The position numbers and the translations under genes were made by a program. From the NCBI GenBank assembly GCA_963818945.1, contig CAWFUA010000004.1:254976-318975 (forward strand): 64,000 nucleotides of DNA. The letters run 5' to 3'. A model generated the notes under the pieces. The model did not search any database. It saw only the letters and a program-made list of their open reading frames with translations, and was not told the origin of the DNA. The DNA is from an uncultured Acidobacteriaceae bacterium (lineage in GTDB: Bacteria; Acidobacteriota; Terriglobia; Terriglobales; Acidobacteriaceae). Below are positions 1 to 64,000 of this stretch, in pieces. Positions within the stretch are counted from its first letter, which is position 1; each line of letters starts with the position of its first letter.

Positions 1-1502
1 GACGGGAGTCAGGATGTGGCCGCCGGTGTAGCGGTAGGAAGCCATCCAGTGCGTTTTGGACTTGGGCACGGTTCCGCTGAATTTAGCGGCGACGGCCTGG
101 CGGGTTTCGGTGCGGATAAAGTCGCGGGCATCCTCAATCTGAATGTCGGGCCGCGAGAGATCGAGCACGCCGCCGTAGGCGTAATCGAGGGTGGCAGTCA
201 GATCGGAGAGAAGCTTGCGTTGCAAAATCAGGCGCACGCCGCGGGTGGAGAAATCGTTGCCCTGGTAGTTGAAGGTGCCGGAATAGATATCGGGGAGGAC
301 GTCGCCGGAGTCGGAAGAGAGATCCCCGATGCCGGTTAGGACGGGATCGGCGATGGCGTCGGAGAAGAACGCGATCTGCATGTTGGTTTTGCCGAAGCGC
401 TGGGAGAGAGAGATTTCCTGGTGACGAGCGCGCTCCACCGCGGGCGAGAAATTGGTCATGCTCATGCGCGGGCCGGTGGCACCGGGATCGGAGGAAGCCG
501 GATCGAAATGATCACTGGAAAGATCTTCAGCGGCTGAGCGGGGCACGGAACTCTGGTACTGGTACTCAAGGACAGTATTCGGGGAGATATGGAGATCGGC
601 CGAGCCGAAAGGCCTGAAGGCGCGAACGCGGCCAAGGAACTGAATGGTTTGCAACTCGCTGCCGAGGCTCAACTCGAGGCGGTCGCCCACGACGACACGG
701 TCGGAACTGGTGAGGGAGACGGCCTGGAGCGTGGCGGCGGGCATGTTGTTGAGATCGGAAGAATTGAAGCGGAGCGCGGTCAGCGAGAAGGAGGGCTCCG
801 AGAAGCTATTGAAGTGTCCGGTGTAGGTGGTGCGGAGAACGGCCGCAGGAATGCCGGCGCCGCCCGATCCGTAGCCCAAGTCTCCATTGAGGCGGAGAGT
901 GCCGGTCGATAACAAGGGATGCTCGACGGAGAAAGCGGCGTTCATGTCGGCCGAATTGCCGAAACCTTCGCCGAGCGAGCCGCCCAGCAGCGCCAGCGTT
1001 CCTTTTAAATCGCCGGGACTTCCATGCTCAACTACCGCGGTGGTGCCGTCGGGGAGCACGCGTAAAACGGGGCGATTGGAGATGGAACGCAAAGTCCACT
1101 TCCAGTCGTCCTGGTCGGACTGCGCCGGCAAGGTGACGAGTTGGATGGCTTCAAAGAGGTTGGTCATGGTGATGTTGACCATGAGGCTGGCACCGGCGTG
1201 GATGCCAACCCTTTCGCGCAAGGTGGGAAGAAACGAGGGAGCACTGACCTTAACGCTATAGATTCCGGGCAGGAGTTTCGCGATGGAGTAGAAGCCGCGA
1301 TCGTCAGTAAAAGCCTTGAGGGTTCGCGAGGCAGGCTCGAGTATTCCAGCGCTCAACTGGGGCAAGAGTTCAACGGCGGCGCCCATTTGCGGAACACCGC
1401 TGGAGTCGCGGACGTAGCCGGAGATCGTGCCGGACTGCGAAGCAGACCAAGCCGGAAACGCCAGGAGCAGGACGGTCACGAGGAACCCGAGCTTTTTGAT
1501 CA
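1..1502 (-). CDS. CarboxypepD_reg-domain / TonB-dependent-receptor-like outer membrane protein, N-terminal part only (gene runs off the window start)
   Basis: Absent from the ORF track because there is no stop in the window. My reverse-complement translation from ATG 1502-1500 gives MIKKLGFLVTVLLLAFPAWSASQSGTISGYVRDSSGVPQMGAAVELL...TDDRGFYSIAKLLPGIYSVKV. This is a signal peptide plus a carboxypeptidase-regulatory-like beta-sandwich. The + strand ORFs listed here look like GC-rich shadow frames. Confidence 0.55.
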
Positions 1503-1559
1503 TCGCGCCCACCACTTTGGACGACGGGCAAGTGGCCCGCCGCTGCTTTGAACAGCAGT

Positions 1560-3320
1560 TTACTCCACCGAGAACGTTGCGGTGGGATCGACTGTCTGCT
1601 TGGAAAGTCTATCGTTTACTTTGATCTCGATCTTGTAAGTGCCGGGCTGCAGGTTGGCCGCGGAAAGCGTCTTCTGCAGCGTGACCTGATCGCCAATGTT
1701 GCCCATGGTGTCGGTGGATTCGACTGTATGAATTACGGCCTTGTTGTTAGCGTCGGTAACGTTATATTCAACCGTGGCGGAAGGCTTGTGGGTCTTCTCG
1801 TCCACGCTGAGATTGTAAACCTGCATCCAGAAATTGAGCTTTTGATTGCGTTTGAAGGAAACCGGCTTGCCGTCGGCGGATTGCACGCGGGGGCGAACCT
1901 TCGTGGTTCCGATGACGAAGTTGCCGGTGCCAACGTTCTTGGCTGCGACCGTCTCCATCTGATCGGCGATGATAAGCGAGGAGTTGCTGAGGCGGTCCTC
2001 GCTGAAATCGGGAACGACGATGCCGCGGCTCCAGGAGCCTTTGCGGTCGCCGTTCACATCCTTAACGACGACGTCGAGGCGGTAGCGATTCTGGCTGATA
2101 CGAAGGGGCAGAGCCTTCCAGTAGATCGAAGAATTTTCTGCGGTTTTGGGCAGCAATTCCGGGGGCACATCGATCTGAACCGTGTCTTCGAAGGTCTGGA
2201 CGATTCTGCCGGTCAGGGTCGTGACGCGCCCGAAAATATTGACCGTGCCCCGCTGAATGCCTTCTTTGTTCTGGAACGTGACGTCGCGGTTCTTGACCTG
2301 GATGGTGACTGGAACGAGGACGGTGTCGCCAGTGACCTTCACGAAATCGACGCGGACGTCGAATGGCATCAGGTTGACGCTGATTTTGTGGGTGACAACT
2401 TCTTCGAGATCCTTGAATTTAACGGCCGGAGCTGACTGCAGCTTGGCGAACTGCTCGAGCCGGTCGAATTGCTTGCTTTGCATATTCTGGTTCATGGGTC
2501 CGCCGCCCAGCTGTTCCAGGCCGCCGCCGGTGAAGCGGCTCGCCTTGCTCGACATTCCCATCTGTTCGTAGAGCGTGAGGCCAGCATTGGGGGTGTACTT
2601 CAAGGCGTCTTTTTCGGAGCGATCAATGGTCATGTGGTAGTCGCCGCACATGCAAGTGTCGACGAACTCGATGATGACTTCCTGGCCGATGCCCTCGATG
2701 TAGCGATAGCGCCATTGCTCAAAGGGGAAGGTGGAAGTTTCGCCGCCGCCTTCCTCCATGGGACGTTCATAACTGCCGCCGGAGGGGTGAGATTCGATCT
2801 CGTCGGGCGGGCCAAACACGATGTACATGTGGCCGCGGTCGGTACGCCAACCGGGGATGCCGGCGGGGTAGTGCTCGTTGGCATAGGCAATGCGGCGGTA
2901 GTGCTCTTCCTTGAATTCGTTCTCCTCGGTGTCGGGGGTAGGATCGCGGCGCTGCCAGAAGGCTTCAATGAACTGATCGCGTTCCTCGTCGTTAGAAAGC
3001 TGCATGAAGGCGGACTTTTCCTGATCAGTGATGATCCAGCGGACGTCCTCGTCAAGCCACTTCTTGTAGGTCTTACTCAACTCGACCTTGAGCGCCCTCG
3101 CATTGGCCTTTTTCTGTTTTTCCGGCAGGGGCCGCTTTAGGGGGTCGGTCTGATTATCCGGAGGGGACTGGGCATTGACGGTCTTGGCATCCTTCGCGTC
3201 CTGGTCCTGGGCCCGAGAAACAAGGGGGGAACCCAACGCGATCACGCCCGCCAGTACGCCAATCGACAATCGACCCGGGAAACTTGAGGGAAACATAGAA
3301 GAACCTGCCTTGCGAGACAC
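1560..3320 (-). CDS. GWxTD domain-containing secreted protein
   Basis: 586 aa ORF with an N-terminal signal-like segment and the motif PGWRTDRGHMYIVFGPPDEIESHPSGG, characteristic of the GWxTD family. Confidence 0.8.
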   Translation of the reverse strand: MSRKAGSSMFPSSFPGRLSIGVLAGVIALGSPLVSRAQDQDAKDAKTVNAQSPPDNQTDPLKRPLPEKQKKANARALKVELSKTYKKWLDEDVRWIITDQEKSAFMQLSNDEERDQFIEAFWQRRDPTPDTEENEFKEEHYRRIAYANEHYPAGIPGWRTDRGHMYIVFGPPDEIESHPSGGSYERPMEEGGGETSTFPFEQWRYRYIEGIGQEVIIEFVDTCMCGDYHMTIDRSEKDALKYTPNAGLTLYEQMGMSSKASRFTGGGLEQLGGGPMNQNMQSKQFDRLEQFAKLQSAPAVKFKDLEEVVTHKISVNLMPFDVRVDFVKVTGDTVLVPVTIQVKNRDVTFQNKEGIQRGTVNIFGRVTTLTGRIVQTFEDTVQIDVPPELLPKTAENSSIYWKALPLRISQNRYRLDVVVKDVNGDRKGSWSRGIVVPDFSEDRLSNSSLIIADQMETVAAKNVGTGNFVIGTTKVRPRVQSADGKPVSFKRNQKLNFWMQVYNLSVDEKTHKPSATVEYNVTDANNKAVIHTVESTDTMGNIGDQVTLQKTLSAANLQPGTYKIEIKVNDRLSKQTVDPTATFSVE

Positions 3321-3723
3321 CGCGTGCTAATGATTCTATGGTTATTGGATACAACTAGGCAAGGAAAAGAGGTCCGGCCGGAAAGATTTTCTATGGCCAC
3401 CGCTTCGCTAACTATATTAAGAATCCATGCCTTGCGAGCGAGGCTGATGCGAGCTATGACGCCCTGGCAGGCATTCGACTTGGAATGGGGTCACGCTATA
3501 ATGACTTGGGTCTAAATCGGGAGCTTCTGAAACGGACTCAAGTCCCGCGTTCGGAGGAGTGTTTGCGCACTCTCCGGGGAACTTTGCAGCGGGTTGGAAC
3601 GTAGTTGATAATGAGATCGAGGCAGCGGGCGATCAGGTCATCGGTTCGATCTGAAAACCACCAAGCCGTACAAGAAATCGCCGGATACAACGTCTTTTGG
3701 TAACCACTGCAATAATTGACTGA

Positions 3724-5100
3724 ATGAAAACCTGGAAAAAAGTACTGATCGGTGCAGGCGCCGTTGTGGCGCTCGCAATCATCGTCGCCGTTACCGTCTA
3801 CCAGAGCCGCAAGAACCTGGTTACGGTGCAAACCGGGAAAGCCCAAAAGCAGAATCTGAGTGCGATCGTGAGTGCATCGGGCGAGATCAAACCCAAAACC
3901 TACGTTAACCTCGGCGCGAACGCTTTCGGCAAGATCGTCAAGCTGCACGTGAAGGAGGGCGACCGAGTCAAGAAGGGACAGGTTGTGGCGCAGTTGGAGA
4001 ACGTTCAGTCTTCGGCGGACGTGAATGCGACCAAGGCGTCTGTACAGGCGGCGCAGACCGATTTCGTGGCGGCGGAAGCAGGCCTTGAAACATCGCGGGC
4101 AGATTTGAATCGAGCGAAGTCGGACGCCGATCATGCCCGGCTGGATTGGGAACGGGCCCAGGGGCTCTATAAGGATGCGCTCATCGCCAAGCAGGATTAC
4201 GACACGAAAAAGGCAGCTTGGGAATCGGCCGAAGCCGGACTGGCGCAAGCCCAGGCGCGGGTGGATCAGGCCAAAGCGCAGAAGGATTCCGCGCAGAAAC
4301 ACATTTCTCAGAATCAAGCGAACCTGGCGCGGGTTTCCGACGTACTACAAAAGACGATCTATGCATCGCCTTTCGACGGCGTGATTACGAACCTGCCAGT
4401 CCGCGAAGGGGAGACGGTGGTGATGGGGATCCAGAACTCGCCGGGAAGCACGCTCATGACGATTGCAGACATGTCCGTGATTACGGCGGAAGTGAAGGTG
4501 GACGAGACCGACATCGTCAACGTGCACATTGGCCAGGCGGCCGAGGTGACAATTGATGCGATCCCGCGCAAGGTTTTTCACGGGACGGTGAGTGAGATCG
4601 GCGACAACGCCATGGTGCGTTCGACGGGGGTATCGACCTCGCAGTCCACATCGACGAGCGAGGAAGCGAAGGACTTCAAAGTGGTGGTGACGCTGACCGA
4701 CCCGCCATCGGATTTGAGGCCTGGGCTGTCGACAACCGCGAAGATTACGACCGCGACACGGAACAACGTGGTCAGTATTCCGATCCAGGCGTTGACGGTG
4801 CGCACGCAGGCGGACCTGGCACCCAAGGACGGGAAAGGGGAGGTGCAGGCTGCGGCTCCCGTGGACACGGCGAAGCAGAAGGAAGAAATTCAGGGTGTTT
4901 TCGTGATTCGTAACAAAAAGGCGGAGTTTGTTCCCGTGGAAACCGGTATCAGCGGCACAACCGACATCGAAGTAACCAAGGGCGTGCGCGAGGGTGACGA
5001 AATCATTACGGGCAGCTACAAAGTTTTGCGCACCTTGAAACCGGGAACGAATGTCAAAATAGACAATTCGGCCCCGAAAAAAGAGGAAGAAAGCAGCTAG
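3724..5100 (+). CDS. Efflux transporter periplasmic adaptor subunit (HlyD/MacA family)
   Basis: 458 aa with an N-terminal TM segment, a long alpha-helical hairpin (AQTDFVAAEAGLETSRADLNRAKSD...QAKAQKDSAQ), and barrel-sandwich/beta-barrel segments (SPFDGVITNLPVREGETV). It is followed by an ABC ATPase. Confidence 0.85.
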   Translation: MKTWKKVLIGAGAVVALAIIVAVTVYQSRKNLVTVQTGKAQKQNLSAIVSASGEIKPKTYVNLGANAFGKIVKLHVKEGDRVKKGQVVAQLENVQSSADVNATKASVQAAQTDFVAAEAGLETSRADLNRAKSDADHARLDWERAQGLYKDALIAKQDYDTKKAAWESAEAGLAQAQARVDQAKAQKDSAQKHISQNQANLARVSDVLQKTIYASPFDGVITNLPVREGETVVMGIQNSPGSTLMTIADMSVITAEVKVDETDIVNVHIGQAAEVTIDAIPRKVFHGTVSEIGDNAMVRSTGVSTSQSTSTSEEAKDFKVVVTLTDPPSDLRPGLSTTAKITTATRNNVVSIPIQALTVRTQADLAPKDGKGEVQAAAPVDTAKQKEEIQGVFVIRNKKAEFVPVETGISGTTDIEVTKGVREGDEIITGSYKVLRTLKPGTNVKIDNSAPKKEEESS

Positions 5101-5266
5101 GCTCTTGGCAGAGACAGGGCTTACCCCGTCTTTGCCGGCCTGATCTCCAGAAAGAGACGCGACAAGCCGCGTCTCTGCAAGTGGCGACTAACCGATAGCG
5201 GGTTAGCACGTCAAAGTAAGAGCGGCCAGAGGAGCGCCCGTGCCAGAGCCGGATAAGGAGAAGAAG

Positions 5267-6031
5267 ATGGCGACTGCGGAGGTACTTTCCATTGACAGGC
5301 CAACCAGCGAACGGCCTACGAATTGGGCGGCGCCAGACTCCTGCATGATTGCGACCGAGGACCTGTGGAAGACCTATGACATGGGCTCGGAGCAACAGGT
5401 GCACGCGCTGCGCGGGATCAACCTGCGCATCCAGCGCAACGAATATGTCGCCATCATGGGCCCCTCGGGATCGGGTAAATCGACGCTGATGAATCTGATT
5501 GGCTGCCTGGATTCGCCTTCCAAAGGGCAGTACTGGCTCAACGGGCAACTGGTGAGCGAGCTTGACGACGACGAACTGGCCCGCATCCGCAACAAGGAAA
5601 TTGGATTTGTGTTTCAGACGTTCAACCTGCTGGCACGGGCCACGTCGCTGCATAACGTGGAGCTGCCACTGATCTATGCGGGCGTGCCGTCGGCGGAACG
5701 CATGGAGCGCGCCAAAGCGGCATTGGCTTCCGTTGGCATGGCAGACCGCATGAACCACAAGCCAAACGAGCTTTCCGGCGGACAGCGGCAGCGTGTTGCC
5801 GTGGCGCGGGCGCTGGTCAATAAGCCTGCCATCATCCTGGCGGATGAGCCGACCGGCAACCTCGACTCGCAGACGGGCAACGAAATCATGGCGCTGTTTG
5901 ACCGCCTGCACGCGGAGGGAAATACGATCGTGCTGGTGACGCACGAGCACGATATCGCCGAATACGCGCACCGGATTATTTACATCAAGGACGGTGTGGT
6001 GGCGCGGGACGAAGTGAAAGAGGGGCGGTAG
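5267..6031 (+). CDS. ABC transporter ATP-binding protein (MacB/LolD-type)
   Basis: Walker [10 protein letters not shown], signature [15 protein letters not shown], Walker [15 protein letters not shown] at 5267 is preceded by AAGGAGAAG; the track start at 5240 is a GTG. Confidence 0.9.
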
Positions 6032-6127
6032 GGGTTTCGCCGCTCGCCGTTCGTCGTTCGCTTTTTCTTGGGATACGCGGGCAATCTGCCCGCGTTTCTG
6101 TTTTGCGATTCTCGCCTATTTGCCGGC

Positions 6128-8071
6128 TTATGTTCCGAGTAGGGACTGAGCTTCTTTCTTTGCTGCCGCAAAATCCTTAGAGAACCGGGCTACGCGCTCG
6201 CGAATAGCGCTTGCCTCCGCCGAATGCCCTTGCTGGTCGAGCGCGCCGGCGATGAGAAGGAAGCCGACATCCGTGGGCTGGATGGCCATGGCGCGGGAAT
6301 ACTGGCGGATGGCTTCGTCGAAATCACCACTCTTTTGTGCGACCAGTCCGAGCCCAACTATAGGCATGGGTTCGTCAGGCGCGAGATCGCTTGCCGTCTC
6401 GAAACATTTCGTGGCCTGCGCCAAGTCACCGAGCTGGCGGTAGACCGAGCCCATATTGGCATAAGCGTCGGCGCGAAGAATGGGTTGGGCCGCATGTTGG
6501 GCTACGACTTGATAGTGCTCGATGGCCGTCCGCAGATTTCCCCGCGCCTGCTCGTAGGCGCCGAGGCCCAAGTTGGCGTTCAAGTCGCCGGGAAGGATGG
6601 CGCTGGCGGCACGGAAATGGACCACGGCCTCGTCGGTGCGGCCTTCATCGGATAAATAAAAGCCCAGCATGTCATGAGCGATGGAGTTGTTCTCGGTGAG
6701 CGCCAGCGTGCGCGTCCAGATGGACTCACTGTTGCGCCAATAGCCAAGCTGCCGATAGGTGAGACCGCCGAGCACAAGCAGACCGGCAAAGGCGGGGACG
6801 GCTATCCATGTGGCGGGAACGCGATAATTCTTAGCCAAATCGGCGGTCAGCCAGGTTGACATCAAGAACAGGCCGAGGAACGGAAGGTAGGCAAAGTGGT
6901 CGGGCATGGCCTGCGCCCCGACCCGCACCAAGCCGATCATCGGGACCAGCGAACCCAGGAACCAGAACCATCCAGTGGCAAGATAGCGCTGTTGGTGCGC
7001 GCGTAGGACGCCAGCCGTAATGCCGATCAGCAGCAACGTGGCGGCGGCTACTTTCCATACGGGGTAGAGCTGCGTGGGTTGGGGGTAAAGCAGCACCAGG
7101 TTTGTGGGCCAGAGCGCTTTGCCCAGATAGTGAGCGTAGGAAATGAGGGCTGTCTCCAAACGCAGGAGCGGGCCCGCGGAGGAGAGCGTCTGCACAGCGC
7201 CGCCCGCTTTTTGCCCTTTCATAGTGACGACTGCGCAGGCGGCGGAGAGCGCGAGGAGCGGGAGTTTTTCGAAAATGAGCCATCCAAGCGAAGCCCGCGG
7301 TGACGCGGCTCCATTCAAGTCGCCGGCTTCGGCGACGGGGTGCTCGGTCGCGCTTTTGGCGGGCGCTCCGGCGAGGCGGTGGAGAGGCCAGTAGTCGAAC
7401 AACAAAAGCAGAAACGGAAGGGTAACGATCTGCGATTTGCTGAGCAGGCCCATCGCAAACAAAAGCGCGACCAGCGCATAGCGTGTGAGCCTGGGCTGGC
7501 GCGCGTAAGCCACGTAGGCGTGGAACGCGAGCAGAAGGAAAAGCATGCTCAGGACGTTCTTGCGCTCAGCGGCCCAAGCTACGGATTCGACATTGATGGG
7601 ATGCAGCGCAAACAGAGCGGCGACGAACAGGCTACGCCAGGGGAATCCAGTGGCGGCTCGGAGAAGCAGAAAGAGCAGAACGGCGTTGGCTGCGTGCAAC
7701 AGGACGTTGACTTCGTGATGCGCGGCGGGATCCATGCCGAAAAGCTGGCAGTCAAGCGCGTGGGTGAGCCAGGTCAGGGGGTGGTAATGGGCGCCCTCGA
7801 AAGTGGTGAAGGCCCATTTCACCGTCTGCGCGGTGAGGCCCGCTTTTATATGCTGGTTGGTAGCGATATAAGTGCCGTCGTCAAAATTGAGGAAGCCGTT
7901 GTGCGCCACGGGGCTGTAGGCGACAACCACGAAAGCAATTAGCAGCAGAGCCATCGGCAGGGTGCGCTTTTCGGGCGACAGGAACAGACTGGACCGAGGG
8001 GCAAGCGGGTCCTCGGGCCGCTTCGTAATGGTTGCTACGCCAGGCGCACTCATGGATAGAACGATTTTCAA
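6128..8071 (-). CDS. Multi-pass membrane protein (GT-C/PMT_2-like N-terminus) fused to C-terminal TPR repeats
   Basis: 647 aa with about 10 hydrophobic segments. The N-terminal motif FLNFDDGTYI resembles the GT-C DxD loop. The C-terminal ~200 aa is TPR-like (AYANMGSVYRQLGDLAQATKCFETASDLAPDE...). Confidence 0.6.
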   Translation of the reverse strand: MKIVLSMSAPGVATITKRPEDPLAPRSSLFLSPEKRTLPMALLLIAFVVVAYSPVAHNGFLNFDDGTYIATNQHIKAGLTAQTVKWAFTTFEGAHYHPLTWLTHALDCQLFGMDPAAHHEVNVLLHAANAVLLFLLLRAATGFPWRSLFVAALFALHPINVESVAWAAERKNVLSMLFLLLAFHAYVAYARQPRLTRYALVALLFAMGLLSKSQIVTLPFLLLLFDYWPLHRLAGAPAKSATEHPVAEAGDLNGAASPRASLGWLIFEKLPLLALSAACAVVTMKGQKAGGAVQTLSSAGPLLRLETALISYAHYLGKALWPTNLVLLYPQPTQLYPVWKVAAATLLLIGITAGVLRAHQQRYLATGWFWFLGSLVPMIGLVRVGAQAMPDHFAYLPFLGLFLMSTWLTADLAKNYRVPATWIAVPAFAGLLVLGGLTYRQLGYWRNSESIWTRTLALTENNSIAHDMLGFYLSDEGRTDEAVVHFRAASAILPGDLNANLGLGAYEQARGNLRTAIEHYQVVAQHAAQPILRADAYANMGSVYRQLGDLAQATKCFETASDLAPDEPMPIVGLGLVAQKSGDFDEAIRQYSRAMAIQPTDVGFLLIAGALDQQGHSAEASAIRERVARFSKDFAAAKKEAQSLLGT

Positions 8072-8161
8072 CCAGCGGAAGAGCGTTCGGCGACAAGGAA
8101 CTAAGCAGGGAAGTGCCTTTGGTCACGGCCTGGGTTGAGCGACGTGGAATGTAAAAATTGT

Positions 8162-8857
8162 CTAGTCAGAGGCTAAGACTACTTCGACCACTTTCCCGGC
8201 TGGTGCGTTTAGGCGCGTCATTACCCCGTCTTTCTCAGCGTGGACCTCGACCATCTGGCCATTGCCGGCGTGCGCGGGCAGGATGAAGTTCCCCTTGCTG
8301 TCAGTGATTGTGGCTTCGGGATGACCGGCAACCGAAACCGTTGCGCCCGATACCGCAACCATCTTTTCGTTGACCACTACCCCTTTGATTTTAGCCGAGG
8401 TTTCGGCGACAAGCGAAATGGTGAGGGTTGGGTAATAGTCGTTGGCCAGGATGAGAGTGGAAGCGCCCTTCAAAAATTCATCCTTGACGGTCGCAGAGAA
8501 ACTCACCTTGCCATCTGCGGGGCGGGTTTGGGGCGGGATGTCGAGCCGCCAGCCCCCTTCGCAGATTTTCAGGTCGTCGCCATGCGAGGATTTCAACTGG
8601 GCGTAGTAGACCGGCGACCGGTCGGGCCTGACCAGAAGAACCTGAATGTGATATACGCCGCGCGATTGGACAGTGTGGTTGACGGCCATCGGAACAAGTC
8701 CGAGAGCAATGAGAAGAAGAGCCGCAACGGAACCAGCGACTGGTCGCTTTGCGCGCAGAGCGAGGGCGAAAACAACTACCGCGGACACCAAAAATATTAT
8801 GGCAACCAGTCCCGGGTAAGGAACATGGTTCGCTATTTTGAGCGCTTGCTCAGACAT
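8162..8857 (-). CDS. Membrane-anchored protein with C-terminal carboxypeptidase-regulatory-like domain
   Basis: 231 aa with two N-terminal TM helices. The C-terminal IKGVVVNEKMVAVSGATVSVAGHPEATITDSKGNFILP is typical of the CarboxypepD_reg fold. Confidence 0.5.
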   Translation of the reverse strand: MSEQALKIANHVPYPGLVAIIFLVSAVVVFALALRAKRPVAGSVAALLLIALGLVPMAVNHTVQSRGVYHIQVLLVRPDRSPVYYAQLKSSHGDDLKICEGGWRLDIPPQTRPADGKVSFSATVKDEFLKGASTLILANDYYPTLTISLVAETSAKIKGVVVNEKMVAVSGATVSVAGHPEATITDSKGNFILPAHAGNGQMVEVHAEKDGVMTRLNAPAGKVVEVVLASD

Positions 8858-9017
8858 GAATGATTTTTCCTACAGTTCAGTACAACTCGCATCGCTCGGA
8901 GCCGCAAGTTCCGAAGGGGAGTGATCGGCCGGGGATGGGCAGTCCCAGGAGATTAAGGTAAAGAGGCGTGTGCGGGAGCCGTTTCAGCACAACTCGGGGC
9001 GGATCCGCGTCATGACC

Positions 9018-10253
9018 TTACTGTTGGGCGGCAGCGTGAATGATCTTCTCAAGATCGGGCGCCGGCGTTGTGCCGTTGGAGCGCGCCACGAAGAAATTGT
9101 GATCGTAGAGATTGCGGTACATGCGGCCGGCAATTTCGGCGGCCTTGGGGCCGAACGTGGGACGGCCTCCCTGTAGGAAGACGACGGTCACGATGCGTCC
9201 GATATCGGTGTTGGCATAGGAAGCGAACCATCCGAAGCGCGTGCCCGCGTGCGAGCAGGTGCCGGTTTTTCCCAGGATCGATTCCTCGTCGAAGTTGAGG
9301 CGCAGGCTGCGCGCGGTACCGTATCGAACGGCGCCGGCCATGCCGTCGGAGAGTTCGGGGATGGCAGAAGCGATGTCGAGGTGACGCTTGATCACTGGTT
9401 GAAAGCCAGCAACCGCATCGGGCGAAGCGGGATGTTGCAGGTAATAAAGAGTGCCGCCGTTGGCGATCGCCGCAACCATGGCGCCGAGTTGCAGGGGCGT
9501 CATCGAAATGCCTTCGCCGAACGAGCACATCTTGCCGACGCCGCCCAGCTTCGAGGAGATTTCTTCTTCCGGATATTGGCCGAGGTGCTCGCCAGGAATG
9601 TGATAACCGGCATACTCGCCGAGTCCAAACTGGTGCGCGTAATACTGGACCTTCTCAAAGCCGAGCTTGCGACCGACGGCCTCGAAGTAAGCGTTGTTGG
9701 AATGGGCGAGCGCTTCGGTCAGGGTCATGCGCGTGCGGCGAGAGAGCGGGACTTCGGTTTCTTTGTCGATCAGGCCTTCGCTGACTCCCGCCAAAGCGAC
9801 CGAGAGCTTGATGGTGGAGCAGGGCTGCGCGCCGCTGGAGAGCGCGAGCCTCTGGTTGACCATGGCGAGAATTCGTCCGCTGGTCGGCTCGATGGCGACC
9901 ACGGTGCCGTTCATGTTGCCGAGCGCGTCAATGGCGGCCGCGCGCACGATGGGATCTTCGCCGGCCGTAATGTCACCTTCGGTGATGTCAGATGCGAATG
10001 AACTGGTATGGAAACGCTCGTAATAGCGGTGGCGGCGGCGATGGGCGGCGGATTTTGCGAGTGGCGCGCGGCTGTGCGCGAGCGCGTGCATGCGGCGGCG
10101 GGCGTGCTGACTTTCCGTTACGGAACGGGATTTTGATTTCGGCGCAAGCGCGTGCGGATTGACGCTGGCTGCGATGCCGCTCGCTTCGAGCAGCGCCGCC
10201 AAAACAAATAGGAAAGCCAGACGAAGCGGCCAGATACAGAACTTACTCTTCAC
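9018..10253 (-). CDS. Penicillin-binding transpeptidase-domain protein (class-D beta-lactamase/PBP-like)
   Basis: 411 aa with a signal peptide and the three motifs STIK (CSTIKLSVA), SNN (HSNNAYF) and KTGT (GKTGTCS). Confidence 0.8.
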   Translation of the reverse strand: MKSKFCIWPLRLAFLFVLAALLEASGIAASVNPHALAPKSKSRSVTESQHARRRMHALAHSRAPLAKSAAHRRRHRYYERFHTSSFASDITEGDITAGEDPIVRAAAIDALGNMNGTVVAIEPTSGRILAMVNQRLALSSGAQPCSTIKLSVALAGVSEGLIDKETEVPLSRRTRMTLTEALAHSNNAYFEAVGRKLGFEKVQYYAHQFGLGEYAGYHIPGEHLGQYPEEEISSKLGGVGKMCSFGEGISMTPLQLGAMVAAIANGGTLYYLQHPASPDAVAGFQPVIKRHLDIASAIPELSDGMAGAVRYGTARSLRLNFDEESILGKTGTCSHAGTRFGWFASYANTDIGRIVTVVFLQGGRPTFGPKAAEIAGRMYRNLYDHNFFVARSNGTTPAPDLEKIIHAAAQQ

Positions 10254-10650
10254 GAAACCCCATCCCCGGATAAATGGATAGCCAAGAATTGCTTGTCTAC
10301 CTAATGATTAAGATGCACGACAATCGCCAAATTTCCCGAAGGATCGGCTGTCCCGTGCAGCTATCCGATAGTAGGGGATTTCGGACGTAAGGCGCAATCA
10401 GAAAGTATAGATTGATTAATAGTTTATGAGACTGGGTAAATAATTGAATGCAAACAGGTTAGCTTATTTCTATCGAGGGACAGGGCCATTGGTAATCTGC
10501 TCGCCTTGTTACCTCCTTTGATACTGTCTCCGCAATTCTTTGCGCTTTCATCCGTCCCATGCAACGGGGCCTTGTGCACCGGAAGATGCATTTTTCTGTT
10601 ATTTTCTGACACCAATAGCTTCCGCGCGGCATTACCAAGTGAGCCATGCA

Positions 10651-12504
10651 ATGGTGCACTGCAAGCCTTGGTGCGCTGACGCTAATCACGTCAACGGAGA
10701 TTGCCTCTTGCGAACATGGTTGCTGGTTGCCGGAGTTGCTTACACTTTGCTGATGACGTTCACGGCGCAGGCTGCGGATCAGAAGGGGCCCACTCCAAGT
10801 GTGGAGGCGCGGCAGGCGGAGCTGACTCGGCTGCTTGGTGACGAGTGGGAATACACGCTGCGCACGCAGCCGGAGTTGGCGACGCAAGTCGGAGACAACC
10901 GCTACAACGACCGGCTGAGCGACTTTTCGGACAAGGCGATCGCCGATGATCTCGAACATACGCGGCTGGCGCTGGCGCGCTTTGAGGCGATCGATGTGGC
11001 GGGATTTCCGGAGCAGGAACGCCTCAATCACGCGCTGATGGTGCGCAACCTGCGCGAAGGGCTCGAAGACGCGCGCTTCAAGAACTGGGAGATGCCGGCT
11101 ACGCAGTTTGGGGGGATACACCTGTGGTATGCGTCCCTGCCTTACGATTCGCCGTTTCGCAATGTGAAGGATTACGAGGACTACCTCTCGCGGCTGCATC
11201 AGATGCCGCGAGCGCTGGATCAGACGATGGAGCACATGCGGGACGGGCTGCGCGATCACCTGATGCCGCCGAAATATCTGCTGGAAAAGGTGTCGAGCCA
11301 GGCGCAGGAGATTGCCGACGATTCACTGGAAAAGAGCCCTTTTACTTCGCCGCTGGGAAAGTTTCCCGATTCAATTGGCGAGGGGGACCGGAAACGGCTG
11401 CGTGCGGCAATTGAAGAAGCGGCAAAGAACGAAGTGGCGCCGGCGTATGCGAAGTTCGCTAAGTTTGTGCGCGAGGACTATGCGCCGCATGGGCGGATGG
11501 ATCCGGGCGAATGGGCGCTGCCGGATGGCGAGGCACGCTACCGGTTCGCGGTGCGGCACCAGACGACGACCGACACGACGGCCGACCAAATTCACGAAAT
11601 GGGTGTGAAGAGCGTGGCTGAGATCGAAGCGCAGATGCTGAAGATCGCGCAGGCGCAGGGCTTCCATGATCTGAAGTCGTTTAACGAGCACATACGGCAG
11701 GATCCGGCGCTGCATGCGAAGTCGGGGCAGCAACTGTTTGATCTGTATTCGCACTATCGCGACCAGATGTACGGCAAACTCCCGGAGCTGTTTGGGCGGC
11801 TGCCGAAGAACAAGCTCGATGTGGTGCCGATGGAGGCGTTTCGCGCGGCTTCGGCTCCGCCGGCGGATTATTCCATCGGAGCAGGGGATGGTTCGCGGCC
11901 GGGGCGAATCAACGTGAACGAATATGTGCCGGAGAAGCGGCTACTGCTGAATGTGGAAGCGATTGCCTATCACGAGGGCGTGCCCGGACACCACTTACAG
12001 TTTTCGATTGCGCAGGAACTTACTGACTTGCCGCCATTTCGTAAGTTTGACTTAGACGTGAACGCCTACACGGAGGGGTGGGCATTTTACTCGGAGCGGC
12101 TGGGGAAGGAAGTCGGGTTCTATCAGGATCCTTACAGCGAGTACGGACGGCTGCAGAATGAGATCTGGCGGGCAGTGCGGTGGGTGGTCGATACAGGAGT
12201 CCATTCGCAGCACTGGACGCGGCAACACATGGTCGACTATTTCCATGAGCACACCGCGATGGACGACGAGAACATCAATACAGAAGTTGATCGCTATATA
12301 GCGTGGCCGGCGCAGGCGCTATCTTATAAAATGGGACAGATGAAGATACTAGAGTTACGAGCGCGCGCGCAGAAGGAGTTAGGGACTAAATTTGATCTGC
12401 GAGCGTTTCATGATGCCGTGCTCGATTCCGGTCCGCTGCCGCTGGATGTGTTGGAAGGGAAGATCGACCGGTGGATCAAGGAGAATCAGCCCACCAATAA
12501 ATAA
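10651..12504 (+). CDS. DUF885 family protein (secreted metallopeptidase-like)
   Basis: Signal-like LLVAGVAYTLLMTFTAQA and the HEGVPGHHLQ motif, with family-typical architecture. The start is uncertain: the track gives 10540, and I prefer ATG 10651 or a later TTG. Confidence 0.8.
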   Translation: MVHCKPWCADANHVNGDCLLRTWLLVAGVAYTLLMTFTAQAADQKGPTPSVEARQAELTRLLGDEWEYTLRTQPELATQVGDNRYNDRLSDFSDKAIADDLEHTRLALARFEAIDVAGFPEQERLNHALMVRNLREGLEDARFKNWEMPATQFGGIHLWYASLPYDSPFRNVKDYEDYLSRLHQMPRALDQTMEHMRDGLRDHLMPPKYLLEKVSSQAQEIADDSLEKSPFTSPLGKFPDSIGEGDRKRLRAAIEEAAKNEVAPAYAKFAKFVREDYAPHGRMDPGEWALPDGEARYRFAVRHQTTTDTTADQIHEMGVKSVAEIEAQMLKIAQAQGFHDLKSFNEHIRQDPALHAKSGQQLFDLYSHYRDQMYGKLPELFGRLPKNKLDVVPMEAFRAASAPPADYSIGAGDGSRPGRINVNEYVPEKRLLLNVEAIAYHEGVPGHHLQFSIAQELTDLPPFRKFDLDVNAYTEGWAFYSERLGKEVGFYQDPYSEYGRLQNEIWRAVRWVVDTGVHSQHWTRQHMVDYFHEHTAMDDENINTEVDRYIAWPAQALSYKMGQMKILELRARAQKELGTKFDLRAFHDAVLDSGPLPLDVLEGKIDRWIKENQPTNK

Positions 12505-12523
12505 TTGGCGATGCTGGTGAAGT

Positions 12524-13709
12524 TCACCTCTTGTCCGCCTGCTCCAGCATCTGAGCCATGAAATGCACGAGCCGAAGATTATCGGCGAGCGCGGGTTTGC
12601 CATCCATGGAAGCGTGGCTGAAGGCCGGACTGATGAGCGCGGCTTTCACCAATCCCGAGGGAATGTCCTGTTGCAACCAGAGCATCTCCGAAGGCGGGAT
12701 CACGTTGTCTGCGGCTCCGTGCAGGAGTAGGACCGGCAGGTGCAACGCTCCCAATTGCCCATGAGGAGAAGCGGGTGCCATTTCCGCTTGGTGGCGGGAG
12801 ATGGCTTGCTTCATCTCGCTGGCCAGCGCGTGCTCATCGTGTTTGTAAAGCAAATCCATTTTCTCGCGTGATGGTGGGCTCAGCATCGCGGCAGCTTTCT
12901 TCGATTCGTCAACCTTCTCCCATAGCAAGAGCCGGAGCGCTTCGTGGGCAGTGCCGATGTCGGCGGGAGGGAAGAAATCCTCCAGATGGGAATAGAAGAG
13001 GATGAGCGGACCATACTCGTGTGCTTGCATTTTGAGCGTGGTGCCGTCGGGCCGCGAGATCGTATTCGTGATCAGGAACTGGGAGACGCGCTCCAGATCG
13101 TCGTGCGCGCCGACCGAAACCACGAAGCCAATGTAAGGCGCGTATTGCGGGCGGGCAGCGGCGATGAGGGACAAGCCTCCTCCGAAGCTGATGCCGAGCA
13201 CGCCGACCTTCTGACCAGCCTCTGCAGAAAGGCTGCGGGCGGAGTATCCGATGAGATCGATCGAACGGCTGTCGATCTGATAGTCGGCGAGGGCGGCCAG
13301 CTCCGGCGTCAGAACGCGGATGCCACTGGCCGACATGGCGCGCGCAAAGGCGACCAGGCGCGGCTCCTCGATGCCAAGGTGATGGCACGCCGTGCACGAT
13401 GACCATCGCGGGCGGGTTAGCCATGCCCTGGGGAATGTAGAGGCGCGCGCGGATCGGCCCGGCGGGCGTTGGCACCTCGGTCAGCTTCTCCTCGAGGGCA
13501 TAGGTGTCGAAGCTGGCGAGCGTGCTCCAGTGCGGCGGATTTTCGATCCGCAAAAGGAGCCCAACGGCGCGCAGATAAGTGAAGGCCGGGCGAGCGAGCA
13601 GCAGGAAAACGACGAGGACAGCGGAAACTACAAGAATTGTGGCGGTTCGTCGGCAACGCTGGCGTTCGGGGTGAGGCGCGCTTGGCAGTTTGCTGGCTGG
13701 TGAGTTCAA
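12524..13709 (-). pseudogene. Alpha/beta hydrolase (dienelactone-hydrolase-like), split by an apparent 1-nt insertion
   Basis: Track ORFs 12909..13709 and 12524..13336 overlap in different frames. The N-terminal frame is sensible to ...PPAMVIVHGV. The second frame reads LGIEEPRLVAFARAMSASGIRVLTPEL... Removing one nt in GTGCCATCACCTT (minus strand, ~13372-13390) joins them. Confidence 0.7.
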
Positions 13710-13904
13710 GGATTGAAGTTCAAGTATGCCGGTTCTGTGACAATTGGGCTAGATGAATGTTGAGGCGGGGCGCTCAAATTTGCCAGTGCGGAATGTAAAT
13801 GCGCGCGAGTCATCAACGGCCTGCGCGGGCGTGGGCCCCTTCGACTTCGCTCAGGGCGGGTCCGCGCCACACTTAAATCCACAACTGAAGAGCCGCTGAC
13901 TCCT

Positions 13905-15215
13905 CTACATCACATCGTTGCGCTTACGCAGGAAGGCTGGGACGTCTAGGTCCTCGGCTTGGTACGTCGGCGCGGCTGACCTCATTCCGTCTAGCGAAAT
14001 GACTTCCGCCGACTGCGAGTTGTAGCTCGGGGGCGGCGGCATGCTTGACTCGAATGCCACGGGCGCGGGATCGGGCAGGAACGCTGGCTCGGGCTCGAAT
14101 GCGGGCTCACGCTCGGCGGCGCACTCGGCAACGGGCTCACTTGCAAAATCATCCGCGTGGTCTGTGACGTGGAAATGATCGCGGTGACGGGGGACGATGA
14201 CCGGGTCGAAAGCCTCGCTGTGGCGCGGGCGGCGCATGTCGGCCTCTTTAAAGCCAGTGGCAATGACCGTGATCTTGACCGCATCTTTCATTTTTTCGTC
14301 GAGCACGGCGCCGAAGATGATGTTGGCGTCTTCGTGCGCGGCGCCTTGAATAATCGTGCAGGCCTGCTGCACTTCGGCGAGCTTCAGCGAACTGGAGCCG
14401 GTGATGTTGATGAGAATGCCGCGGGCTCCGTCAATGGCTCCGGCTTCGAGCAACGGCGAGGCGATCGAGCGCTGGGCGGCTTCGACGGTGCGATTCGGGC
14501 CGGCGGCGGTGGCCGTGCCCATGACGGCGTAACCCATGCCTGCCATGATGGCTTTCACGTCGGCGAAATCGCGGTTGATGATGCCGGGGATGGTGATGAT
14601 ATCGGAGATACCTTGCACGCCCTGGCGGAGAATGTCGTCGGCGATGCGGAAGGACTCGAAGAAGCCGGCGTTTTCGGCTACCGCTAGCAGCTTTTCGTTG
14701 GGGATGACGATGGTGGTGTCGACGGATTCCATCAACTCGGAGACGCCGCGTTCGGCTTGCTGCATGCGGCGTTTGCCTTCGAAGGCGAAGGGCTTGGTGA
14801 CGACGGCGACAGTGAGCGCGCCCATTTCGCTGGCGAGGGAGGCGATGATAGGAGTGGCGCCGGTGCCCGTGCCTCCGCCGAGGCCGGCGGTGACGAAGAT
14901 CATGTCGGCGCCCTCGAGGGCTTCGATGATTTTGTCGGAATCTTCGAGCGCGGCTTTGCGGCCGATTTCAGGATTGGCGCCCGCGCCGAGTCCGTTAGTC
15001 AGCTTCACGCCGAGTTGAATCTTGGTGTTGGCGCGCGACATGCGAAGAGCTTGCAGGTCAGTGTTGGCCACGATGAATTCGATGTGCTCCATGCCGGAGT
15101 CAATCATGCGGTTGACGGCGTTGTTGCCGCCGCCGCCGACACCGATGACCTTGATGCGTGCGTCGTTGCGGGCTTCTTCGTTGAAGCAGATGCGGAGTCC
15201 GTTGTCTTCGATCAT
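13905..15215 (-). CDS. ftsZ: Cell division GTPase FtsZ
   Basis: 436 aa with the tubulin signature GGGTGTG, NTDLQAL, and the C-terminal conserved peptide [10 protein letters not shown]. Confidence 0.97.
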
Positions 15216-15232
15216 GGAAACACCTCGTGAAA

Positions 15233-15262
15233 TCAGTTCTCAGTTGCCGGTTCTCAGTTCTC
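15233..15262. repeat. Heptamer tandem repeats (CAGTTCT family) in the ftsA-ftsZ spacer
   Basis: CAGTTCTCAGTTGCCGGTTCTCAGTTCTCAG, the same unit family as at 36017-36100. Confidence 0.7.
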
Positions 15263-15297
15263 AGTAAAACCCTCACTGCTAAAACACGGGCGTTGCT

Positions 15298-16518
15298 CTA
15301 CGCGCCCTTCTTTGCGAACAGGGCTTTCATTCTTGAGCCGAAGCCCGGCTCCTGCAGGCCTCTTGCTAATCTTGCGCGGTGGCCGTAATAGACCATGCCT
15401 AGCACGGTTGCGAATTCGGGCTCGGCCAGGGAAGCTGGCATCTTTGCCATTGCCGTTGGCCATGCCAGGCGCGCGGCCTTGCGCAGAATCGATTCGGCTA
15501 CATCGAGCATGCCGGGCAGGCGCGAGGCCCCTCCGCTTAGAACGAAGCCCGCGATGCAATGATCCAAAACACCGGCCTGGCGCAGGTTTTCACGCATCAG
15601 TTCGAATAGTTCGCGGGCGCGAGGACCGAGGATTTCTCCGATCATGCGCTGCGGCATCATGCGCGACGGGCGGTCACCGACGGAAGGAACCTCGACTTCG
15701 TTACCCTCCGGGATGAGCGTGGGCACGGCGTTGCCGAAAATCTTCTTAAGCATTTCGGCGTCGGCGAGGCCGGTGCACATGCCGATCGAAAGATCGCTGG
15801 TGAAATGATCGCCGCCGATGGGAATCACAGCGGTGTGCGCGACGGCTCCTTGCTGAAAAACAATCAGGTCGCAGGAACCGGCTCCGAGATCGGCTAAACA
15901 GACGCCAAGTTCGCGCTCGTCGGAGCGGAGAACGGAATCGGCGCAGGCCAGCGGTTCGAAGATCGTGTCGTCCACGTGCACGCCTGCTTTGTTGACGGCG
16001 GTCACCAGGTTTTGCGTCGCGCCCGAGAGCGCGGTCACGATGTGGACGTGGACTTCCATGCGCGTGGCCATCATGCCGTTGGGATCCTGCACGCCGGGCT
16101 GATCGTCGAGAGTGAACTCCTGCGGCAGCAGGTGGAGGATCTCCCGGTCGGCGGGCAACGGGACGGTGCGAGCCTTGTCAACGGCCTGGCGGATTTCGTC
16201 GCGTCCAATTTCGCGCGCGCGAGCCCCGAAGGTGATGCCGCCGTGGCTGTTCATGCCGCGGATGTGGGCTCCGGCGATGCCGATGATGGCGTGCTCGATG
16301 GGAATGCCGGCGGCGTCTTCGGCGACCTCAACGGCTTTTTGAATGCTGCCAGCGGCTTTGTCGAGTTCGGTGATGATGCCTTTGCGCAAGCCGCGCGATT
16401 CGCTGACGCCGTGTCCGCGGTAGCGCAGGCCATTGTCGCTCATCTCGGCGACCAAGACGGTCGTCTTGGCGCTGCCTACGTCAATGGCGGTAATAAAATT
16501 GGGCGCGAAGGTCGGCAT
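15298..16518 (-). CDS. ftsA: Cell division protein FtsA
   Basis: 406 aa actin-like ATPase (ITAIDVGSAKT, DLGAGSCD, VLSGGASRLPG), located between ftsQ and ftsZ. Confidence 0.95.
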   Translation of the reverse strand: MPTFAPNFITAIDVGSAKTTVLVAEMSDNGLRYRGHGVSESRGLRKGIITELDKAAGSIQKAVEVAEDAAGIPIEHAIIGIAGAHIRGMNSHGGITFGARAREIGRDEIRQAVDKARTVPLPADREILHLLPQEFTLDDQPGVQDPNGMMATRMEVHVHIVTALSGATQNLVTAVNKAGVHVDDTIFEPLACADSVLRSDERELGVCLADLGAGSCDLIVFQQGAVAHTAVIPIGGDHFTSDLSIGMCTGLADAEMLKKIFGNAVPTLIPEGNEVEVPSVGDRPSRMMPQRMIGEILGPRARELFELMRENLRQAGVLDHCIAGFVLSGGASRLPGMLDVAESILRKAARLAWPTAMAKMPASLAEPEFATVLGMVYYGHRARLARGLQEPGFGSRMKALFAKKGA

Positions 16519-16520
16519 GG

Positions 16521-17927
16521 CTAGTTCCGCGGTTTCTCCTTGGGAATGGCGGCGCTGGGCTTTTTTTGCTTTGCCGCCACAGTGGTCACCGGTGCCGACG
16601 CGGCAGGTGTGGGCTTTGTCGTTTTTGCGACAGGCGGTTGAGCCGGCGCGGCGCTCACTAAGGCTGCTGGTTTTTGAGATAGCACTGCCGGCGGATGCGG
16701 CGACGAGGTCTTCTCGGCCCAGGTCTTGGTTTTCGGAGTGACCCGGCGTGAAGTTGCTTTCGACGCTGCTTTTTGCCCCGCTTTCGTCAACGCTTTTGTT
16801 CCTTTCGATTTCGGTTGCACCGGCTTGGCCACAGCGGTGGTCGGTCCGGGATGAGTTACATATTTTTCGTAATTTACGATCGCCGCGTTTTTTACGCCGG
16901 CGGCCAACGCGGCTTTGGCGGCGGCGGGCGTGAGAGCAGGCTGCCGGGCGATGCCCTGGAGATCGGGGTTCACGATGATCTGGCTGTCGTAGCGCAAGTC
17001 CACCGAGTCGAGTTTCTCGAACTGCTGGCGCCAGGCTTCGACGTGCGTGATGTAGATCTTGTAGCGCTGCAGGTAATTGCCGTTGCCGAGATGCACCAGG
17101 ACTGCTCCGGTGGAGTCGGCGGTCATCACCTTCACGTCCTCGGTATCGGAGAGGTCCACTTCGCTGATGTCCTGCGAGTAGCGCGCGCCGCCGGAATCGA
17201 GCTGCCGCATGAGTTCGTTGTAATCCCTCATGCGCACAGCACGAGTTGAGATGGGCTCGTTTGCGTTCATGCCCGTGATTACAGGGAAGGAATACTTGTG
17301 TTTGGGGCCGGATGCGAGTTCCATCAGGTTTCCGCCGGCGTCAATCAGAGAAATGTGCGAGCCGATGCGCGCGAAGGCGACAGGTGTGCGCTCGTGAATT
17401 TCGATGCGCAGGCGGTTGGGCACGAAGCGCATTACGCTGGCCGATTCGACCCATGGAATCTGCTCGAGCTGCTGCTGGCGCTGGGCCAGGGGAACGAAGA
17501 AAATGTTGCGGCCGATGTCGCCGCCCATTACATCCATGATCTGGGCCCGCGTCACGTGCTGGGCGTTGGCGACCTCAATCTGATCGCTGGAATCAATGCG
17601 GAAACGCCAGGAATGTTTGCCGTAGCGATAGAGGCCAGCGCCGAATGCGCCGAGGACGGCAAGAACGACAAGCGCCAGCGCGGCCCACTTCAGGCCGTTG
17701 GCAGTTTTCTTGGGGAGCGAACCGCGGCGGACGGAGACTCGTTTCTGGCCGCGCAGGAACGGAGATTCCTGCTCCGCTTCCAGGTCGACCACGCGGGAAT
17801 CGTCGAAGTGTTCGCGTGCGGGAGCCGCGCGCTCGGAAGCATAACTGTCGCGAGCGTCGTGCTCGCGAGAGCCGGGCGCCGGGTACAACTCTTCCTGCAA
17901 GGCTGTGGAACTGGATTTCCGCGCCAC
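16521..17927 (-). CDS. ftsQ: Cell division protein FtsQ (POTRA domain) with long N- and C-terminal extensions
   Basis: 468 aa, GTG start, a single TM (WAALALVVLAVLGAFGAGL) and a POTRA/FtsQ core. The stop lies 2 nt before the ftsA start. Confidence 0.8.
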   Translation of the reverse strand: MARKSSSTALQEELYPAPGSREHDARDSYASERAAPAREHFDDSRVVDLEAEQESPFLRGQKRVSVRRGSLPKKTANGLKWAALALVVLAVLGAFGAGLYRYGKHSWRFRIDSSDQIEVANAQHVTRAQIMDVMGGDIGRNIFFVPLAQRQQQLEQIPWVESASVMRFVPNRLRIEIHERTPVAFARIGSHISLIDAGGNLMELASGPKHKYSFPVITGMNANEPISTRAVRMRDYNELMRQLDSGGARYSQDISEVDLSDTEDVKVMTADSTGAVLVHLGNGNYLQRYKIYITHVEAWRQQFEKLDSVDLRYDSQIIVNPDLQGIARQPALTPAAAKAALAAGVKNAAIVNYEKYVTHPGPTTAVAKPVQPKSKGTKALTKAGQKAASKATSRRVTPKTKTWAEKTSSPHPPAVLSQKPAALVSAAPAQPPVAKTTKPTPAASAPVTTVAAKQKKPSAAIPKEKPRN

Positions 17928-18030
17928 TCTTTCGAGTCAGTTGTCGACAGGGAACCGCTGAGCCAGATTAGAATAACCGCTTTTTGCAAAATGAGACAGT
18001 GCAAAGTTGAGTGCGGAGACCAAGTTATTC

Positions 18031-18561
18031 TCAGTCGGAATCCTCTTGGTCATCACTGATGACAAAAACACTTTGTGGTCCATCGCCAGCGGAAACCCGG
18101 ACTTGCCTATGACCGCAGGCATCCGGACCGGCCACCGTCACACGGCGATTTGTGGCAGTTCTCAAGCGCAGTTGGGGGCGAGCTAGAACTCGAATCTGCT
18201 CAATCTGGACGCGCCGCGTTTGGGCCTGCGCCCGAAGGATGTTGGCTTGGGCACGCATCTGGTCGCGGAACTGTTCGGCGTTATCTTGGGCTTGCTCGCG
18301 CAAGAGCTCTGCTTGACCCTGGGCCAGTTCGGAGATTTGAGCCCGGTCGAGAACATCGTCAGCGCGTAATGCCGGGCGAGCGGTCAGCACTCTGGCTACG
18401 ACAAAAGTCCGCTCCGCTTGTGCGGCCATGCGAGACAACTCCGAATTGGCGCGGGCGGCAGCTCGGTGCAGCGAAGGAAATTCTCCGCGCTGGTACTCAC
18501 TTTGCAATACGAGCCCGAATACCGCGAGGGCGATCCAGTAGGCAGCTTTTTCGATGTTCAT
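18031..18561 (-). CDS. Hypothetical membrane-anchored coiled-coil protein (inside dcw cluster)
   Basis: From ATG 18561: MNIEKAAYWIALAVFGLVLQS (TM), then a Q/A/R-rich helical segment (AQGQAELLREQAQDNAEQFRDQMRAQANILRAQAQ). Same strand as murC and ftsQ. I recognise no family. Confidence 0.5.
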   Translation of the reverse strand: MNIEKAAYWIALAVFGLVLQSEYQRGEFPSLHRAAARANSELSRMAAQAERTFVVARVLTARPALRADDVLDRAQISELAQGQAELLREQAQDNAEQFRDQMRAQANILRAQAQTRRVQIEQIRVLARPQLRLRTATNRRVTVAGPDACGHRQVRVSAGDGPQSVFVISDDQEDSD

Positions 18562-18696
18562 CTGGAACCTCACCGTCCTGCAGATTTGGACGGGCGACAA
18601 GAAAAAAAGTCACCGAGACAAAACAATTCTTCCCTCGGAGGGGATGAACTCAGCTTTTTCTTGAGAAATTAGCCGCTTCTCGACCCAAGAAGGCGA

Positions 18697-20115
18697 CTAA
18701 TGACTGCCGACCGGAGACTGCCTCTCGAACCTCTCAAGGATCGTGGAGCCAAGTTGCGAGACGCTGCCCGCGCCTAGAGTGAGAATCAAGTCTCCCTCGC
18801 GGGCGAGGGAAGCAGTTTTTTCAGCAGCTTCCGGAAATGATGCGGCGTACCTTACGTCGCGTTTACCATCTGCCGCAATTCGTTGCACCAGCACTTGGGC
18901 CGTGATGCCTTCGATCGGCTTTTCGCTTGCGGCGTAGATATCCAGGACAGAAAGCGTGTCGGCATCGGCAAACGCGGTGGCAAACTCGTCCATCAGATCG
19001 CGCGTGCGCGTGTAGCGATGGGGCTGGAAGATGACATGGATGCGGCGGAATCCGCACTGGCGCGCAGCGGCGAGAGTGGCGCGGATTTCGGTGGGGTGGT
19101 GGCCGTAGTCATCGACTACGCTGACGCCGGCGGCTTTCCCCTTGAGTTGGAATCGCCGATCGACGCCGCGGAAGCCGTCGAGCGCGGTGCGAATCTGGTC
19201 GGCGGGAATGTCGAGCGCCGTGCCGACCGCAATGGCCGCCGTGGCGTTGAGCACGTTGTGAACGCCGGGAACGTGGAGCGTGAAATGGCCGAGGCTCTTC
19301 TCTTTATATATGACCTGAAAACGGCTCAGCGGACGGAGATCTCCGCTGGTAGCGGGCGAGTTTGGCGCCGAGTCGAGACCGATCAGAAAATCGGATTCAC
19401 GGGTCGTGCCATACGTGGTCACGCGGCGATGAACTCGCGGCAGCAGGCGCTGCAGAATGGGATCGTCGTGGCAGCCAACGACCAGGCCGTAGAACGGCAC
19501 ACGCTCCATGAATTCGAGGAAGGTGCGGCGCACGTCGCGCATATCGCGGTAGCAATCCATGTGCTCGCGGTCGATGTTGGTGACGACGGAGAGAATCGGC
19601 GAGAGCTTGAGGAACGAGCGGTCGCTCTCGTCGGCTTCGGCAACCAGGTAGTGCGATTTGCCGAGGCGGGCGTTCGAGCCCATGGCATCGACGCGGCCTC
19701 CGACAACTACAGTTGGGTCGAGGCCTCCGGCGGCGAGAACGGCAGCGACCATTGAGGTGGTGGTGGTTTTGCCGTGCATGCCTGCGATGGCGATGCCGTA
19801 TTTCAGGCGCATTAGCTCGGCCAGCATCTCGGCGCGCTGGATCACGGGAATGTGCAGGCGGCGCGCCTCGGCGACTTCAGGATTGTCGATGGAGATGGCG
19901 GAACTGGTGACGACTACATCGGAGGCGGTGACGTTAGCTGCCTGATGGCCCTCAAAAATCTGTGCGCCAAGACTTGCGAGCCGCTGCGTGACCGCGGAAC
20001 TCTTCAGGTCGGAGCCGGAAATCTTGTAGCCCAGATTCAGCAGGACTTCGGCGATGCCGCTCATGCCGATGCCGCCGATGCCTACGAAATGGATGCGCTG
20101 GATCTTGGCGAACAT
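18697..20115 (-). CDS. murC: UDP-N-acetylmuramate--L-alanine ligase
   Basis: 472 aa with [29 protein letters not shown] and the Mur ligase C-terminal domain. Confidence 0.95.
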
Positions 20116-20198
20116 ATGCCGTCAAACTTCATTTCCCGCGGATACGCGCGGATGCACGCTGATCATAAAACATTTCACCGCCGAGGCGCAGGGCGCCT

Positions 20199-21326
20199 TT
20201 AGCTAAGTTCAGCAAGGTGCTTGACCATGTCTGCTATTTCTTGAACCGCGTTTGGATGGGCGAGCGATTTGGCCGCGGCTGACATGCTGCGCAAGCGGGC
20301 ACGGTCGTTGAGCAGAGTGACAACGGTTTCGACCAGATAGGCAGCGCCGAGATTGGACTCTTCGACCACGATCGCGGCTCCGGCGCGTTCGAGGGCGCGG
20401 GCGTTCACGTTCTGGTGATCGTCGGCGGCGCGGGGGAAGGGAACGAAGATCGCGGGTTTGGCGGCGGCGGTGATTTCTCCGACGGTGCTGGCTCCCGAAC
20501 GGCAGACAAGCAGATCGGCGCGGGCGAAGGTTGCAGGCATGTCGTCAATGAACTTGTGGACTTCGCCGAATAGAACAACGGGCGCATCGCCCGTACTCGA
20601 TGTGTCCAGTTGCGCCATGCTCAATTTCTGGTATGCGGCAAGAACGCTGTCGAAGTCGCGCTGGCCCGTCTGGTGAATGATGCGGATCGCAGGGATCTTT
20701 GCGCGCAGGCCGGGCAGGGATTCGATCATGGCCTGGTTGATGGCGTGCGCGCCTTGACTGCCTCCGAAGACCAGGAGAGTGGGAATCCCATCCGGCGCGT
20801 CGGGCACGATTTGCTTGGGTGCAATGTGAAAGAACGCTTCGCGCACGGGAACGCCGGTGACTTTCGCGTTGCGGAAGTATTCGCAGGTTTCCTCAAAATG
20901 CACGGCAGCGGCTGAGACAAAGTGGGAGACCATGCGGTTGGCGAATCCGGGGACTACATTTGGCTCGAAGGCCAAAGTCGGAATGCGGCGGCGAATGGCG
21001 GCGAGCATCGCGGGGCCGGAAGCGTAGCCGCCGACTCCGATGACTACGTCGGGGCGGAAGTCGGTGAGCAGGCGGCCTGCGGTCCAGAGGGCGCGCGGCA
21101 GATCGAACATGGTCTTGGCGCGTGTCATGAGGCTGACATTTTTTAGCGCTCCGACCTGGATGAGTTCGAGCGGGAATCCGGCCTGCGGAACGAGTCGCGT
21201 TTCAATGCCGCGGGCGGTGCCGATGAAGAGAACTTCGGCGGCGAATTGCTTTTTGAGTTGCTGGGCGATGGCCAGGGCGGGAATGACGTGTCCGCCGGTG
21301 CCTCCGCCCGCGATGATGACGCGCAT
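20199..21326 (-). CDS. murG: Undecaprenyldiphospho-muramoylpentapeptide beta-N-acetylglucosaminyltransferase
   Basis: [21 protein letters not shown] start and a GT28 fold. ATG at 21326 is preferred over the TTG at 21338. Confidence 0.95.
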
Positions 21327-21413
21327 GGTCAACTTCAAAATCTACCACGGAGACACCCTTAGACTACGCTCACAGCAGTTGTCAGCACGGAGAGAAGCGG
21401 GGGTACTCGAAGC

Positions 21414-22676
21414 TTACGGCTTAACTTTGAACACCGTTCCACAGCCGTTTAAGCAGATATCGGGATTGCCAAGATAACCGCCCAAGGCGGTGGCGCCGTA
21501 GAGATTGCCGGCTTTGTCCTGAATCAGTGCGCCGATTGGGCCGCATCCTTCTGGTACACCTGCCAGATTGTGCAAGTTAGTTAGTTTGCCTTGGGCACTC
21601 AGCTTGAAAATCGTTCCGCACGTATTTGTATTTGGGCCCGATTGCGTGGTCCCATACAGGTTTCCGGCTGCATCGAGAATCACGGAGACAGGTACACTTC
21701 CATCGGAACCGCCGTGGAAGGCGTGCAAAACGATCTCGACACCTTTGGTGTTGACCTTGAATACGACACCGCAGCCTGCCCCGCCGTCATAAGGGCACTT
21801 AAGATCGCCGCCAGCGGAAGTCGTGCCGTAGAGATTGCCGGCCGAATCCAGTACCAGATTTCCGGAGGGAGTGCTGCCATCTTTTCCGCCGGAGAATTTG
21901 TGAAGCACAGTCTTTTTGCCGGACGCATCAAGCTTGAAGATTGTTCCGCAGCCTGACACCGGCACGCACCCCTTGCCGCCATGCAAGGTTGCGCCGAAGA
22001 TGTTGCCCGCGCTGTCTCGAATCAGACTGTTCGGTTCTGCTCCGTCCGCATGGTTGCGGAAGGAGTACAACACTGTGTATTTGCCCGCCCGTCCCAGCCC
22101 AAAAACCGTTCCACAACCTTCGCTGTTGGGGCACAGCGGATCATCGCTGCCACCTCCCAATAGAGTGGTGCCGTATAGGTTTCCGTTCGCGTCGCCGACT
22201 AAGTTTCCACTGGGTAAATTTCCGTCGGAGCCACCCGCGAAGTTGTACAACTCCGTGTAAGTGCCATTCTTGGCAACTTCGAACACAAGTCCGTAATCGA
22301 GGCCGCCACCCGCCGTGCCATACAGGTTGCCTTCCGCGTCCCGGACTACTCCCGAGGAACCCAATCCCAGGGACCCTCCCTCGAAGGTATGAAGCGGAGT
22401 CAACTTTCCGGCGGCGCTCAGGCGGAACGCAGTTCCGCAGCCTGGATGGAGAGACTGGTTGCAAGACACATCGGCGCCAAGCATGGTTGTGCCGTAAAGA
22501 TTGCCCCCCGCATCCCTAACCATGGTTGCGGTAGAGGGGTTGGCCCCGTCGGCTCCGCCGGTGAATGAGTACAGCACAATGAAGGTTGGCGCTTGCGCGG
22601 AAAGAGGTGGCTGGCCTAGCAGAAGGGCCAGACACGCGGTCGATAGAGCCAGCGCGGACATCCGAACGCTTACCAT
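21414..22676 (-). CDS. Secreted tandem-repeat protein (GloVer / Gloeo_Verruco-type repeats)
   Basis: 420 aa with a signal peptide and about 9 repeats of the pattern F.GG.DG..P...L..D..GNLYGTT..GG...CGT.FKL...G..T.L..F. Confidence 0.7.
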   Translation of the reverse strand: MVSVRMSALALSTACLALLLGQPPLSAQAPTFIVLYSFTGGADGANPSTATMVRDAGGNLYGTTMLGADVSCNQSLHPGCGTAFRLSAAGKLTPLHTFEGGSLGLGSSGVVRDAEGNLYGTAGGGLDYGLVFEVAKNGTYTELYNFAGGSDGNLPSGNLVGDANGNLYGTTLLGGGSDDPLCPNSEGCGTVFGLGRAGKYTVLYSFRNHADGAEPNSLIRDSAGNIFGATLHGGKGCVPVSGCGTIFKLDASGKKTVLHKFSGGKDGSTPSGNLVLDSAGNLYGTTSAGGDLKCPYDGGAGCGVVFKVNTKGVEIVLHAFHGGSDGSVPVSVILDAAGNLYGTTQSGPNTNTCGTIFKLSAQGKLTNLHNLAGVPEGCGPIGALIQDKAGNLYGATALGGYLGNPDICLNGCGTVFKVKP

Positions 22677-22715
22677 AAGAGTCTCCCCCGTCTAGTCTTC
22701 CCGCCGCGACAAGAA

Positions 22716-23003
22716 TAGTCAACCACGGGGTTCGAGATTTCCAGAAGGCAAAACGGGGCTTGACAGGCGTGATATATGAAAATCGCGGCTGGCAGGAGCG
22801 CGTTGGGACAGGTTTTCCGGTTTCGGAGGAGGCGGAACGGGGTGGTTCCCGCTTTCGCAACAAGCCGGGTGGGAGTGAGTTTGCTTTTCGACGTACTCAT
22901 TGCCCTGACCGCGCGCTCGCATGGGGCTCGCCTGATCACCTCGAACCGCGCCGATTTCGAGGCCATCCGCCGTTACTGCAAATTCCAACTTGAAGTGTGG
23001 TAA
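22716..23003 (+). pseudogene. Degraded PIN-domain (VapC-like) toxin remnant
   Basis: The C-terminal segment LLFDVLIALTARSHGARLITSNRADFEAIRR is a typical VapC C-terminal half. There is no N-terminal acidic-residue segment. The upstream part is spread over two frames (FPVSEEAERGG...) and there is no partner antitoxin ORF. Confidence 0.4.
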
Positions 23004-23034
23004 CGCCCGGTGCGATCCGCGAGGACGTCGCCCA

Positions 23035-23098
23035 CTCAAGCCAAAGGAAGGCTTGAGCGGGGCACCCTCGTGAGTTTGGATCCCTCGTGAGTTTGGAT
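23035..23098. repeat. Short hairpin followed by a perfect 17-bp tandem duplication
   Basis: CTCAAGCC-AAAGGAA-GGCTTGAG hairpin at 23035-23057. CCCTCGTGAGTTTGGAT occurs twice in tandem at 23065-23081 and 23082-23098. Confidence 0.8.
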
Positions 23099-23120
23099 CC
23101 GATAGGTCGGGCCACCCAAT

Positions 23121-23957
23121 TTAGAAGGGTCTGTAGATGCTGGTCACGGTGGCCACCCCGCCAGGAGGCATCGTTGGCGCGACGAACCACACGGCTACGA
23201 TCGAGCCAAGGCCCACGTACGGCAGACGGGTGTCCTCATGGTCGAACGGGGAACATGGGTTGGGCCCGGACTGGATGTTTTGCACGTAGGGAACTGAGAC
23301 GAAACCAGGCGGGAAATTGGGGGTGATCATCAGCCCTGCGGCCGTTTCCAACACTCCGTTCGCCGAGCCTAGCGTCGAGCTATAGGTGCTGTTGGCGCCG
23401 GAGAAACCCTCGGCGGCGTATCGCAACAGTGTGGCGCCGCGGCCGACACTCGAAAGGTTTTTCAGCTTCATTGTGACCTTCGCCGAACCAACGGCGCTCG
23501 CGGTAGCCGGCACATTCACGATGGTCTGCGTCAGTTGCCAGTTTCCGTCCGTGGTTGTCCGCGTTACCGTGACCGTATTGCCCTTCTGCTTCAACGTTGA
23601 GGCATTCCACAGGCCGCCGCCGGTCTCGCCGCTGTCGTAGCCCGCGTAGTCGTAATAGGCCAGGTCCGCGTCTTGGTCACAGAGTCCATAACCTTCCAAA
23701 TCCGCCGCATTCCCTGCCGGGGGGAACAATCGTATATTCCTCACGGAGAACTGGGGAATATTGCCGTTCACGGTAACGCAGAACTGCGTCGCTGTGTTGG
23801 AGGTTCCACTGGAATATGTGACCTGGCAGGCCTGACTCGCCTGGGGCGAATCTGCCTCCACCTTTTTCGTTGTGGGGTTTGGCTGGACTCGTTCTTGCGC
23901 CAGCACCACGGAAGTGAAACTTAGAATCAAACTGAACAACATGGTTTTGTTAAGCAT
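23121..23957 (-). CDS. Hypothetical secreted protein
   Basis: 278 aa with signal peptide MLNKTMLFSLILSFTSVVLAQE. I recognise no family. It shares an upstream motif with the next gene. Confidence 0.6.
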   Translation of the reverse strand: MLNKTMLFSLILSFTSVVLAQERVQPNPTTKKVEADSPQASQACQVTYSSGTSNTATQFCVTVNGNIPQFSVRNIRLFPPAGNAADLEGYGLCDQDADLAYYDYAGYDSGETGGGLWNASTLKQKGNTVTVTRTTTDGNWQLTQTIVNVPATASAVGSAKVTMKLKNLSSVGRGATLLRYAAEGFSGANSTYSSTLGSANGVLETAAGLMITPNFPPGFVSVPYVQNIQSGPNPCSPFDHEDTRLPYVGLGSIVAVWFVAPTMPPGGVATVTSIYRPF

Positions 23958-24039
23958 GGCAGCTATCTCCTTTTTTGAGGCATCTTGCCGATGTCCCCCT
24001 CAGGGGCTCACGCATCTGGAGCGTTTCGGTCCTCTGCCG

Positions 24040-24074
24040 CTAACAGCGCAAAGTCGTGGCAAATCTTGTCATCG
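24040..24074 (-). promoter_or_regulatory. Conserved upstream motif (copy 1) shared by the two secreted-protein genes
   Basis: TAACAGCGCAAAGTCGTGGCAAATCTTGTCATCGG lies ~83-117 nt upstream of the start at 23957. A near-identical block sits at the same distance from the start at 25268. Confidence 0.45.
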
Positions 24075-24197
24075 GTCTGCTAAGAAAGTTTTTCTGGAGG
24101 AAGCCCTTGGGTTTCCTCTTCATGCACAGTTGTAAAGTAACGGTTATTGCCGTTAAGCCTTCACCGCGGAAATGGCAGGGCTCGCGGCTCCGCGCCA

Positions 24198-25268
24198 TTA
24201 ACAGGGGTAAGTTTTGTAAAGGGTGTTGTAAAACGTGTTCATGCCAATGGATCCAGCCGATGCAACTATCCCATACTCGGTGAAGCTAATCGTGTTATCT
24301 GAAACGGTACCTGTGTGGCAAATCATATCAATGCCGTACGCGGGGCCTGAAATCTTGTTTCCCTTGACCGTCGTGCCGTCCACATTGACGACGATTCCGT
24401 AACTGGTAGGACTTTTAAATACTAGGTAGTCGTTGTTGGTTTGAATGGTGTTGCCTGAAATGGTCACATCTGTCGGATACGGCTCGCCGTCAACGAATAT
24501 AGCGTTGCCACTTTCTGGGTCGCCGCCCTCCGGCACCCTGGGGCCGGAAATAAAGTTTGTTTCTACCGTCCCAGTTACCCCATATAAGTAAATGCCGAAG
24601 CTTCCGTACGGCGCTGTCGGGAATACCTGGTTTCCGGCAATCTTTACCGTAAGGGTTGCATTCCCAAGTGTATCCAGACTACCGGCAATGATTCCCGCGG
24701 CTGAAAAGCTGTTCTCGACCGTAAAGGCCGTGCGAGCGCTAGTGGCATTCTCTGCCCAGATTCCAATTTGACAATCATTGCCGAGGCCGAAATAGCCCAC
24801 GTGGTTGAGCGTTCCGGATGCACCACTGGCGTAAAAAAATCCCACGGTCTTGAGACCGACGCAGAAAGGGGACGAGTCCGCGATGCTCTGCACGGAGACG
24901 TTTTGAATATTCACCGTGCCGGCCGTGACCCAGATGACGGGAGCGAGCGCACCTTTGAGTTCATATAGTGCGAATATTGCGCTGCTGGTCGTCTGCGGCG
25001 AACCGACAGGATAAATTTGCACGCCGTTCCCGCCATCTGCGGCCGAGCTATCCATCCCCTTAAGGGTCAAATCCTTCGAGATTATTAGCTGCTCGGAGTA
25101 AAGACCAGGACAAATCATAATGGTGGATCCCGGCGGCGCCGCGAGTACGGCTGCACCGATCGTCGGAAAGCTGCCGGATTTGCAGTTGCCGACGTAGCGG
25201 GTGCTTGCCGCTGCCGGGTAAACGCAAACAACCAGTACTGCCAACAACCAAATCGTCTTGGGTGACAT
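24198..25268 (-). CDS. Secreted right-handed parallel beta-helix (pectin-lyase-fold/NosD-like) protein
   Basis: 356 aa with a signal peptide and periodic G/N/I/V-rich ~22-25 aa turns (ISGNTIQTNN, VKGNKISGPAYGIDM, VSDNTISFTEYGI). Confidence 0.6.
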   Translation of the reverse strand: MSPKTIWLLAVLVVCVYPAAASTRYVGNCKSGSFPTIGAAVLAAPPGSTIMICPGLYSEQLIISKDLTLKGMDSSAADGGNGVQIYPVGSPQTTSSAIFALYELKGALAPVIWVTAGTVNIQNVSVQSIADSSPFCVGLKTVGFFYASGASGTLNHVGYFGLGNDCQIGIWAENATSARTAFTVENSFSAAGIIAGSLDTLGNATLTVKIAGNQVFPTAPYGSFGIYLYGVTGTVETNFISGPRVPEGGDPESGNAIFVDGEPYPTDVTISGNTIQTNNDYLVFKSPTSYGIVVNVDGTTVKGNKISGPAYGIDMICHTGTVSDNTISFTEYGIVASAGSIGMNTFYNTLYKTYPC

Positions 25269-25346
25269 ATAGGGTCTCCTGAAGACTTAGGACTGTTTCC
25301 GGTTCTGGCCGTTGCCCGGGACCGGAGGTTCTGTCCTTCTGTCTCT

Positions 25347-25380
25347 TAACAGCGCAAAGCGACGGCAAATCTAGTCATTG
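25347..25380 (-). promoter_or_regulatory. Conserved upstream motif (copy 2)
   Basis: TAACAGCGCAAAGCGACGGCAAATCTAGTCATTG lies ~79-112 nt upstream of the start at 25268. Confidence 0.45.
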
Positions 25381-25587
25381 CTTGAAAACAAAAATTGTTT
25401 CTGCGAGGAAATGCCGTAACTAGCCAATTTTTCAATTAGTTCACGTTGACGTGTAAAACAGCCGTGCTACTCTTGGAACCCGGATACTTTCCCTTCCCTG
25501 AGGGAGCTTCGTGGGACACGAGTCGGCGAGTCCGAAGGCTTATCGCCGCTCTCCCACTACTCGCTCAGACAACCCTCGATTCGTTTC

Positions 25588-25990
25588 TTAGTTGGAGATC
25601 TGGGCCGCAAGCGTACTTAAGGTGAAGGTGATGGTGTCAGAGGTCGGGTTGGCGCCGCCACCACACAGAGCGAAGGTGTTCGTGCCTTTCACCAGTCCGT
25701 CACTGGGAAATACGATCCACTGATGCGTCTGTTTGTACTGAAGTTGGTCGTCAAAAAACTCGATTAGTTGGGACCCGTAGGGAGTGCCTGGCCTCCGTTC
25801 AGACTAAGCTCAACGACAAATTCATCATTTTCCCGACCATCGGCGCTCTAGGTCACGATGACTGGAACCACAGCGGCCGGTTCGGTGATTGTGACTGTCT
25901 CCTTCCACAGAAAACAGCACTGGCCGGTGAAGGTCACGGGGCTATATTCGCGTGCGCCCTGGGTAGGAGGAACCGCAAAGGCGGTTGCCG
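25588..25990 (-). pseudogene. Gene remnant (multiple frame breaks, no start codon)
   Basis: My translation finds protein-like stretches in different frames: PVTFTGQCCFLWKETVTITEPAAVVPVIVT, then an in-frame TAG, then NDEFVVELSLNGGQALPTG, then a frame change to QLIEFFDDQLQYKQTHQWIVFPSDGLVKGTNTFALCGGGANPTSDTITFTLSTLAAQISN with its stop at 25590-25588. Confidence 0.3.
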
Positions 25991-26004
25991 GCGGGGCGCC
26001 AGCG

Positions 26005-27111
26005 TTACTCCGCCTGTTTGGTGATGTTCAGTAAGACGCCTACGCAAGCTAGGGTTACGAATAACGAAGAGCCTCCGTAGGAGACGAAGGGGAGGGGGAT
26101 GCCTTTGGTGGGCATGAGGCCTAGGACTACGCTGATGTTGATGAAGGCTTGCAGGACGATCATGCTGGTTATGCCGACGGCTAGGAAGCGTCCGAAGTTA
26201 TCTTGCGTGCGGAGGGCGGCGCGGGTGCCTCGCCAGAGGAAGACGGCGAATAAGACGATTACGGCTAGCGCTCCTACTAAGCCCAACTCCTCGGCAGTTA
26301 CGGCGAAGATGAAATCGGTGTGGGGCTCGGGGAGATAGAAAAGTTTTTGCTTGCCTTCCATCAGGCCGGTACCGGTGATGCCTCCAGTGGAGACGGCGAT
26401 TAACGACTGGAGAATGTTGAAGCCGCGGCCGAGAGGGTCAGCGCCGGGATGCAGGAAGGTGAAGATACGGTCGCGGCGATAGGAGACGTGGAAGATCAGG
26501 AAATAGAGCGGGACGATCGAGGCCGCGAGCGCGTATCCGAAATAGCGGAGGCGGATGCCGGCTACGAAGAGGATGCAGGCGGTGATTCCGGCGCAGGCTA
26601 TGGCGGTACCTAAGTCGGGCTGGAAGACGATTAGTCCTAGAAAAACTACTGTGGGGGCGATGGCGGGGAGCAGGGTGTTGCGCCAGTCGTCCATGGAATT
26701 GGTTTTGTTTTCCCGAGTCTTATCTTGTAAGAACCACGCTAGAAAGAAGATGAGCGCGGGTTTGGCTAACTCGGAGGGCTGGAAGGAAATTGGGCCTAAG
26801 TGGAACCAACGGTGCGTGCCGTGCGCGCGATCGAGAAAAAAGACCGAGATCAGGAATAGCGTGGTGAAGCCTAAGAGAGCGAAGATGAGCGCGGGGTGCT
26901 GGAGGCGTTTGTAGTCGATCTTTGTGGCGATGAGCATTACGGCCAGGCCGGCTACTGCCCACATGAGTTGCTTCAGCAGGAATTCGTAGGCGGAGCCGAA
27001 GCGCTCTTTGGCCATGACGGCGGAGGCGGAGAAGATCATGACCAGGCCGATAAAGACCAGGATGGTGGTGACGGTGAACATCCAGCGATCGACACTGACG
27101 CGCTTGGCCAT
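26005..27111 (-). CDS. ftsW: Peptidoglycan glycosyltransferase FtsW (SEDS family)
   Basis: 368 aa, ~10 TM, with SEDS motifs (QPSELAKP, HTDFIFA, GLMPTKGIPLPFVSYGGSS). Confidence 0.95.
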   Translation of the reverse strand: MAKRVSVDRWMFTVTTILVFIGLVMIFSASAVMAKERFGSAYEFLLKQLMWAVAGLAVMLIATKIDYKRLQHPALIFALLGFTTLFLISVFFLDRAHGTHRWFHLGPISFQPSELAKPALIFFLAWFLQDKTRENKTNSMDDWRNTLLPAIAPTVVFLGLIVFQPDLGTAIACAGITACILFVAGIRLRYFGYALAASIVPLYFLIFHVSYRRDRIFTFLHPGADPLGRGFNILQSLIAVSTGGITGTGLMEGKQKLFYLPEPHTDFIFAVTAEELGLVGALAVIVLFAVFLWRGTRAALRTQDNFGRFLAVGITSMIVLQAFINISVVLGLMPTKGIPLPFVSYGGSSLFVTLACVGVLLNITKQAE

Positions 27112-27291
27112 GGAACCCTTATTTCACCACGGAGACGCGGAGGCAGGGAGGGTTTTGGGCGAGGAATTTGGGCGGGGGATAACTTTGTTGGTACGGGCGA
27201 GGCTGCGCTGAGAGAGCAGAGGAGGTGGAGATTCCTCGCTTTGCTCGGAATGACAACACTTAGAAGAGTGCCCGACCACTCTTGATCGGCG

Positions 27292-28660
27292 CTACTTTTC
27301 TGCCGGGGTTGCGGCGAGCGTACGGACGGCTTCTTTGAAGACGCTGCCGCGATGCTCGTAATTCTGGAATTGATCGAAGCTGGCGCAGGCGGGGGCTAAA
27401 AGGACTACGTCTCCGGCGACGGCGGCCGCAGAGGCGTGCTGGACCGCGGTCTCGAGGGTTTCGGCGTGGTCGATTTCGGCGGCGCCCTGGATTTGGGATT
27501 CGATTTTGGCGGCGGCGGCTCCGATGGTGTAGACGCGCTTAACCCGGGCGCGCAGCAGGTCGTTCAGGACGGAGTAGTCGCTGCCTTTGTCTTTGCCTCC
27601 CAGGATCAGGTGAATATTGGCGGGGAAGGATTCCAGGGCTTTGATGGTGGCATCGACATTGGTGGCTTTGGAGTCGTTGTAGTAGTCGACGCCGGCAACG
27701 TTGGACAACGAACTCAAGGCGGTGCTCTACGGCTTTGAAATTCTGGACCGCTTGACGGATTTGATTGGGCTGGCAGCCGGCCAGCATGCCGACGGAGATT
27801 GCCGCGAGGACGTTTTCGAGGTTGTGGGCGCCCTTCAAAGAGATTTCGGAAAGCAGTATGATTTCGCTCTGGTGCTGGCCATCGCGGAAAAAGATGCGGC
27901 CTTCGTGGACATAGGCTCCTCGATCCATTTCCTTTTTGCGGCTGAAGCGGACGATCTGGGCGCGGGTGCGGTCGTGCAGGGCGGCGGTGGTGGCGTCGTC
28001 GGAGTTCAGGACGGTGAAGTCGTCGGGCTGCTGGTTTTCGAAGATGCGCGCTTTGGCGTTGACGTAGTTCGCGAAGGTCTTGTGGCGATCAAGATGGTCG
28101 GGCGTGATGTTGAGGATTACGGCGATGCGCGGACGGAAGTTGACGATGGTTTCGAGTTGGAAGCTGGAAACTTCGAGGACGATCCAGGTTGTGGGAGTGG
28201 CTTGTTCGACGAAACTGATGGCGGGTGTGCCGATGTTGCCTCCGACTAGAACTGGGAACTTCGCAGCGGCCAGGATTTCGCCGGCTAGCGAGGTGGTTGT
28301 GGTTTTGCCGTTGGCTCCGGTGATGGCGACGATGGGGCCGGGGAGGAACTGGGCCGCGAGTTCGATTTCGCCGATGACCTTTTCGCCTAGATTGCGGGCC
28401 TGGACTAGTTGCGGGGCATCGAAGGGAACGCCGGGGCTGACTACGATCAGGTCCTGACCTCGAAAAGTGCGGTCGCCGTGGCCGCCGGTTTCGACGGTGA
28501 TTCCGTGCTCGAGGAAGAGCAGGATTTCTTTGCGAAGCTCGGCTTCGGGCTTGGAGTCGGAGACGGTGACGCGGGCTCCGCGCGATTTGAGGAAAAGGGC
28601 GGAGGCTACGCCGGACTTGCCTAGGCCGACTACGAGTACGCGTTTGTCTTTGAGGTCCAT
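27292..28660 (-). pseudogene. murD: UDP-N-acetylmuramoylalanine--D-glutamate ligase, reading frame broken by an apparent 1-nt insertion (probably a sequence error)
   Basis: The N-terminal ORF (28660 downward) is good MurD (VVGLGKSGVA, ITGANGKTTTT) until ...FKAVEHRLEFV, then nonsense. The second ORF resumes at SNVAGVDYYNDSKATNVDA. The frames join if one nt is removed in GTTGTCC (~27704-27709). Confidence 0.85.
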
Positions 28661-28745
28661 TGGTTCTATTTCACCATAGAGTCACAGGGCGCGAAGGAAA
28701 GGATTGTTAATGCCGCGCTTATGCCGTTCCCTTCAATCAAATGTC

Positions 28746-28955
28746 TTACGAATGCCATGACCAGACGCTCACAGCTACGATTGCCGCCAAGAAAACGATA
28801 AGGGCCACGAGCATCATCCTTTGACGCCGCATGGCCTTCTTTTGGAGCTCAATAGCTTCCTGCTGGTTCTTGATTGCGTCTTTGTAGTTCTCCACATGTA
28901 ACTTCTGCAAGTCCCTGATCTCTTCCAGCAACTTAACCACTTGTTCATCGAACAC
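28746..28955 (-). CDS. Small tail-anchored membrane protein, hypothetical
   Basis: 69 aa: an N-terminal charged helix (LLEEIRDLQKLHVENYKDAIKNQQEAIELQKKAMRRQR) plus a C-terminal TM (MMLVALIVFLAAIVAVSVW). Visibly AT-richer than its mraY and murD neighbours and on the same strand. Confidence 0.5.
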   Translation of the reverse strand: MFDEQVVKLLEEIRDLQKLHVENYKDAIKNQQEAIELQKKAMRRQRMMLVALIVFLAAIVAVSVWSWHS

Positions 28956-29013
28956 TTGGTCCTCCGAATACGCTTATTGCGCAGCTCGCCGGCCTCGACT
29001 ATGCGTCGTTTTC

Positions 29014-30147
29014 CTACCTCAATTTTAATGTGGTGAGCGCGAATAGCGCGAACACCAGCGACGCGATCCAGAAGCGCACAATCACTTTCGACTCTGACCA
29101 GCCTAGCAGCTCGAAGTGGTGGTGGATGGGCGCCATTTTGAAAATTCGTTTCTTGCGCAGCTTGTAGGAACCGACCTGCAGAATCACCGAGAGCGCTTCG
29201 ATTACGAAGATTCCTCCGATGAAGGGGAGGAGCAGTTCCTGCTTGATCATGACGGCGACGGTGCCGATTGCGCCGCCGAGGGCGAGCGAGCCTACATCGC
29301 CCATGAAGACTTCGGCGGGGTGGGCGTTGTACCAGAGGAAGCCGATGGAGGAGCCGACCATGGCGCCGCAAAAAATGGTGAGTTCGCCGATTTGCGGCAT
29401 GCGCTGCAGTTCCAGGTAAGCTGCGAATGTGGCGTGGCCGCTGAGATAAGTGAGGACGGCCAGCGCGCCGGCGGCAATCACGGTGCAACCGATGGCAAGG
29501 CCATCGAGTCCGTCGGTGAGGTTAACGGCGTTGCTGGAGCCTACTATGACGATTACCACGAATAATACGAAGGGCAAAAAGGCAAAGGGCCAGAGTTGAG
29601 GATTCCTGGCCCAGCGTTCGATGACGAGGTCGGGATGGACCTGCTTGAAGAATGGGACCACGAGTTTGGTGGAGTATTCTCCGCGATGATCGAGGGCGAT
29701 CAGGGCGATGGCGATGACGACGCTCGACGCGATTTGATAACCGAGTTTGGCGCGCGCGGTGAGGCCTAGATTGCGGCGATGAACGACTTTGAGGTAGTCG
29801 TCAGTGAAACCGATGGCCGCAAAAGCGACGGTGGAGAACACGGCGATCCAGACGAAAGGATTGCTCAGGTCCGCCCAAAGCAGCGTGGGCACGAGAATCG
29901 CGATTGCGATCAGCAGGCCGCCCATGGTCGGCGTGCCGGCTTTTTTCTGGTGGGCCTGCGGGCCTTCTTCGCGGATGTATTGGCCGATCTGGAAATCGCG
30001 CAGACGCTGGATCACGATCGGGCCGACGATGAGTCCGGTAAAAAGAGCGGTGAGGCTGGCGAACGCGGTGCGGAACGTCAGATAACGGAAGATGCGGAAG
30101 GGCGGGAAGTAGTGATAGAGCTTCAGGTAGAGCAGCCAGTAGAGCAA
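29014..30147 (-). CDS. mraY: Phospho-N-acetylmuramoyl-pentapeptide-transferase
   Basis: 377 aa polytopic protein with NAVNLTDGLDGLA and MGDVGSLALGG motifs. It starts 1 nt after the murF stop. Confidence 0.95.
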   Translation of the reverse strand: MLYWLLYLKLYHYFPPFRIFRYLTFRTAFASLTALFTGLIVGPIVIQRLRDFQIGQYIREEGPQAHQKKAGTPTMGGLLIAIAILVPTLLWADLSNPFVWIAVFSTVAFAAIGFTDDYLKVVHRRNLGLTARAKLGYQIASSVVIAIALIALDHRGEYSTKLVVPFFKQVHPDLVIERWARNPQLWPFAFLPFVLFVVIVIVGSSNAVNLTDGLDGLAIGCTVIAAGALAVLTYLSGHATFAAYLELQRMPQIGELTIFCGAMVGSSIGFLWYNAHPAEVFMGDVGSLALGGAIGTVAVMIKQELLLPFIGGIFVIEALSVILQVGSYKLRKKRIFKMAPIHHHFELLGWSESKVIVRFWIASLVFALFALTTLKLR

Positions 30148-30148
30148 A

Positions 30149-31585
30149 CTACCTCCCCCGTCGTTGGTCGTTCGTCGTTGGTCGTTCGCGGTTTCCGGAC
30201 GCTGCCAGGTTGTTCTGCCAGCCTTCCAGGGCTTTTTCCAGCTTCACGCCGCGCGAGGCTTTTAACAGCACTACATCGCCTTCTCTCGCATGCCCCGCCA
30301 GCCACTCGCCGGCTTCTTCGGGTGTGGCTACGAACTCGGCGTGCATGCCTTCTGCGCTTGCCGCTTCCACCATGGGCTTTGCCAGGCCTCGCACTCCTAG
30401 CAGGAAATCCAGTTTCTTGTTCGCAATGTAACGGCCGCTGTCGCGGTGCAATTGCTCGGCGGTCGTGCCTAGTTCGAGCATTTCTCCTGCCACAACGATG
30501 CGGCGAGCTGCGGGCATGGCGGCCAAAGTGTCAACGGCAGCCATCAGAGCCCTTGGACTGGAATTGTAGCAATCGTAGAGGACCGAGATGTTACCCAGTT
30601 GGACGACCTCGCCGCGCTTGTCGGCGGCCGATAGAGAGGGAAGGGCTGCGGCGATCTCGGAGGGCGTGATGCCGTGTTGGATGGCCACGGCGGCGGCGGC
30701 GAGCACGTTGTAGACGTTGTGTTGGCCTAGCAACGGGCTGTGTACCCGTTGACGCACTCCATCGCAGGTCGTTCCTCCGCAGAGCAGGTCGAAGCGCGTG
30801 CCTCCGGCGCCGAGCGCTTCGATGTTTTCGGCGCGGATGTCGGCGGTGGGCTTCATGCCGTAAAGGACGACCTTGCCTTTGAAACCGCGGCCGAACTGGC
30901 TGACATATTCGTCGTCGGCGTTGAGGAAGGCGGTGCCGGAGCTGGGAAGAGCTTCGATCAGTTCGTACTTGGCGCGAGCGATGCCGGCAATGGAATCGAA
31001 GAATTCAAGGTGCACGGGTGCGACGTTGGTAACCACGCCCTGATTGGGGAGCGCAATGCGCGCGAGCGCGGCGATTTCGCCGGTGTGCGACATACCCATC
31101 TCAACCACCGCAAGATCGTATTCGGGTTCGAGCGTGAGCAGGCCGAGCGGGAGACCGAAGTGATTGTTGAAGTTTCCCTTGGTGCGATGGACGCGGTATT
31201 TGATGGAGAGCAGATGGGCGACGGCTTCTTTGGTGGTGGTCTTGCCCATGGAACCGGTGATGCCGATGGCCGTCTTGCCCCACAACTTTCGGACGGCGGT
31301 CGAGAGGGTTTGGAGGGCGACTAGCGTGTCTTCGACGGCGAGCAGACCTTTGGGATGGGCGTAGCGGGCTAGCTGATCTTTGCGGATGACGGCTGCGACC
31401 GCGCCCTGGCTCAGCACTGACTCGACGAAATCGTGGCCGTCGAAGCGCTCGCCTTTTACGGCGAAGAAGAGCTCTCCGGGCTGGATCGTGCGCGAGTCGA
31501 TGGAATATCCCTGCGCGATGGCGCTCGGATCATACTGGCCGGTGGCAGCGACGAATTCGGCGATGCGCGAAATCGGAAGCTTCAT
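30149..31585 (-). CDS. murF: UDP-N-acetylmuramoyl-tripeptide--D-alanyl-D-alanine ligase
   Basis: MKLPISRIAEF start at 31585 forms an ATGA overlap with the murE stop. GITGSMGKTTTKE P-loop. The last ~12 codons (ERPTTNDQRRGR) are encoded by a heptamer repeat block. Confidence 0.9.
   Translation of the reverse strand: MKLPISRIAEFVAATGQYDPSAIAQGYSIDSRTIQPGELFFAVKGERFDGHDFVESVLSQGAVAAVIRKDQLARYAHPKGLLAVEDTLVALQTLSTAVRKLWGKTAIGITGSMGKTTTKEAVAHLLSIKYRVHRTKGNFNNHFGLPLGLLTLEPEYDLAVVEMGMSHTGEIAALARIALPNQGVVTNVAPVHLEFFDSIAGIARAKYELIEALPSSGTAFLNADDEYVSQFGRGFKGKVVLYGMKPTADIRAENIEALGAGGTRFDLLCGGTTCDGVRQRVHSPLLGQHNVYNVLAAAAVAIQHGITPSEIAAALPSLSAADKRGEVVQLGNISVLYDCYNSSPRALMAAVDTLAAMPAARRIVVAGEMLELGTTAEQLHRDSGRYIANKKLDFLLGVRGLAKPMVEAASAEGMHAEFVATPEEAGEWLAGHAREGDVVLLKASRGVKLEKALEGWQNNLAASGNRERPTTNDQRRGR
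30158..30193. repeat. Heptamer tandem repeats (CGTTGGT/CGTTCGT) at the murF 3' end / mraY junction
   Basis: CCGTCGTTGGTCGTTCGTCGTTGGTCGTTCGCGG. This is the same unit family as inside rsmH, and a short relative follows the ABC ATPase stop at 6041-6062. Confidence 0.75.
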
Positions 31586-33126
31586 GCGCGGCTCCCTGCG
31601 GGGCTTGCCGGAACGGCCTGACCGCATTCGTACCCTAGTGAAGCGAGCACGTCGCGGGCCACATCGACATCGTCGAAGGGAATCGATCCTTCTCTGGTAG
31701 TCTGCGTTCTTTCGTGGCCTTTGCCGGCGAGGAGAACGATGTCGCCGGGCTTGGCTTGTCCGATGGCGAGCGCGATGGCCTTGCGGCGGTCGGGTTCGGT
31801 AGTGTATTTGCCGCCGGATTTCTGCAGGCCGGACCTTTGCAGTCCAACGACGGCGTCGTTGATGATGGCGAGCGGATCTTCGGAGCGCGGATTGTCGGAG
31901 GTGAGGACGACAAAGTCGCTTCCGTTGCCGGCGGCTTCACCCATCAGTGGGCGCTTGGCGCGGTCACGGTCGCCGCCGCAGCCGAAAAGGGTGATGACTT
32001 TGCCGTGGAGTCCGGCGCGGGTTACAAAATCGCGGGCTAGTGCGGTGAGGTTGCGGAGCGCATCGTCGGTGTGGGCGTAGTCGACGACGACGGTGAAAGG
32101 CTGGCCGCAATCGACGCGCTCGAAGCGGCCGGGGACGTGAGTGAGATTGGCAATTCCCTGGATGATTGCCTCGGGAGGGCAGTTGCGACAATGACTCGCG
32201 GCTGCCGCCGCCAGCGTGTTGTACACGTTTATGTTGCCGATGAGCGGCGTCCAGATGGCGAGTTGGCCGGTGGGCGTGACCATTTGAAAGCGAGTGCCGC
32301 GCGGTGTGATCTCGACGGATTCAGCGTGGAAGTCGCCGGTGGTCAGGCCGTAGGAAAAGACCTCGGAACCATTTTTCTTTGACAGCTTCAGCAACTGGCG
32401 GCCGGACTCGTCGTCGGTGTTTAGAACGGCGGCTCGCGGCGGCTCGGTTCCGCAGCCTTCGAATAGGATTTGTTTGGCCTGGATGTAGCGATCCATGGTG
32501 CCGTGGTAGTCGAGATGGTCGCGCGTGAGGTTGGTGAAGACGGCCACGTCGAATGGAATTCCGAAGACGCGTTGCTGGTCGAGCGCGTGCGAGGAGACTT
32601 CCATTACGAACTCGGTTACGCCTTGCGCCAGGCCCTCGGCTAGCAGTTGATTCAATTCGAGCGCTTCGGGCGTGGTGTGCGGGGCGGGGAGAATTTTTCC
32701 GGCGACATGGTATTCAATGGTGCCGATAAGCGCCGTTTTACGTCCGGCTGCCTGAAGAATGGATTCGACGACGAAGGCGGTGGTGCTTTTTCCGTTCGTG
32801 CCGGTGATGCCGGTGTTGGCAATGCGCTCGGCGGGGCGCTTGTAGAAGTTTGCGCTGAGGCGAGCTAGAGCGCGGCGGCCGTGCGGGACTTGCGCCCAGG
32901 CGACTCCGGGGCTCGGCGGTTCGGTTGCCGAGTCGGTGACGATGGCGACGGCTCCGGCGGCGATGGCCTGATCGATGAAGCGGTTGCCGTCGCTCGACTC
33001 GCCCTTCATGGCGACGAACACGCAGCCGGGGCGAACGCGGCGGGAATCGTAATCGACGCCGGTGACGGGCGGATTTCCGCTTTGGGAGAGGATCTCCGCC
33101 CCGTCCAGAAGTTGTTGAAAGGTCAT
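31582..33126 (-). CDS. murE: UDP-N-acetylmuramoyl-L-alanyl-D-glutamate--2,6-diaminopimelate ligase
   Basis: MTFQQLLDGAEIL start at 33126, GITGTNGKSTT P-loop, and a DNPR motif (TSDNPRSEDP). Confidence 0.93.
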   Translation of the reverse strand: MTFQQLLDGAEILSQSGNPPVTGVDYDSRRVRPGCVFVAMKGESSDGNRFIDQAIAAGAVAIVTDSATEPPSPGVAWAQVPHGRRALARLSANFYKRPAERIANTGITGTNGKSTTAFVVESILQAAGRKTALIGTIEYHVAGKILPAPHTTPEALELNQLLAEGLAQGVTEFVMEVSSHALDQQRVFGIPFDVAVFTNLTRDHLDYHGTMDRYIQAKQILFEGCGTEPPRAAVLNTDDESGRQLLKLSKKNGSEVFSYGLTTGDFHAESVEITPRGTRFQMVTPTGQLAIWTPLIGNINVYNTLAAAAASHCRNCPPEAIIQGIANLTHVPGRFERVDCGQPFTVVVDYAHTDDALRNLTALARDFVTRAGLHGKVITLFGCGGDRDRAKRPLMGEAAGNGSDFVVLTSDNPRSEDPLAIINDAVVGLQRSGLQKSGGKYTTEPDRRKAIALAIGQAKPGDIVLLAGKGHERTQTTREGSIPFDDVDVARDVLASLGYECGQAVPASPAGSRA

Positions 33127-33244
33127 TGCAGTGATTATAAATAGCGAGATCACGGGGGAAGGCTCTGATGGCACAAGAGAAGCCGGTCGGGAGCCGTTTA
33201 GCCTGATATCCTGACAATTGCTAAGAGCCAACTCGAAGAGAAGT

Positions 33245-33475
33245 ATGAGTGTTCCTCAAAATTCGTCGTGGAAAACGCGGCTGGTTGAGCGGGGATTTCC
33301 AGATCGTTCGTTTGACATTGAGTTCTGGCAAGAACAGGGAGATGAAGCCATCTTTTCCGCAGCCTGGGAATTGGTGGAACTAGCTGAGGAAATCAGCCAT
33401 GGCAGAAAACCCACCATGCAAAAAACCGCAACAACTCTTAAACGAATTTCAGGTTTGGCGGCTTCGCGGTTATGA
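33245..33475 (+). CDS. Small hypothetical protein (opposite strand, inside dcw cluster)
   Basis: MSVPQNSSWKTRLVERGFPDRSFDIEFWQEQGDEAIFSAAWELVELAEEI... in an AT-richer segment, divergent from murE. Confidence 0.45.
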   Translation: MSVPQNSSWKTRLVERGFPDRSFDIEFWQEQGDEAIFSAAWELVELAEEISHGRKPTMQKTATTLKRISGLAASRL

Positions 33476-33478
33476 AGT

Positions 33479-33736
33479 ATGGAGAATCCCATCAAGCGTA
33501 AACCCAACGCGGAAGAAGCGGCCAAAGTAATTGAGGACTTTGTCAACGGCACCGGCGGGCCGTGGGATTGGGATGACTTTATCTCCGTTCGAATTGCAGA
33601 TGAGGAACTCGAAGCGACCCGAATCAAGTGCCTTCGTACCCAATCGGAGTACCCTGGCGGCCCAAACCAGTGGTGTAACGATGAGGGTCGAGAGGTTTTG
33701 CGGAGCCTGGCAGAACAGCTTCGTTCCGGGAAGTAA
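33479..33736 (+). CDS. Small hypothetical protein
   Basis: 85 aa: MENPIKRKPNAEEAAKVIEDFVNGTGGPWDWDDFISVRIADEELE... It starts 4 nt after the previous ORF's stop and is convergent with the ftsI 3' end. Confidence 0.5.
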   Translation: MENPIKRKPNAEEAAKVIEDFVNGTGGPWDWDDFISVRIADEELEATRIKCLRTQSEYPGGPNQWCNDEGREVLRSLAEQLRSGK

Positions 33737-33772
33737 AATCGGCCTTAGTTTGCGTAACGAGGGTGGGTGCCG

Positions 33773-36014
33773 CTACCTTCCGAAGCGGACGACGACCCGC
33801 GCCCCGGCTGCTACGTGGGCGCCGGGTTGGGGCGATTGCTCGCGGGCTGTTCCGCTGCCGATGGCATCGAGGTCGAGGCCGGCATCTTGGGCGGCTTCGA
33901 GGGCGCTGCGCACGTTCTTGCCCAGGAACGATGGGACTTCGATTCCGCCTTCTTCTACGTCGAGCACTACGGTGCCGCTGGTTGCCCTTGCAGGACCGCC
34001 AGCCCCGTTTAGATTGGCTGGACTCGGGGCTGCCGCAGAGTGGGTTCCAACATCCCCCCCAGGCTTGAGTGGAGCCACCCGGCTCTCGCTGCATCTGCGC
34101 GGCTGGCACTACTTGCGATGCGATGGTTGCGGGAGCGGTCGCAGGCTTTGACTGCGCCAGAGCCGACAAGGCTGCGGCGTTCGGCGATGTTTCTGCAGCG
34201 GCGGCATCGGCGATATCGAGGCTTGCACCCAAGTGATCGGGCGAGCTCTCGTCGAGGCTCGTCTCTGGAACATTGCGGCGCGCGAACAGAAGTTGGCGAC
34301 TGGCGGGAAGTTCGACATCATGCGGCACGTGCTGGTACTCGAGCACTTGCTGCACGACGCGCTGGAACACGGGGGCTGAAATCTGGCCTCCCTGATGGAG
34401 ACCGACGGCCGAGTCGAGAATTACGACGACTGCGATCTGCGGATTATTGATGGGAGCGAAACCCGCAAACGAGGCGACATATTTCGTCTTCGAATACGCT
34501 CCGGTGGCGGGGTCAACCTTCTGCCCAGTACCGGTTTTGCCTGCGGAAGTGTAACCCTCGAGAAGCGCCTTGCGGCCGGTGCCGTGCAGAACCACTCCTT
34601 GCAGCATCTGGCGCATTTGGGCTGCGGTCAGCGACGAGATCACGCGCGCGCCTTCGGCCGGGTGGAAGGCGACGGTCTGCGGCGCACTCTTTTGCCCGAC
34701 TTGGGGCTCGACCTTGCCGGCTACGATGCGTGGCGGGACGCGGACGCCGTCGTTGGCGATGGTGGAGATCAGCGCGGCAAGTTGCACGGCGGAGATTCCG
34801 ATTTCCTGGCCCATGGAAATCGCAGCGAAGGATACTTTCGACCAACGGTCGACCGGCTTCGTCATGCCGCGCGTTTCGCCCGGTAATTCGATGCCCGTTT
34901 GCTGGCCGAAGCCGAATCCGCGAATGTATTTGTAGAAGCGGTCGTTGCCGAGGCGCATCCCGACCTTGATGGCGCCGACGTCGCTCGATTCCGCGATGAT
35001 GTCAGCGACCGAGAGCAGGCCATGCGGCTTGCTGTCGCGGATGCGCATGCCGTTGATGACGATCGAACCCATCTGACAGTCGAACATCTCATCGGGGCGA
35101 GTGACTTTTTCCTCGAGGCCCGCGGAGATGGTGACCATCTTGAAGGTCGAGCCGGGCTCGTAGATGTCGCTCACGGCGCGGTTTTTGAGCGACTCGGGAC
35201 GAATTTCCTTTTTGTTGTTGGGATTGAATGTCGGCCGATTGGTGAGCGCGAGGATTTCGCCGGTGCGCGGATTCTCGACCACCACTGTGCCCGCGATGGC
35301 CTTCGTTTCCTGCATCGCGCGCTCGAGTTCGCGCTCGGCAATGTACTGAATGTTCTGGTCGATGGTGAGGACTAGATTTTCACCCGGCTCCGATTCTTTT
35401 TCCACGCTGGCAAACCAGCGCTTGCGCGCGTCGACGGAGATCATCAGCTTGCCGGGCTTGCCTTGCAGCTGATCGTTGAACTCGCGTTCCAGGCCGCTCA
35501 GGCCCTGGTCGTCGGTGCCAACATAGCCGAGGACCTGGGCGGCCAGTTCGCGCTTGGGATAGAAGCGCTTGGGCTCCTTTTGAAAGTGAATGCCCTGGAG
35601 GTTGAGCGAGCGAATGCGCTCGACGGTTTCGGCGTCGGCCTTTCTGGCAACCCAGCAAAAGGTCTTGTGCGCCTTACAGTCGGCAAGAACAACGCGCGGA
35701 TCGTCTTTAGTGATGCGCGTGATCAGGCTGACGGTGTTGGCGAGGTCGGGCGCTTCGGTGGGGACGATGAAGGCGGAGTCCACGTCGATCGACATCGCTA
35801 ACTCGTGGCCGGCGCGGTCGTAGATAATGCCGCGCCTCGACGAGAGTTCAAAGCTGCGCTGCTGCTGGTGCTGGGCGCGGCGCTCGAAATCGCCGTAACA
35901 GAAAATCTGGAGATAGACGAGGCGGAGGCAGATGACGACGAGCCAGAGGCAGAGGAATCCGCAGAGGAGGTAGAGCCGGGAGCGCGCGCTGTTGGAAGAG
36001 GTGCTTGCCGCCAC
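33773..36014 (-). pseudogene. ftsI: Peptidoglycan D,D-transpeptidase FtsI/PBP with C-terminal PASTA domain, frame broken in the linker (probably a homopolymer error)
   Basis: GTG start at 36014. The TM, dimerisation and transpeptidase domains are intact (STFK, SSD, KTGT). After a P/A-rich linker the 796 aa ORF becomes R-rich nonsense. Track ORF 33773..34078 encodes a clean PASTA domain (VPSFLGKNVRSALEAAQDAGLDLDAIGSGTAREQSPQPGAHVAAGARVVVRF). A C7 run at 34054-34060 lies at the junction. Confidence 0.85.
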
Positions 36015-36016
36015 GT

Positions 36017-36100
36017 TTCGTTCTCAGTTCCCAGTTCTCAGTTCCCAGTGAAAAGCTCAGGGCCTCTGACTGAGAACTGAGAACTGGGAGCGGAGAACTG
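36017..36100. repeat. Heptamer tandem repeats (GTTCTCA/GTTCCCA) forming a long imperfect inverted repeat between ftsL and ftsI
   Basis: Left arm GTTCTCAGTTCCCAGTTCTCAGTTCCCAGTG. Right arm CTGAGAACTGAGAACTGGGAGCGGAGAACTG. Reverse-complementing the right arm matches ~24/28 positions. Confidence 0.8.
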
Positions 36101-36102
36101 AT

Positions 36103-36562
36103 TTATCTCGCGGATACGACTGCAACCGACCTTACGCTAGCCATAACCGGCGTGGCCGGATCGGCGACGGTATCCATGGGAATGACCTGGCCCGGGTCGG
36201 GCGCCTGCAGGCCCAGTTTGCGGGCCATGGCGTCAATTCGCTCCGGATCGCGCAGGGAAGCTTCTTCCAGGTGCAAAGCTTGATTCATTCCCGCCAGGCC
36301 GTCGCGCTGCGAACGCAGAGTTTCAATCTTGTATCCGTACTCGATGGCACGGAAATGCTGCAGGGCATATCCCATGACCAGCAGGAACAGGAGGCATATG
36401 GCGATACCGAACATGCGCATTTCGCGCGCCCGGCGTGGATCCTCGATCTTTACCAGGCGCGAGTTGTCGATGCGTTTGCGGAAGTAGATTTCCGGCGTGC
36501 CCAGCCAGCAGGGCTGCCGATCGGAGGAAAGCTAATTTGTGCATCGCCACGGCCGCGCTCAT
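36103..36562 (-). pseudogene. ftsL: Cell division protein FtsL, N-terminal region possibly frame-broken
   Basis: The 105 aa ORF from ATG 36420 has the TM and coiled coil (FGIAICLLFLLVMGYALQHFRAIEYGYKIETLRSQ). Upstream, the same frame stays open as GTPEIYFRKRIDNSRLVKIEDPRRAREM with no start codon (TAG at 36534-36532). An ATG at 36562 lies 3 nt after the upstream ORF's stop but in another frame. Confidence 0.7.
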
Positions 36563-36565
36563 GAG

Positions 36566-36829
36566 TTATGCCACTCCAGATTCTTGCCAGACAAGGTTGG
36601 AATCGTAGTCCGCGTTTTCCTGTGCCGATACGATCCAGGGTTCGATCTCCATCGGCGCAATGCCCTGTGATCTTGCTTCGGCGCGTTCGACCGTCGCGAT
36701 TAGATCCTCGATAAGAGTGCCTGTGAACATCATTTCCGAATATTCCGATCTCATTTCCGGACGCGGCCTGATTTTGTTTTTACTTGGCCGCTCCGGAATA
36801 ACTCCACCACAGAGTTTGCTCTTCCACAC
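36566..36829 (-). CDS. Small acidic hypothetical protein between rsmH and ftsL
   Basis: Up to 87 aa; internal starts at 36754 and 36733 are possible. ...MMFTGTLIEDLIATVERAEARSQGIAPMEIEPWIVSAQENADYDSNLVWQESGVA. Same strand, tightly packed before ftsL. Confidence 0.45.
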   Translation of the reverse strand: MWKSKLCGGVIPERPSKNKIRPRPEMRSEYSEMMFTGTLIEDLIATVERAEARSQGIAPMEIEPWIVSAQENADYDSNLVWQESGVA

Positions 36830-36909
36830 TGTTTACCCGGCGCGCTTTACAATCCCCGCACCGGGGGCCCGGCAGTTTCTCCGGACTAACTCAAACTCGT
36901 TCGCCTGTG

Positions 36910-37902
36910 CTACAACCGTTCCGCTGCGCGCATCTTTGCGCTGCGCGAACGCGGGTTGCGATCTATCTCTTCTTCGGTGGCCGTTACCGGCTTTTTTGTC
37001 AGCAGCCGGTATACGCCCTGCTTTGCGCCTTCGCGCATCGCATCCTTGACGATCCTGTCTTCGAGCGAGTGAAAGCTGATCACCACCAGCCTTCCGCCCG
37101 GCTTCAGCACGCGAGGCGAGGCCTCCAGCAGTGCTTTCAGATCGTCCAGTTCACGGTTTACGAAGATTCGGAGAGCCTGAAAGGTGCGAGTCGCTGGATG
37201 AATACGCTCATGTTTCATTGACCGGGCCGCGGCTGATATGACGTCTACAAGTTGCTTTGTCGTCTGTATCGGCCGCGACCGGACAATGGCTCTGGCGATT
37301 CTCCGCGACCTCCTTTCCTCACCGAATTCGTAAATCACATCGGCCAGCTCACGCTCGTCGATGTGGTTTACCACTTGTTCGGCGGCGAGGCCCGACATCG
37401 GATTCATCCGCATGTCCAAGGGCCCATCCGCCTGAAAACTGAATCCCCGCGCTGGGTCGCCGAGTTGCAAACTGCTCACGCCCAGATCGGCCAGAATGCC
37501 GTCGATCGTCGCTGGTCGTTGGTCGTTCGCAAGTTCTGCGAATGATCCGTGCAGCAAGGTGATCAGCGGCCAATCCGAGTTCGGTCGTTGGTCGTTGGTC
37601 GTTAGTCGTTCGGGAATTGGTTCGCTAACGACTGACGACTGACGACTATCGACCGCTGCGAGTCTTTGACTCGCAATCTCCAGCGCCGCCGGATCCTTAT
37701 CGAAGCCAATCAAATGTCCCGGTGCGCCGAGGCGTTTTGCTATTTCGAAACTGTGCCCGCCCAGGCCCACCGTGGCATCCAGATAAGTTCCGCCACGCTG
37801 TACGGCCAGAAAATCGATCGCTTCTTTTAAAAGAACCGGAACGTGGCCAGCCTGCCCACGCCCATCCCACTCGGGGATGTTTTGTCCAAAATCCGTTTCC
37901 AC
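36910..37902 (-). CDS. rsmH: 16S rRNA (cytosine1402-N4)-methyltransferase
   Basis: 330 aa, HVPVLLKEAIDFL, DATVGLGGHS, DLGVSSLQL, SFHSLEDRIVK. GTG start overlaps the mraZ stop by 1 nt. Contains an in-frame repeat-derived insertion. Confidence 0.93.
   Translation of the reverse strand: METDFGQNIPEWDGRGQAGHVPVLLKEAIDFLAVQRGGTYLDATVGLGGHSFEIAKRLGAPGHLIGFDKDPAALEIASQRLAAVDSRQSSVVSEPIPERLTTNDQRPNSDWPLITLLHGSFAELANDQRPATIDGILADLGVSSLQLGDPARGFSFQADGPLDMRMNPMSGLAAEQVVNHIDERELADVIYEFGEERRSRRIARAIVRSRPIQTTKQLVDVISAAARSMKHERIHPATRTFQALRIFVNRELDDLKALLEASPRVLKPGGRLVVISFHSLEDRIVKDAMREGAKQGVYRLLTKKPVTATEEEIDRNPRSRSAKMRAAERL
37505..37652. repeat. Heptamer tandem repeats (TCGTTGG/CGACTGA) including a palindromic block, located inside the rsmH coding sequence
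   Basis: 37508-37530 reads GTCGCTGGTCGTTGGTCGTTCGC. 37582-37610 reads CGGTCGTTGGTCGTTGGTCGTTAGTCGTTCG and faces 37624-37652 GCTAACGACTGACGACTGACGACTATCGACC. Translated in-frame this is ...SRQSSVVSEPIPERLTTNDQRPNSD... and ...ANDQRPATIDG. Confidence 0.8.
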
Positions 37903-38339
37903 TAGATGCCCAGGTCGTCGAGCGTCTTGGTGTCATCATCCGTGAAGGGCTCTTGAATCTCCTTATCGAGCGCTTCCATGTTCCGGACTTCCAGGTAGGT
38001 CAGATTGCCGAGCACTGCCACCTCCCCACGAAGCTGCGCCGACTCACGCAAAATCTGAGGGATCAGCAGGCGCCCCTGCCCGTCCATCTCTACGACCTGC
38101 CCGTAATAATTCGTGCGCGTCAAAAACTTCTTCTTCGTGGGATTGAACGTCGATAGAGAAGCCAGCCTCTGTTCGATCCGCTCCCATTCCTCGAAGGGAT
38201 ATATCTGGCCAATTACGCCATCCAGACTTGTGATGTAGAATCGCTGCGCATATTTTTCGTCGATCACGCGCTTGAATTCCGCGGGGACTTTGAGCCGTCC
38301 TTTTTCGTCCACGCGAGTTGGGTGATTTCCGCGAAACAT
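37902..38339 (-). CDS. mraZ: Transcriptional regulator MraZ
   Basis: 145 aa: MFRGNHPTRVDEKGRLKVPAEFK..., two SpoVT-AbrB-like repeats. It is the first gene of the dcw cluster. Confidence 0.95.
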   Translation of the reverse strand: MFRGNHPTRVDEKGRLKVPAEFKRVIDEKYAQRFYITSLDGVIGQIYPFEEWERIEQRLASLSTFNPTKKKFLTRTNYYGQVVEMDGQGRLLIPQILRESAQLRGEVAVLGNLTYLEVRNMEALDKEIQEPFTDDDTKTLDDLGI

Positions 38340-38526
38340 GCGATTTGCCGGTTTCTGGTCTACGTTTTAGGGCTGCTACCACAGCCAAAAGCACGACGAG
38401 GGAGGTAGAAGCGGTCACAAAACAGGTGGAATCGGGTTCATTTGGGCTCGTTTTGGGGGTGTCAGTCTCTAAAACCACTGGCGCCTCGAAAGTTAAGAAT
38501 TCCTGCCCTGAACTCTCTTGTTAATT

Positions 38527-38550
38527 CCACTTTCAACCACTTTTGACCAC
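38527..38550 (-). promoter_or_regulatory. Candidate MraZ operator: three GTGG boxes with exact 10-bp phasing
   Basis: The minus strand reads GTGGTCAAAAGTGGTTGAAAGTGGAATTAA (CCAC at 38527-30, 38537-40 and 38547-50 on +), ~190-210 nt upstream of the mraZ start. Confidence 0.45.
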
Positions 38551-38721
38551 ATCCTACGCCTAACTGGTTTATTGTCAATAGGAAAGTTCAAGGTTGAGAT
38601 TTCACTTCGGGACTCAAAGTGCGAAACGCCAAATCTTGGGGTTAACCAGAGTGGTGACCACAACTAATTGCGTTTAGGAGAATGGTTCTCCGCGCTAAGC
38701 TTCGCCTTATCTTCGCCTTAC

Positions 38722-38886
38722 GGAAATTGCGGCTGACGAGAAATCTGTGGAAAACGCGGGATGGTTCAAGTGTAATGGTTCGAACTCGCCCCTCGCGGAA
38801 GGGGTTGGCAAGGGTCCACGTATCGGACACGGACCGGCATCCGAATCAGGGGATTTTGAGTGCAACGGGGGTGTTACGTCAATCAC
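38722..38886 (+). repeat. Conserved non-coding module A, copy 1 (possible structured RNA)
   Basis: The core at 38777-38886 aligns at roughly 85% by eye with 50783-50892 (shared GTTCGAACTCG..GCGGA..GGGTTGGCAAGG...TCGGACAC..GCCGG.ATCCGAATCAGGGGAT.TTGAGTG.AA.CGGGG.TGTTACG.CAATCA). Stops differ in all frames between the copies. Confidence 0.7.
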
Positions 38887-38889
38887 TGC

Positions 38890-39378
38890 TCACGATTTCT
38901 GCGAGGAAGACACATTGCGAACGAATGAGTGCGGATTGCGTGCTTCTTCGGGATCGTCGGGCCACCCTTTACCCGATGCGTTCGCCAATTCTGAAAGCTT
39001 CTTGATGTCGGTCTGACGGATGGTATCCGTTACCTCACAACGCGATCTGTCCAAGGTTTTTGCCCCGATTACCTTCAAATAGTCCGAGAGTGCTGCGGCC
39101 TCAACGAAAACTCTTCCTGATCCAGCCCAATGGCGGTCTTTACCGTCCTGCTTTACACCCGAAACCCAAAACGATTCAGCTGTCTCCATGTCAACGTAAT
39201 TACCGCCCGATTCGCCGCGCCGCTGACCCTTCAGCTTCATCAAAGCTCGGCCATTGAAGTAGAGCGTCCGCCCAGTTTTTGATGGAGTGACAAAGCCAAT
39301 CCACGCGGGGCCGTTGTCGGAGTGGCCGCTCTTTAGCTCGATGTACCTAAGAAGCTTCACGTATCCCGAGTGTGCCAC
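38890..39378 (-). CDS. Conserved hypothetical protein
   Basis: 162 aa: MAHSGYVKLLRYIELKSGHSDNGPAWIGFVTPSKTGRTLYFNGRAL...YVDMETAESFWVSGVKQDGKDRHWAGSG. I can name no family. Confidence 0.6.
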   Translation of the reverse strand: MAHSGYVKLLRYIELKSGHSDNGPAWIGFVTPSKTGRTLYFNGRALMKLKGQRRGESGGNYVDMETAESFWVSGVKQDGKDRHWAGSGRVFVEAAALSDYLKVIGAKTLDRSRCEVTDTIRQTDIKKLSELANASGKGWPDDPEEARNPHSFVRNVSSSQKS

Positions 39379-39418
39379 ACGATCACTGCTTGATCAATTG
39401 ACGAAACCAGGCGGTACC

Positions 39419-39534
39419 ACAAGCTTGCGCCGCTGTTCGCCCTTCAGTCATTCGGCTCAAAAACCCTGTTACGGCCTGACAGTAGCGATCCCACTCGACA
39501 GCGTGGTGTGCCAGGTCAAGTCTTGGCTATCACA
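39419..39534 (+). repeat. Conserved non-coding module B, copy 1
   Basis: Aligns with 55098-55225 (shared AGGCG.TA.C.CAA.C.TGCGCCG.T.GTTC.C.CTTCAG.CATT..GCTCA.AAACC.TGTTACG.C.TGACAGTA.GCG..CCCA..C.ACAGCGTGG.GTGC.AGGTCAAGT.TTGGCTATCACA). An indel breaks any common reading frame. Confidence 0.7.
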
Positions 39535-39570
39535 GTTCAAGCAAACGGCGATCCACTTCCCGGGCTGGCG

Positions 39571-40380
39571 CTATTCCGGATCTCCCTCAAACACTCCCCG
39601 CGGGAGGCCGCCAACGATCACGCCTACGATCAAAGCAACTAGAAAGGTGTACCCGCCTTCGATCCACAGGAACTCCCGGCCAAAGTCCCAGTTACCGGCT
39701 ACCAGCAGTGCTCCTGCCACCAGCAGCCACAATGACACGGAGAGCTGGATACCACGCCAGACCGTACGAGTTCCAATCCACACCAGCAAACCGGCGACAC
39801 AGTAGGAAAACAGCAGGCAGGCGGCGACCGTCAGGAGATGGGGCATCCAGGTGCGGGCCAGGTCGTGAGCTTGCTGATCGGTGAGGCCGACGGTCTTCGC
39901 CCACGGCGAACGAAACACATACTCAGAATGCCACACTACGCCGAGAACCCAGGAAACTCCGGCCGCGATCAGCGCGGGTATGTGAGGAATACGGCTTTTG
40001 CCAAGCCGGACGGCAGCATTTGACTTGGGCTCAGGAACGGCGCGTTCGGCGTCCGGGATGCAAGCCTGATCGCACCCCGCGCGTTCGGGCCAGCGCGAGC
40101 AGGAGGCAAGGCTCACCTTGGGCTTGCCGCTCAATCCGGTGATCGCGGCACGAAACGCGTTGATGCGCACAGTAACGGGGGCGTGAGTTTCCGGACAATT
40201 CACCGTGCGTGTGCCGCGATAGTTGTTGTAGATGTGCTTGCCCCACAGAGCGGGCATGAACAGGATTAAACAGGCGGCGGTCAGGAACAGAAGTGACCAG
40301 ATGAGTAACAGCATGACCCACCTCCAGGCCCTGCGCAGAGGCGCGGGATGGAAGTCGTTCGACGGGCAGGGCCCTTGCAT
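39571..40380 (-). CDS. Membrane protein, Cys-rich N-terminal segment plus DUF1761-like C-terminal region
   Basis: 269 aa with several TM helices. WVLGVVWHSEYVFRSPWAKTVGLTDQQ resembles DUF1761 proteins; this assignment is tentative. Confidence 0.5.
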   Translation of the reverse strand: MQGPCPSNDFHPAPLRRAWRWVMLLLIWSLLFLTAACLILFMPALWGKHIYNNYRGTRTVNCPETHAPVTVRINAFRAAITGLSGKPKVSLASCSRWPERAGCDQACIPDAERAVPEPKSNAAVRLGKSRIPHIPALIAAGVSWVLGVVWHSEYVFRSPWAKTVGLTDQQAHDLARTWMPHLLTVAACLLFSYCVAGLLVWIGTRTVWRGIQLSVSLWLLVAGALLVAGNWDFGREFLWIEGGYTFLVALIVGVIVGGLPRGVFEGDPE

Positions 40381-40463
40381 TTTTACGCTATGCCGGTTCG
40401 GCTCGGCGCGCAGTGAGCGAGGTCACGGGTGTGGGTGAGGCGCGGGCGAGCGGCATTTTCCGC

Positions 40464-40991
40464 TCAGACCGCTTGCTGCTGTTTGAAGGCCTCACGAGTA
40501 ATCTGGTAAACGAGACTGTCCCACCCGCGGGCGTCCGGTCTGGTCCCGGAGCGAACTCCGCCGATTTTTTCCATGGCTCGTTGGGAGCGAAAATTCTGTG
40601 CCGCAACCAGAAAAACAACGCTGTCTACGAAACGGAATGCGTGCTCCAGCATGAGGCGCTTCATCTCGCGGTTGTAAGCGCCGCCCCAGTGCGACCTGGC
40701 TAAGAATGTCCAGCCGATTTCGATCTCGCTTCTGGCCGGGTCGTATCCATGGAATCGTGATGAGCCGATGATTCCGCCATCCCTGGAATCAATCGCTACC
40801 AATGCCCCGCCAGAGTCGATGCCCTCGCGAAAAAGTTGCTTGAAGATTTCAATCTTGTAGCGATCCATGGCGGGATGCTGCGCCCAGACAAGAGGATCCG
40901 ACGCCACGGCGTAAAGATCGTCAAAGTCCTCCTGCTGCATCGGCCGGAGGCCGAGGAGTTCGCCTATTAGAGTGGGCTGAAGGTCAAACAT
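40464..40991 (-). CDS. GNAT family N-acetyltransferase
   Basis: 175 aa: LRPMQQEDFDDLYAVASDPLVWAQHP, then a RimJ/RimL-like acetyl-CoA binding segment (VAAQNFRSQRAMEKIGG). Confidence 0.8.
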   Translation of the reverse strand: MFDLQPTLIGELLGLRPMQQEDFDDLYAVASDPLVWAQHPAMDRYKIEIFKQLFREGIDSGGALVAIDSRDGGIIGSSRFHGYDPARSEIEIGWTFLARSHWGGAYNREMKRLMLEHAFRFVDSVVFLVAAQNFRSQRAMEKIGGVRSGTRPDARGWDSLVYQITREAFKQQQAV

Positions 40992-41054
40992 AACTCAGAA
41001 TGAGCCATACCCATCGCTGTTCCTTTACCGGCCCCACAATAGCTGGTTAGGTGC

Positions 41055-42269
41055 TCAGTCCACCTGATGCTTGGCTGTGTATCCCTCTCGACAGTAGACA
41101 ATGTATTTCACGTCTTTGCCCTTCTGATCGTGAACCTTCAGCGGCCCGCCGTCGGGAGCCTGCAACTCGACCTTCAGTTTGCGGTAAGTGCCATCCAGCT
41201 TGGTGTTGGTGGGATGGTAAGCGATGGTGTATTGGTTGCGAATATCGGATGAGATCTGGTTGAAGATTTCCGGCAGTTCGCCTTGAAAACGCGGGAAATA
41301 GGCGTGTCCACCGGTGAGTTTGGCGAAAGTAGTCATCTGATTGTCGTTCTGGAGCCAGCCGACTTCGCGGGCGCCGCCGGCCATGCCGTGTGAGTCCATG
41401 TATTCGCGGATCCACCAGCCGATGCTAATGGGGTAGATAGTTATGTCTTTGGTGGACTTGACCTTCTTCAAAATCTGATCGTAAGTGAGCTTGCTGAAGG
41501 TATCCGCCCCGGAAGAAATCAGGATGATGTATTTCCTGCCTTCGATGCGGTCAATACGGTCCATGGTGTCGAACAGCGCGTCGAAGAGGTTGCGTTCGGA
41601 AAACCCAGGGAACCGCAGCATGTTGAGCGCACCAAGAACGGCGCGCTTGTCCTGCGTAAAGTCGACCAGAATCTGCGGCTTCATGTCGTAGAAGACCACC
41701 GCCACCCAGTCGTCCTTTCTCAGCCCGCTGGCGAAGGTGTAGGAAGCATTGAGGGCGTCATAGTTGTATGCACCCCACATGTTGGACGCGTACTCGATCA
41801 ACAGCACGGCAGTGATCGGAGCTTGCGTCTGATTGAAGGAAGAAATTTTCTGGGCCTGGCCATCTTCCATGATTTTGAAATTGTCCTGCTTCAGACCCGG
41901 TATGGTTTGGCCGTCTTTGGTGGTGACCAGTACATCGAGACTCACCAGGGGAACATCGACCTTGATCGAGTAGTCGGGCATGTTCTCGATCTTTTTCGGC
42001 TTTTCGGGCGCGGGTGGCGGCGGCTCTTCCTTCTTCTTGGGGATGACGTAGGGGCCGATATCGTTTTGCGGGCCACCGGCCTCGGGCGGGGCCTCCTGCT
42101 GGTTCGGATTTGCCGGCGGTGGCTGCGGCGGGGACTGCTGGGAGGTGCTTTGCGCGAGAACCAGGTAGCTCGCGCAAGCCAGCAATAAACAAGCAAAAGC
42201 CAAGGCGCTCAGACGCTTACGGGACTCTATAAGCCCCAGCCGAAGATGCACAAACAGCCTGGAAATCAT
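41055..42269 (-). CDS. VWA domain protein (VWFA-related Acidobacterial domain type)
   Basis: 404 aa with a signal/TM, a P-rich linker, VDVPLVSLDVLVTTKDGQTIPGLKQDNFKIMEDGQAQKISSF, and then a vWFA fold. Confidence 0.8.
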   Translation of the reverse strand: MISRLFVHLRLGLIESRKRLSALAFACLLLACASYLVLAQSTSQQSPPQPPPANPNQQEAPPEAGGPQNDIGPYVIPKKKEEPPPPAPEKPKKIENMPDYSIKVDVPLVSLDVLVTTKDGQTIPGLKQDNFKIMEDGQAQKISSFNQTQAPITAVLLIEYASNMWGAYNYDALNASYTFASGLRKDDWVAVVFYDMKPQILVDFTQDKRAVLGALNMLRFPGFSERNLFDALFDTMDRIDRIEGRKYIILISSGADTFSKLTYDQILKKVKSTKDITIYPISIGWWIREYMDSHGMAGGAREVGWLQNDNQMTTFAKLTGGHAYFPRFQGELPEIFNQISSDIRNQYTIAYHPTNTKLDGTYRKLKVELQAPDGGPLKVHDQKGKDVKYIVYCREGYTAKHQVD

Positions 42270-42429
42270 GGGAGGACCTCGAAACGACCTGTGCTAGTAT
42301 AGATGCAACAACTCTGCGGTTGGAATAGTTTGCAGGGTGCAAAATACCTCCTCTCCGGCAAAACCATTTTGACAGCACGCGGAGTCTAAGAAATCAGTGC
42401 GGTCATTTTCTGACCTCCGGGGACCCTCA

Positions 42430-44226
42430 ATGAGAATTACGGCGTTGCGCGCCGCCCTTCTGTGCCTAGCCGTCACTTTGCCTGCCAGCGCACTCGACAA
42501 ACCACCCATCATTCCACTGGATCAGATTCACGCCGGCATGAAAGGCACGGCGCTCACGGTGTTTCAGGGAGTCAAGCCGGAATCCATGGACGTGGAAGTT
42601 CTGGGCGTGCTGCATAACGTGAATGGACCCAAGGGCGACATCATTCTTGTGAGGCTGCATGGCGCCAAGCCCGAATATACGGGCGTGGTCGCAGGCATGA
42701 GCGGAAGCCCGGTGTACATCGACGGCAAACTGGCGGGCGCGCTGGCGTTCCGCATCGGCGAGTTTTCGAAGGAGCCGATCGCCGGGGTGACGCCGATTGA
42801 GGAGATGTTCGAGATCAACGCAATTGACGACCGGCCGGCGCCGGAACCGGTGCGGGTGAGTGCCACCGATAAGACGGGGAAGAGCGCGATGGCTGGTCCC
42901 GGAAATGGCGCGGCGTCGCTCGATCCGAGTCTTGCCGCGAGCTATCGCGAGTACCTGAGGCCGATCGAAGCACCATTTGTGTTTAACGGATTTTCCGATG
43001 CGACGATTGCGCGTTACGCGAATGAATTTGCGGCTGCGGGCATTGTGCCGGTCATGGGCACGGGATCGGCGAGCGGTGAAAAGCAGCCTGAGCCAATCGA
43101 GCCGGGCTCGGCCATCAGTGCGGTGCTGGTGCGCGGCGACATGGATATTGCGGCAACCTGCACGGTGACCTACGTCGATCCAAAACGACTGCTTGCGTGC
43201 GGGCATCCGCTGCTGCAGTTTGGCGCGGTGGACCTGCCGATGACGAAAGCGACGGTGGTGGCGACGCTGCCTTCGCCGCTCAATGCGTTCAAAATTGTCA
43301 ATACAACGGAAACGGTAGGCGCGTTTGTGCAGGACCGGCAATCGGGAATTCTTGGCGAGATGGGGCACGAGCCGAAGATGATTCCGGTGACGGTGACTTT
43401 GCGCGGCGGTTCGGCTCCGAAAGAGTTCCACTACGAAATTCTGAATAACGCGCGGCTCAGCCCACTGGCCATGATGGCTACGGTGTTTAACTCACTGCAC
43501 GGCAATAACGAATACGGTGAGGACACGACTTATCGCATGAACGGCGTGCTCAGCGTGAAGGGCTATCCGGACGTGACCATGCACAACATGTTTGCGCCGC
43601 AGGATAGCGGTCAGCCGGCGGCGGCGCTGGCGGCGGGCAGCATCGGAGAGCGCTTCGGGCGCATCTACAGCAATCCTTATGACGCTCCCGAGGTTCAGGG
43701 GGTGAAGCTCGACTTCGATCTGGTGCGGGAGCGGCGGTCGGCGCGCCTGGAAGCCTCGCGCACGGACGTGACCGAGGCGCGGCCGGGCGACCAGATTACG
43801 GTTGAGACCGTGATTCGTCCTTATCGCGGCGAGCGGCTGGTGCGGCAGATTCCGGTTCGCATACCAACTTCGGCATCGAAGGGCACGCTGCGCATTCTGG
43901 TGAGCGACGGCGACACGCTGGACCGCATGCATCGCGCCGCGCCGATGATGAGCCGCGGCCTGGGCCTGGCTCCGACGATCGCGCTGCTGAATAAAGAGCG
44001 CTCCAACGACCGCGTGTATGTTTCAATTTTCGATTCCGATCCGGAGGCGATGGTCGCGGACAAAATCATGCCTACTTTGCCGCTATCCGTGATGAACGTG
44101 ATGGAGAACATGCGCGGCACGCAGGATATGGTGGTGCTCGGCGAATCGTCAGTGAGCGAAGCTTCTACCGAGCCGCTGGAGTATGTGGTCTCCGGCGCGC
44201 AAATGCTGACGATTAATATCAAGTAG
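42430..44226 (+). CDS. Secreted SpoIVB/S55-like serine peptidase domain protein
   Basis: Signal MRITALRAALLCLAVTLPASA. GMSGSPVYIDGKLAGALAF is the S55-type catalytic-serine context. Confidence 0.7.
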   Translation: MRITALRAALLCLAVTLPASALDKPPIIPLDQIHAGMKGTALTVFQGVKPESMDVEVLGVLHNVNGPKGDIILVRLHGAKPEYTGVVAGMSGSPVYIDGKLAGALAFRIGEFSKEPIAGVTPIEEMFEINAIDDRPAPEPVRVSATDKTGKSAMAGPGNGAASLDPSLAASYREYLRPIEAPFVFNGFSDATIARYANEFAAAGIVPVMGTGSASGEKQPEPIEPGSAISAVLVRGDMDIAATCTVTYVDPKRLLACGHPLLQFGAVDLPMTKATVVATLPSPLNAFKIVNTTETVGAFVQDRQSGILGEMGHEPKMIPVTVTLRGGSAPKEFHYEILNNARLSPLAMMATVFNSLHGNNEYGEDTTYRMNGVLSVKGYPDVTMHNMFAPQDSGQPAAALAAGSIGERFGRIYSNPYDAPEVQGVKLDFDLVRERRSARLEASRTDVTEARPGDQITVETVIRPYRGERLVRQIPVRIPTSASKGTLRILVSDGDTLDRMHRAAPMMSRGLGLAPTIALLNKERSNDRVYVSIFDSDPEAMVADKIMPTLPLSVMNVMENMRGTQDMVVLGESSVSEASTEPLEYVVSGAQMLTINIK

Positions 44227-44252
44227 GCGGACCTGTGGCACTCGGCTAGTCA

Positions 44253-44636
44253 TCATCGTCTCGGGTGCATCGCAGCGATAAATAGCTCGGTGTTTTTCAT
44301 ATTCGCAACGCCTCTGATCTCACCCAGCCGATAGACTACGAAATACGATAGCCCGACTGCCACCGACACGAGGACAAGTAGGAAGGCCTCGATATCAGTG
44401 CCATGGACTGAGAGATGATCAGGGTAACGGATGGACGTAAACCCCCAGAAAACTCCTCCCAGAAGGAAAGTGCCCCACAAGGCAGCAACGATAATCGAAA
44501 CCCTCCGCGAGTGCGGCAGGGGCTCCGGAGGAGATGGACTCCCAAAGTTATACTCCCGCGACAAGAAACTCTCTGTCCAGTGTTTTAAGTAGAAAAAATA
44601 AGCCGCGCAGAATGCAAATACGATAAATACAATCAT
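44253..44636 (-). CDS. Hypothetical 3-TM membrane protein
   Basis: 127 aa in an AT-richer segment, with no recognisable family. Confidence 0.5.
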   Translation of the reverse strand: MIVFIVFAFCAAYFFYLKHWTESFLSREYNFGSPSPPEPLPHSRRVSIIVAALWGTFLLGGVFWGFTSIRYPDHLSVHGTDIEAFLLVLVSVAVGLSYFVVYRLGEIRGVANMKNTELFIAAMHPRR

Positions 44637-44669
44637 ATTCTTCTCACGCCTTGGTGGTTTACGTAACGC

Positions 44670-45266
44670 CTAACGGGGTTTCACGGCCCTTCGCGTCGGC
44701 TTACTGATTTGTTTGGCCATCTCGTACACTCGGCAGCCGAAACGGGTCTTACCAAATTCGGCAATTACTGGGCTTCCCCGTTCTCGTAGGTGGTTCTGCG
44801 GGAGAACCAATCCTGTGATAACACTCCTCCTGCCGAACACGCAAAGGAACGCCCTCCAGCTTGGTTCTTTGTTGAGGCAAGCCGACAGCTTTTTCAGATC
44901 ACCGTCGATCGCGATTTTCTTGACCCGGGCCCATTTGACCTCGATTGCGCACGTCAATTTCCGACGGCGAGCGACGAAATCGAGCTTCTTTTTGTCTCCA
45001 GTTTTGGGTTGCGGAATGCCTGGGCAAAGAACCTCGGATTGAACTGTGTATCCTCGGGCAGTCAGGATGCGCAAGATCGGTTCATATAAGACGTATTCAC
45101 TAAACGCTTCATTCATCTCACACGCGGCTAGATAGCTGACGTGGCCGGCCAGACCACGCTTGATCCGATAAAGGACATTATTCGGCTCCGAAAGTTCTTT
45201 CTTGCTAGTCATTTTGCGTGCCCCCTCATTCCAGTCCGTTTTGCCAAGCAATAGGATTGATCCCAT
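44670..45266 (-). CDS. Hypothetical protein with PD-(D/E)xK nuclease-like motif
   Basis: Up to 198 aa; an alternative ATG at 45212 has a GAGGG Shine-Dalgarno. The pattern E(YVLYEP)...LDFVARRR...CAIEVKW fits the E / D / E-x-K restriction-endonuclease-fold signature. Confidence 0.5.
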   Translation of the reverse strand: MGSILLLGKTDWNEGARKMTSKKELSEPNNVLYRIKRGLAGHVSYLAACEMNEAFSEYVLYEPILRILTARGYTVQSEVLCPGIPQPKTGDKKKLDFVARRRKLTCAIEVKWARVKKIAIDGDLKKLSACLNKEPSWRAFLCVFGRRSVITGLVLPQNHLRERGSPVIAEFGKTRFGCRVYEMAKQISKPTRRAVKPR

Positions 45267-45422
45267 AATATGCGGGTCTCCAGCTTTCTGTCCCTGTAAG
45301 ACACCCTGTGGCTTAGAGGCTCCGCGAACTCTCGCCGCGTCGTCGGCAACGCGGGGGTCGAGATTCGCGCGGGCGCCCCACTCAACCCTCTTTTGGCCTA
45401 AGTGGGAACTTCCAACGCCCTG

Positions 45423-45749
45423 CTAGTGCGGCCTGGGATTCAAAACGCGGCGCACGCGGTCGGGATCGCTGGCAATAACTAACAGATAGGCCCGCGTCGG
45501 CTGGTCGGGTTCCGCGCGACCCTGCTCCCAATCCCTCAGCGTTCCCAGCGGAATATGGTAACGGGCAGAAAACTCTTCTTGCGTCAATTCCAATGCGCGG
45601 CGGATGATTTTAGCCTGGGGCGTACGTTTCATCCGCTTGAGATCGGCTTGCGTCAGTGGCCGCGCGTCGCGGTCCAACTGAGCAGCCTTTTCGATTGCCT
45701 CCGGCGTCATGGGCCTAAGCATTCTGCCTGAAGTAGTCGTCTTGCTCAT
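45423..45749 (-). CDS. brnA: BrnA-type antitoxin (HTH)
   Basis: KRMKRTPQAKIIRRALELTQEEFSARYHIPLGTLRDWEQGRAEPDQPTRAYLLVIA. It lies immediately downstream of, and overlapping, brnT. Later ATGs at 45722 and 45710 are possible starts. Confidence 0.8.
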   Translation of the reverse strand: MSKTTTSGRMLRPMTPEAIEKAAQLDRDARPLTQADLKRMKRTPQAKIIRRALELTQEEFSARYHIPLGTLRDWEQGRAEPDQPTRAYLLVIASDPDRVRRVLNPRPH

Positions 45750-45993
45750 GTTGCGTGGCCCTCCGAGCCGAGATGATGCGGATGCGCTCCTTGCGTTCGG
45801 CGTAGGCGACAAACAAAAGAACCTGCCCTTCGGCCATGCCGACGATCACGAATCGTTCCTCGCCATAATCTTCGCGATCGTCAAGCCACTCAACGGCGAA
45901 CGGATCTCTGAATACGGTCTTCGCCAGCTCAAAAGCAACGCCATGAGCTTTCCAGTTGGCTTGAGCTTTGTCGTCGTCCCACTCGAACCGCAC
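45715..45993 (-). CDS. brnT: BrnT-family (DUF497) toxin
   Basis: 92 aa: MRFEWDDDKAQANWKAHGVAFELAKTVFRDPFAVEWLDDREDYGEERFVIVG...RIISARRATQHEQ. Confidence 0.9.
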   Translation of the reverse strand: MRFEWDDDKAQANWKAHGVAFELAKTVFRDPFAVEWLDDREDYGEERFVIVGMAEGQVLLFVAYAERKERIRIISARRATQHEQDDYFRQNA

Positions 45994-46086
45994 CTCCCTA
46001 TACTACGGGAAGCCAGTAGTAATGTCAATTGTCCAGCGGCGGCGGATTCGACAGCACGGATGCGAAATACCTGTTTAAATTGAAAT

Positions 46087-48327
46087 ATGACTTTGGCTCG
46101 CAAGCTTTTCTTCCTGCTGTCCACGCTCGCGGTCTGCGGGCTCGCCGTTTGCCCATTTGCCTTCGCCGAGGGCACGCGCACCTGGGAGCAATCGAAGTTC
46201 GACGACCTGATCAAGGGCACCGCCCACGGCATCGCTTTCCCGAGTGACGGCGGGCTGGAGCTGGCGCCGACGTTCAAGTCTCTGGCGACATTGCCTTCAA
46301 CCTATGTCTGGGCGATCGCATCGGACGCGGCGGGCAACATCTACGCGGCCACCGGCGCGCCTGCGCGCGTGTATCGCATCACGCCTGGCGGCAAGAGCAC
46401 GGCCATCTTTGAACCCCAAGAGTTGCAGGTGCAGGCCCTGGTCGCGGCCAAGAATGGAGTCGTGTACGCGGCCACTTCGCCGGATGGGAAGGTGTACCGG
46501 CTCGCGGCTGCACCTGCGAGCAATGCATCGTCGAAAAGTTCATGGAGCGCCTCGGTTTATTTCGATCCCGGTGCGAAGTACATTTGGGACCTCGCGCTCG
46601 ACTCGGCCGGCGACCTTTATGTTGCCACCGGCGATCATGGAGAAATCTACAAGGTCAGCGCCAATGGACAGCATGCGCTGTTTTTCAAGAGCGACGAGGT
46701 GCACATGCGCGTGCTGGCGCTCGACCCCAAGGGAAATCTGATTGCCGGGTCGGATGGCAGCGGGTTGATTTATCGCATTGCGCCCAACGGCGACGCATTT
46801 GTTCTCTACAGCGCGCCGAAAAAAGAAATTACGGCGCTGGCCATCGACGGCGCGGGCAACATCTATGCGGCGGGAGCGGGCGAGAAGCATCCGGGGGCTG
46901 GATCATCCCCAGGCCTGAGCATCAACCTTGCTGCGCCTGCACAATCTGGCCCTGCGATGTCGATGGGAGGAATCAGCATTACTCCGCTTGGCGGCCCTGG
47001 CTCGCCATCATCCGCCGCTTCGTTTCCCGCTCCGGGCGCGGGCGCGACCGGCGGCTCGGAGATCTACCGCATTACTCCCGATGGCGCTCCCGAGCATTTG
47101 TGGAGTTCGCGAGAAGACCTGGTCTATGCTCTGGGGTTCGATCAGCGCGGGCGGCTGCTGGCGGGAACCGGCAATCGCGGTCACATTTTTGCCATCAATG
47201 GCGTGGATGACTTCACCGACCTCGTCAAGGCAAGCGCTTCGCAGATCACAGCCTTCGCCGTGGCGCCCGGCGGCGGTCTGTACGCTTCGAGCAGCAATCT
47301 CGGGAAGATTTTCGAGCTCGGCCCTGGGCCTGAATCCGAGGGATCCTACGAGAGCGACGTTTTCGACGCGCACGGATTTTCGCAGTGGGGACGCGGCAGC
47401 CTGCGCAGCGCTGGCAATGTGGATCTCTACGCCCGCAGCGGCAACGTGGACAACCCCGATCGCAACTGGAGCAAGTGGGAGCATGTGGAGCTAGCCGCAA
47501 ACTCGGAGTTGAAGATACCGCCGGCGCGCTTCGTGCAATGGAAATCCGTGCTTCATGCGGGCAGCACAGCGGCGCGCGTGGACAGCGTTCTGCTTTATTA
47601 CCTGCCGAAAAACGTTGCGCCCGTGGTCGATGAAATTACGGTGCAGCCGGGCTACCGCTACCAGCCGATTTCGCACGTAACGGGCACGGAGCCGTCGGCG
47701 CCGGGTCAACCGCGTTTCGAGCCTCCGCCACCGGCGATACGCGACCACGATTCGATCGGGATTCGCTGGCTGGCGCACGACGAGAATGACGATCAGCTGG
47801 TGTATTCCGTCTACTACCGCGCCGACGGCGAATCGCGCTGGCTGTTGCTGAAGGATGATCTGAGCGACCGCTACTACACTTCTGACTCCAGCCTTTTTCC
47901 CGATGGCGGCTATACGGTGATGGTGGTGGCTTCGGATGCGCCTTCGCACTCGCCGGGCGAAGCGCTATACGCGCAAAAGATATCGGCGCGGTTTGAAGTG
48001 GATAACACGCCGCCGGTGATCGAGAACCTGACTGCGGCATTCGAGGGCAAGCAGATCCGCGTGCGCTTCCGGGCGCACGACTCGTTTTCAGTGATCAAGC
48101 GCGCGGAGTACTCGCTGGATGGCGGGGATTGGCAGTTTGTTGAGCCGGCCGGGCAGTTGTCGGACGCAAAGAGCGAAGACTACGACTTTCGAGTGACTGT
48201 GCCCGAACCGGAAACGGCGCCGCCTCCGGTGGCGAGCCTGATTGGCGGCGATCATGTGGTGGTGGTCCGCGCCTTCGACCGCTTTGACAATCTGGCTACG
48301 GCGCGGGCGCTGATCCACGGAAAGTAA
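46087..48327 (+). CDS. Secreted beta-propeller repeat protein with C-terminal Ig-like domains
   Basis: 746 aa with a signal peptide and repeated ...D..GN.Y.A......VYR./.G....F blades. The C-terminal VDNTPPVIENL...YSLDGGDWQFV is Ig-like. Confidence 0.6.
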   Translation: MTLARKLFFLLSTLAVCGLAVCPFAFAEGTRTWEQSKFDDLIKGTAHGIAFPSDGGLELAPTFKSLATLPSTYVWAIASDAAGNIYAATGAPARVYRITPGGKSTAIFEPQELQVQALVAAKNGVVYAATSPDGKVYRLAAAPASNASSKSSWSASVYFDPGAKYIWDLALDSAGDLYVATGDHGEIYKVSANGQHALFFKSDEVHMRVLALDPKGNLIAGSDGSGLIYRIAPNGDAFVLYSAPKKEITALAIDGAGNIYAAGAGEKHPGAGSSPGLSINLAAPAQSGPAMSMGGISITPLGGPGSPSSAASFPAPGAGATGGSEIYRITPDGAPEHLWSSREDLVYALGFDQRGRLLAGTGNRGHIFAINGVDDFTDLVKASASQITAFAVAPGGGLYASSSNLGKIFELGPGPESEGSYESDVFDAHGFSQWGRGSLRSAGNVDLYARSGNVDNPDRNWSKWEHVELAANSELKIPPARFVQWKSVLHAGSTAARVDSVLLYYLPKNVAPVVDEITVQPGYRYQPISHVTGTEPSAPGQPRFEPPPPAIRDHDSIGIRWLAHDENDDQLVYSVYYRADGESRWLLLKDDLSDRYYTSDSSLFPDGGYTVMVVASDAPSHSPGEALYAQKISARFEVDNTPPVIENLTAAFEGKQIRVRFRAHDSFSVIKRAEYSLDGGDWQFVEPAGQLSDAKSEDYDFRVTVPEPETAPPPVASLIGGDHVVVVRAFDRFDNLATARALIHGK

Positions 48328-48337
48328 AGTTCGATCT

Positions 48338-50516
48338 CTACTCCGCGACAAACAAAATCGCGCTGGGGACTCCTGTGTCCTTGGTGGCGTCCCGCATCAA
48401 GTAAAAATGAGTCAGGTCCACCTGGTACAGGACGTAGTTTGATGTGCCGGCGCCCGTGGTGGTGGAGAGCGCGGGCGTGGGCGAAACGGTCTGTACACCG
48501 TAAGCCCCGCCGGTAATAGCTATGCCGCCAGGATTCTCTGTGCCGGAAACATTGAACACCGCATTTCCCGGTGAGGTCAGCAGCAAATTCATCGTGAGCG
48601 GCGCGATGCTAGGCAAACTGTTACTGGCGGTCGCGACTGCGAACGTGCCAGGGAGAGCGGCGGGCTGGAATGACTCAAACACGCTGTTCGACTGCGCGGT
48701 CATCGTTCCGGTGATTACGGCGCTAGATTGATCGAGAAGGAATCCGCTGTTCGCCTCGCTGGCATAAAGGACAAACGGCAGCGCCGCGACAGCCGGGCTC
48801 CCATTCGGATTGCCCAGCATGTGCAGGGTGTATCGTCCATTGTTGTTGCTGCCGGCCGCCGCGTACGTATACGAAAAAGAGCATACCGTGGGCTGCGCGC
48901 AGGTCGAACCCTCTGGGGGTACGGAAATCATCGCTCCGTCGTTGTTCCAATCGAAGGTGCCCATGAAGCCCCCATTGCCGTCAGCGTTGCCGTTGGTGAG
49001 CGACACGTTGCCATTCGTTCCGGTCAAAGCGGAAATCGACGGGCCGTTGAGACCTGCGGTATTGTAGGTCGTCGCCGAATCCTGCAGCACCATTGTGCCT
49101 AGGAGCGCGGGGTGCGTCCCGTCGATGGTACCGCTCCCGTTGCCTCTGGAGATGATAAAGACATTGACCGGTGTATTGGCGCTGGCACTTCCATTCGCGA
49201 CGAAGAAATCGAAATCTTCGCTCGCGCTGGCGTTGAGCGTGAGCGCCCCTACGTTGGTGCCCGCGTTATAAGAGTAAATACCGCCGACGCTGCAGGGCGA
49301 GGCACAAATCCCGTTGCTGGTATTGCCGTTGTCGTTGATGTCCATCTCACCGCTGGTGATGCTCGTGCTGCCGTTCAGCGATAGAACGCCTGCGTAGCCG
49401 ACCCGCGCGCTCGTGGAGCCGAAACCGCTGAGGCCGAAGGCATACGTCTGAGCTGCGGTGTTGAATACTGTCGGCGAGGGCGTCTTTTCCGCGACGCCGG
49501 AGCCGCTTCCGCTGGCGGTTTGGATGAACTGGATGTCGCCGGCAGAATCGAGCACCGCCAGATAGTGAGTCGTGCCCGAGTTGGTGGTAATTGTCAGCGT
49601 GCCGGCATTGTTCGAGTTATCCGTATCCGACGACGTGGGTTGGTACGATCCTCCGGTGATGTTGAGTTGCGTAAAGCCACTGGAGTCTATTACGTCTTCG
49701 ACACCCCGCGTTGATGGTGCCATTCGTGGTGGTAACGGCAAAAGTGCCGGCGGCGATCACAGGTTTGTTGCTGCTGTCGTATCCAGAGAACTTGAACGCA
49801 TAGGTCCCGGAAGGAAGCCGCGACGGCACAATCGTCGCCTTCGCAATCGTGCATTTCCCGGCCGTGCAGCCTTGTGAATCGGCTGCCGGGAAGGCGGAAA
49901 TCTTGACGCAACCACCGCCGCTGCAACTGTCCGCTGCCGTGTAGTAAGCCAGACCCGATATCTTGCTGTCCTGGTGGAAATTGGCGCATGAGGCGCCGCC
50001 CGCCGTACAAGTCCACGTGAAGGTCTGGGGCGCGTTATCGGGGGAGGCAACCGCCGTGAATTGCTGGGTCAGGCCCGCGCCTATATTTGGCGCGGCCGGC
50101 GATACGGCGGTAGTGATGTGAACGATGGTCAGGTCGACAGTGCCGTCCAGGCTGCTATCGCCCGAAGCGGTAGCGACGACGGTGAAAGCCGGATTGGACG
50201 GCACCGTCGAGGGCGCCTGGTAAGTCGCGGTCGTTGCGGTGGTGCCCGTGAAAGATCCGCAAGGATTATCAGAACCGGAGCAGGAACTACCCAAAAGACT
50301 CCAATTGACGGAAGTCTGCGTAGTGTTCTTCAACGTCGCGGTGAACGTTACGGTCCCGCCAATCGGTGCTTGAGTGACAGGGGAAATGGCACCGCTGGCG
50401 CCCGCCACCGCAATGGAAGGACAAGTGCCGACACAAGGTCCGCTGCCGCCGACTGCGCAGCCCGTCGCGAACGCCAGGCTCAATAAGGCCACTACAAACA
50501 GGGAGTTTTTCATCAT
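48338..50516 (-). pseudogene. Large lipoprotein with Ig-like (BIG2-type) domains, split by a 1-nt insertion in a homopolymer
   Basis: ORF 49617..50516 has a lipobox (SLAFATGC) and is sensible to ...AVTTTNGTINAG. ORF 48338..49741 resumes at VEDVIDSSGFTQLNITGG. Removing one G from GCGGGGTGTC (C4 at 49704-49707 on +) joins them. Confidence 0.65.
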
Positions 50517-50729
50517 CGCTAGTCTCTTGGAATGTGACGGTAAAGTATTGTTCCCCGATCAACCTGACCTGGGACGCTTGCCCGGTTGGATCGGTCGGAG
50601 GGCCAGCCGTTCTATCTCAATCAGTGGTTACAAATGTACATGAACTCGGAAGATTTTGTCTGTGGTCGGGAGCGGGAGGGCCGCTTTCATGCCCAAGTGA
50701 GTGCGCAAGAAACTGCAGCTCTGGGAAAG

Positions 50730-50892
50730 CAGTCGTTCGAAGGACAAATCGGCTGTTCTCGGAAAACCAAAACTGATCTAAGAGTTCGAACTCGACCTTG
50801 CGGACAGGGTTGGCAAGGCTGCATGTTTCGGACACAGGCCGGTATCCGAATCAGGGGATATTGAGTGTAATCGGGGTTGTTACGCCAATCAT
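50730..50892 (+). repeat. Conserved non-coding module A, copy 2
   Basis: See copy 1. The core at 50783-50892 lies ~240 nt upstream of the histidine kinase start. Confidence 0.7.
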
Positions 50893-51131
50893 CCCTTTGA
50901 GCCACCTCCAACTCTATGGCTTTTATTGACTTGCCCCTCGCCCCCACCTAACATGTCTAGCCAGTGGCCACGCCCTCCCAGCCCGTGGGAAGAACAGTTC
51001 CCGCTCGTTGAGCCGGTCATTCCCTCTCGGGACATTCCAATCAAGGCGCATGGAGCGAGAGTTTTTCGTGTAGGACCTCGCCCCCACAACCGGGTTTGCT
51101 TTATTTAGTATTAGCTAGCAGGGATTGAAAG

Positions 51132-53348
51132 ATGGATGCGTCGGAATCTCCTCAATTCAAAATTCCTCCAACCGCTCGGCGGTACGCCTTAGCCGGGTTG
51201 GCTGCAGTAGTCGCGCTGATGCTGACCGTAATGCTTTCCCCGCAGTTTGGTACGATCTACCCTTATCACACCGTTTGCGCAGCAGTCGTCTTCTCTGCTT
51301 GGTACTGCGGTGTCGGCCCTGCCATCGTCGCCACGATAGTAAGTTTAGTGGGTGTGTGGTACTTGCTTCTTCTTCCGTTGCATTCTTTCCGTCTGCAGGA
51401 CCCCAAAAACCAAGTCACTGGGCTGGTTGGGTTTGGAGTGCTCTCCGGTTTCATCATCGTTCTGGGAGAGGTCAACCGCAGGTCGCAGGCAGCGCTGCGC
51501 TTGAGTGAGGAGCGGCTGCAGTTGGCGGCGGAGAGCTCCAATACGGGCATATGGGACCGGGATTTTCGGAGTGGCGACGTCTACCTTTCTCCTGTGTGGA
51601 AGCAGCAAATCGGTTATGCCGACCATGAAATCCGCAACGATTTAGAAGAGTGGCGAAGCCGTGTCCATCCCGACGATCTCCCGCCGGCGCTGGCTAAAAT
51701 CGAGGCTCTTCTCAAGAATCCCAAGGCGAGCTTTGAAACCGAACTCCGCTTTCGCCATAGGGACGGTTCCTACCGCTGGATCTACTCGAGGGTTAAGGCT
51801 GTGGCGCAGGAGCACGGCCGAACCACGCGGATACTGGGTTCCAACTTTGACATCACCGGGCGCAAGGAAGCCGAAGCGGCGATTCGCAATAGCGACGAAC
51901 TGTTGGAGCTTTTCATTGAGCACGCACCAGCGGCGCTGGCAATGTTCGATCGCGAAATGCGCTACATCCGGGTGAGCCGGCGCTGGCGGACCAATTATGG
52001 TCCGGAAAATCGCAGCCTGATCGGCGAGTTGCACTACGAGGTCTACCCGGTAATCCCCGAGGAGTGGAAAGAAGCCCATCGGCGCGGCCTACGCGGCGAG
52101 GTCGTGCAAGGGGATGGCCGCTTCGAACCTTCCGACGGTTCCGTTCGTTGGGTGCGCTGGGAAGTACGGCCTTGGCGTAACAGGATGGGCGAAATCGGTG
52201 GGATTGTAATCTTCTCCGAAGATATCACCGAACGCAAAGAGGCCGAGGCAGCGTTAGGCGAGAGCGAAGCCCGCCTGCGGACTGCGCTCGAGGCCTCCAT
52301 GATGGGTACCTTCGAACGTGATTTGCGAACCGGTAAGGCTCATTGGATGCCGACCACGGAGGCGATGTTCGGGTTTGAGCCAGGAACCGGCCCGGCTACC
52401 ATTGACGACTTCCTTCGCCTGATCCACCCGGAGGACCGCGACCACTTTGACCGCCTCATGGCTGAATCCACTGCGTCCGGCGTTGCAGGCGGAGAATGGC
52501 GGGTGATCTGGCCGGATGGTTCGATTCACTGGATTTACGGCCGGTGGACGGTTTTCAAAGACGATCAGGGCCAACCGTTACGCGCTATAGGCGTGGATTA
52601 CGACATCACCGCCCGCAAGCAGGCTGAAGAGTCGCTTCGCATGAAAAGCGAGCAACTGCGGGCGCTCACAATCCGCTTGCAGCATGTGCGCGAAGAAGAA
52701 CGCAAGCTGGTGGCTCGCGATCTGCATGATCAGATCGGCCAGATTCTGACGGCGGTTAAGATGGATGTCGACTGGGTAGCCAAACACCTCTCATCCCAGA
52801 ACGAGGCACAATTGTCCGGCCGGTTGGCGGCAACGCTCGATCGGCTGAGAGACGCTACGCAGTCACTGCGCAGTATCTGCACACGTTTGCGCCCTGGTGT
52901 GCTCGATGATCTGGGGCTGGCCGCAGCGATCGAGTGGCAAGTAAAGGAATTTGCCTCAATCACGGGAATCCAGTGCGACGTTTCCGTCCCACAAGAAGAC
53001 TTCCCGTTGGGCGCCGACCGGAGCACGGCGATTTTCCGCATTTTGCAGGAGGCCCTTACCAATGTTGCCCGCCATGCCCAGGCAACAATGGTTCGCGCTT
53101 CGCTTGCGCAGCAAAACGGCAATGTGGTGCTGGTCGTGCAAGATGATGGGAGAGGGATCAGCGAAAGCGAAGTTGAGTCCTCGCGGACATCGCTGGGGTT
53201 GCTCGGTATGAAAGAACGTGCAGAGGCGTGCGGCGGAGAACTCCAGATTTGGGGAGATCCTGGGAAAGGAACGACACTGGCACTACAAATTCCGCTCGCC
53301 GAATCAGAATATCAAGGGGACGATGATGCTGATCCTGCTGGCAGATGA
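51132..53348 (+). CDS. Sensor histidine kinase (DUF4118-like membrane N-terminus, multiple PAS domains, HisKA_3 + HATPase_c)
   Basis: 738 aa. There are three to four PAS modules (SGDVYLSPVWKQQIGY; FDREMRYIRVSRRW; GTFERDLRTGKAHW). H-box ARDLHDQIGQILT. N/G boxes LQEALTNVARHA and DDGRGI. Confidence 0.85.
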   Translation: MDASESPQFKIPPTARRYALAGLAAVVALMLTVMLSPQFGTIYPYHTVCAAVVFSAWYCGVGPAIVATIVSLVGVWYLLLLPLHSFRLQDPKNQVTGLVGFGVLSGFIIVLGEVNRRSQAALRLSEERLQLAAESSNTGIWDRDFRSGDVYLSPVWKQQIGYADHEIRNDLEEWRSRVHPDDLPPALAKIEALLKNPKASFETELRFRHRDGSYRWIYSRVKAVAQEHGRTTRILGSNFDITGRKEAEAAIRNSDELLELFIEHAPAALAMFDREMRYIRVSRRWRTNYGPENRSLIGELHYEVYPVIPEEWKEAHRRGLRGEVVQGDGRFEPSDGSVRWVRWEVRPWRNRMGEIGGIVIFSEDITERKEAEAALGESEARLRTALEASMMGTFERDLRTGKAHWMPTTEAMFGFEPGTGPATIDDFLRLIHPEDRDHFDRLMAESTASGVAGGEWRVIWPDGSIHWIYGRWTVFKDDQGQPLRAIGVDYDITARKQAEESLRMKSEQLRALTIRLQHVREEERKLVARDLHDQIGQILTAVKMDVDWVAKHLSSQNEAQLSGRLAATLDRLRDATQSLRSICTRLRPGVLDDLGLAAAIEWQVKEFASITGIQCDVSVPQEDFPLGADRSTAIFRILQEALTNVARHAQATMVRASLAQQNGNVVLVVQDDGRGISESEVESSRTSLGLLGMKERAEACGGELQIWGDPGKGTTLALQIPLAESEYQGDDDADPAGR

Positions 53349-53955
53349 TCACGTGGTGGTACGCCGCGGTTTACGGGACATGTTGGCAAGTGCGTTTCCA
53401 GGCGCGCAGTTCATGGAGGCAGGCACGGGAGACGAGGTTCTCGGCCATATTCGCAGACAAGTCTGCAATCTGCTCATATTAGACGTCAACATGCCGGGGC
53501 GCAGCGGCGTGGACGTGCTTAAAGAGGTCAAGAACGTTTGTCCGAACGTTCCGGTACTCATGCTGAGTGTGCAACCCGAGGATCAGTATGCTGTCCGGTG
53601 CCTGAAGGCTGGGGCCTCTGGATATTTATGCAAGGATAGTGCGGAGGAAGAACTTGTAAAGGCTGCCCGGAAAGTGATGGAGGGTGGACGATATGTCAGC
53701 ACGCAACTCAGTGAGAAGCTGGCCCGCGAAATCCAGCAGCCCTCCAACAAGGAGCCACATCAACTGCTCTCCGACCGGGAGCTTGAGGTGATGCGGATGA
53801 TTGCGTCTGGCAAATCCCTGACCGATATTGCTGAAACCCTACATATCAGCGTGAAGACCGTCGGTACTTACCGCAGCCGATGCCTGCTAAAGATGCAGAT
53901 GCAAAGCAACGCGGATCTTGTTCGCTATGTACTGGAACGCAAGCTTCTAGGGTGA
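53323..53955 (+). CDS. Response regulator, NarL/LuxR family
   Basis: MMLILLADDHVVVRRGL receiver domain (DVNMPGRSG) plus a C-terminal LuxR HTH (LSDRELEVMRMIASGKSLTDIAETLHISVKTVGTYRSR). It overlaps the kinase 3' end by 26 nt. Confidence 0.9.
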   Translation: MMLILLADDHVVVRRGLRDMLASAFPGAQFMEAGTGDEVLGHIRRQVCNLLILDVNMPGRSGVDVLKEVKNVCPNVPVLMLSVQPEDQYAVRCLKAGASGYLCKDSAEEELVKAARKVMEGGRYVSTQLSEKLAREIQQPSNKEPHQLLSDRELEVMRMIASGKSLTDIAETLHISVKTVGTYRSRCLLKMQMQSNADLVRYVLERKLLG

Positions 53956-54073
53956 GAAGCCAAACCGCCATCTGCCAGAATAACCTGACACGTCTAATAC
54001 CTTAATTCCTTCAAGACAATCAGAATTCGCCGACTGGTATCTTCCATATTTTGCTGTATGGTCTGGCTTCGGC

Positions 54074-54424
54074 TTGAATATGGAGCTGCGATTCAAGGCT
54101 CGCTCTTGCGAGCATCTAACGGAAACTGAGATGTTTGACCCAAAGCCAACCAAAGCTCTGTTCCGCTGTATATTCGCATATTCGGACGGTCAACCCGTCG
54201 AAGTCTTCGACGTACAAGAGGATCACCTGCAGTGGGACGAAACTTTGACGGCAAGTGCGAACACCGCGGTCACGCTGAAGGTAGCTGTCGCCGGGGAAGT
54301 TTCGGAACCGGATTCTCACTCGACCGAATGGGCGGAAATGCTTGCTACCGCATATGAAATGTTCGTGGATGATCCTGAAGTGGCCAATGACCACTTCCAG
54401 TGGGTGAGGCTGGAAGGTGCCTAG
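54074..54424 (+). CDS. Hypothetical acidic protein
   Basis: 116 aa ORF; an internal ATG giving MFDPKP is possible. No recognisable family. Confidence 0.4.
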   Translation: MNMELRFKARSCEHLTETEMFDPKPTKALFRCIFAYSDGQPVEVFDVQEDHLQWDETLTASANTAVTLKVAVAGEVSEPDSHSTEWAEMLATAYEMFVDDPEVANDHFQWVRLEGA

Positions 54425-54547
54425 AAACCCAGCCTGGATCGGGATCAGAAGATGCGAAAGGTCGAGCGTCGTTAACGGTACGGAGATTTGAGAGTAAACC
54501 TGAAACTGCCGTAAACAAGTAGAAGAGACGGGCAGTCCTCCCCCAGG

Positions 54548-54600
54548 GATTCGGACTCCGATATAGTGACCGAGAGTTATGCGTTATCGGAGTCCGAATC
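54548..54600 (+). other. Perfect 16-bp-stem hairpin in the long cspA leader
   Basis: GATTCGGACTCCGATA (54548-54563), a 21-nt loop, then TATCGGAGTCCGAATC (54585-54600). It lies ~200 nt upstream of the cspA ATG. Confidence 0.7.
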
Positions 54601-54800
54601 TCCATCTGCAACCCCTTGTTTACAAGCACATTATCTAAAATACCGCACGGCATGCTGTCGGGTTGGCTGCGTCGCAACAATGCGTTGTGACGTACGGGCT
54701 TGACGGCGTTTTCCTACAGCGTGACAATCACAAGACAATTTTGCGATCACGTCCACGAACTGTGCTTCTTGAGGCGAATCAGCAAAAGGGAGAGGAAAAA

Positions 54801-55016
54801 ATGCAGATCGAACGTCTCAAAGGCACGGTCAAGTGGTTCAATAACGCGAAAGGGTACGGCTTCCTAGGACGCGACAATGGACCGGATGTGTTCATCCACT
54901 TTAGCGCCATTGCCAGCGAAGGTTACAAAAGCCTGCAAGAAGGCGACCAAGTTGAATTCGAGATCGTCCAGGGTCAGAAAGGGCCGCAAGCGGCCAATGT
55001 TGGCCGGGTCTCCTGA
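54801..55016 (+). CDS. cspA: Cold-shock protein (CspA family)
   Basis: 71 aa: [37 protein letters not shown] with RNP1/RNP2 motifs. GGGAGAGG Shine-Dalgarno upstream of the ATG at 54801. Confidence 0.93.
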
Positions 55017-55097
55017 TTCACAGCCTGCAGTTCCCAGTGTCAGAGACCTGTCACCAAAGTTGCTTCACCGGTTGACTCCGACCGGCCTTCTCATGGA

Positions 55098-55225
55098 AGG
55101 CGTTAGCGCAAACGTGCGCCGTTTGTTCTCGCTTCAGCCATTACGCTCAGAAAACCTGTTACGACGTGACAGTAAGCGGACCCATCCAACAGCGTGGCGT
55201 GCAAGGTCAAGTTTTGGCTATCACA
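55098..55225 (+). repeat. Conserved non-coding module B, copy 2
   Basis: See copy 1. It begins ~80 nt after the cspA stop. Confidence 0.7.
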
Positions 55226-55238
55226 TCAGTCTCAAGGG

Positions 55239-56204
55239 CTATTTCGCGGGGGCCCGGGAAGTGGAGACCGTCCGTTTGGCGGTTTCGATCAGGGGAGGCA
55301 GGTTGGTTGCGGTAATGCCCAAGGTGCCTCCGGAAAAACCGTCAATGTAGGCGGAGTTGATTCCGACTACTTCGCCGCGCAGGTTCAAGACTGGTCCGCC
55401 GCTGCCGCCGCGTGCCGTGGCGGCATCGTAGATTAGCTTATCTCCGCTGACATCGCCGATGTGACCGAAGGTAGCCGAGGGGCGAATGAGCGAAAGCGCG
55501 GCGAGTTCGCCCGCCGTGTCGGCATCATCGGGATGCGATGACAGGCGCTCGTAAACGATGGCCGGCGATTTCGCGACCATGCCGGTCACTCCCATGGGAT
55601 ACGCCAGCACGCTCACGGATTCACCCACGCGAGGCGGCTTGGGGGCGAGAGCCAGAGGACGCAGCTTCTCTGTGAAGGCGGTGGTCTCCATGTGGAGGAT
55701 GGCCAAATCTCCGTGTTGGGCAAGCACCACGGGCACGAGAGCTACCGGAAGCGGCGAGCCGGGGAAATAGGCAACCAGCTTTTCGAGCACCGGGGATTGA
55801 CCGGGGCCGAGGGCAGCAGTGACTTCGCGGTCTCCAAACCAGGGCTGGGCTACATGGCGATTGGTGGCGAGCAGGCCTTGGGCTACAACGAACCCGGTAC
55901 CGGCTACGCGGGCGCGGAAGTGCGCTTTACCTGCGACGTGGTAGATCCCGTAGATGTAAGCGACGGAATCGCGGGCATCGTCAACGGTGGCTGCTGAAAA
56001 GGATTGTTCCCGCTCCAAATCCTCGACCTGGCGTGTGAGTTGGTGGACCTGCTGCTCAAGACCGCTGGTTTCGGCCGACGTCGGAGGAGCGTAGTAATGC
56101 GCCATGAGGAGGGCGCCGACCAAGGCCAGCAAGCCCAATAGGCCCTGCACGAATCGCGGCCAAAGCTCCAGAACCGGTTCGTCTTTGTTCTCGGTATCAA
56201 ACAT
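55239..56204 (-). CDS. Trypsin-like (S1) serine protease with N-terminal TM anchor
   Basis: 321 aa: GTGFVVAQGLLATNRHVA (His), HGDLAIL (Asp), ARGGSGGPVLNLRGEVVGINS (Ser). Confidence 0.8.
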   Translation of the reverse strand: MFDTENKDEPVLELWPRFVQGLLGLLALVGALLMAHYYAPPTSAETSGLEQQVHQLTRQVEDLEREQSFSAATVDDARDSVAYIYGIYHVAGKAHFRARVAGTGFVVAQGLLATNRHVAQPWFGDREVTAALGPGQSPVLEKLVAYFPGSPLPVALVPVVLAQHGDLAILHMETTAFTEKLRPLALAPKPPRVGESVSVLAYPMGVTGMVAKSPAIVYERLSSHPDDADTAGELAALSLIRPSATFGHIGDVSGDKLIYDAATARGGSGGPVLNLRGEVVGINSAYIDGFSGGTLGITATNLPPLIETAKRTVSTSRAPAK

Positions 56205-56488
56205 TCGTATGAGAATGGACAGTCATGCCCGGCGAGGAGGGAGATTCCGGGTGGAAGTACTATCCTGCCGGAAACGGACGGGCGCGGGTAGGGTACAGAA
56301 GTCGGGGCAGAGGCGGTCAACGAAGGTAACTGGTGACCTTTGGGGTACGGAGTTGCTGGATCATTAAGTCATTGAGGTATCGGATCATTGAGGGTACAAT
56401 TCGCTGATCTTTGCGTCCGAGACCCACGGTCTCCGATGGACCTCGGCCCATGCCGGGATTCGTAACAAATCTTCAAAGGGGGAGAACC

Positions 56489-57463
56489 ATGAAACAAATG
56501 ATTCATTTGCCTCGAATTTTCCGGATCGCGATCGCGGCCGGTGTTCTCAGCGCGTCGCTTACCTTCGCCGGGGAAGTGGCCGGTGGCGCGGAAGCGCGCA
56601 ATCAGGAGATCTGGCGCGAAGCCATCGCGCAGACCGAGGTCCCTGCGGAGGGATGCTTTCAAGCCTCTTATCCGAACCTGACCTGGAACCAGGTCGAATG
56701 CGCAGTCGCGCCCAACATCCCATACACGCCGCGAAGGGGGCAGATGAGTCAAACCGTAGGGAATGGCAATGATTATGCCGCCGAAGTCACCACGGGGCTG
56801 ATCAAAAAAACCGTCGGCTCCTTCCCCAAGGTCACGGGAGTGAAGACGGAAACGGGCGCGCTTGGAGCGAATGATTACTCGCTGCAGCTCAATTCGAACT
56901 TCATGAACACGGCGGCCTGCAATGGCGCCAGTAACCCGGCGAAGTGCCTGGACTGGGAGCAATTCGTCTATGCGTCGGGTTACGACGTAGCATTCATGCA
57001 GTATTGGCTGATCAATTGGAACAAGACCTGCCCCAGTGGGTGGTTCAGCTACAGCAACGATTGCTACACGAACAGCTCGGCCGTGACCGTGCCTCAGGAA
57101 GCGATCACCAAGCTCAAGACGCTCAAGCTATCGGGTGCGGCGAAGAAGGGCGGCATAGACACGCTGGTGTGCACTGCGGGAGGGCACGCTTACAGCACCA
57201 CAGGATCGGATAGCGTCGTCGATCTGGCGACCGCATGGACGGAGTCGGAGTTCAACATAATCGGCGACGGCAACGGTTCGGCGGCCGATTTCAACTCGGG
57301 CTCGTCCGTGACGGTGAAGGTCGCGGTGTCGAATGGGACCAAGAATGCGCCGACGTGCGCATCCAATGCGGGAACGACGGGGGAGACCAACAACCTGAAT
57401 CTGGGCAGCTGTTCCGGCACGGGTGGTGCCTCGCCCTATATCGAGTTCATCGAATCGAATTAA
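56489..57463 (+). CDS. Hypothetical secreted protein
   Basis: ATG at 56489 after a GGAGAA Shine-Dalgarno, with signal MKQMIHLPRIFRIAIAAGVLSASLTFAGE. No family recognised. Confidence 0.55.
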   Translation: MKQMIHLPRIFRIAIAAGVLSASLTFAGEVAGGAEARNQEIWREAIAQTEVPAEGCFQASYPNLTWNQVECAVAPNIPYTPRRGQMSQTVGNGNDYAAEVTTGLIKKTVGSFPKVTGVKTETGALGANDYSLQLNSNFMNTAACNGASNPAKCLDWEQFVYASGYDVAFMQYWLINWNKTCPSGWFSYSNDCYTNSSAVTVPQEAITKLKTLKLSGAAKKGGIDTLVCTAGGHAYSTTGSDSVVDLATAWTESEFNIIGDGNGSAADFNSGSSVTVKVAVSNGTKNAPTCASNAGTTGETNNLNLGSCSGTGGASPYIEFIESN

Positions 57464-57507
57464 GGCGCTCGCAACGGCGAGCTGATGATCGACTTGCGGA
57501 GGCCGAG

Positions 57508-57537
57508 GGAATTCTTCCTCGGCCTTCCGCGTTTGTG
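57508..57537. terminator. Candidate bidirectional hairpin terminator between convergent genes
   Basis: AGGCCGAGG (57510-57518), loop GAATTCTT, CCTCGGCCT (57527-57535). Lies between the stops at 57463 (+) and 57585 (-). The U-tract is weak. Confidence 0.45.
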
Positions 57538-57584
57538 GGTGGCCCGATCGGGACATTCGTTTGGATAACTCAGTGATTAATGAC

Positions 57585-57848
57585 TCAATCATTCAATCCA
57601 CTGACTCCCAGCCGCTTGGCCATTTCGTCGTAGAGAAATCCCTCGCCGGGACGGTAAGGCTGCACCCATTCTCCATCGATCACGAATTGGGGGATGGCGC
57701 GCTTGCCGGTCTGGCGGACGACTTCGTCGGCTGCGCAGGGTGTGGCTTCGATGTTGATGTCGGTGTAGGGAATCTTGTAGCGGTCGAGGAAGCGTTTGGC
57801 CTCGCGGCAATCGGGACACCAGGGAGCGGAATAAACGGTCAGTTGCAT
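57585..57848 (-). CDS. Glutaredoxin-family (NrdH-like) protein
   Basis: 87 aa: VYSAPWCPDCREAKRFL with a CPDC redox motif, and RAIPQFVIDG. Confidence 0.85.
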   Translation of the reverse strand: MQLTVYSAPWCPDCREAKRFLDRYKIPYTDINIEATPCAADEVVRQTGKRAIPQFVIDGEWVQPYRPGEGFLYDEMAKRLGVSGLND

Positions 57849-58206
57849 CGGTTTCCATCTAGATGTGGGCCGACGGCCTTTGGTCGCAACCGGTGTTGGG
57901 TCGCAATCGGCCTCGGTCGGTGGATTTTGGCGACTCCGGCAGTGAATGGGGGAACTTGTTGAAAACTCCTGGATCGGGCCCGGGAATGATCAACTTGGGC
58001 CGCACGGCATCTGTTTCATACGGGCCTGCGCGCGCAGGTTCGACGCGGCATCGACCGTTTCCGATACCCGTCGAAATCTTTTCACCGGCGTTAGCCCTCA
58101 TTGACCCCCTTGGGAGTAAATGGCAAGGCGGATGTAGAATGGCTCCGTCTGCGCACACAAGACCATGGTGGTGGATACACGAATTGCTTCTCGAGGGCGA
58201 GGAATC

Positions 58207-58641
58207 ATGAAAATCCTGATAGGAATTGACGACTCGAATTTCTCCGGAGATGTGTTACGGGCGATTGTCACGCAGGTTCGGACTGAGCATACGGAGATCC
58301 GGGTTTTGCATGTGTTGCAGCCGTTTGCGCCCGCTCCCCCGCAAATGGCGGAAGGCTATGCTCCCGAGTTGGAAGATCAGAAAAAGCCGGCCCATGAGTT
58401 GGTCGAGCGAATTGCGAAGGAACTGCGTAGCGCAGGATTCAAGGTGGACACTGCCGTCGAGGTGGGTGACATCAGAGAGAGAATCATCGATTCCGCAGCC
58501 GAGTGGGGCGCCGATCTGATCGTCGTTGGTTCGCATGGAGAGAGAGGCATCCGGCGTTTCTTGCTGGGCAGCGTGGCCGAATTCGTCGCTCGCCATGCCA
58601 AATGCTCGGTGGAGATCGTTCGCACACCGGCGAGTATCTGA
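58207..58641 (+). CDS. Universal stress protein (UspA family)
   Basis: MKILIGIDDSNFS...DLIVVGSHGERGIRRFLLGSVAEFVARHAKCSVEIVR. Confidence 0.9.
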   Translation: MKILIGIDDSNFSGDVLRAIVTQVRTEHTEIRVLHVLQPFAPAPPQMAEGYAPELEDQKKPAHELVERIAKELRSAGFKVDTAVEVGDIRERIIDSAAEWGADLIVVGSHGERGIRRFLLGSVAEFVARHAKCSVEIVRTPASI

Positions 58642-58662
58642 CGGCCACTTTAAAACTCCAGC

Positions 58663-59022
58663 TCACACGTGTTCCAACTCGCGCACCGTGCGCTCGTTGG
58701 TCAGGTTGCCGGTGTTCAGCGTCGAAGCCGGCTCGAAGAGCACGACCCAGCATTCTTCTTCGGCAACGGGACGGTGCTCGACCCCGCGCGGCACCACGAT
58801 GAACTCGCCTTCTTCAATCCACTCTTGCCGGTCCCGAAACTCCATGCGGAAGCGGCCTTTTACAACCAGGAACAATTCGTCCTCGTTCTCGTGATGATGA
58901 AACACGAACTCGCTATTCAGCTTGACGAACTTTACATACTGTCCGTTGAGTTCGGCGGCAATGCGTGGCTTTTCGCACTCGGTGATCTTGGCGAATTTCT
59001 CTGCGATGTTGACTTTGGACAT
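58663..59022 (-). CDS. Cupin domain protein
   Basis: 119 aa: HHHENEDELFLVVKG...EGEFIVVPRGVEHRP, a two-motif cupin. Confidence 0.8.
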   Translation of the reverse strand: MSKVNIAEKFAKITECEKPRIAAELNGQYVKFVKLNSEFVFHHHENEDELFLVVKGRFRMEFRDRQEWIEEGEFIVVPRGVEHRPVAEEECWVVLFEPASTLNTGNLTNERTVRELEHV

Positions 59023-59322
59023 ATGGCCTCGGAGCGGGGAGATGCTGACTAATGGGTATGCGCCGACTCCTTGGATTGCTCATGTGGCGGAAAGGACGCA
59101 AAGAAAAAAGCCGCCAGCATGCGCTGGCGGCCTGCTCCATGTGGGCGAAGCGGTGCTTGGCTCGTTGCTTTCTCAGACAAACGGGCCGCGTCCACGAATC
59201 CGTTCGGCGAACCTGCTCGCGAACCTTAGAGCCCGGGCACTCCCGCGCTCGAATGTCCGCCGGGCAGCGATACCCGCACGCCGCGCTGCAAGTTCACCTG
59301 CGTGGTTGTGGTCCAGTCGACT

Positions 59323-60252
59323 TCATCGGTCGCTGATGACGCCGTTGCCGCCGCTGGCCAGTTCATAACTGATGCGTCCGTCCTGGTAGGTGTAGTTGCC
59401 CACCGCCAGAACCATGCCGGTCTTCAGCACGAACACAGGTATTCCCGGCGATGTGCCGGTAATGCGCGTGCTAGTGCTCGCCAGCTTGGCCGTTGTTGAG
59501 CCAGGATTGTAAGTGGCATACGTCACGGCCGGAACTTCCTGTGCAACCGGCGGCTCACTGGGGCTAACGCGGCGCACAGCCAGGCGCGGACCGGCGCTGT
59601 TATTGAGCGAGCCGTAATAGGCGTCGTTCTGGTACTGCGCGTCGTTCTGCGGACGAGGCCCGAAGAAATGCCAGTCGGGGCCGATGGTCTGCGCGACCTG
59701 GGGCAGCTGCACGTCGTCCATCAAGCGCAGCGTGAGCACGCTCTCACCCTTCAGCGTAGGACGCGGCCCGCGCGCTGGCAGCATGATGATCTTCCACGGC
59801 CAGAGCGGCGGGATCATCCACTCGACCACGTCGCGCTTGGGGTGGCCTTTGCCGTCGATGTCGCCATACTTATCGACCTTGTAGCCGCGGGTCGCGATCA
59901 CTTTCGCGTCGAGCGGCATATCGCCCTGCGGCATTCCGATGCGGTCGAACACGAGCTTCATGTAGCCCTTGCCCCAGAAGTGGCCGGGATCCTGCGAAGC
60001 CTCCAGATGGCCGACCAGATAGCTTCCGCGCGGGATGACCTGGCGTCCGAATTCGGTCACGGAGCGCAGATGGCACAGCACCGGATCGCCGACCGCGACC
60101 GACGCCGAGGAGAAGTTGGGTTCGTTAAGCGTGCACTGCAGAATCGTCCCAGCGGGCAGGACCACTTCCCGCGCACTGGCACAAAGGGTTAGAAGGGAAA
60201 GCAAACACAGGAGAGACACTACACGCAAAGCTACCGCAGAGCTGGTCTTCAT
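59323..60252 (-). CDS. Hypothetical secreted protein
   Basis: 309 aa with signal MKTSSAVALRVVSLLCLLSLLTLCASA. No family confidently recognised. Confidence 0.55.
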   Translation of the reverse strand: MKTSSAVALRVVSLLCLLSLLTLCASAREVVLPAGTILQCTLNEPNFSSASVAVGDPVLCHLRSVTEFGRQVIPRGSYLVGHLEASQDPGHFWGKGYMKLVFDRIGMPQGDMPLDAKVIATRGYKVDKYGDIDGKGHPKRDVVEWMIPPLWPWKIIMLPARGPRPTLKGESVLTLRLMDDVQLPQVAQTIGPDWHFFGPRPQNDAQYQNDAYYGSLNNSAGPRLAVRRVSPSEPPVAQEVPAVTYATYNPGSTTAKLASTSTRITGTSPGIPVFVLKTGMVLAVGNYTYQDGRISYELASGGNGVISDR

Positions 60253-60447
60253 CGAATCACCTCGGTCTCACGCCCCAAAAATTCGTGGTACCGTGCCAAA
60301 GCAACTAGCGTTGAGCCAGCCCCGATTGGGACGAGTAAAACACAAGTTGGGGTGGTGGGTCAATTGTGGATTGGCAAGTCGGTAGGGGAATTCGCTGTCA
60401 ACTAACCTAAGCGATTGGGTTTGTGCTAGGATAAAACCAAAAAATTC

Positions 60448-60870
60448 ATGGTATCGCGTAGCGACATTAAGTCAGCAAACCGCAGAGGCGAACAAATGCG
60501 GAGAGATTTTCCTCACGCGGTTGCGGCTCGCTATGACCGAGCGAGCGGGAAGGTCGTGATCCACCTGAGTTCGAAGCTGACGCTGAGTTTCTCGCCGCAA
60601 GATGCGCAGGGTCTCGAAAATGCCCGGCCTGCCGAGCTTGAGGAAATTAAGTTGAGTCCGTCAGGATTCGGACTGCATTTTCCGAAGCTCGACGCCGATT
60701 TATATATTCCCGGCTTGCTTGAAGGGCTGATGGGATCGAAGAAGTGGATGGCAGCGAGGCTAGGCCAGCTCGGCGGGCAGTCGCGAAGCAAGGCGAAGAA
60801 AGCAGCATCGCGGGCGAATGGGCTGAAGGGGGGGCGGCCTCGGCGGACGGAAGTTGCGGCGGGGGACTAG
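60448..60870 (+). CDS. DUF2442-like small protein with basic C-terminal tail
   Basis: 140 aa: VAARYDRASGKVVIHLSSKLTLSFSPQDAQGLENARPAELEEIKLSPSGFGLHFPKLDADLYIPGLL, then SRSKAKKAASRANGLKGGRPRR. Confidence 0.6.
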   Translation: MVSRSDIKSANRRGEQMRRDFPHAVAARYDRASGKVVIHLSSKLTLSFSPQDAQGLENARPAELEEIKLSPSGFGLHFPKLDADLYIPGLLEGLMGSKKWMAARLGQLGGQSRSKAKKAASRANGLKGGRPRRTEVAAGD

Positions 60871-60976
60871 GGCTTGGAATCGCTGAACCACACATTCGCA
60901 CCATACGCGAATGTCTCTGGGGTGCCGGATTGTTAGACGGGGGCTGCCAGGGATTTCCAGCCCCGGTTTGAATCCT

Positions 60977-61564
60977 TCATCTGTAAGCCTGCTTCCCATG
61001 AAGACAGCAAGTTTGATCTTGAATTTGAGCGGCCCGGTCAGAAAGCTGTAGTACCTTTCGGCGTAACAATGCTGGGTACTCAGCGCCTGGGAGGGACGAT
61101 ATCTGACAGTAGTCTACGACCCACTCCGCGTTGCTCAGTTGTTCATGCGTGCCCATGTAAAAATAGTTGATGTAGCCCGGGTCGGCTGAGTTTCGCGGAT
61201 CTTTGTTGCCCCTCAAGCTGGCGATCTTGGCTTCGTCCCCAGAAATCGATGACTTGATCGGTACTAGCCGGGCGACAGGAATGGTCGGTAGTAAGCATTT
61301 ACCATTCCTGAGTTCCAATTCGCAACAATGCGCAACTACTACTCCGAAGCAAAGGCGCATTTTTACCTGGGCGGTAATGCAGTCTTTGACGCTGCGATGT
61401 TCGGTAGGAATGGCGAGAACCTTAGGGTGTGGAGTCTGCACGCGGCCCTCGTGGTCGATCCTGCTCAAGACCGAAAGCTCACCGTCCAGTATAGGAAAAG
61501 GAACGGCCTCTAGTACGTCACCCTGCCTGATGCAATTAGCTCCATGCGGCGGGTGCACGTACAT
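60977..61564 (-). CDS. Hypothetical protein (third gene of TIGR04255 cassette)
   Basis: 195 aa: MYVHPPHGANCIRQGDVLEAVPFPILDGE...GVVVAHCCELEL. It starts 4 nt after the upstream stop. The C-terminus may be affected by a further frame error. Confidence 0.5.
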   Translation of the reverse strand: MYVHPPHGANCIRQGDVLEAVPFPILDGELSVLSRIDHEGRVQTPHPKVLAIPTEHRSVKDCITAQVKMRLCFGVVVAHCCELELRNGKCLLPTIPVARLVPIKSSISGDEAKIASLRGNKDPRNSADPGYINYFYMGTHEQLSNAEWVVDYCQISSLPGAEYPALLRRKVLQLSDRAAQIQDQTCCLHGKQAYR

Positions 61565-61567
61565 GAA

Positions 61568-61931
61568 TCAATCCTTTGGCTCGTCGAATCCGCTCAACTG
61601 GCTCGCGTTTGTTCTCACGCTTACTATGCTGTCGAGCAATCGCACGCTAGCCGCGTTAAGTGGCGATGACTCTAATCGTAACTCCTCAGACTGTGTTGAC
61701 TTAGGAAAAAGGTCGTTCGACAAGAGCTCGGTAGCGGACGATTTCCTGTTGCAATTCGAATATAGCACGCTCGTGAGCTTGCAGCAGTTGCAGCTTAACC
61801 GTCACTTGGTAGTCGTGAGCTCTCCCCACGCGTGATACAGCTACGATCAAGGGCGTGCCGCCACTCATTGTTGCGGCGGGATCAGCGTACACCGGAGAAG
61901 AGTAGTTCGCGGATTGTGATGCAAAGTTCAT
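61568..61931 (-). pseudogene. Hypothetical ~120 aa protein split by a 1-nt insertion in an A5/T5 run
   Basis: ORF 61701..61931 ends ...RYRALVERPFS*. Deleting one T of TTTTT (A5 at 61706-61710 on +) continues as PKSTQSEELRLESSPLNAASVRLL..., the tail of ORF 61568..61768. Confidence 0.5.
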
Positions 61932-62644
61932 TATTTACCCCGCATTACTTCCCGATATTCGTCGGTTACGTGGTCGAGAAACATGCGCTGCGCAGAATCG
62001 TGAAACCGCTCCATCAACAACGGAACTTCAGTTGCCGGCCTTACTACCTCAGTATAGGCTTCGAAGTCCAGAATGTACGTCCGTATTGGGCCTGCAAGCA
62101 TCGCAGTACGGATCAAGACCATTGATCGTTGTGACTCGCCACCACCTGATCGCGAACTGTTGAACCGAATTGAGAAGCACTCGGTCGAACTCCACGAGGG
62201 GCCTCACGTATCGGGTGATTGATTCCGGGCTTTGAGTGGGTAATGGGATTTCATTGACATACCTAAGCCCGATTCGCGTCAGGGACGAAACTCAAAAGTG
62301 CCGCAGAAATTGGCGGCTATCCGCTGAACCTCGTCTTTGAATTCCTCGAAATTGGCAAATGAGGAGAATGCCAATGCCATATTGTGGGATGACACCTTTA
62401 TCACCCTGGCTGCACGCGGGTTTTGAAAAACAGTGACGTTAAGCGTTGCTCCATTCGGAAGGAGCGCTGTTTCTCGTCCTACGTCCGGGTAATCTTGAAC
62501 TAGCTCTTCCTGAAATCGCCACATCTCCGCCTCGATGCGGAGTCGTGGTGTAAACCTGATCTCAAAGTTGACCTCCCGGATTGGATTGGCGGGAAATACT
62601 TCCTTGAGTTCCGCGTCGGAAATATTTCTGGCGGCGGGCGTCAT
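61931..62644 (-). pseudogene. TIGR04255-family protein, at least two frame breaks
   Basis: The N-terminus NPIREVNFEIRFTPRLRIE is typical of TIGR04255. ORF 62279..62644 ends FEFRP*. Adding one C to the CCC run (GGG 62282-62284 on +) continues as LTRIGLRYVNEIP... The C-terminal part (YILDFEAYTEVV...MERFHDSAQRMFLDHVTDEY) is in a third frame (ORF 61931..62122). Confidence 0.6.
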
Positions 62645-62833
62645 CTCAAACTCTCCGGTCCATTAGCTAGTATCGGCAATATCCCACGGCTAATGAACCC
62701 TGTCTAGATGGAAGGACTCTACATTGTATACGTTCACGCGAGTTTGCAGCCGTTAGCTTCTATTTGGCAGATGAAAGAGCATGCAGAGCCTTGCTCGGTT
62801 TGGACGGGCGAGCCCGTCCGGAAACGAGAATAC

Positions 62834-64000
<1,167 letters not shown>

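Follow-up and report, generated by a model that had tools for sequence, protein, structure and literature searches.

Modules A and B, two conserved non-coding sequences that each occur twice in the 64-kb stretch of acidobacterial DNA analysed here (the window), are very probably the left and right termini of DNA transposons that belong to a single cargo-carrying, non-autonomous family of the mobile-insertion-cassette type. An element of this family consists of a left end, one or more ordinary genes in either orientation, and a right end; it contains no transposase. Members are polymorphic for insertion, are flanked by target duplications, show a preference for a particular target, have inverted ends, join A to B and carry diverse cargo. 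An earlier note on the same DNA had suggested that A and B might be the diverged inverted ends of a non-autonomous mobile element. That suggestion is now strongly supported, because there is an empty site for one of the elements, the flanks carry 7-bp duplications, the ends are inverted repeats, and the units between them differ in cargo.

Sensitive BLASTN of positions 38300-39900 against the whole window identified one further copy of each module. A1 (38773-38885) matches A2 (50779-50891) with 83.3% identity over 114 nt (E 1.9e-24), and B1 (39409-39534) matches B2 (55098-55225) with 80.5% identity over 128 nt (E 2.6e-25). There are no additional copies of A or B in the window, all remaining matches having E values of 2 or more. 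All four modules are on the plus strand, with A positioned 5' of B at both loci, which confirms the earlier reading that each has a single paralogue and that order and orientation are shared. The interiors also differ as had been claimed: one locus encloses a single minus-strand ORF of 162 aa, the other four plus-strand genes. The modules are thus real, although the outer bounds first assigned to them were slightly too narrow; the limits of the complete elements are given in Table 1. Judging by the source names of the nearest RsmH homologues, the host is of the Terriglobales/Acidobacteriia type.

Table 1. Features of the two elements in the window (positions are those of the 64-kb stretch)
Feature	Position	Strand	Description
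Element 1	38771..39534	+	764 bp: A1, one cargo gene, B1; perfect 7/7 target duplication
Element 1 termini		+	5'-TGTAATGG...CTATCACA-3', read from the window
Target duplication GTTCAAG, left copy	38764..38770	.	Identical to 39535-39541
Target duplication GTTCAAG, right copy	39535..39541	.	Right flank of element 1
A1, left end	38771..38895	+	nhmmer family A profile positions 1-124, E 1.4e-29
A1 terminal inverted repeat, ~27 bp	38771-38797	+	
A1 conserved subterminal block	38850-38886	+	GGGGATTTTGAGTGCAACGGGGGTGTTACGTCAATCA
Element 1 cargo, 162-aa protein (ORF162)	38890..39378	-	
B1, right end	39399..39534	+	nhmmer B profile positions 2-141, E 3e-31
Element 2	50777..55225	+	4449 bp: A2, four cargo genes, B2
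A2, left end	50777..50904	+	nhmmer A profile positions 3-127, E 4.3e-34
PAS-domain histidine kinase, 738 aa, cargo	51132..53348	+	Pfam PAS_3, PAS_4, HisKA_3, HATPase_c
LuxR-type response regulator, cargo	53218..53955	+	Pfam Response_reg, GerE; ORF counted from the first possible start, the real start being probably later
116-aa ORF, cargo	54074..54424	+	Without family match
Cold-shock-domain protein, cargo	54663..55016	+	Pfam CSD 2.1e-28, residues 53-114 of the maximal ORF
B2, right end	55098..55225	+	nhmmer B profile positions 12-141, E 6e-29

The first element occupies the interval between a DUF1761 gene and mraZ, approximately 430 bp upstream of the latter. It immediately precedes mraZ and rsmH, with which the dcw cell-division cluster opens on the minus strand. 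We aligned the rsmH loci of close relatives with the window. The closest relative is represented by four contigs (L038-L041), in which RsmH is 91% identical. Window positions 39939-39536 align with positions 3139-3541 of L038, and window positions 38770-36910 with positions 3536-5404. In all four contigs window position 39536 abuts 38770, the flanks being contiguous with a 6-bp overlap at one copy of the target. The segment between these flanks, which corresponds exactly to A1, ORF162 and B1, is therefore missing from the relative as a single block; the comparison of relatives for presence or absence, which the earlier note had proposed, thus finds the unit of A, cargo and B cleanly absent. 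The empty site in L038 contains one copy of the target, ATTCAAG (read on the plus strand of the window), where the window has GTTCAAG twice. An empty site together with a duplicated GTTCAAG is the signature of transposon insertion with a 7-bp target-site duplication, and element 1 is a clean lineage-specific insertion. In principle, an indel flanked by a 7-bp repeat could also be produced by a microhomology deletion in the relative, but this is made unlikely by the many independent target duplications and by the target logo described below.

The cargo of element 1 belongs to a protein family that is conserved in Acidobacteria (1624 homologues, one of them, from Candidatus Korobacter (Koribacter) versatilis, with 80% identity). 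Searches for its function in Pfam, NCBIfam, PADLOC and PDB sequences gave no match. The homologues examined occur in varied contexts, including Korobacter-type contigs and two long MAG contigs, and none has A or B beside it, which rules out the idea that A and B always bracket homologues of ORF162. Nor does ORF162 appear as cargo at any other locus among the metagenome matches listed.

The second element has a gene for a trypsin-like peptidase on one side and a 299-aa gene on the other; both genes lie on the minus strand. An exact look-up of the window peptidase found no record of it. Homologues of the 299-aa neighbor are few and distant, and through them we reached a more distant relative (L164) in which the peptidase orthologue (78% identical) is next to the counterpart of the 299-aa gene, with 233 bp between them. 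In the window 4722 bp lie between the same two genes, a distance made up of the 4449 bp of the element and another 273 bp, which shows that element 2, too, is an insertion. No inverted repeat in the region ranks above the one formed by its ends (50772-50801 with 55201-55230; 30 nt, 73% complementary). The left tip is mutated (TCTAAGAG) and a target duplication is not present, the flanks being AAACTGA on the left and TCAGTCT on the right. The altered tip and the lack of a clean duplication suggest that element 2 is probably old or immobilised.

Given that each module has just two copies in the window, in the same order and orientation, one may ask whether the two loci are relics of a within-genome segmental duplication, the interior of which was later replaced. 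We assign this next to no probability. A2 is 87-88% identical to two metagenome copies (L120 and L077) and B2 is 86.7% identical to a third (L068), whereas identity to A1 and B1 is 83% and 80%, which argues for two independent arrivals. Moreover, there is no similarity outside the modules, the same ends are found at no fewer than 120 loci with flanks that differ wherever they can be read, and element 1 has a precise empty site. The two elements are independent members of one transposon family, neither having been copied from the other.

The extent of the family is evident from metagenome data. A scan with the B tip GGTCAAGTNTTGGCTATCACA returned at least 120 loci, and the terminal 21-mer of B1 is likewise present at at least 120 metagenome loci. 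Profiles were built from the recovered ends and run with nhmmer over the recovered loci (617 kb). Among the matches listed, 41 B ends have at least 2 kb of upstream sequence: a complete A is present upstream on the same strand in 18 of these, and the inner part of A alone in another nine. Where less than 1 kb of upstream sequence is available, A is absent in 45 of 46 cases (again among the matches listed), as would be expected where assemblies break at a repeat. Matches to A in any other arrangement number five across the 617 kb, among the matches listed, and at least one of these is a cross-match between A and the reverse complement of B. The linkage of A to B, which the earlier note had drawn from two loci, thus holds at many metagenome loci, where A precedes B on the same strand and the cargo differs. 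Distances from A to B range from 513 to 4862 bp among the matches listed, the three shortest or oddest resting on partial matches to A. A gene-free version of the element was not seen among the matches listed, the smallest of which measures 513 bp.

Contigs from soil and peat metagenomes, which carry no taxonomy, contain the family in abundance; the window and its close relatives are acidobacterial. A scan of a genome collection, using a pattern derived from the two A copies of the window, returned just two chance matches, one in an alphaproteobacterial and one in a flavobacterial MAG. This pattern was too specific to the window, because the family consensus differs at TCCGAATCAGGGG. Viral and plasmid collections searched with A and B patterns, by scans and by BLAST, gave chance matches or none, and nothing relevant emerged from literature searches on either the end sequences or elements of this kind in Acidobacteria.

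Flanking sequences provide a record of how the elements inserted. Across 26 A-B pairs among the matches listed, the 7-bp flanks are perfect duplications in nine, agree at six of seven positions in six, and at five of seven in four. The perfect duplications are CATAAAG, GTTTATG, CCTCAGG, GATTACG, CATAAAC, GTTTAGA, CGTCAGT, CCTAAGG and, in the window, GTTCAAG. In 105 distinct right flanks (among the matches listed) position 3 is T in 92 and position 5 is A in 80; position 2 disfavours G, and position 6 disfavours C. These preferences define a symmetric target, NHTNADN, centred on the duplicated 7 bp. Symmetry around a staggered cut is the product that would be expected of a transposase dimer acting on both strands.

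The ends themselves are inverted with respect to one another. Element tips read 5'-TGT...ACA-3' and form imperfect inverted repeats of approximately 27 bp, with the four ends in the window aligning tip to tip: the left end reads TGTAATAGYTYGRACTCGACCTTGC and the right end, when reverse-complemented, reads TGTGATAGCCAARACTTGACCTKGC. Comparison of the consensus A with the reverse-complemented short-class B end gave a score of 23, compared with -13.5 +/- 5.1 for 1000 shuffles (z ~7). At the level of the family, A is an inverted and diverged copy of B over some 110-145 bp, the similarity extending from one end of the module to the other. The inverted core that the earlier note had seen in common between A and B holds at this level; within the window the similarity is marginal (z ~1.2 for pair 1 and ~3.2 for pair 2). 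That core, CTCAAAA.CCC.., is part of a subterminal block, GGGGATTTTGAG[TC]G[TC]AATCGCGAT.TTACGCCAAC, which is almost invariant across 25 independent copies of A (A1 aligned with 24 others). In B1 the inner part begins near ATTGACGAAACCAGG and the outer 70 nt finish ...GGTCAAGTCTTGGCTATCACA.

Sequences that are intergenic, conserved and hairpin-bearing, and in which some G-T pairs fit the plus strand only, might alternatively be structured non-coding RNAs or UTR elements (riboswitch, sRNA) of the neighboring genes. The earlier note had indeed suggested a plus-strand structured RNA in A. The data lend this no support, and we consider an RNA identity for A and B highly improbable. Rfam gave no match at gathering thresholds over the whole window and nothing relevant at E values up to 10 or 1 at both loci; Acido-1 and Acido-Lenti-1, two families that the note had singled out, were without a match even at permissive thresholds. 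No tRNA or tmRNA genes were found. RNAalifold applied to the 25 independent copies of A returned -3.4 kcal/mol with a covariation term of 0.02. For three hairpins defined from the family alignment, 82.2% of cells pair, compared with 82.0% in column shuffles, and the covariation score was equalled by 92 of 500 shuffles; one of the three corresponds to a helix proposed in the note. Single-sequence folds of A and B on both strands are inconsistent between copies and mostly shuffle-like (z from +1.6 to -2.6). Finally, the neighboring genes are unrelated between loci and face either way, and the modules come and go together, in a single unit flanked by target duplications. The sequence does contain genuine palindromes at the hairpins, and nothing points to selection for RNA pairing. 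The pattern of conservation is the one that would be expected of DNA bound by protein.

We determined what the ends carry. Among the matches listed, the interiors contain 119 ORFs of at least 150 aa, which form 106 clusters. Pfam families represented include TPR proteins, kinases, sigma and anti-sigma factors, regulators, secreted beta-helix and beta-propeller proteins, MsrA and cytochrome b561, among others. Cargo is encoded by one strand or the other, and a single ORF takes up almost the whole interior of a short element. The ends, in short, travel with ever-changing, otherwise ordinary genes.

No recurrent transposase was detected by Pfam in the cargo of the window, in the 106 cargo representatives or in the long interiors (L046, L051, L132, L150, L157 and others). 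Transposase genes met among the matches listed are two of the IS110 family, one of IS66 and one of IS1380 type, at four loci. The IS110, IS66 and IS1380 families presumably generate no duplication, or duplications of 8 bp or of 4-5 bp, and have ends that differ from those of the elements described here; neither duplications nor ends fit, and we take the four genes to be secondary insertions unrelated to the family. At one of the four loci (L067) the IS1380-type gene lies approximately 60 bp from the start of the homology to the outer part of B, and the inner part of B is missing. An autonomous copy or a cognate transposase was found neither in the window, nor among the metagenome matches listed, nor in the plasmid or viral collections. 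Accordingly, mobilisation in trans by an enzyme of the DDE type, for which some of the conserved blocks would serve as binding sites, is what we infer.

Longer members of the family have a more complex organisation. They contain internal partial ends, in which the inner ~50 nt of B are followed directly by the inner ~50 nt of A. The resulting junction is an imperfect palindrome of approximately 80-100 bp (...CAGGCG.TTACACTCAAAACCCC-loop-GGGGATTTTGAGTGTAATCGCGAT...), and such junctions separate successive cassettes: there are three in L100, four in L132 and two in L097. The first of these members is flanked by a perfect CATAAAC duplication and holds at least eight ORFs. The architecture is therefore that of an outer end, a repeated unit of inner end, cargo and inner end, and a second outer end.

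If the palindromic inner halves were recombination sites, then the cassettes might be moved by a site-specific recombinase in the manner of integrons. The presence of these palindromes between single-ORF cassettes in all three arrays is in accord with this, as are the extreme diversity of the cargo and the lone ORF that nearly fills short elements, as in integron cassettes. Nonetheless, we think it quite improbable that a recombinase accounts for the family. The sites differ at each locus and are marked by variable 7-bp duplications, which, with the symmetric logo, indicate staggered-cut transposition and not a fixed att site; no integrase or recombinase family was found among the larger window ORFs scanned or the 25 Pfam families listed for the cargo; and the cargo faces both directions. 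Transposition is thus our preferred explanation for movement of the whole unit, and exchange by a recombinase could be a second layer within the transposon. A related idea, which we raise as an unlikely but reasonable speculation, is that the family constitutes a transposon-borne platform for gene capture: host genes would be gained, inverted, lost and arrayed at the inner-half junctions, and an unlinked transposase would act on the outer 30-75 bp to move the array as a whole. If true, the family would be a cassette system that resembles an integron but lacks the integron integrase, and the presence of a different ordinary gene in almost every copy would be easier to understand.

For transposition itself we propose the following mechanism. 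A transposase encoded elsewhere would bind the ~27-bp terminal repeat, and probably also the conserved subterminal block, and would cleave at the 5'-TGT...ACA-3' tips. The tips would then be joined to a target cut with a 7-bp stagger centred on NHTNADN, which would give rise to the 7-bp duplication. A CA-3' end is typical of the retroviral-integrase DDE superfamily.

A scan of A also revealed a candidate outward promoter, TTGACG-18-CAAAAT. The case for outward promotion by the A end is weak, given that in internal junctions this motif points straight into a hairpin.

The existence of such a family has several implications. Ordinary chromosomal genes, encoding regulators, stress proteins, secreted and membrane proteins and many uncharacterised proteins, are moved by a family that carries no enzyme of its own. 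Standard annotation seeks transposase genes and therefore misses these elements. The family accounts for lineage-specific genes even in stretches as strongly conserved as the one that precedes mraZ, and its repeat breaks metagenome assemblies. Genes that have moved recently can be recognised by a simple sequence marker, the two ends. Two questions become testable: which enzyme is behind the rare 7-bp symmetric insertions, and by what route so many genes have come to lie between the same ends.

Like integron cassettes, the units are packed, mostly single-ORF and functionally diverse, with imperfect palindromes between them; unlike integrons, the cargo is oriented either way, and whole units occupy variable sites with duplications and terminal inverted repeats. 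No IntI, attI or recombinase family was found among the larger window ORFs scanned or the 25 cargo Pfam families listed. Given that neither integrase nor attI was found in this material, and given the variable insertion sites with their duplications, we conclude that these elements are not integrons. Like MITEs, the family is non-autonomous and present in many copies, has inverted ends and target duplications, and interrupts contigs at the repeat; unlike MITEs, its elements carry genes and reach 4.9 kb. We rejected identity with MITEs because members of 513-4862 bp are gene-carrying, with a real ORF nearly filling the short ones.

Mobile insertion cassettes (MICs) are listed by ISfinder under the name 'transporter IS'. 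The term MIC has been applied to the qnrD and qnrS2 cassettes and to Tn3-family MICs of Xanthomonas (PMC3913671, PMC5444012, PMC4337579). As in MICs, two IS-like inverted ends surround one or more passenger genes, there is no internal transposase, the target is duplicated, and movement is presumed to occur in trans. The features of MICs that we observed are terminal inverted repeats, target duplication, passengers without a transposase and insertion polymorphism. There are also differences. No parent IS with matching ends is known for this family; the ends are far longer (~110-145 bp) and the duplication is of 7 bp at the symmetric NHTNADN; the cargo is different in essentially every copy (106 clusters for 119 ORFs, among the matches listed); and some members are multi-cassette arrays with palindromic junctions.

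The ends themselves invite comparison with larger transposons. Tn552 has inverted ends of ~116 bp and generates duplications of 6-7 bp; Tn7 and Mu generate duplications of 5 bp. The family resembles Tn552, Tn7, Mu and IS21, transposons of the retroviral-integrase DDE superfamily, in having tips of the form 5'-TG...CA-3' and long, complex ends in which more than one block is conserved. It differs from all four in that no transposase, ATPase or resolvase gene is carried inside its elements; neither of the window elements, and none of the complete family members examined, contains an rve-type DDE transposase with its ATPase partner. Tn552 may be the nearest architectural analogue, which we offer as a lead.

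Long members of the family contain the inner half of B followed directly by the inner half of A, an arrangement that we refer to as an internal junction. The two halves together form an imperfect palindrome of ~80–100 bp, which separates successive cassettes; at one such metagenome locus, L100, three internal junctions are accompanied by a perfect 7-bp duplication. The transposase genes found inside or beside family members at L067, L072 and L150 are unrelated to the A/B family. At L067 and L072 the gene occupies the expected place of the inner B end, a position that may reflect targeting of the palindromic inner-B region.

In element 2 (the member with four cargo genes) the inverted repeat runs 5 bp past the canonical tips, as ACTGA on the left and TCAGT on the right. 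Its left tip reads TCTAAGAG, compared to the expected TGTAATAG. Instead of duplicating each other directly, the two 7-bp flanks come close to being reverse complements.

Within A1, the left end of element 1, the conserved subterminal block includes a sigma-70-like motif, TTGACG-18-CAAAAT, that points outward from the element, toward mraZ. The ATTTTGAG block, which matches this motif, is nearly invariant across the family. In internal junctions the same motif leads straight into a hairpin, and for this reason a promoter role is doubtful.

Coordinates of features in the window and at metagenome loci
Feature	Location	Strand	Remark
Transposase gene	L067:578-2079		IS1380-type
Transposase gene	L072:534-1767		IS110-family
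Transposase gene	L150:4483-6198		IS66-family
Internal junctions	L100:144-5005		
Internal junctions	L132:2136-8479		
Internal junctions	L097:3057-5750		
Internal junctions	L054:3795-3889		
Element 2, left extension	50772-50776		
Element 2, right extension	55226-55230		
Sigma-70-like motif	38853-38882	minus	
ORF162	38890-39378	minus	
ORF162 homologue and neighbors	L008:5032-7835		
Region upstream of mraZ	38754-42300		
A-like relic	L042:6790-6860		profile positions 8-53, E 1e-4
32-nt direct repeat	24041-24072; 25347-25378		
Accessory gene	23121-23957	minus	no family
Accessory gene	24198-25268	minus	weak NosD/beta-helix
Repeat palindrome	36020-36104		
Related palindrome copy	15230-15265		

ORF162, the cargo of element 1, has 1624 homologues, and searches of Pfam, NCBIfam, PADLOC and PDB give no match for the family. 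Its neighborhood differs in every genome examined; on contig L008 a homologue has a PIN/Phd toxin-antitoxin pair on one side and a CAP12-type TIR-domain gene on the other.

Comparison to the rsmH loci of close relatives (L038-L043) marks the region upstream of mraZ as especially prone to change. The relatives fall into three groups by gene content here: one has DJ-1/PfpI together with a small ORF, another has genes for sulfate assimilation, and the third has a 445-aa ORF. Homology with the window picks up again only at ~38754-38770. One relative (L042) carries a decayed and shortened A-like relic, flanked by the VWA-domain gene and a 445-aa ORF, near which no B end is detectable.

Other repeats are present in the window. 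Short GTTCTCAGT-like repeats make up a palindrome just downstream of the 796-aa gene, and a related copy occurs at a distance of 20.8 kb. Two accessory genes that adjoin ftsW inside the dcw cluster each have, ~80 nt upstream, one copy of a 32-nt direct repeat (84% identity). This repeat is unrelated to A or B and may be a common promoter or operator of the two genes.
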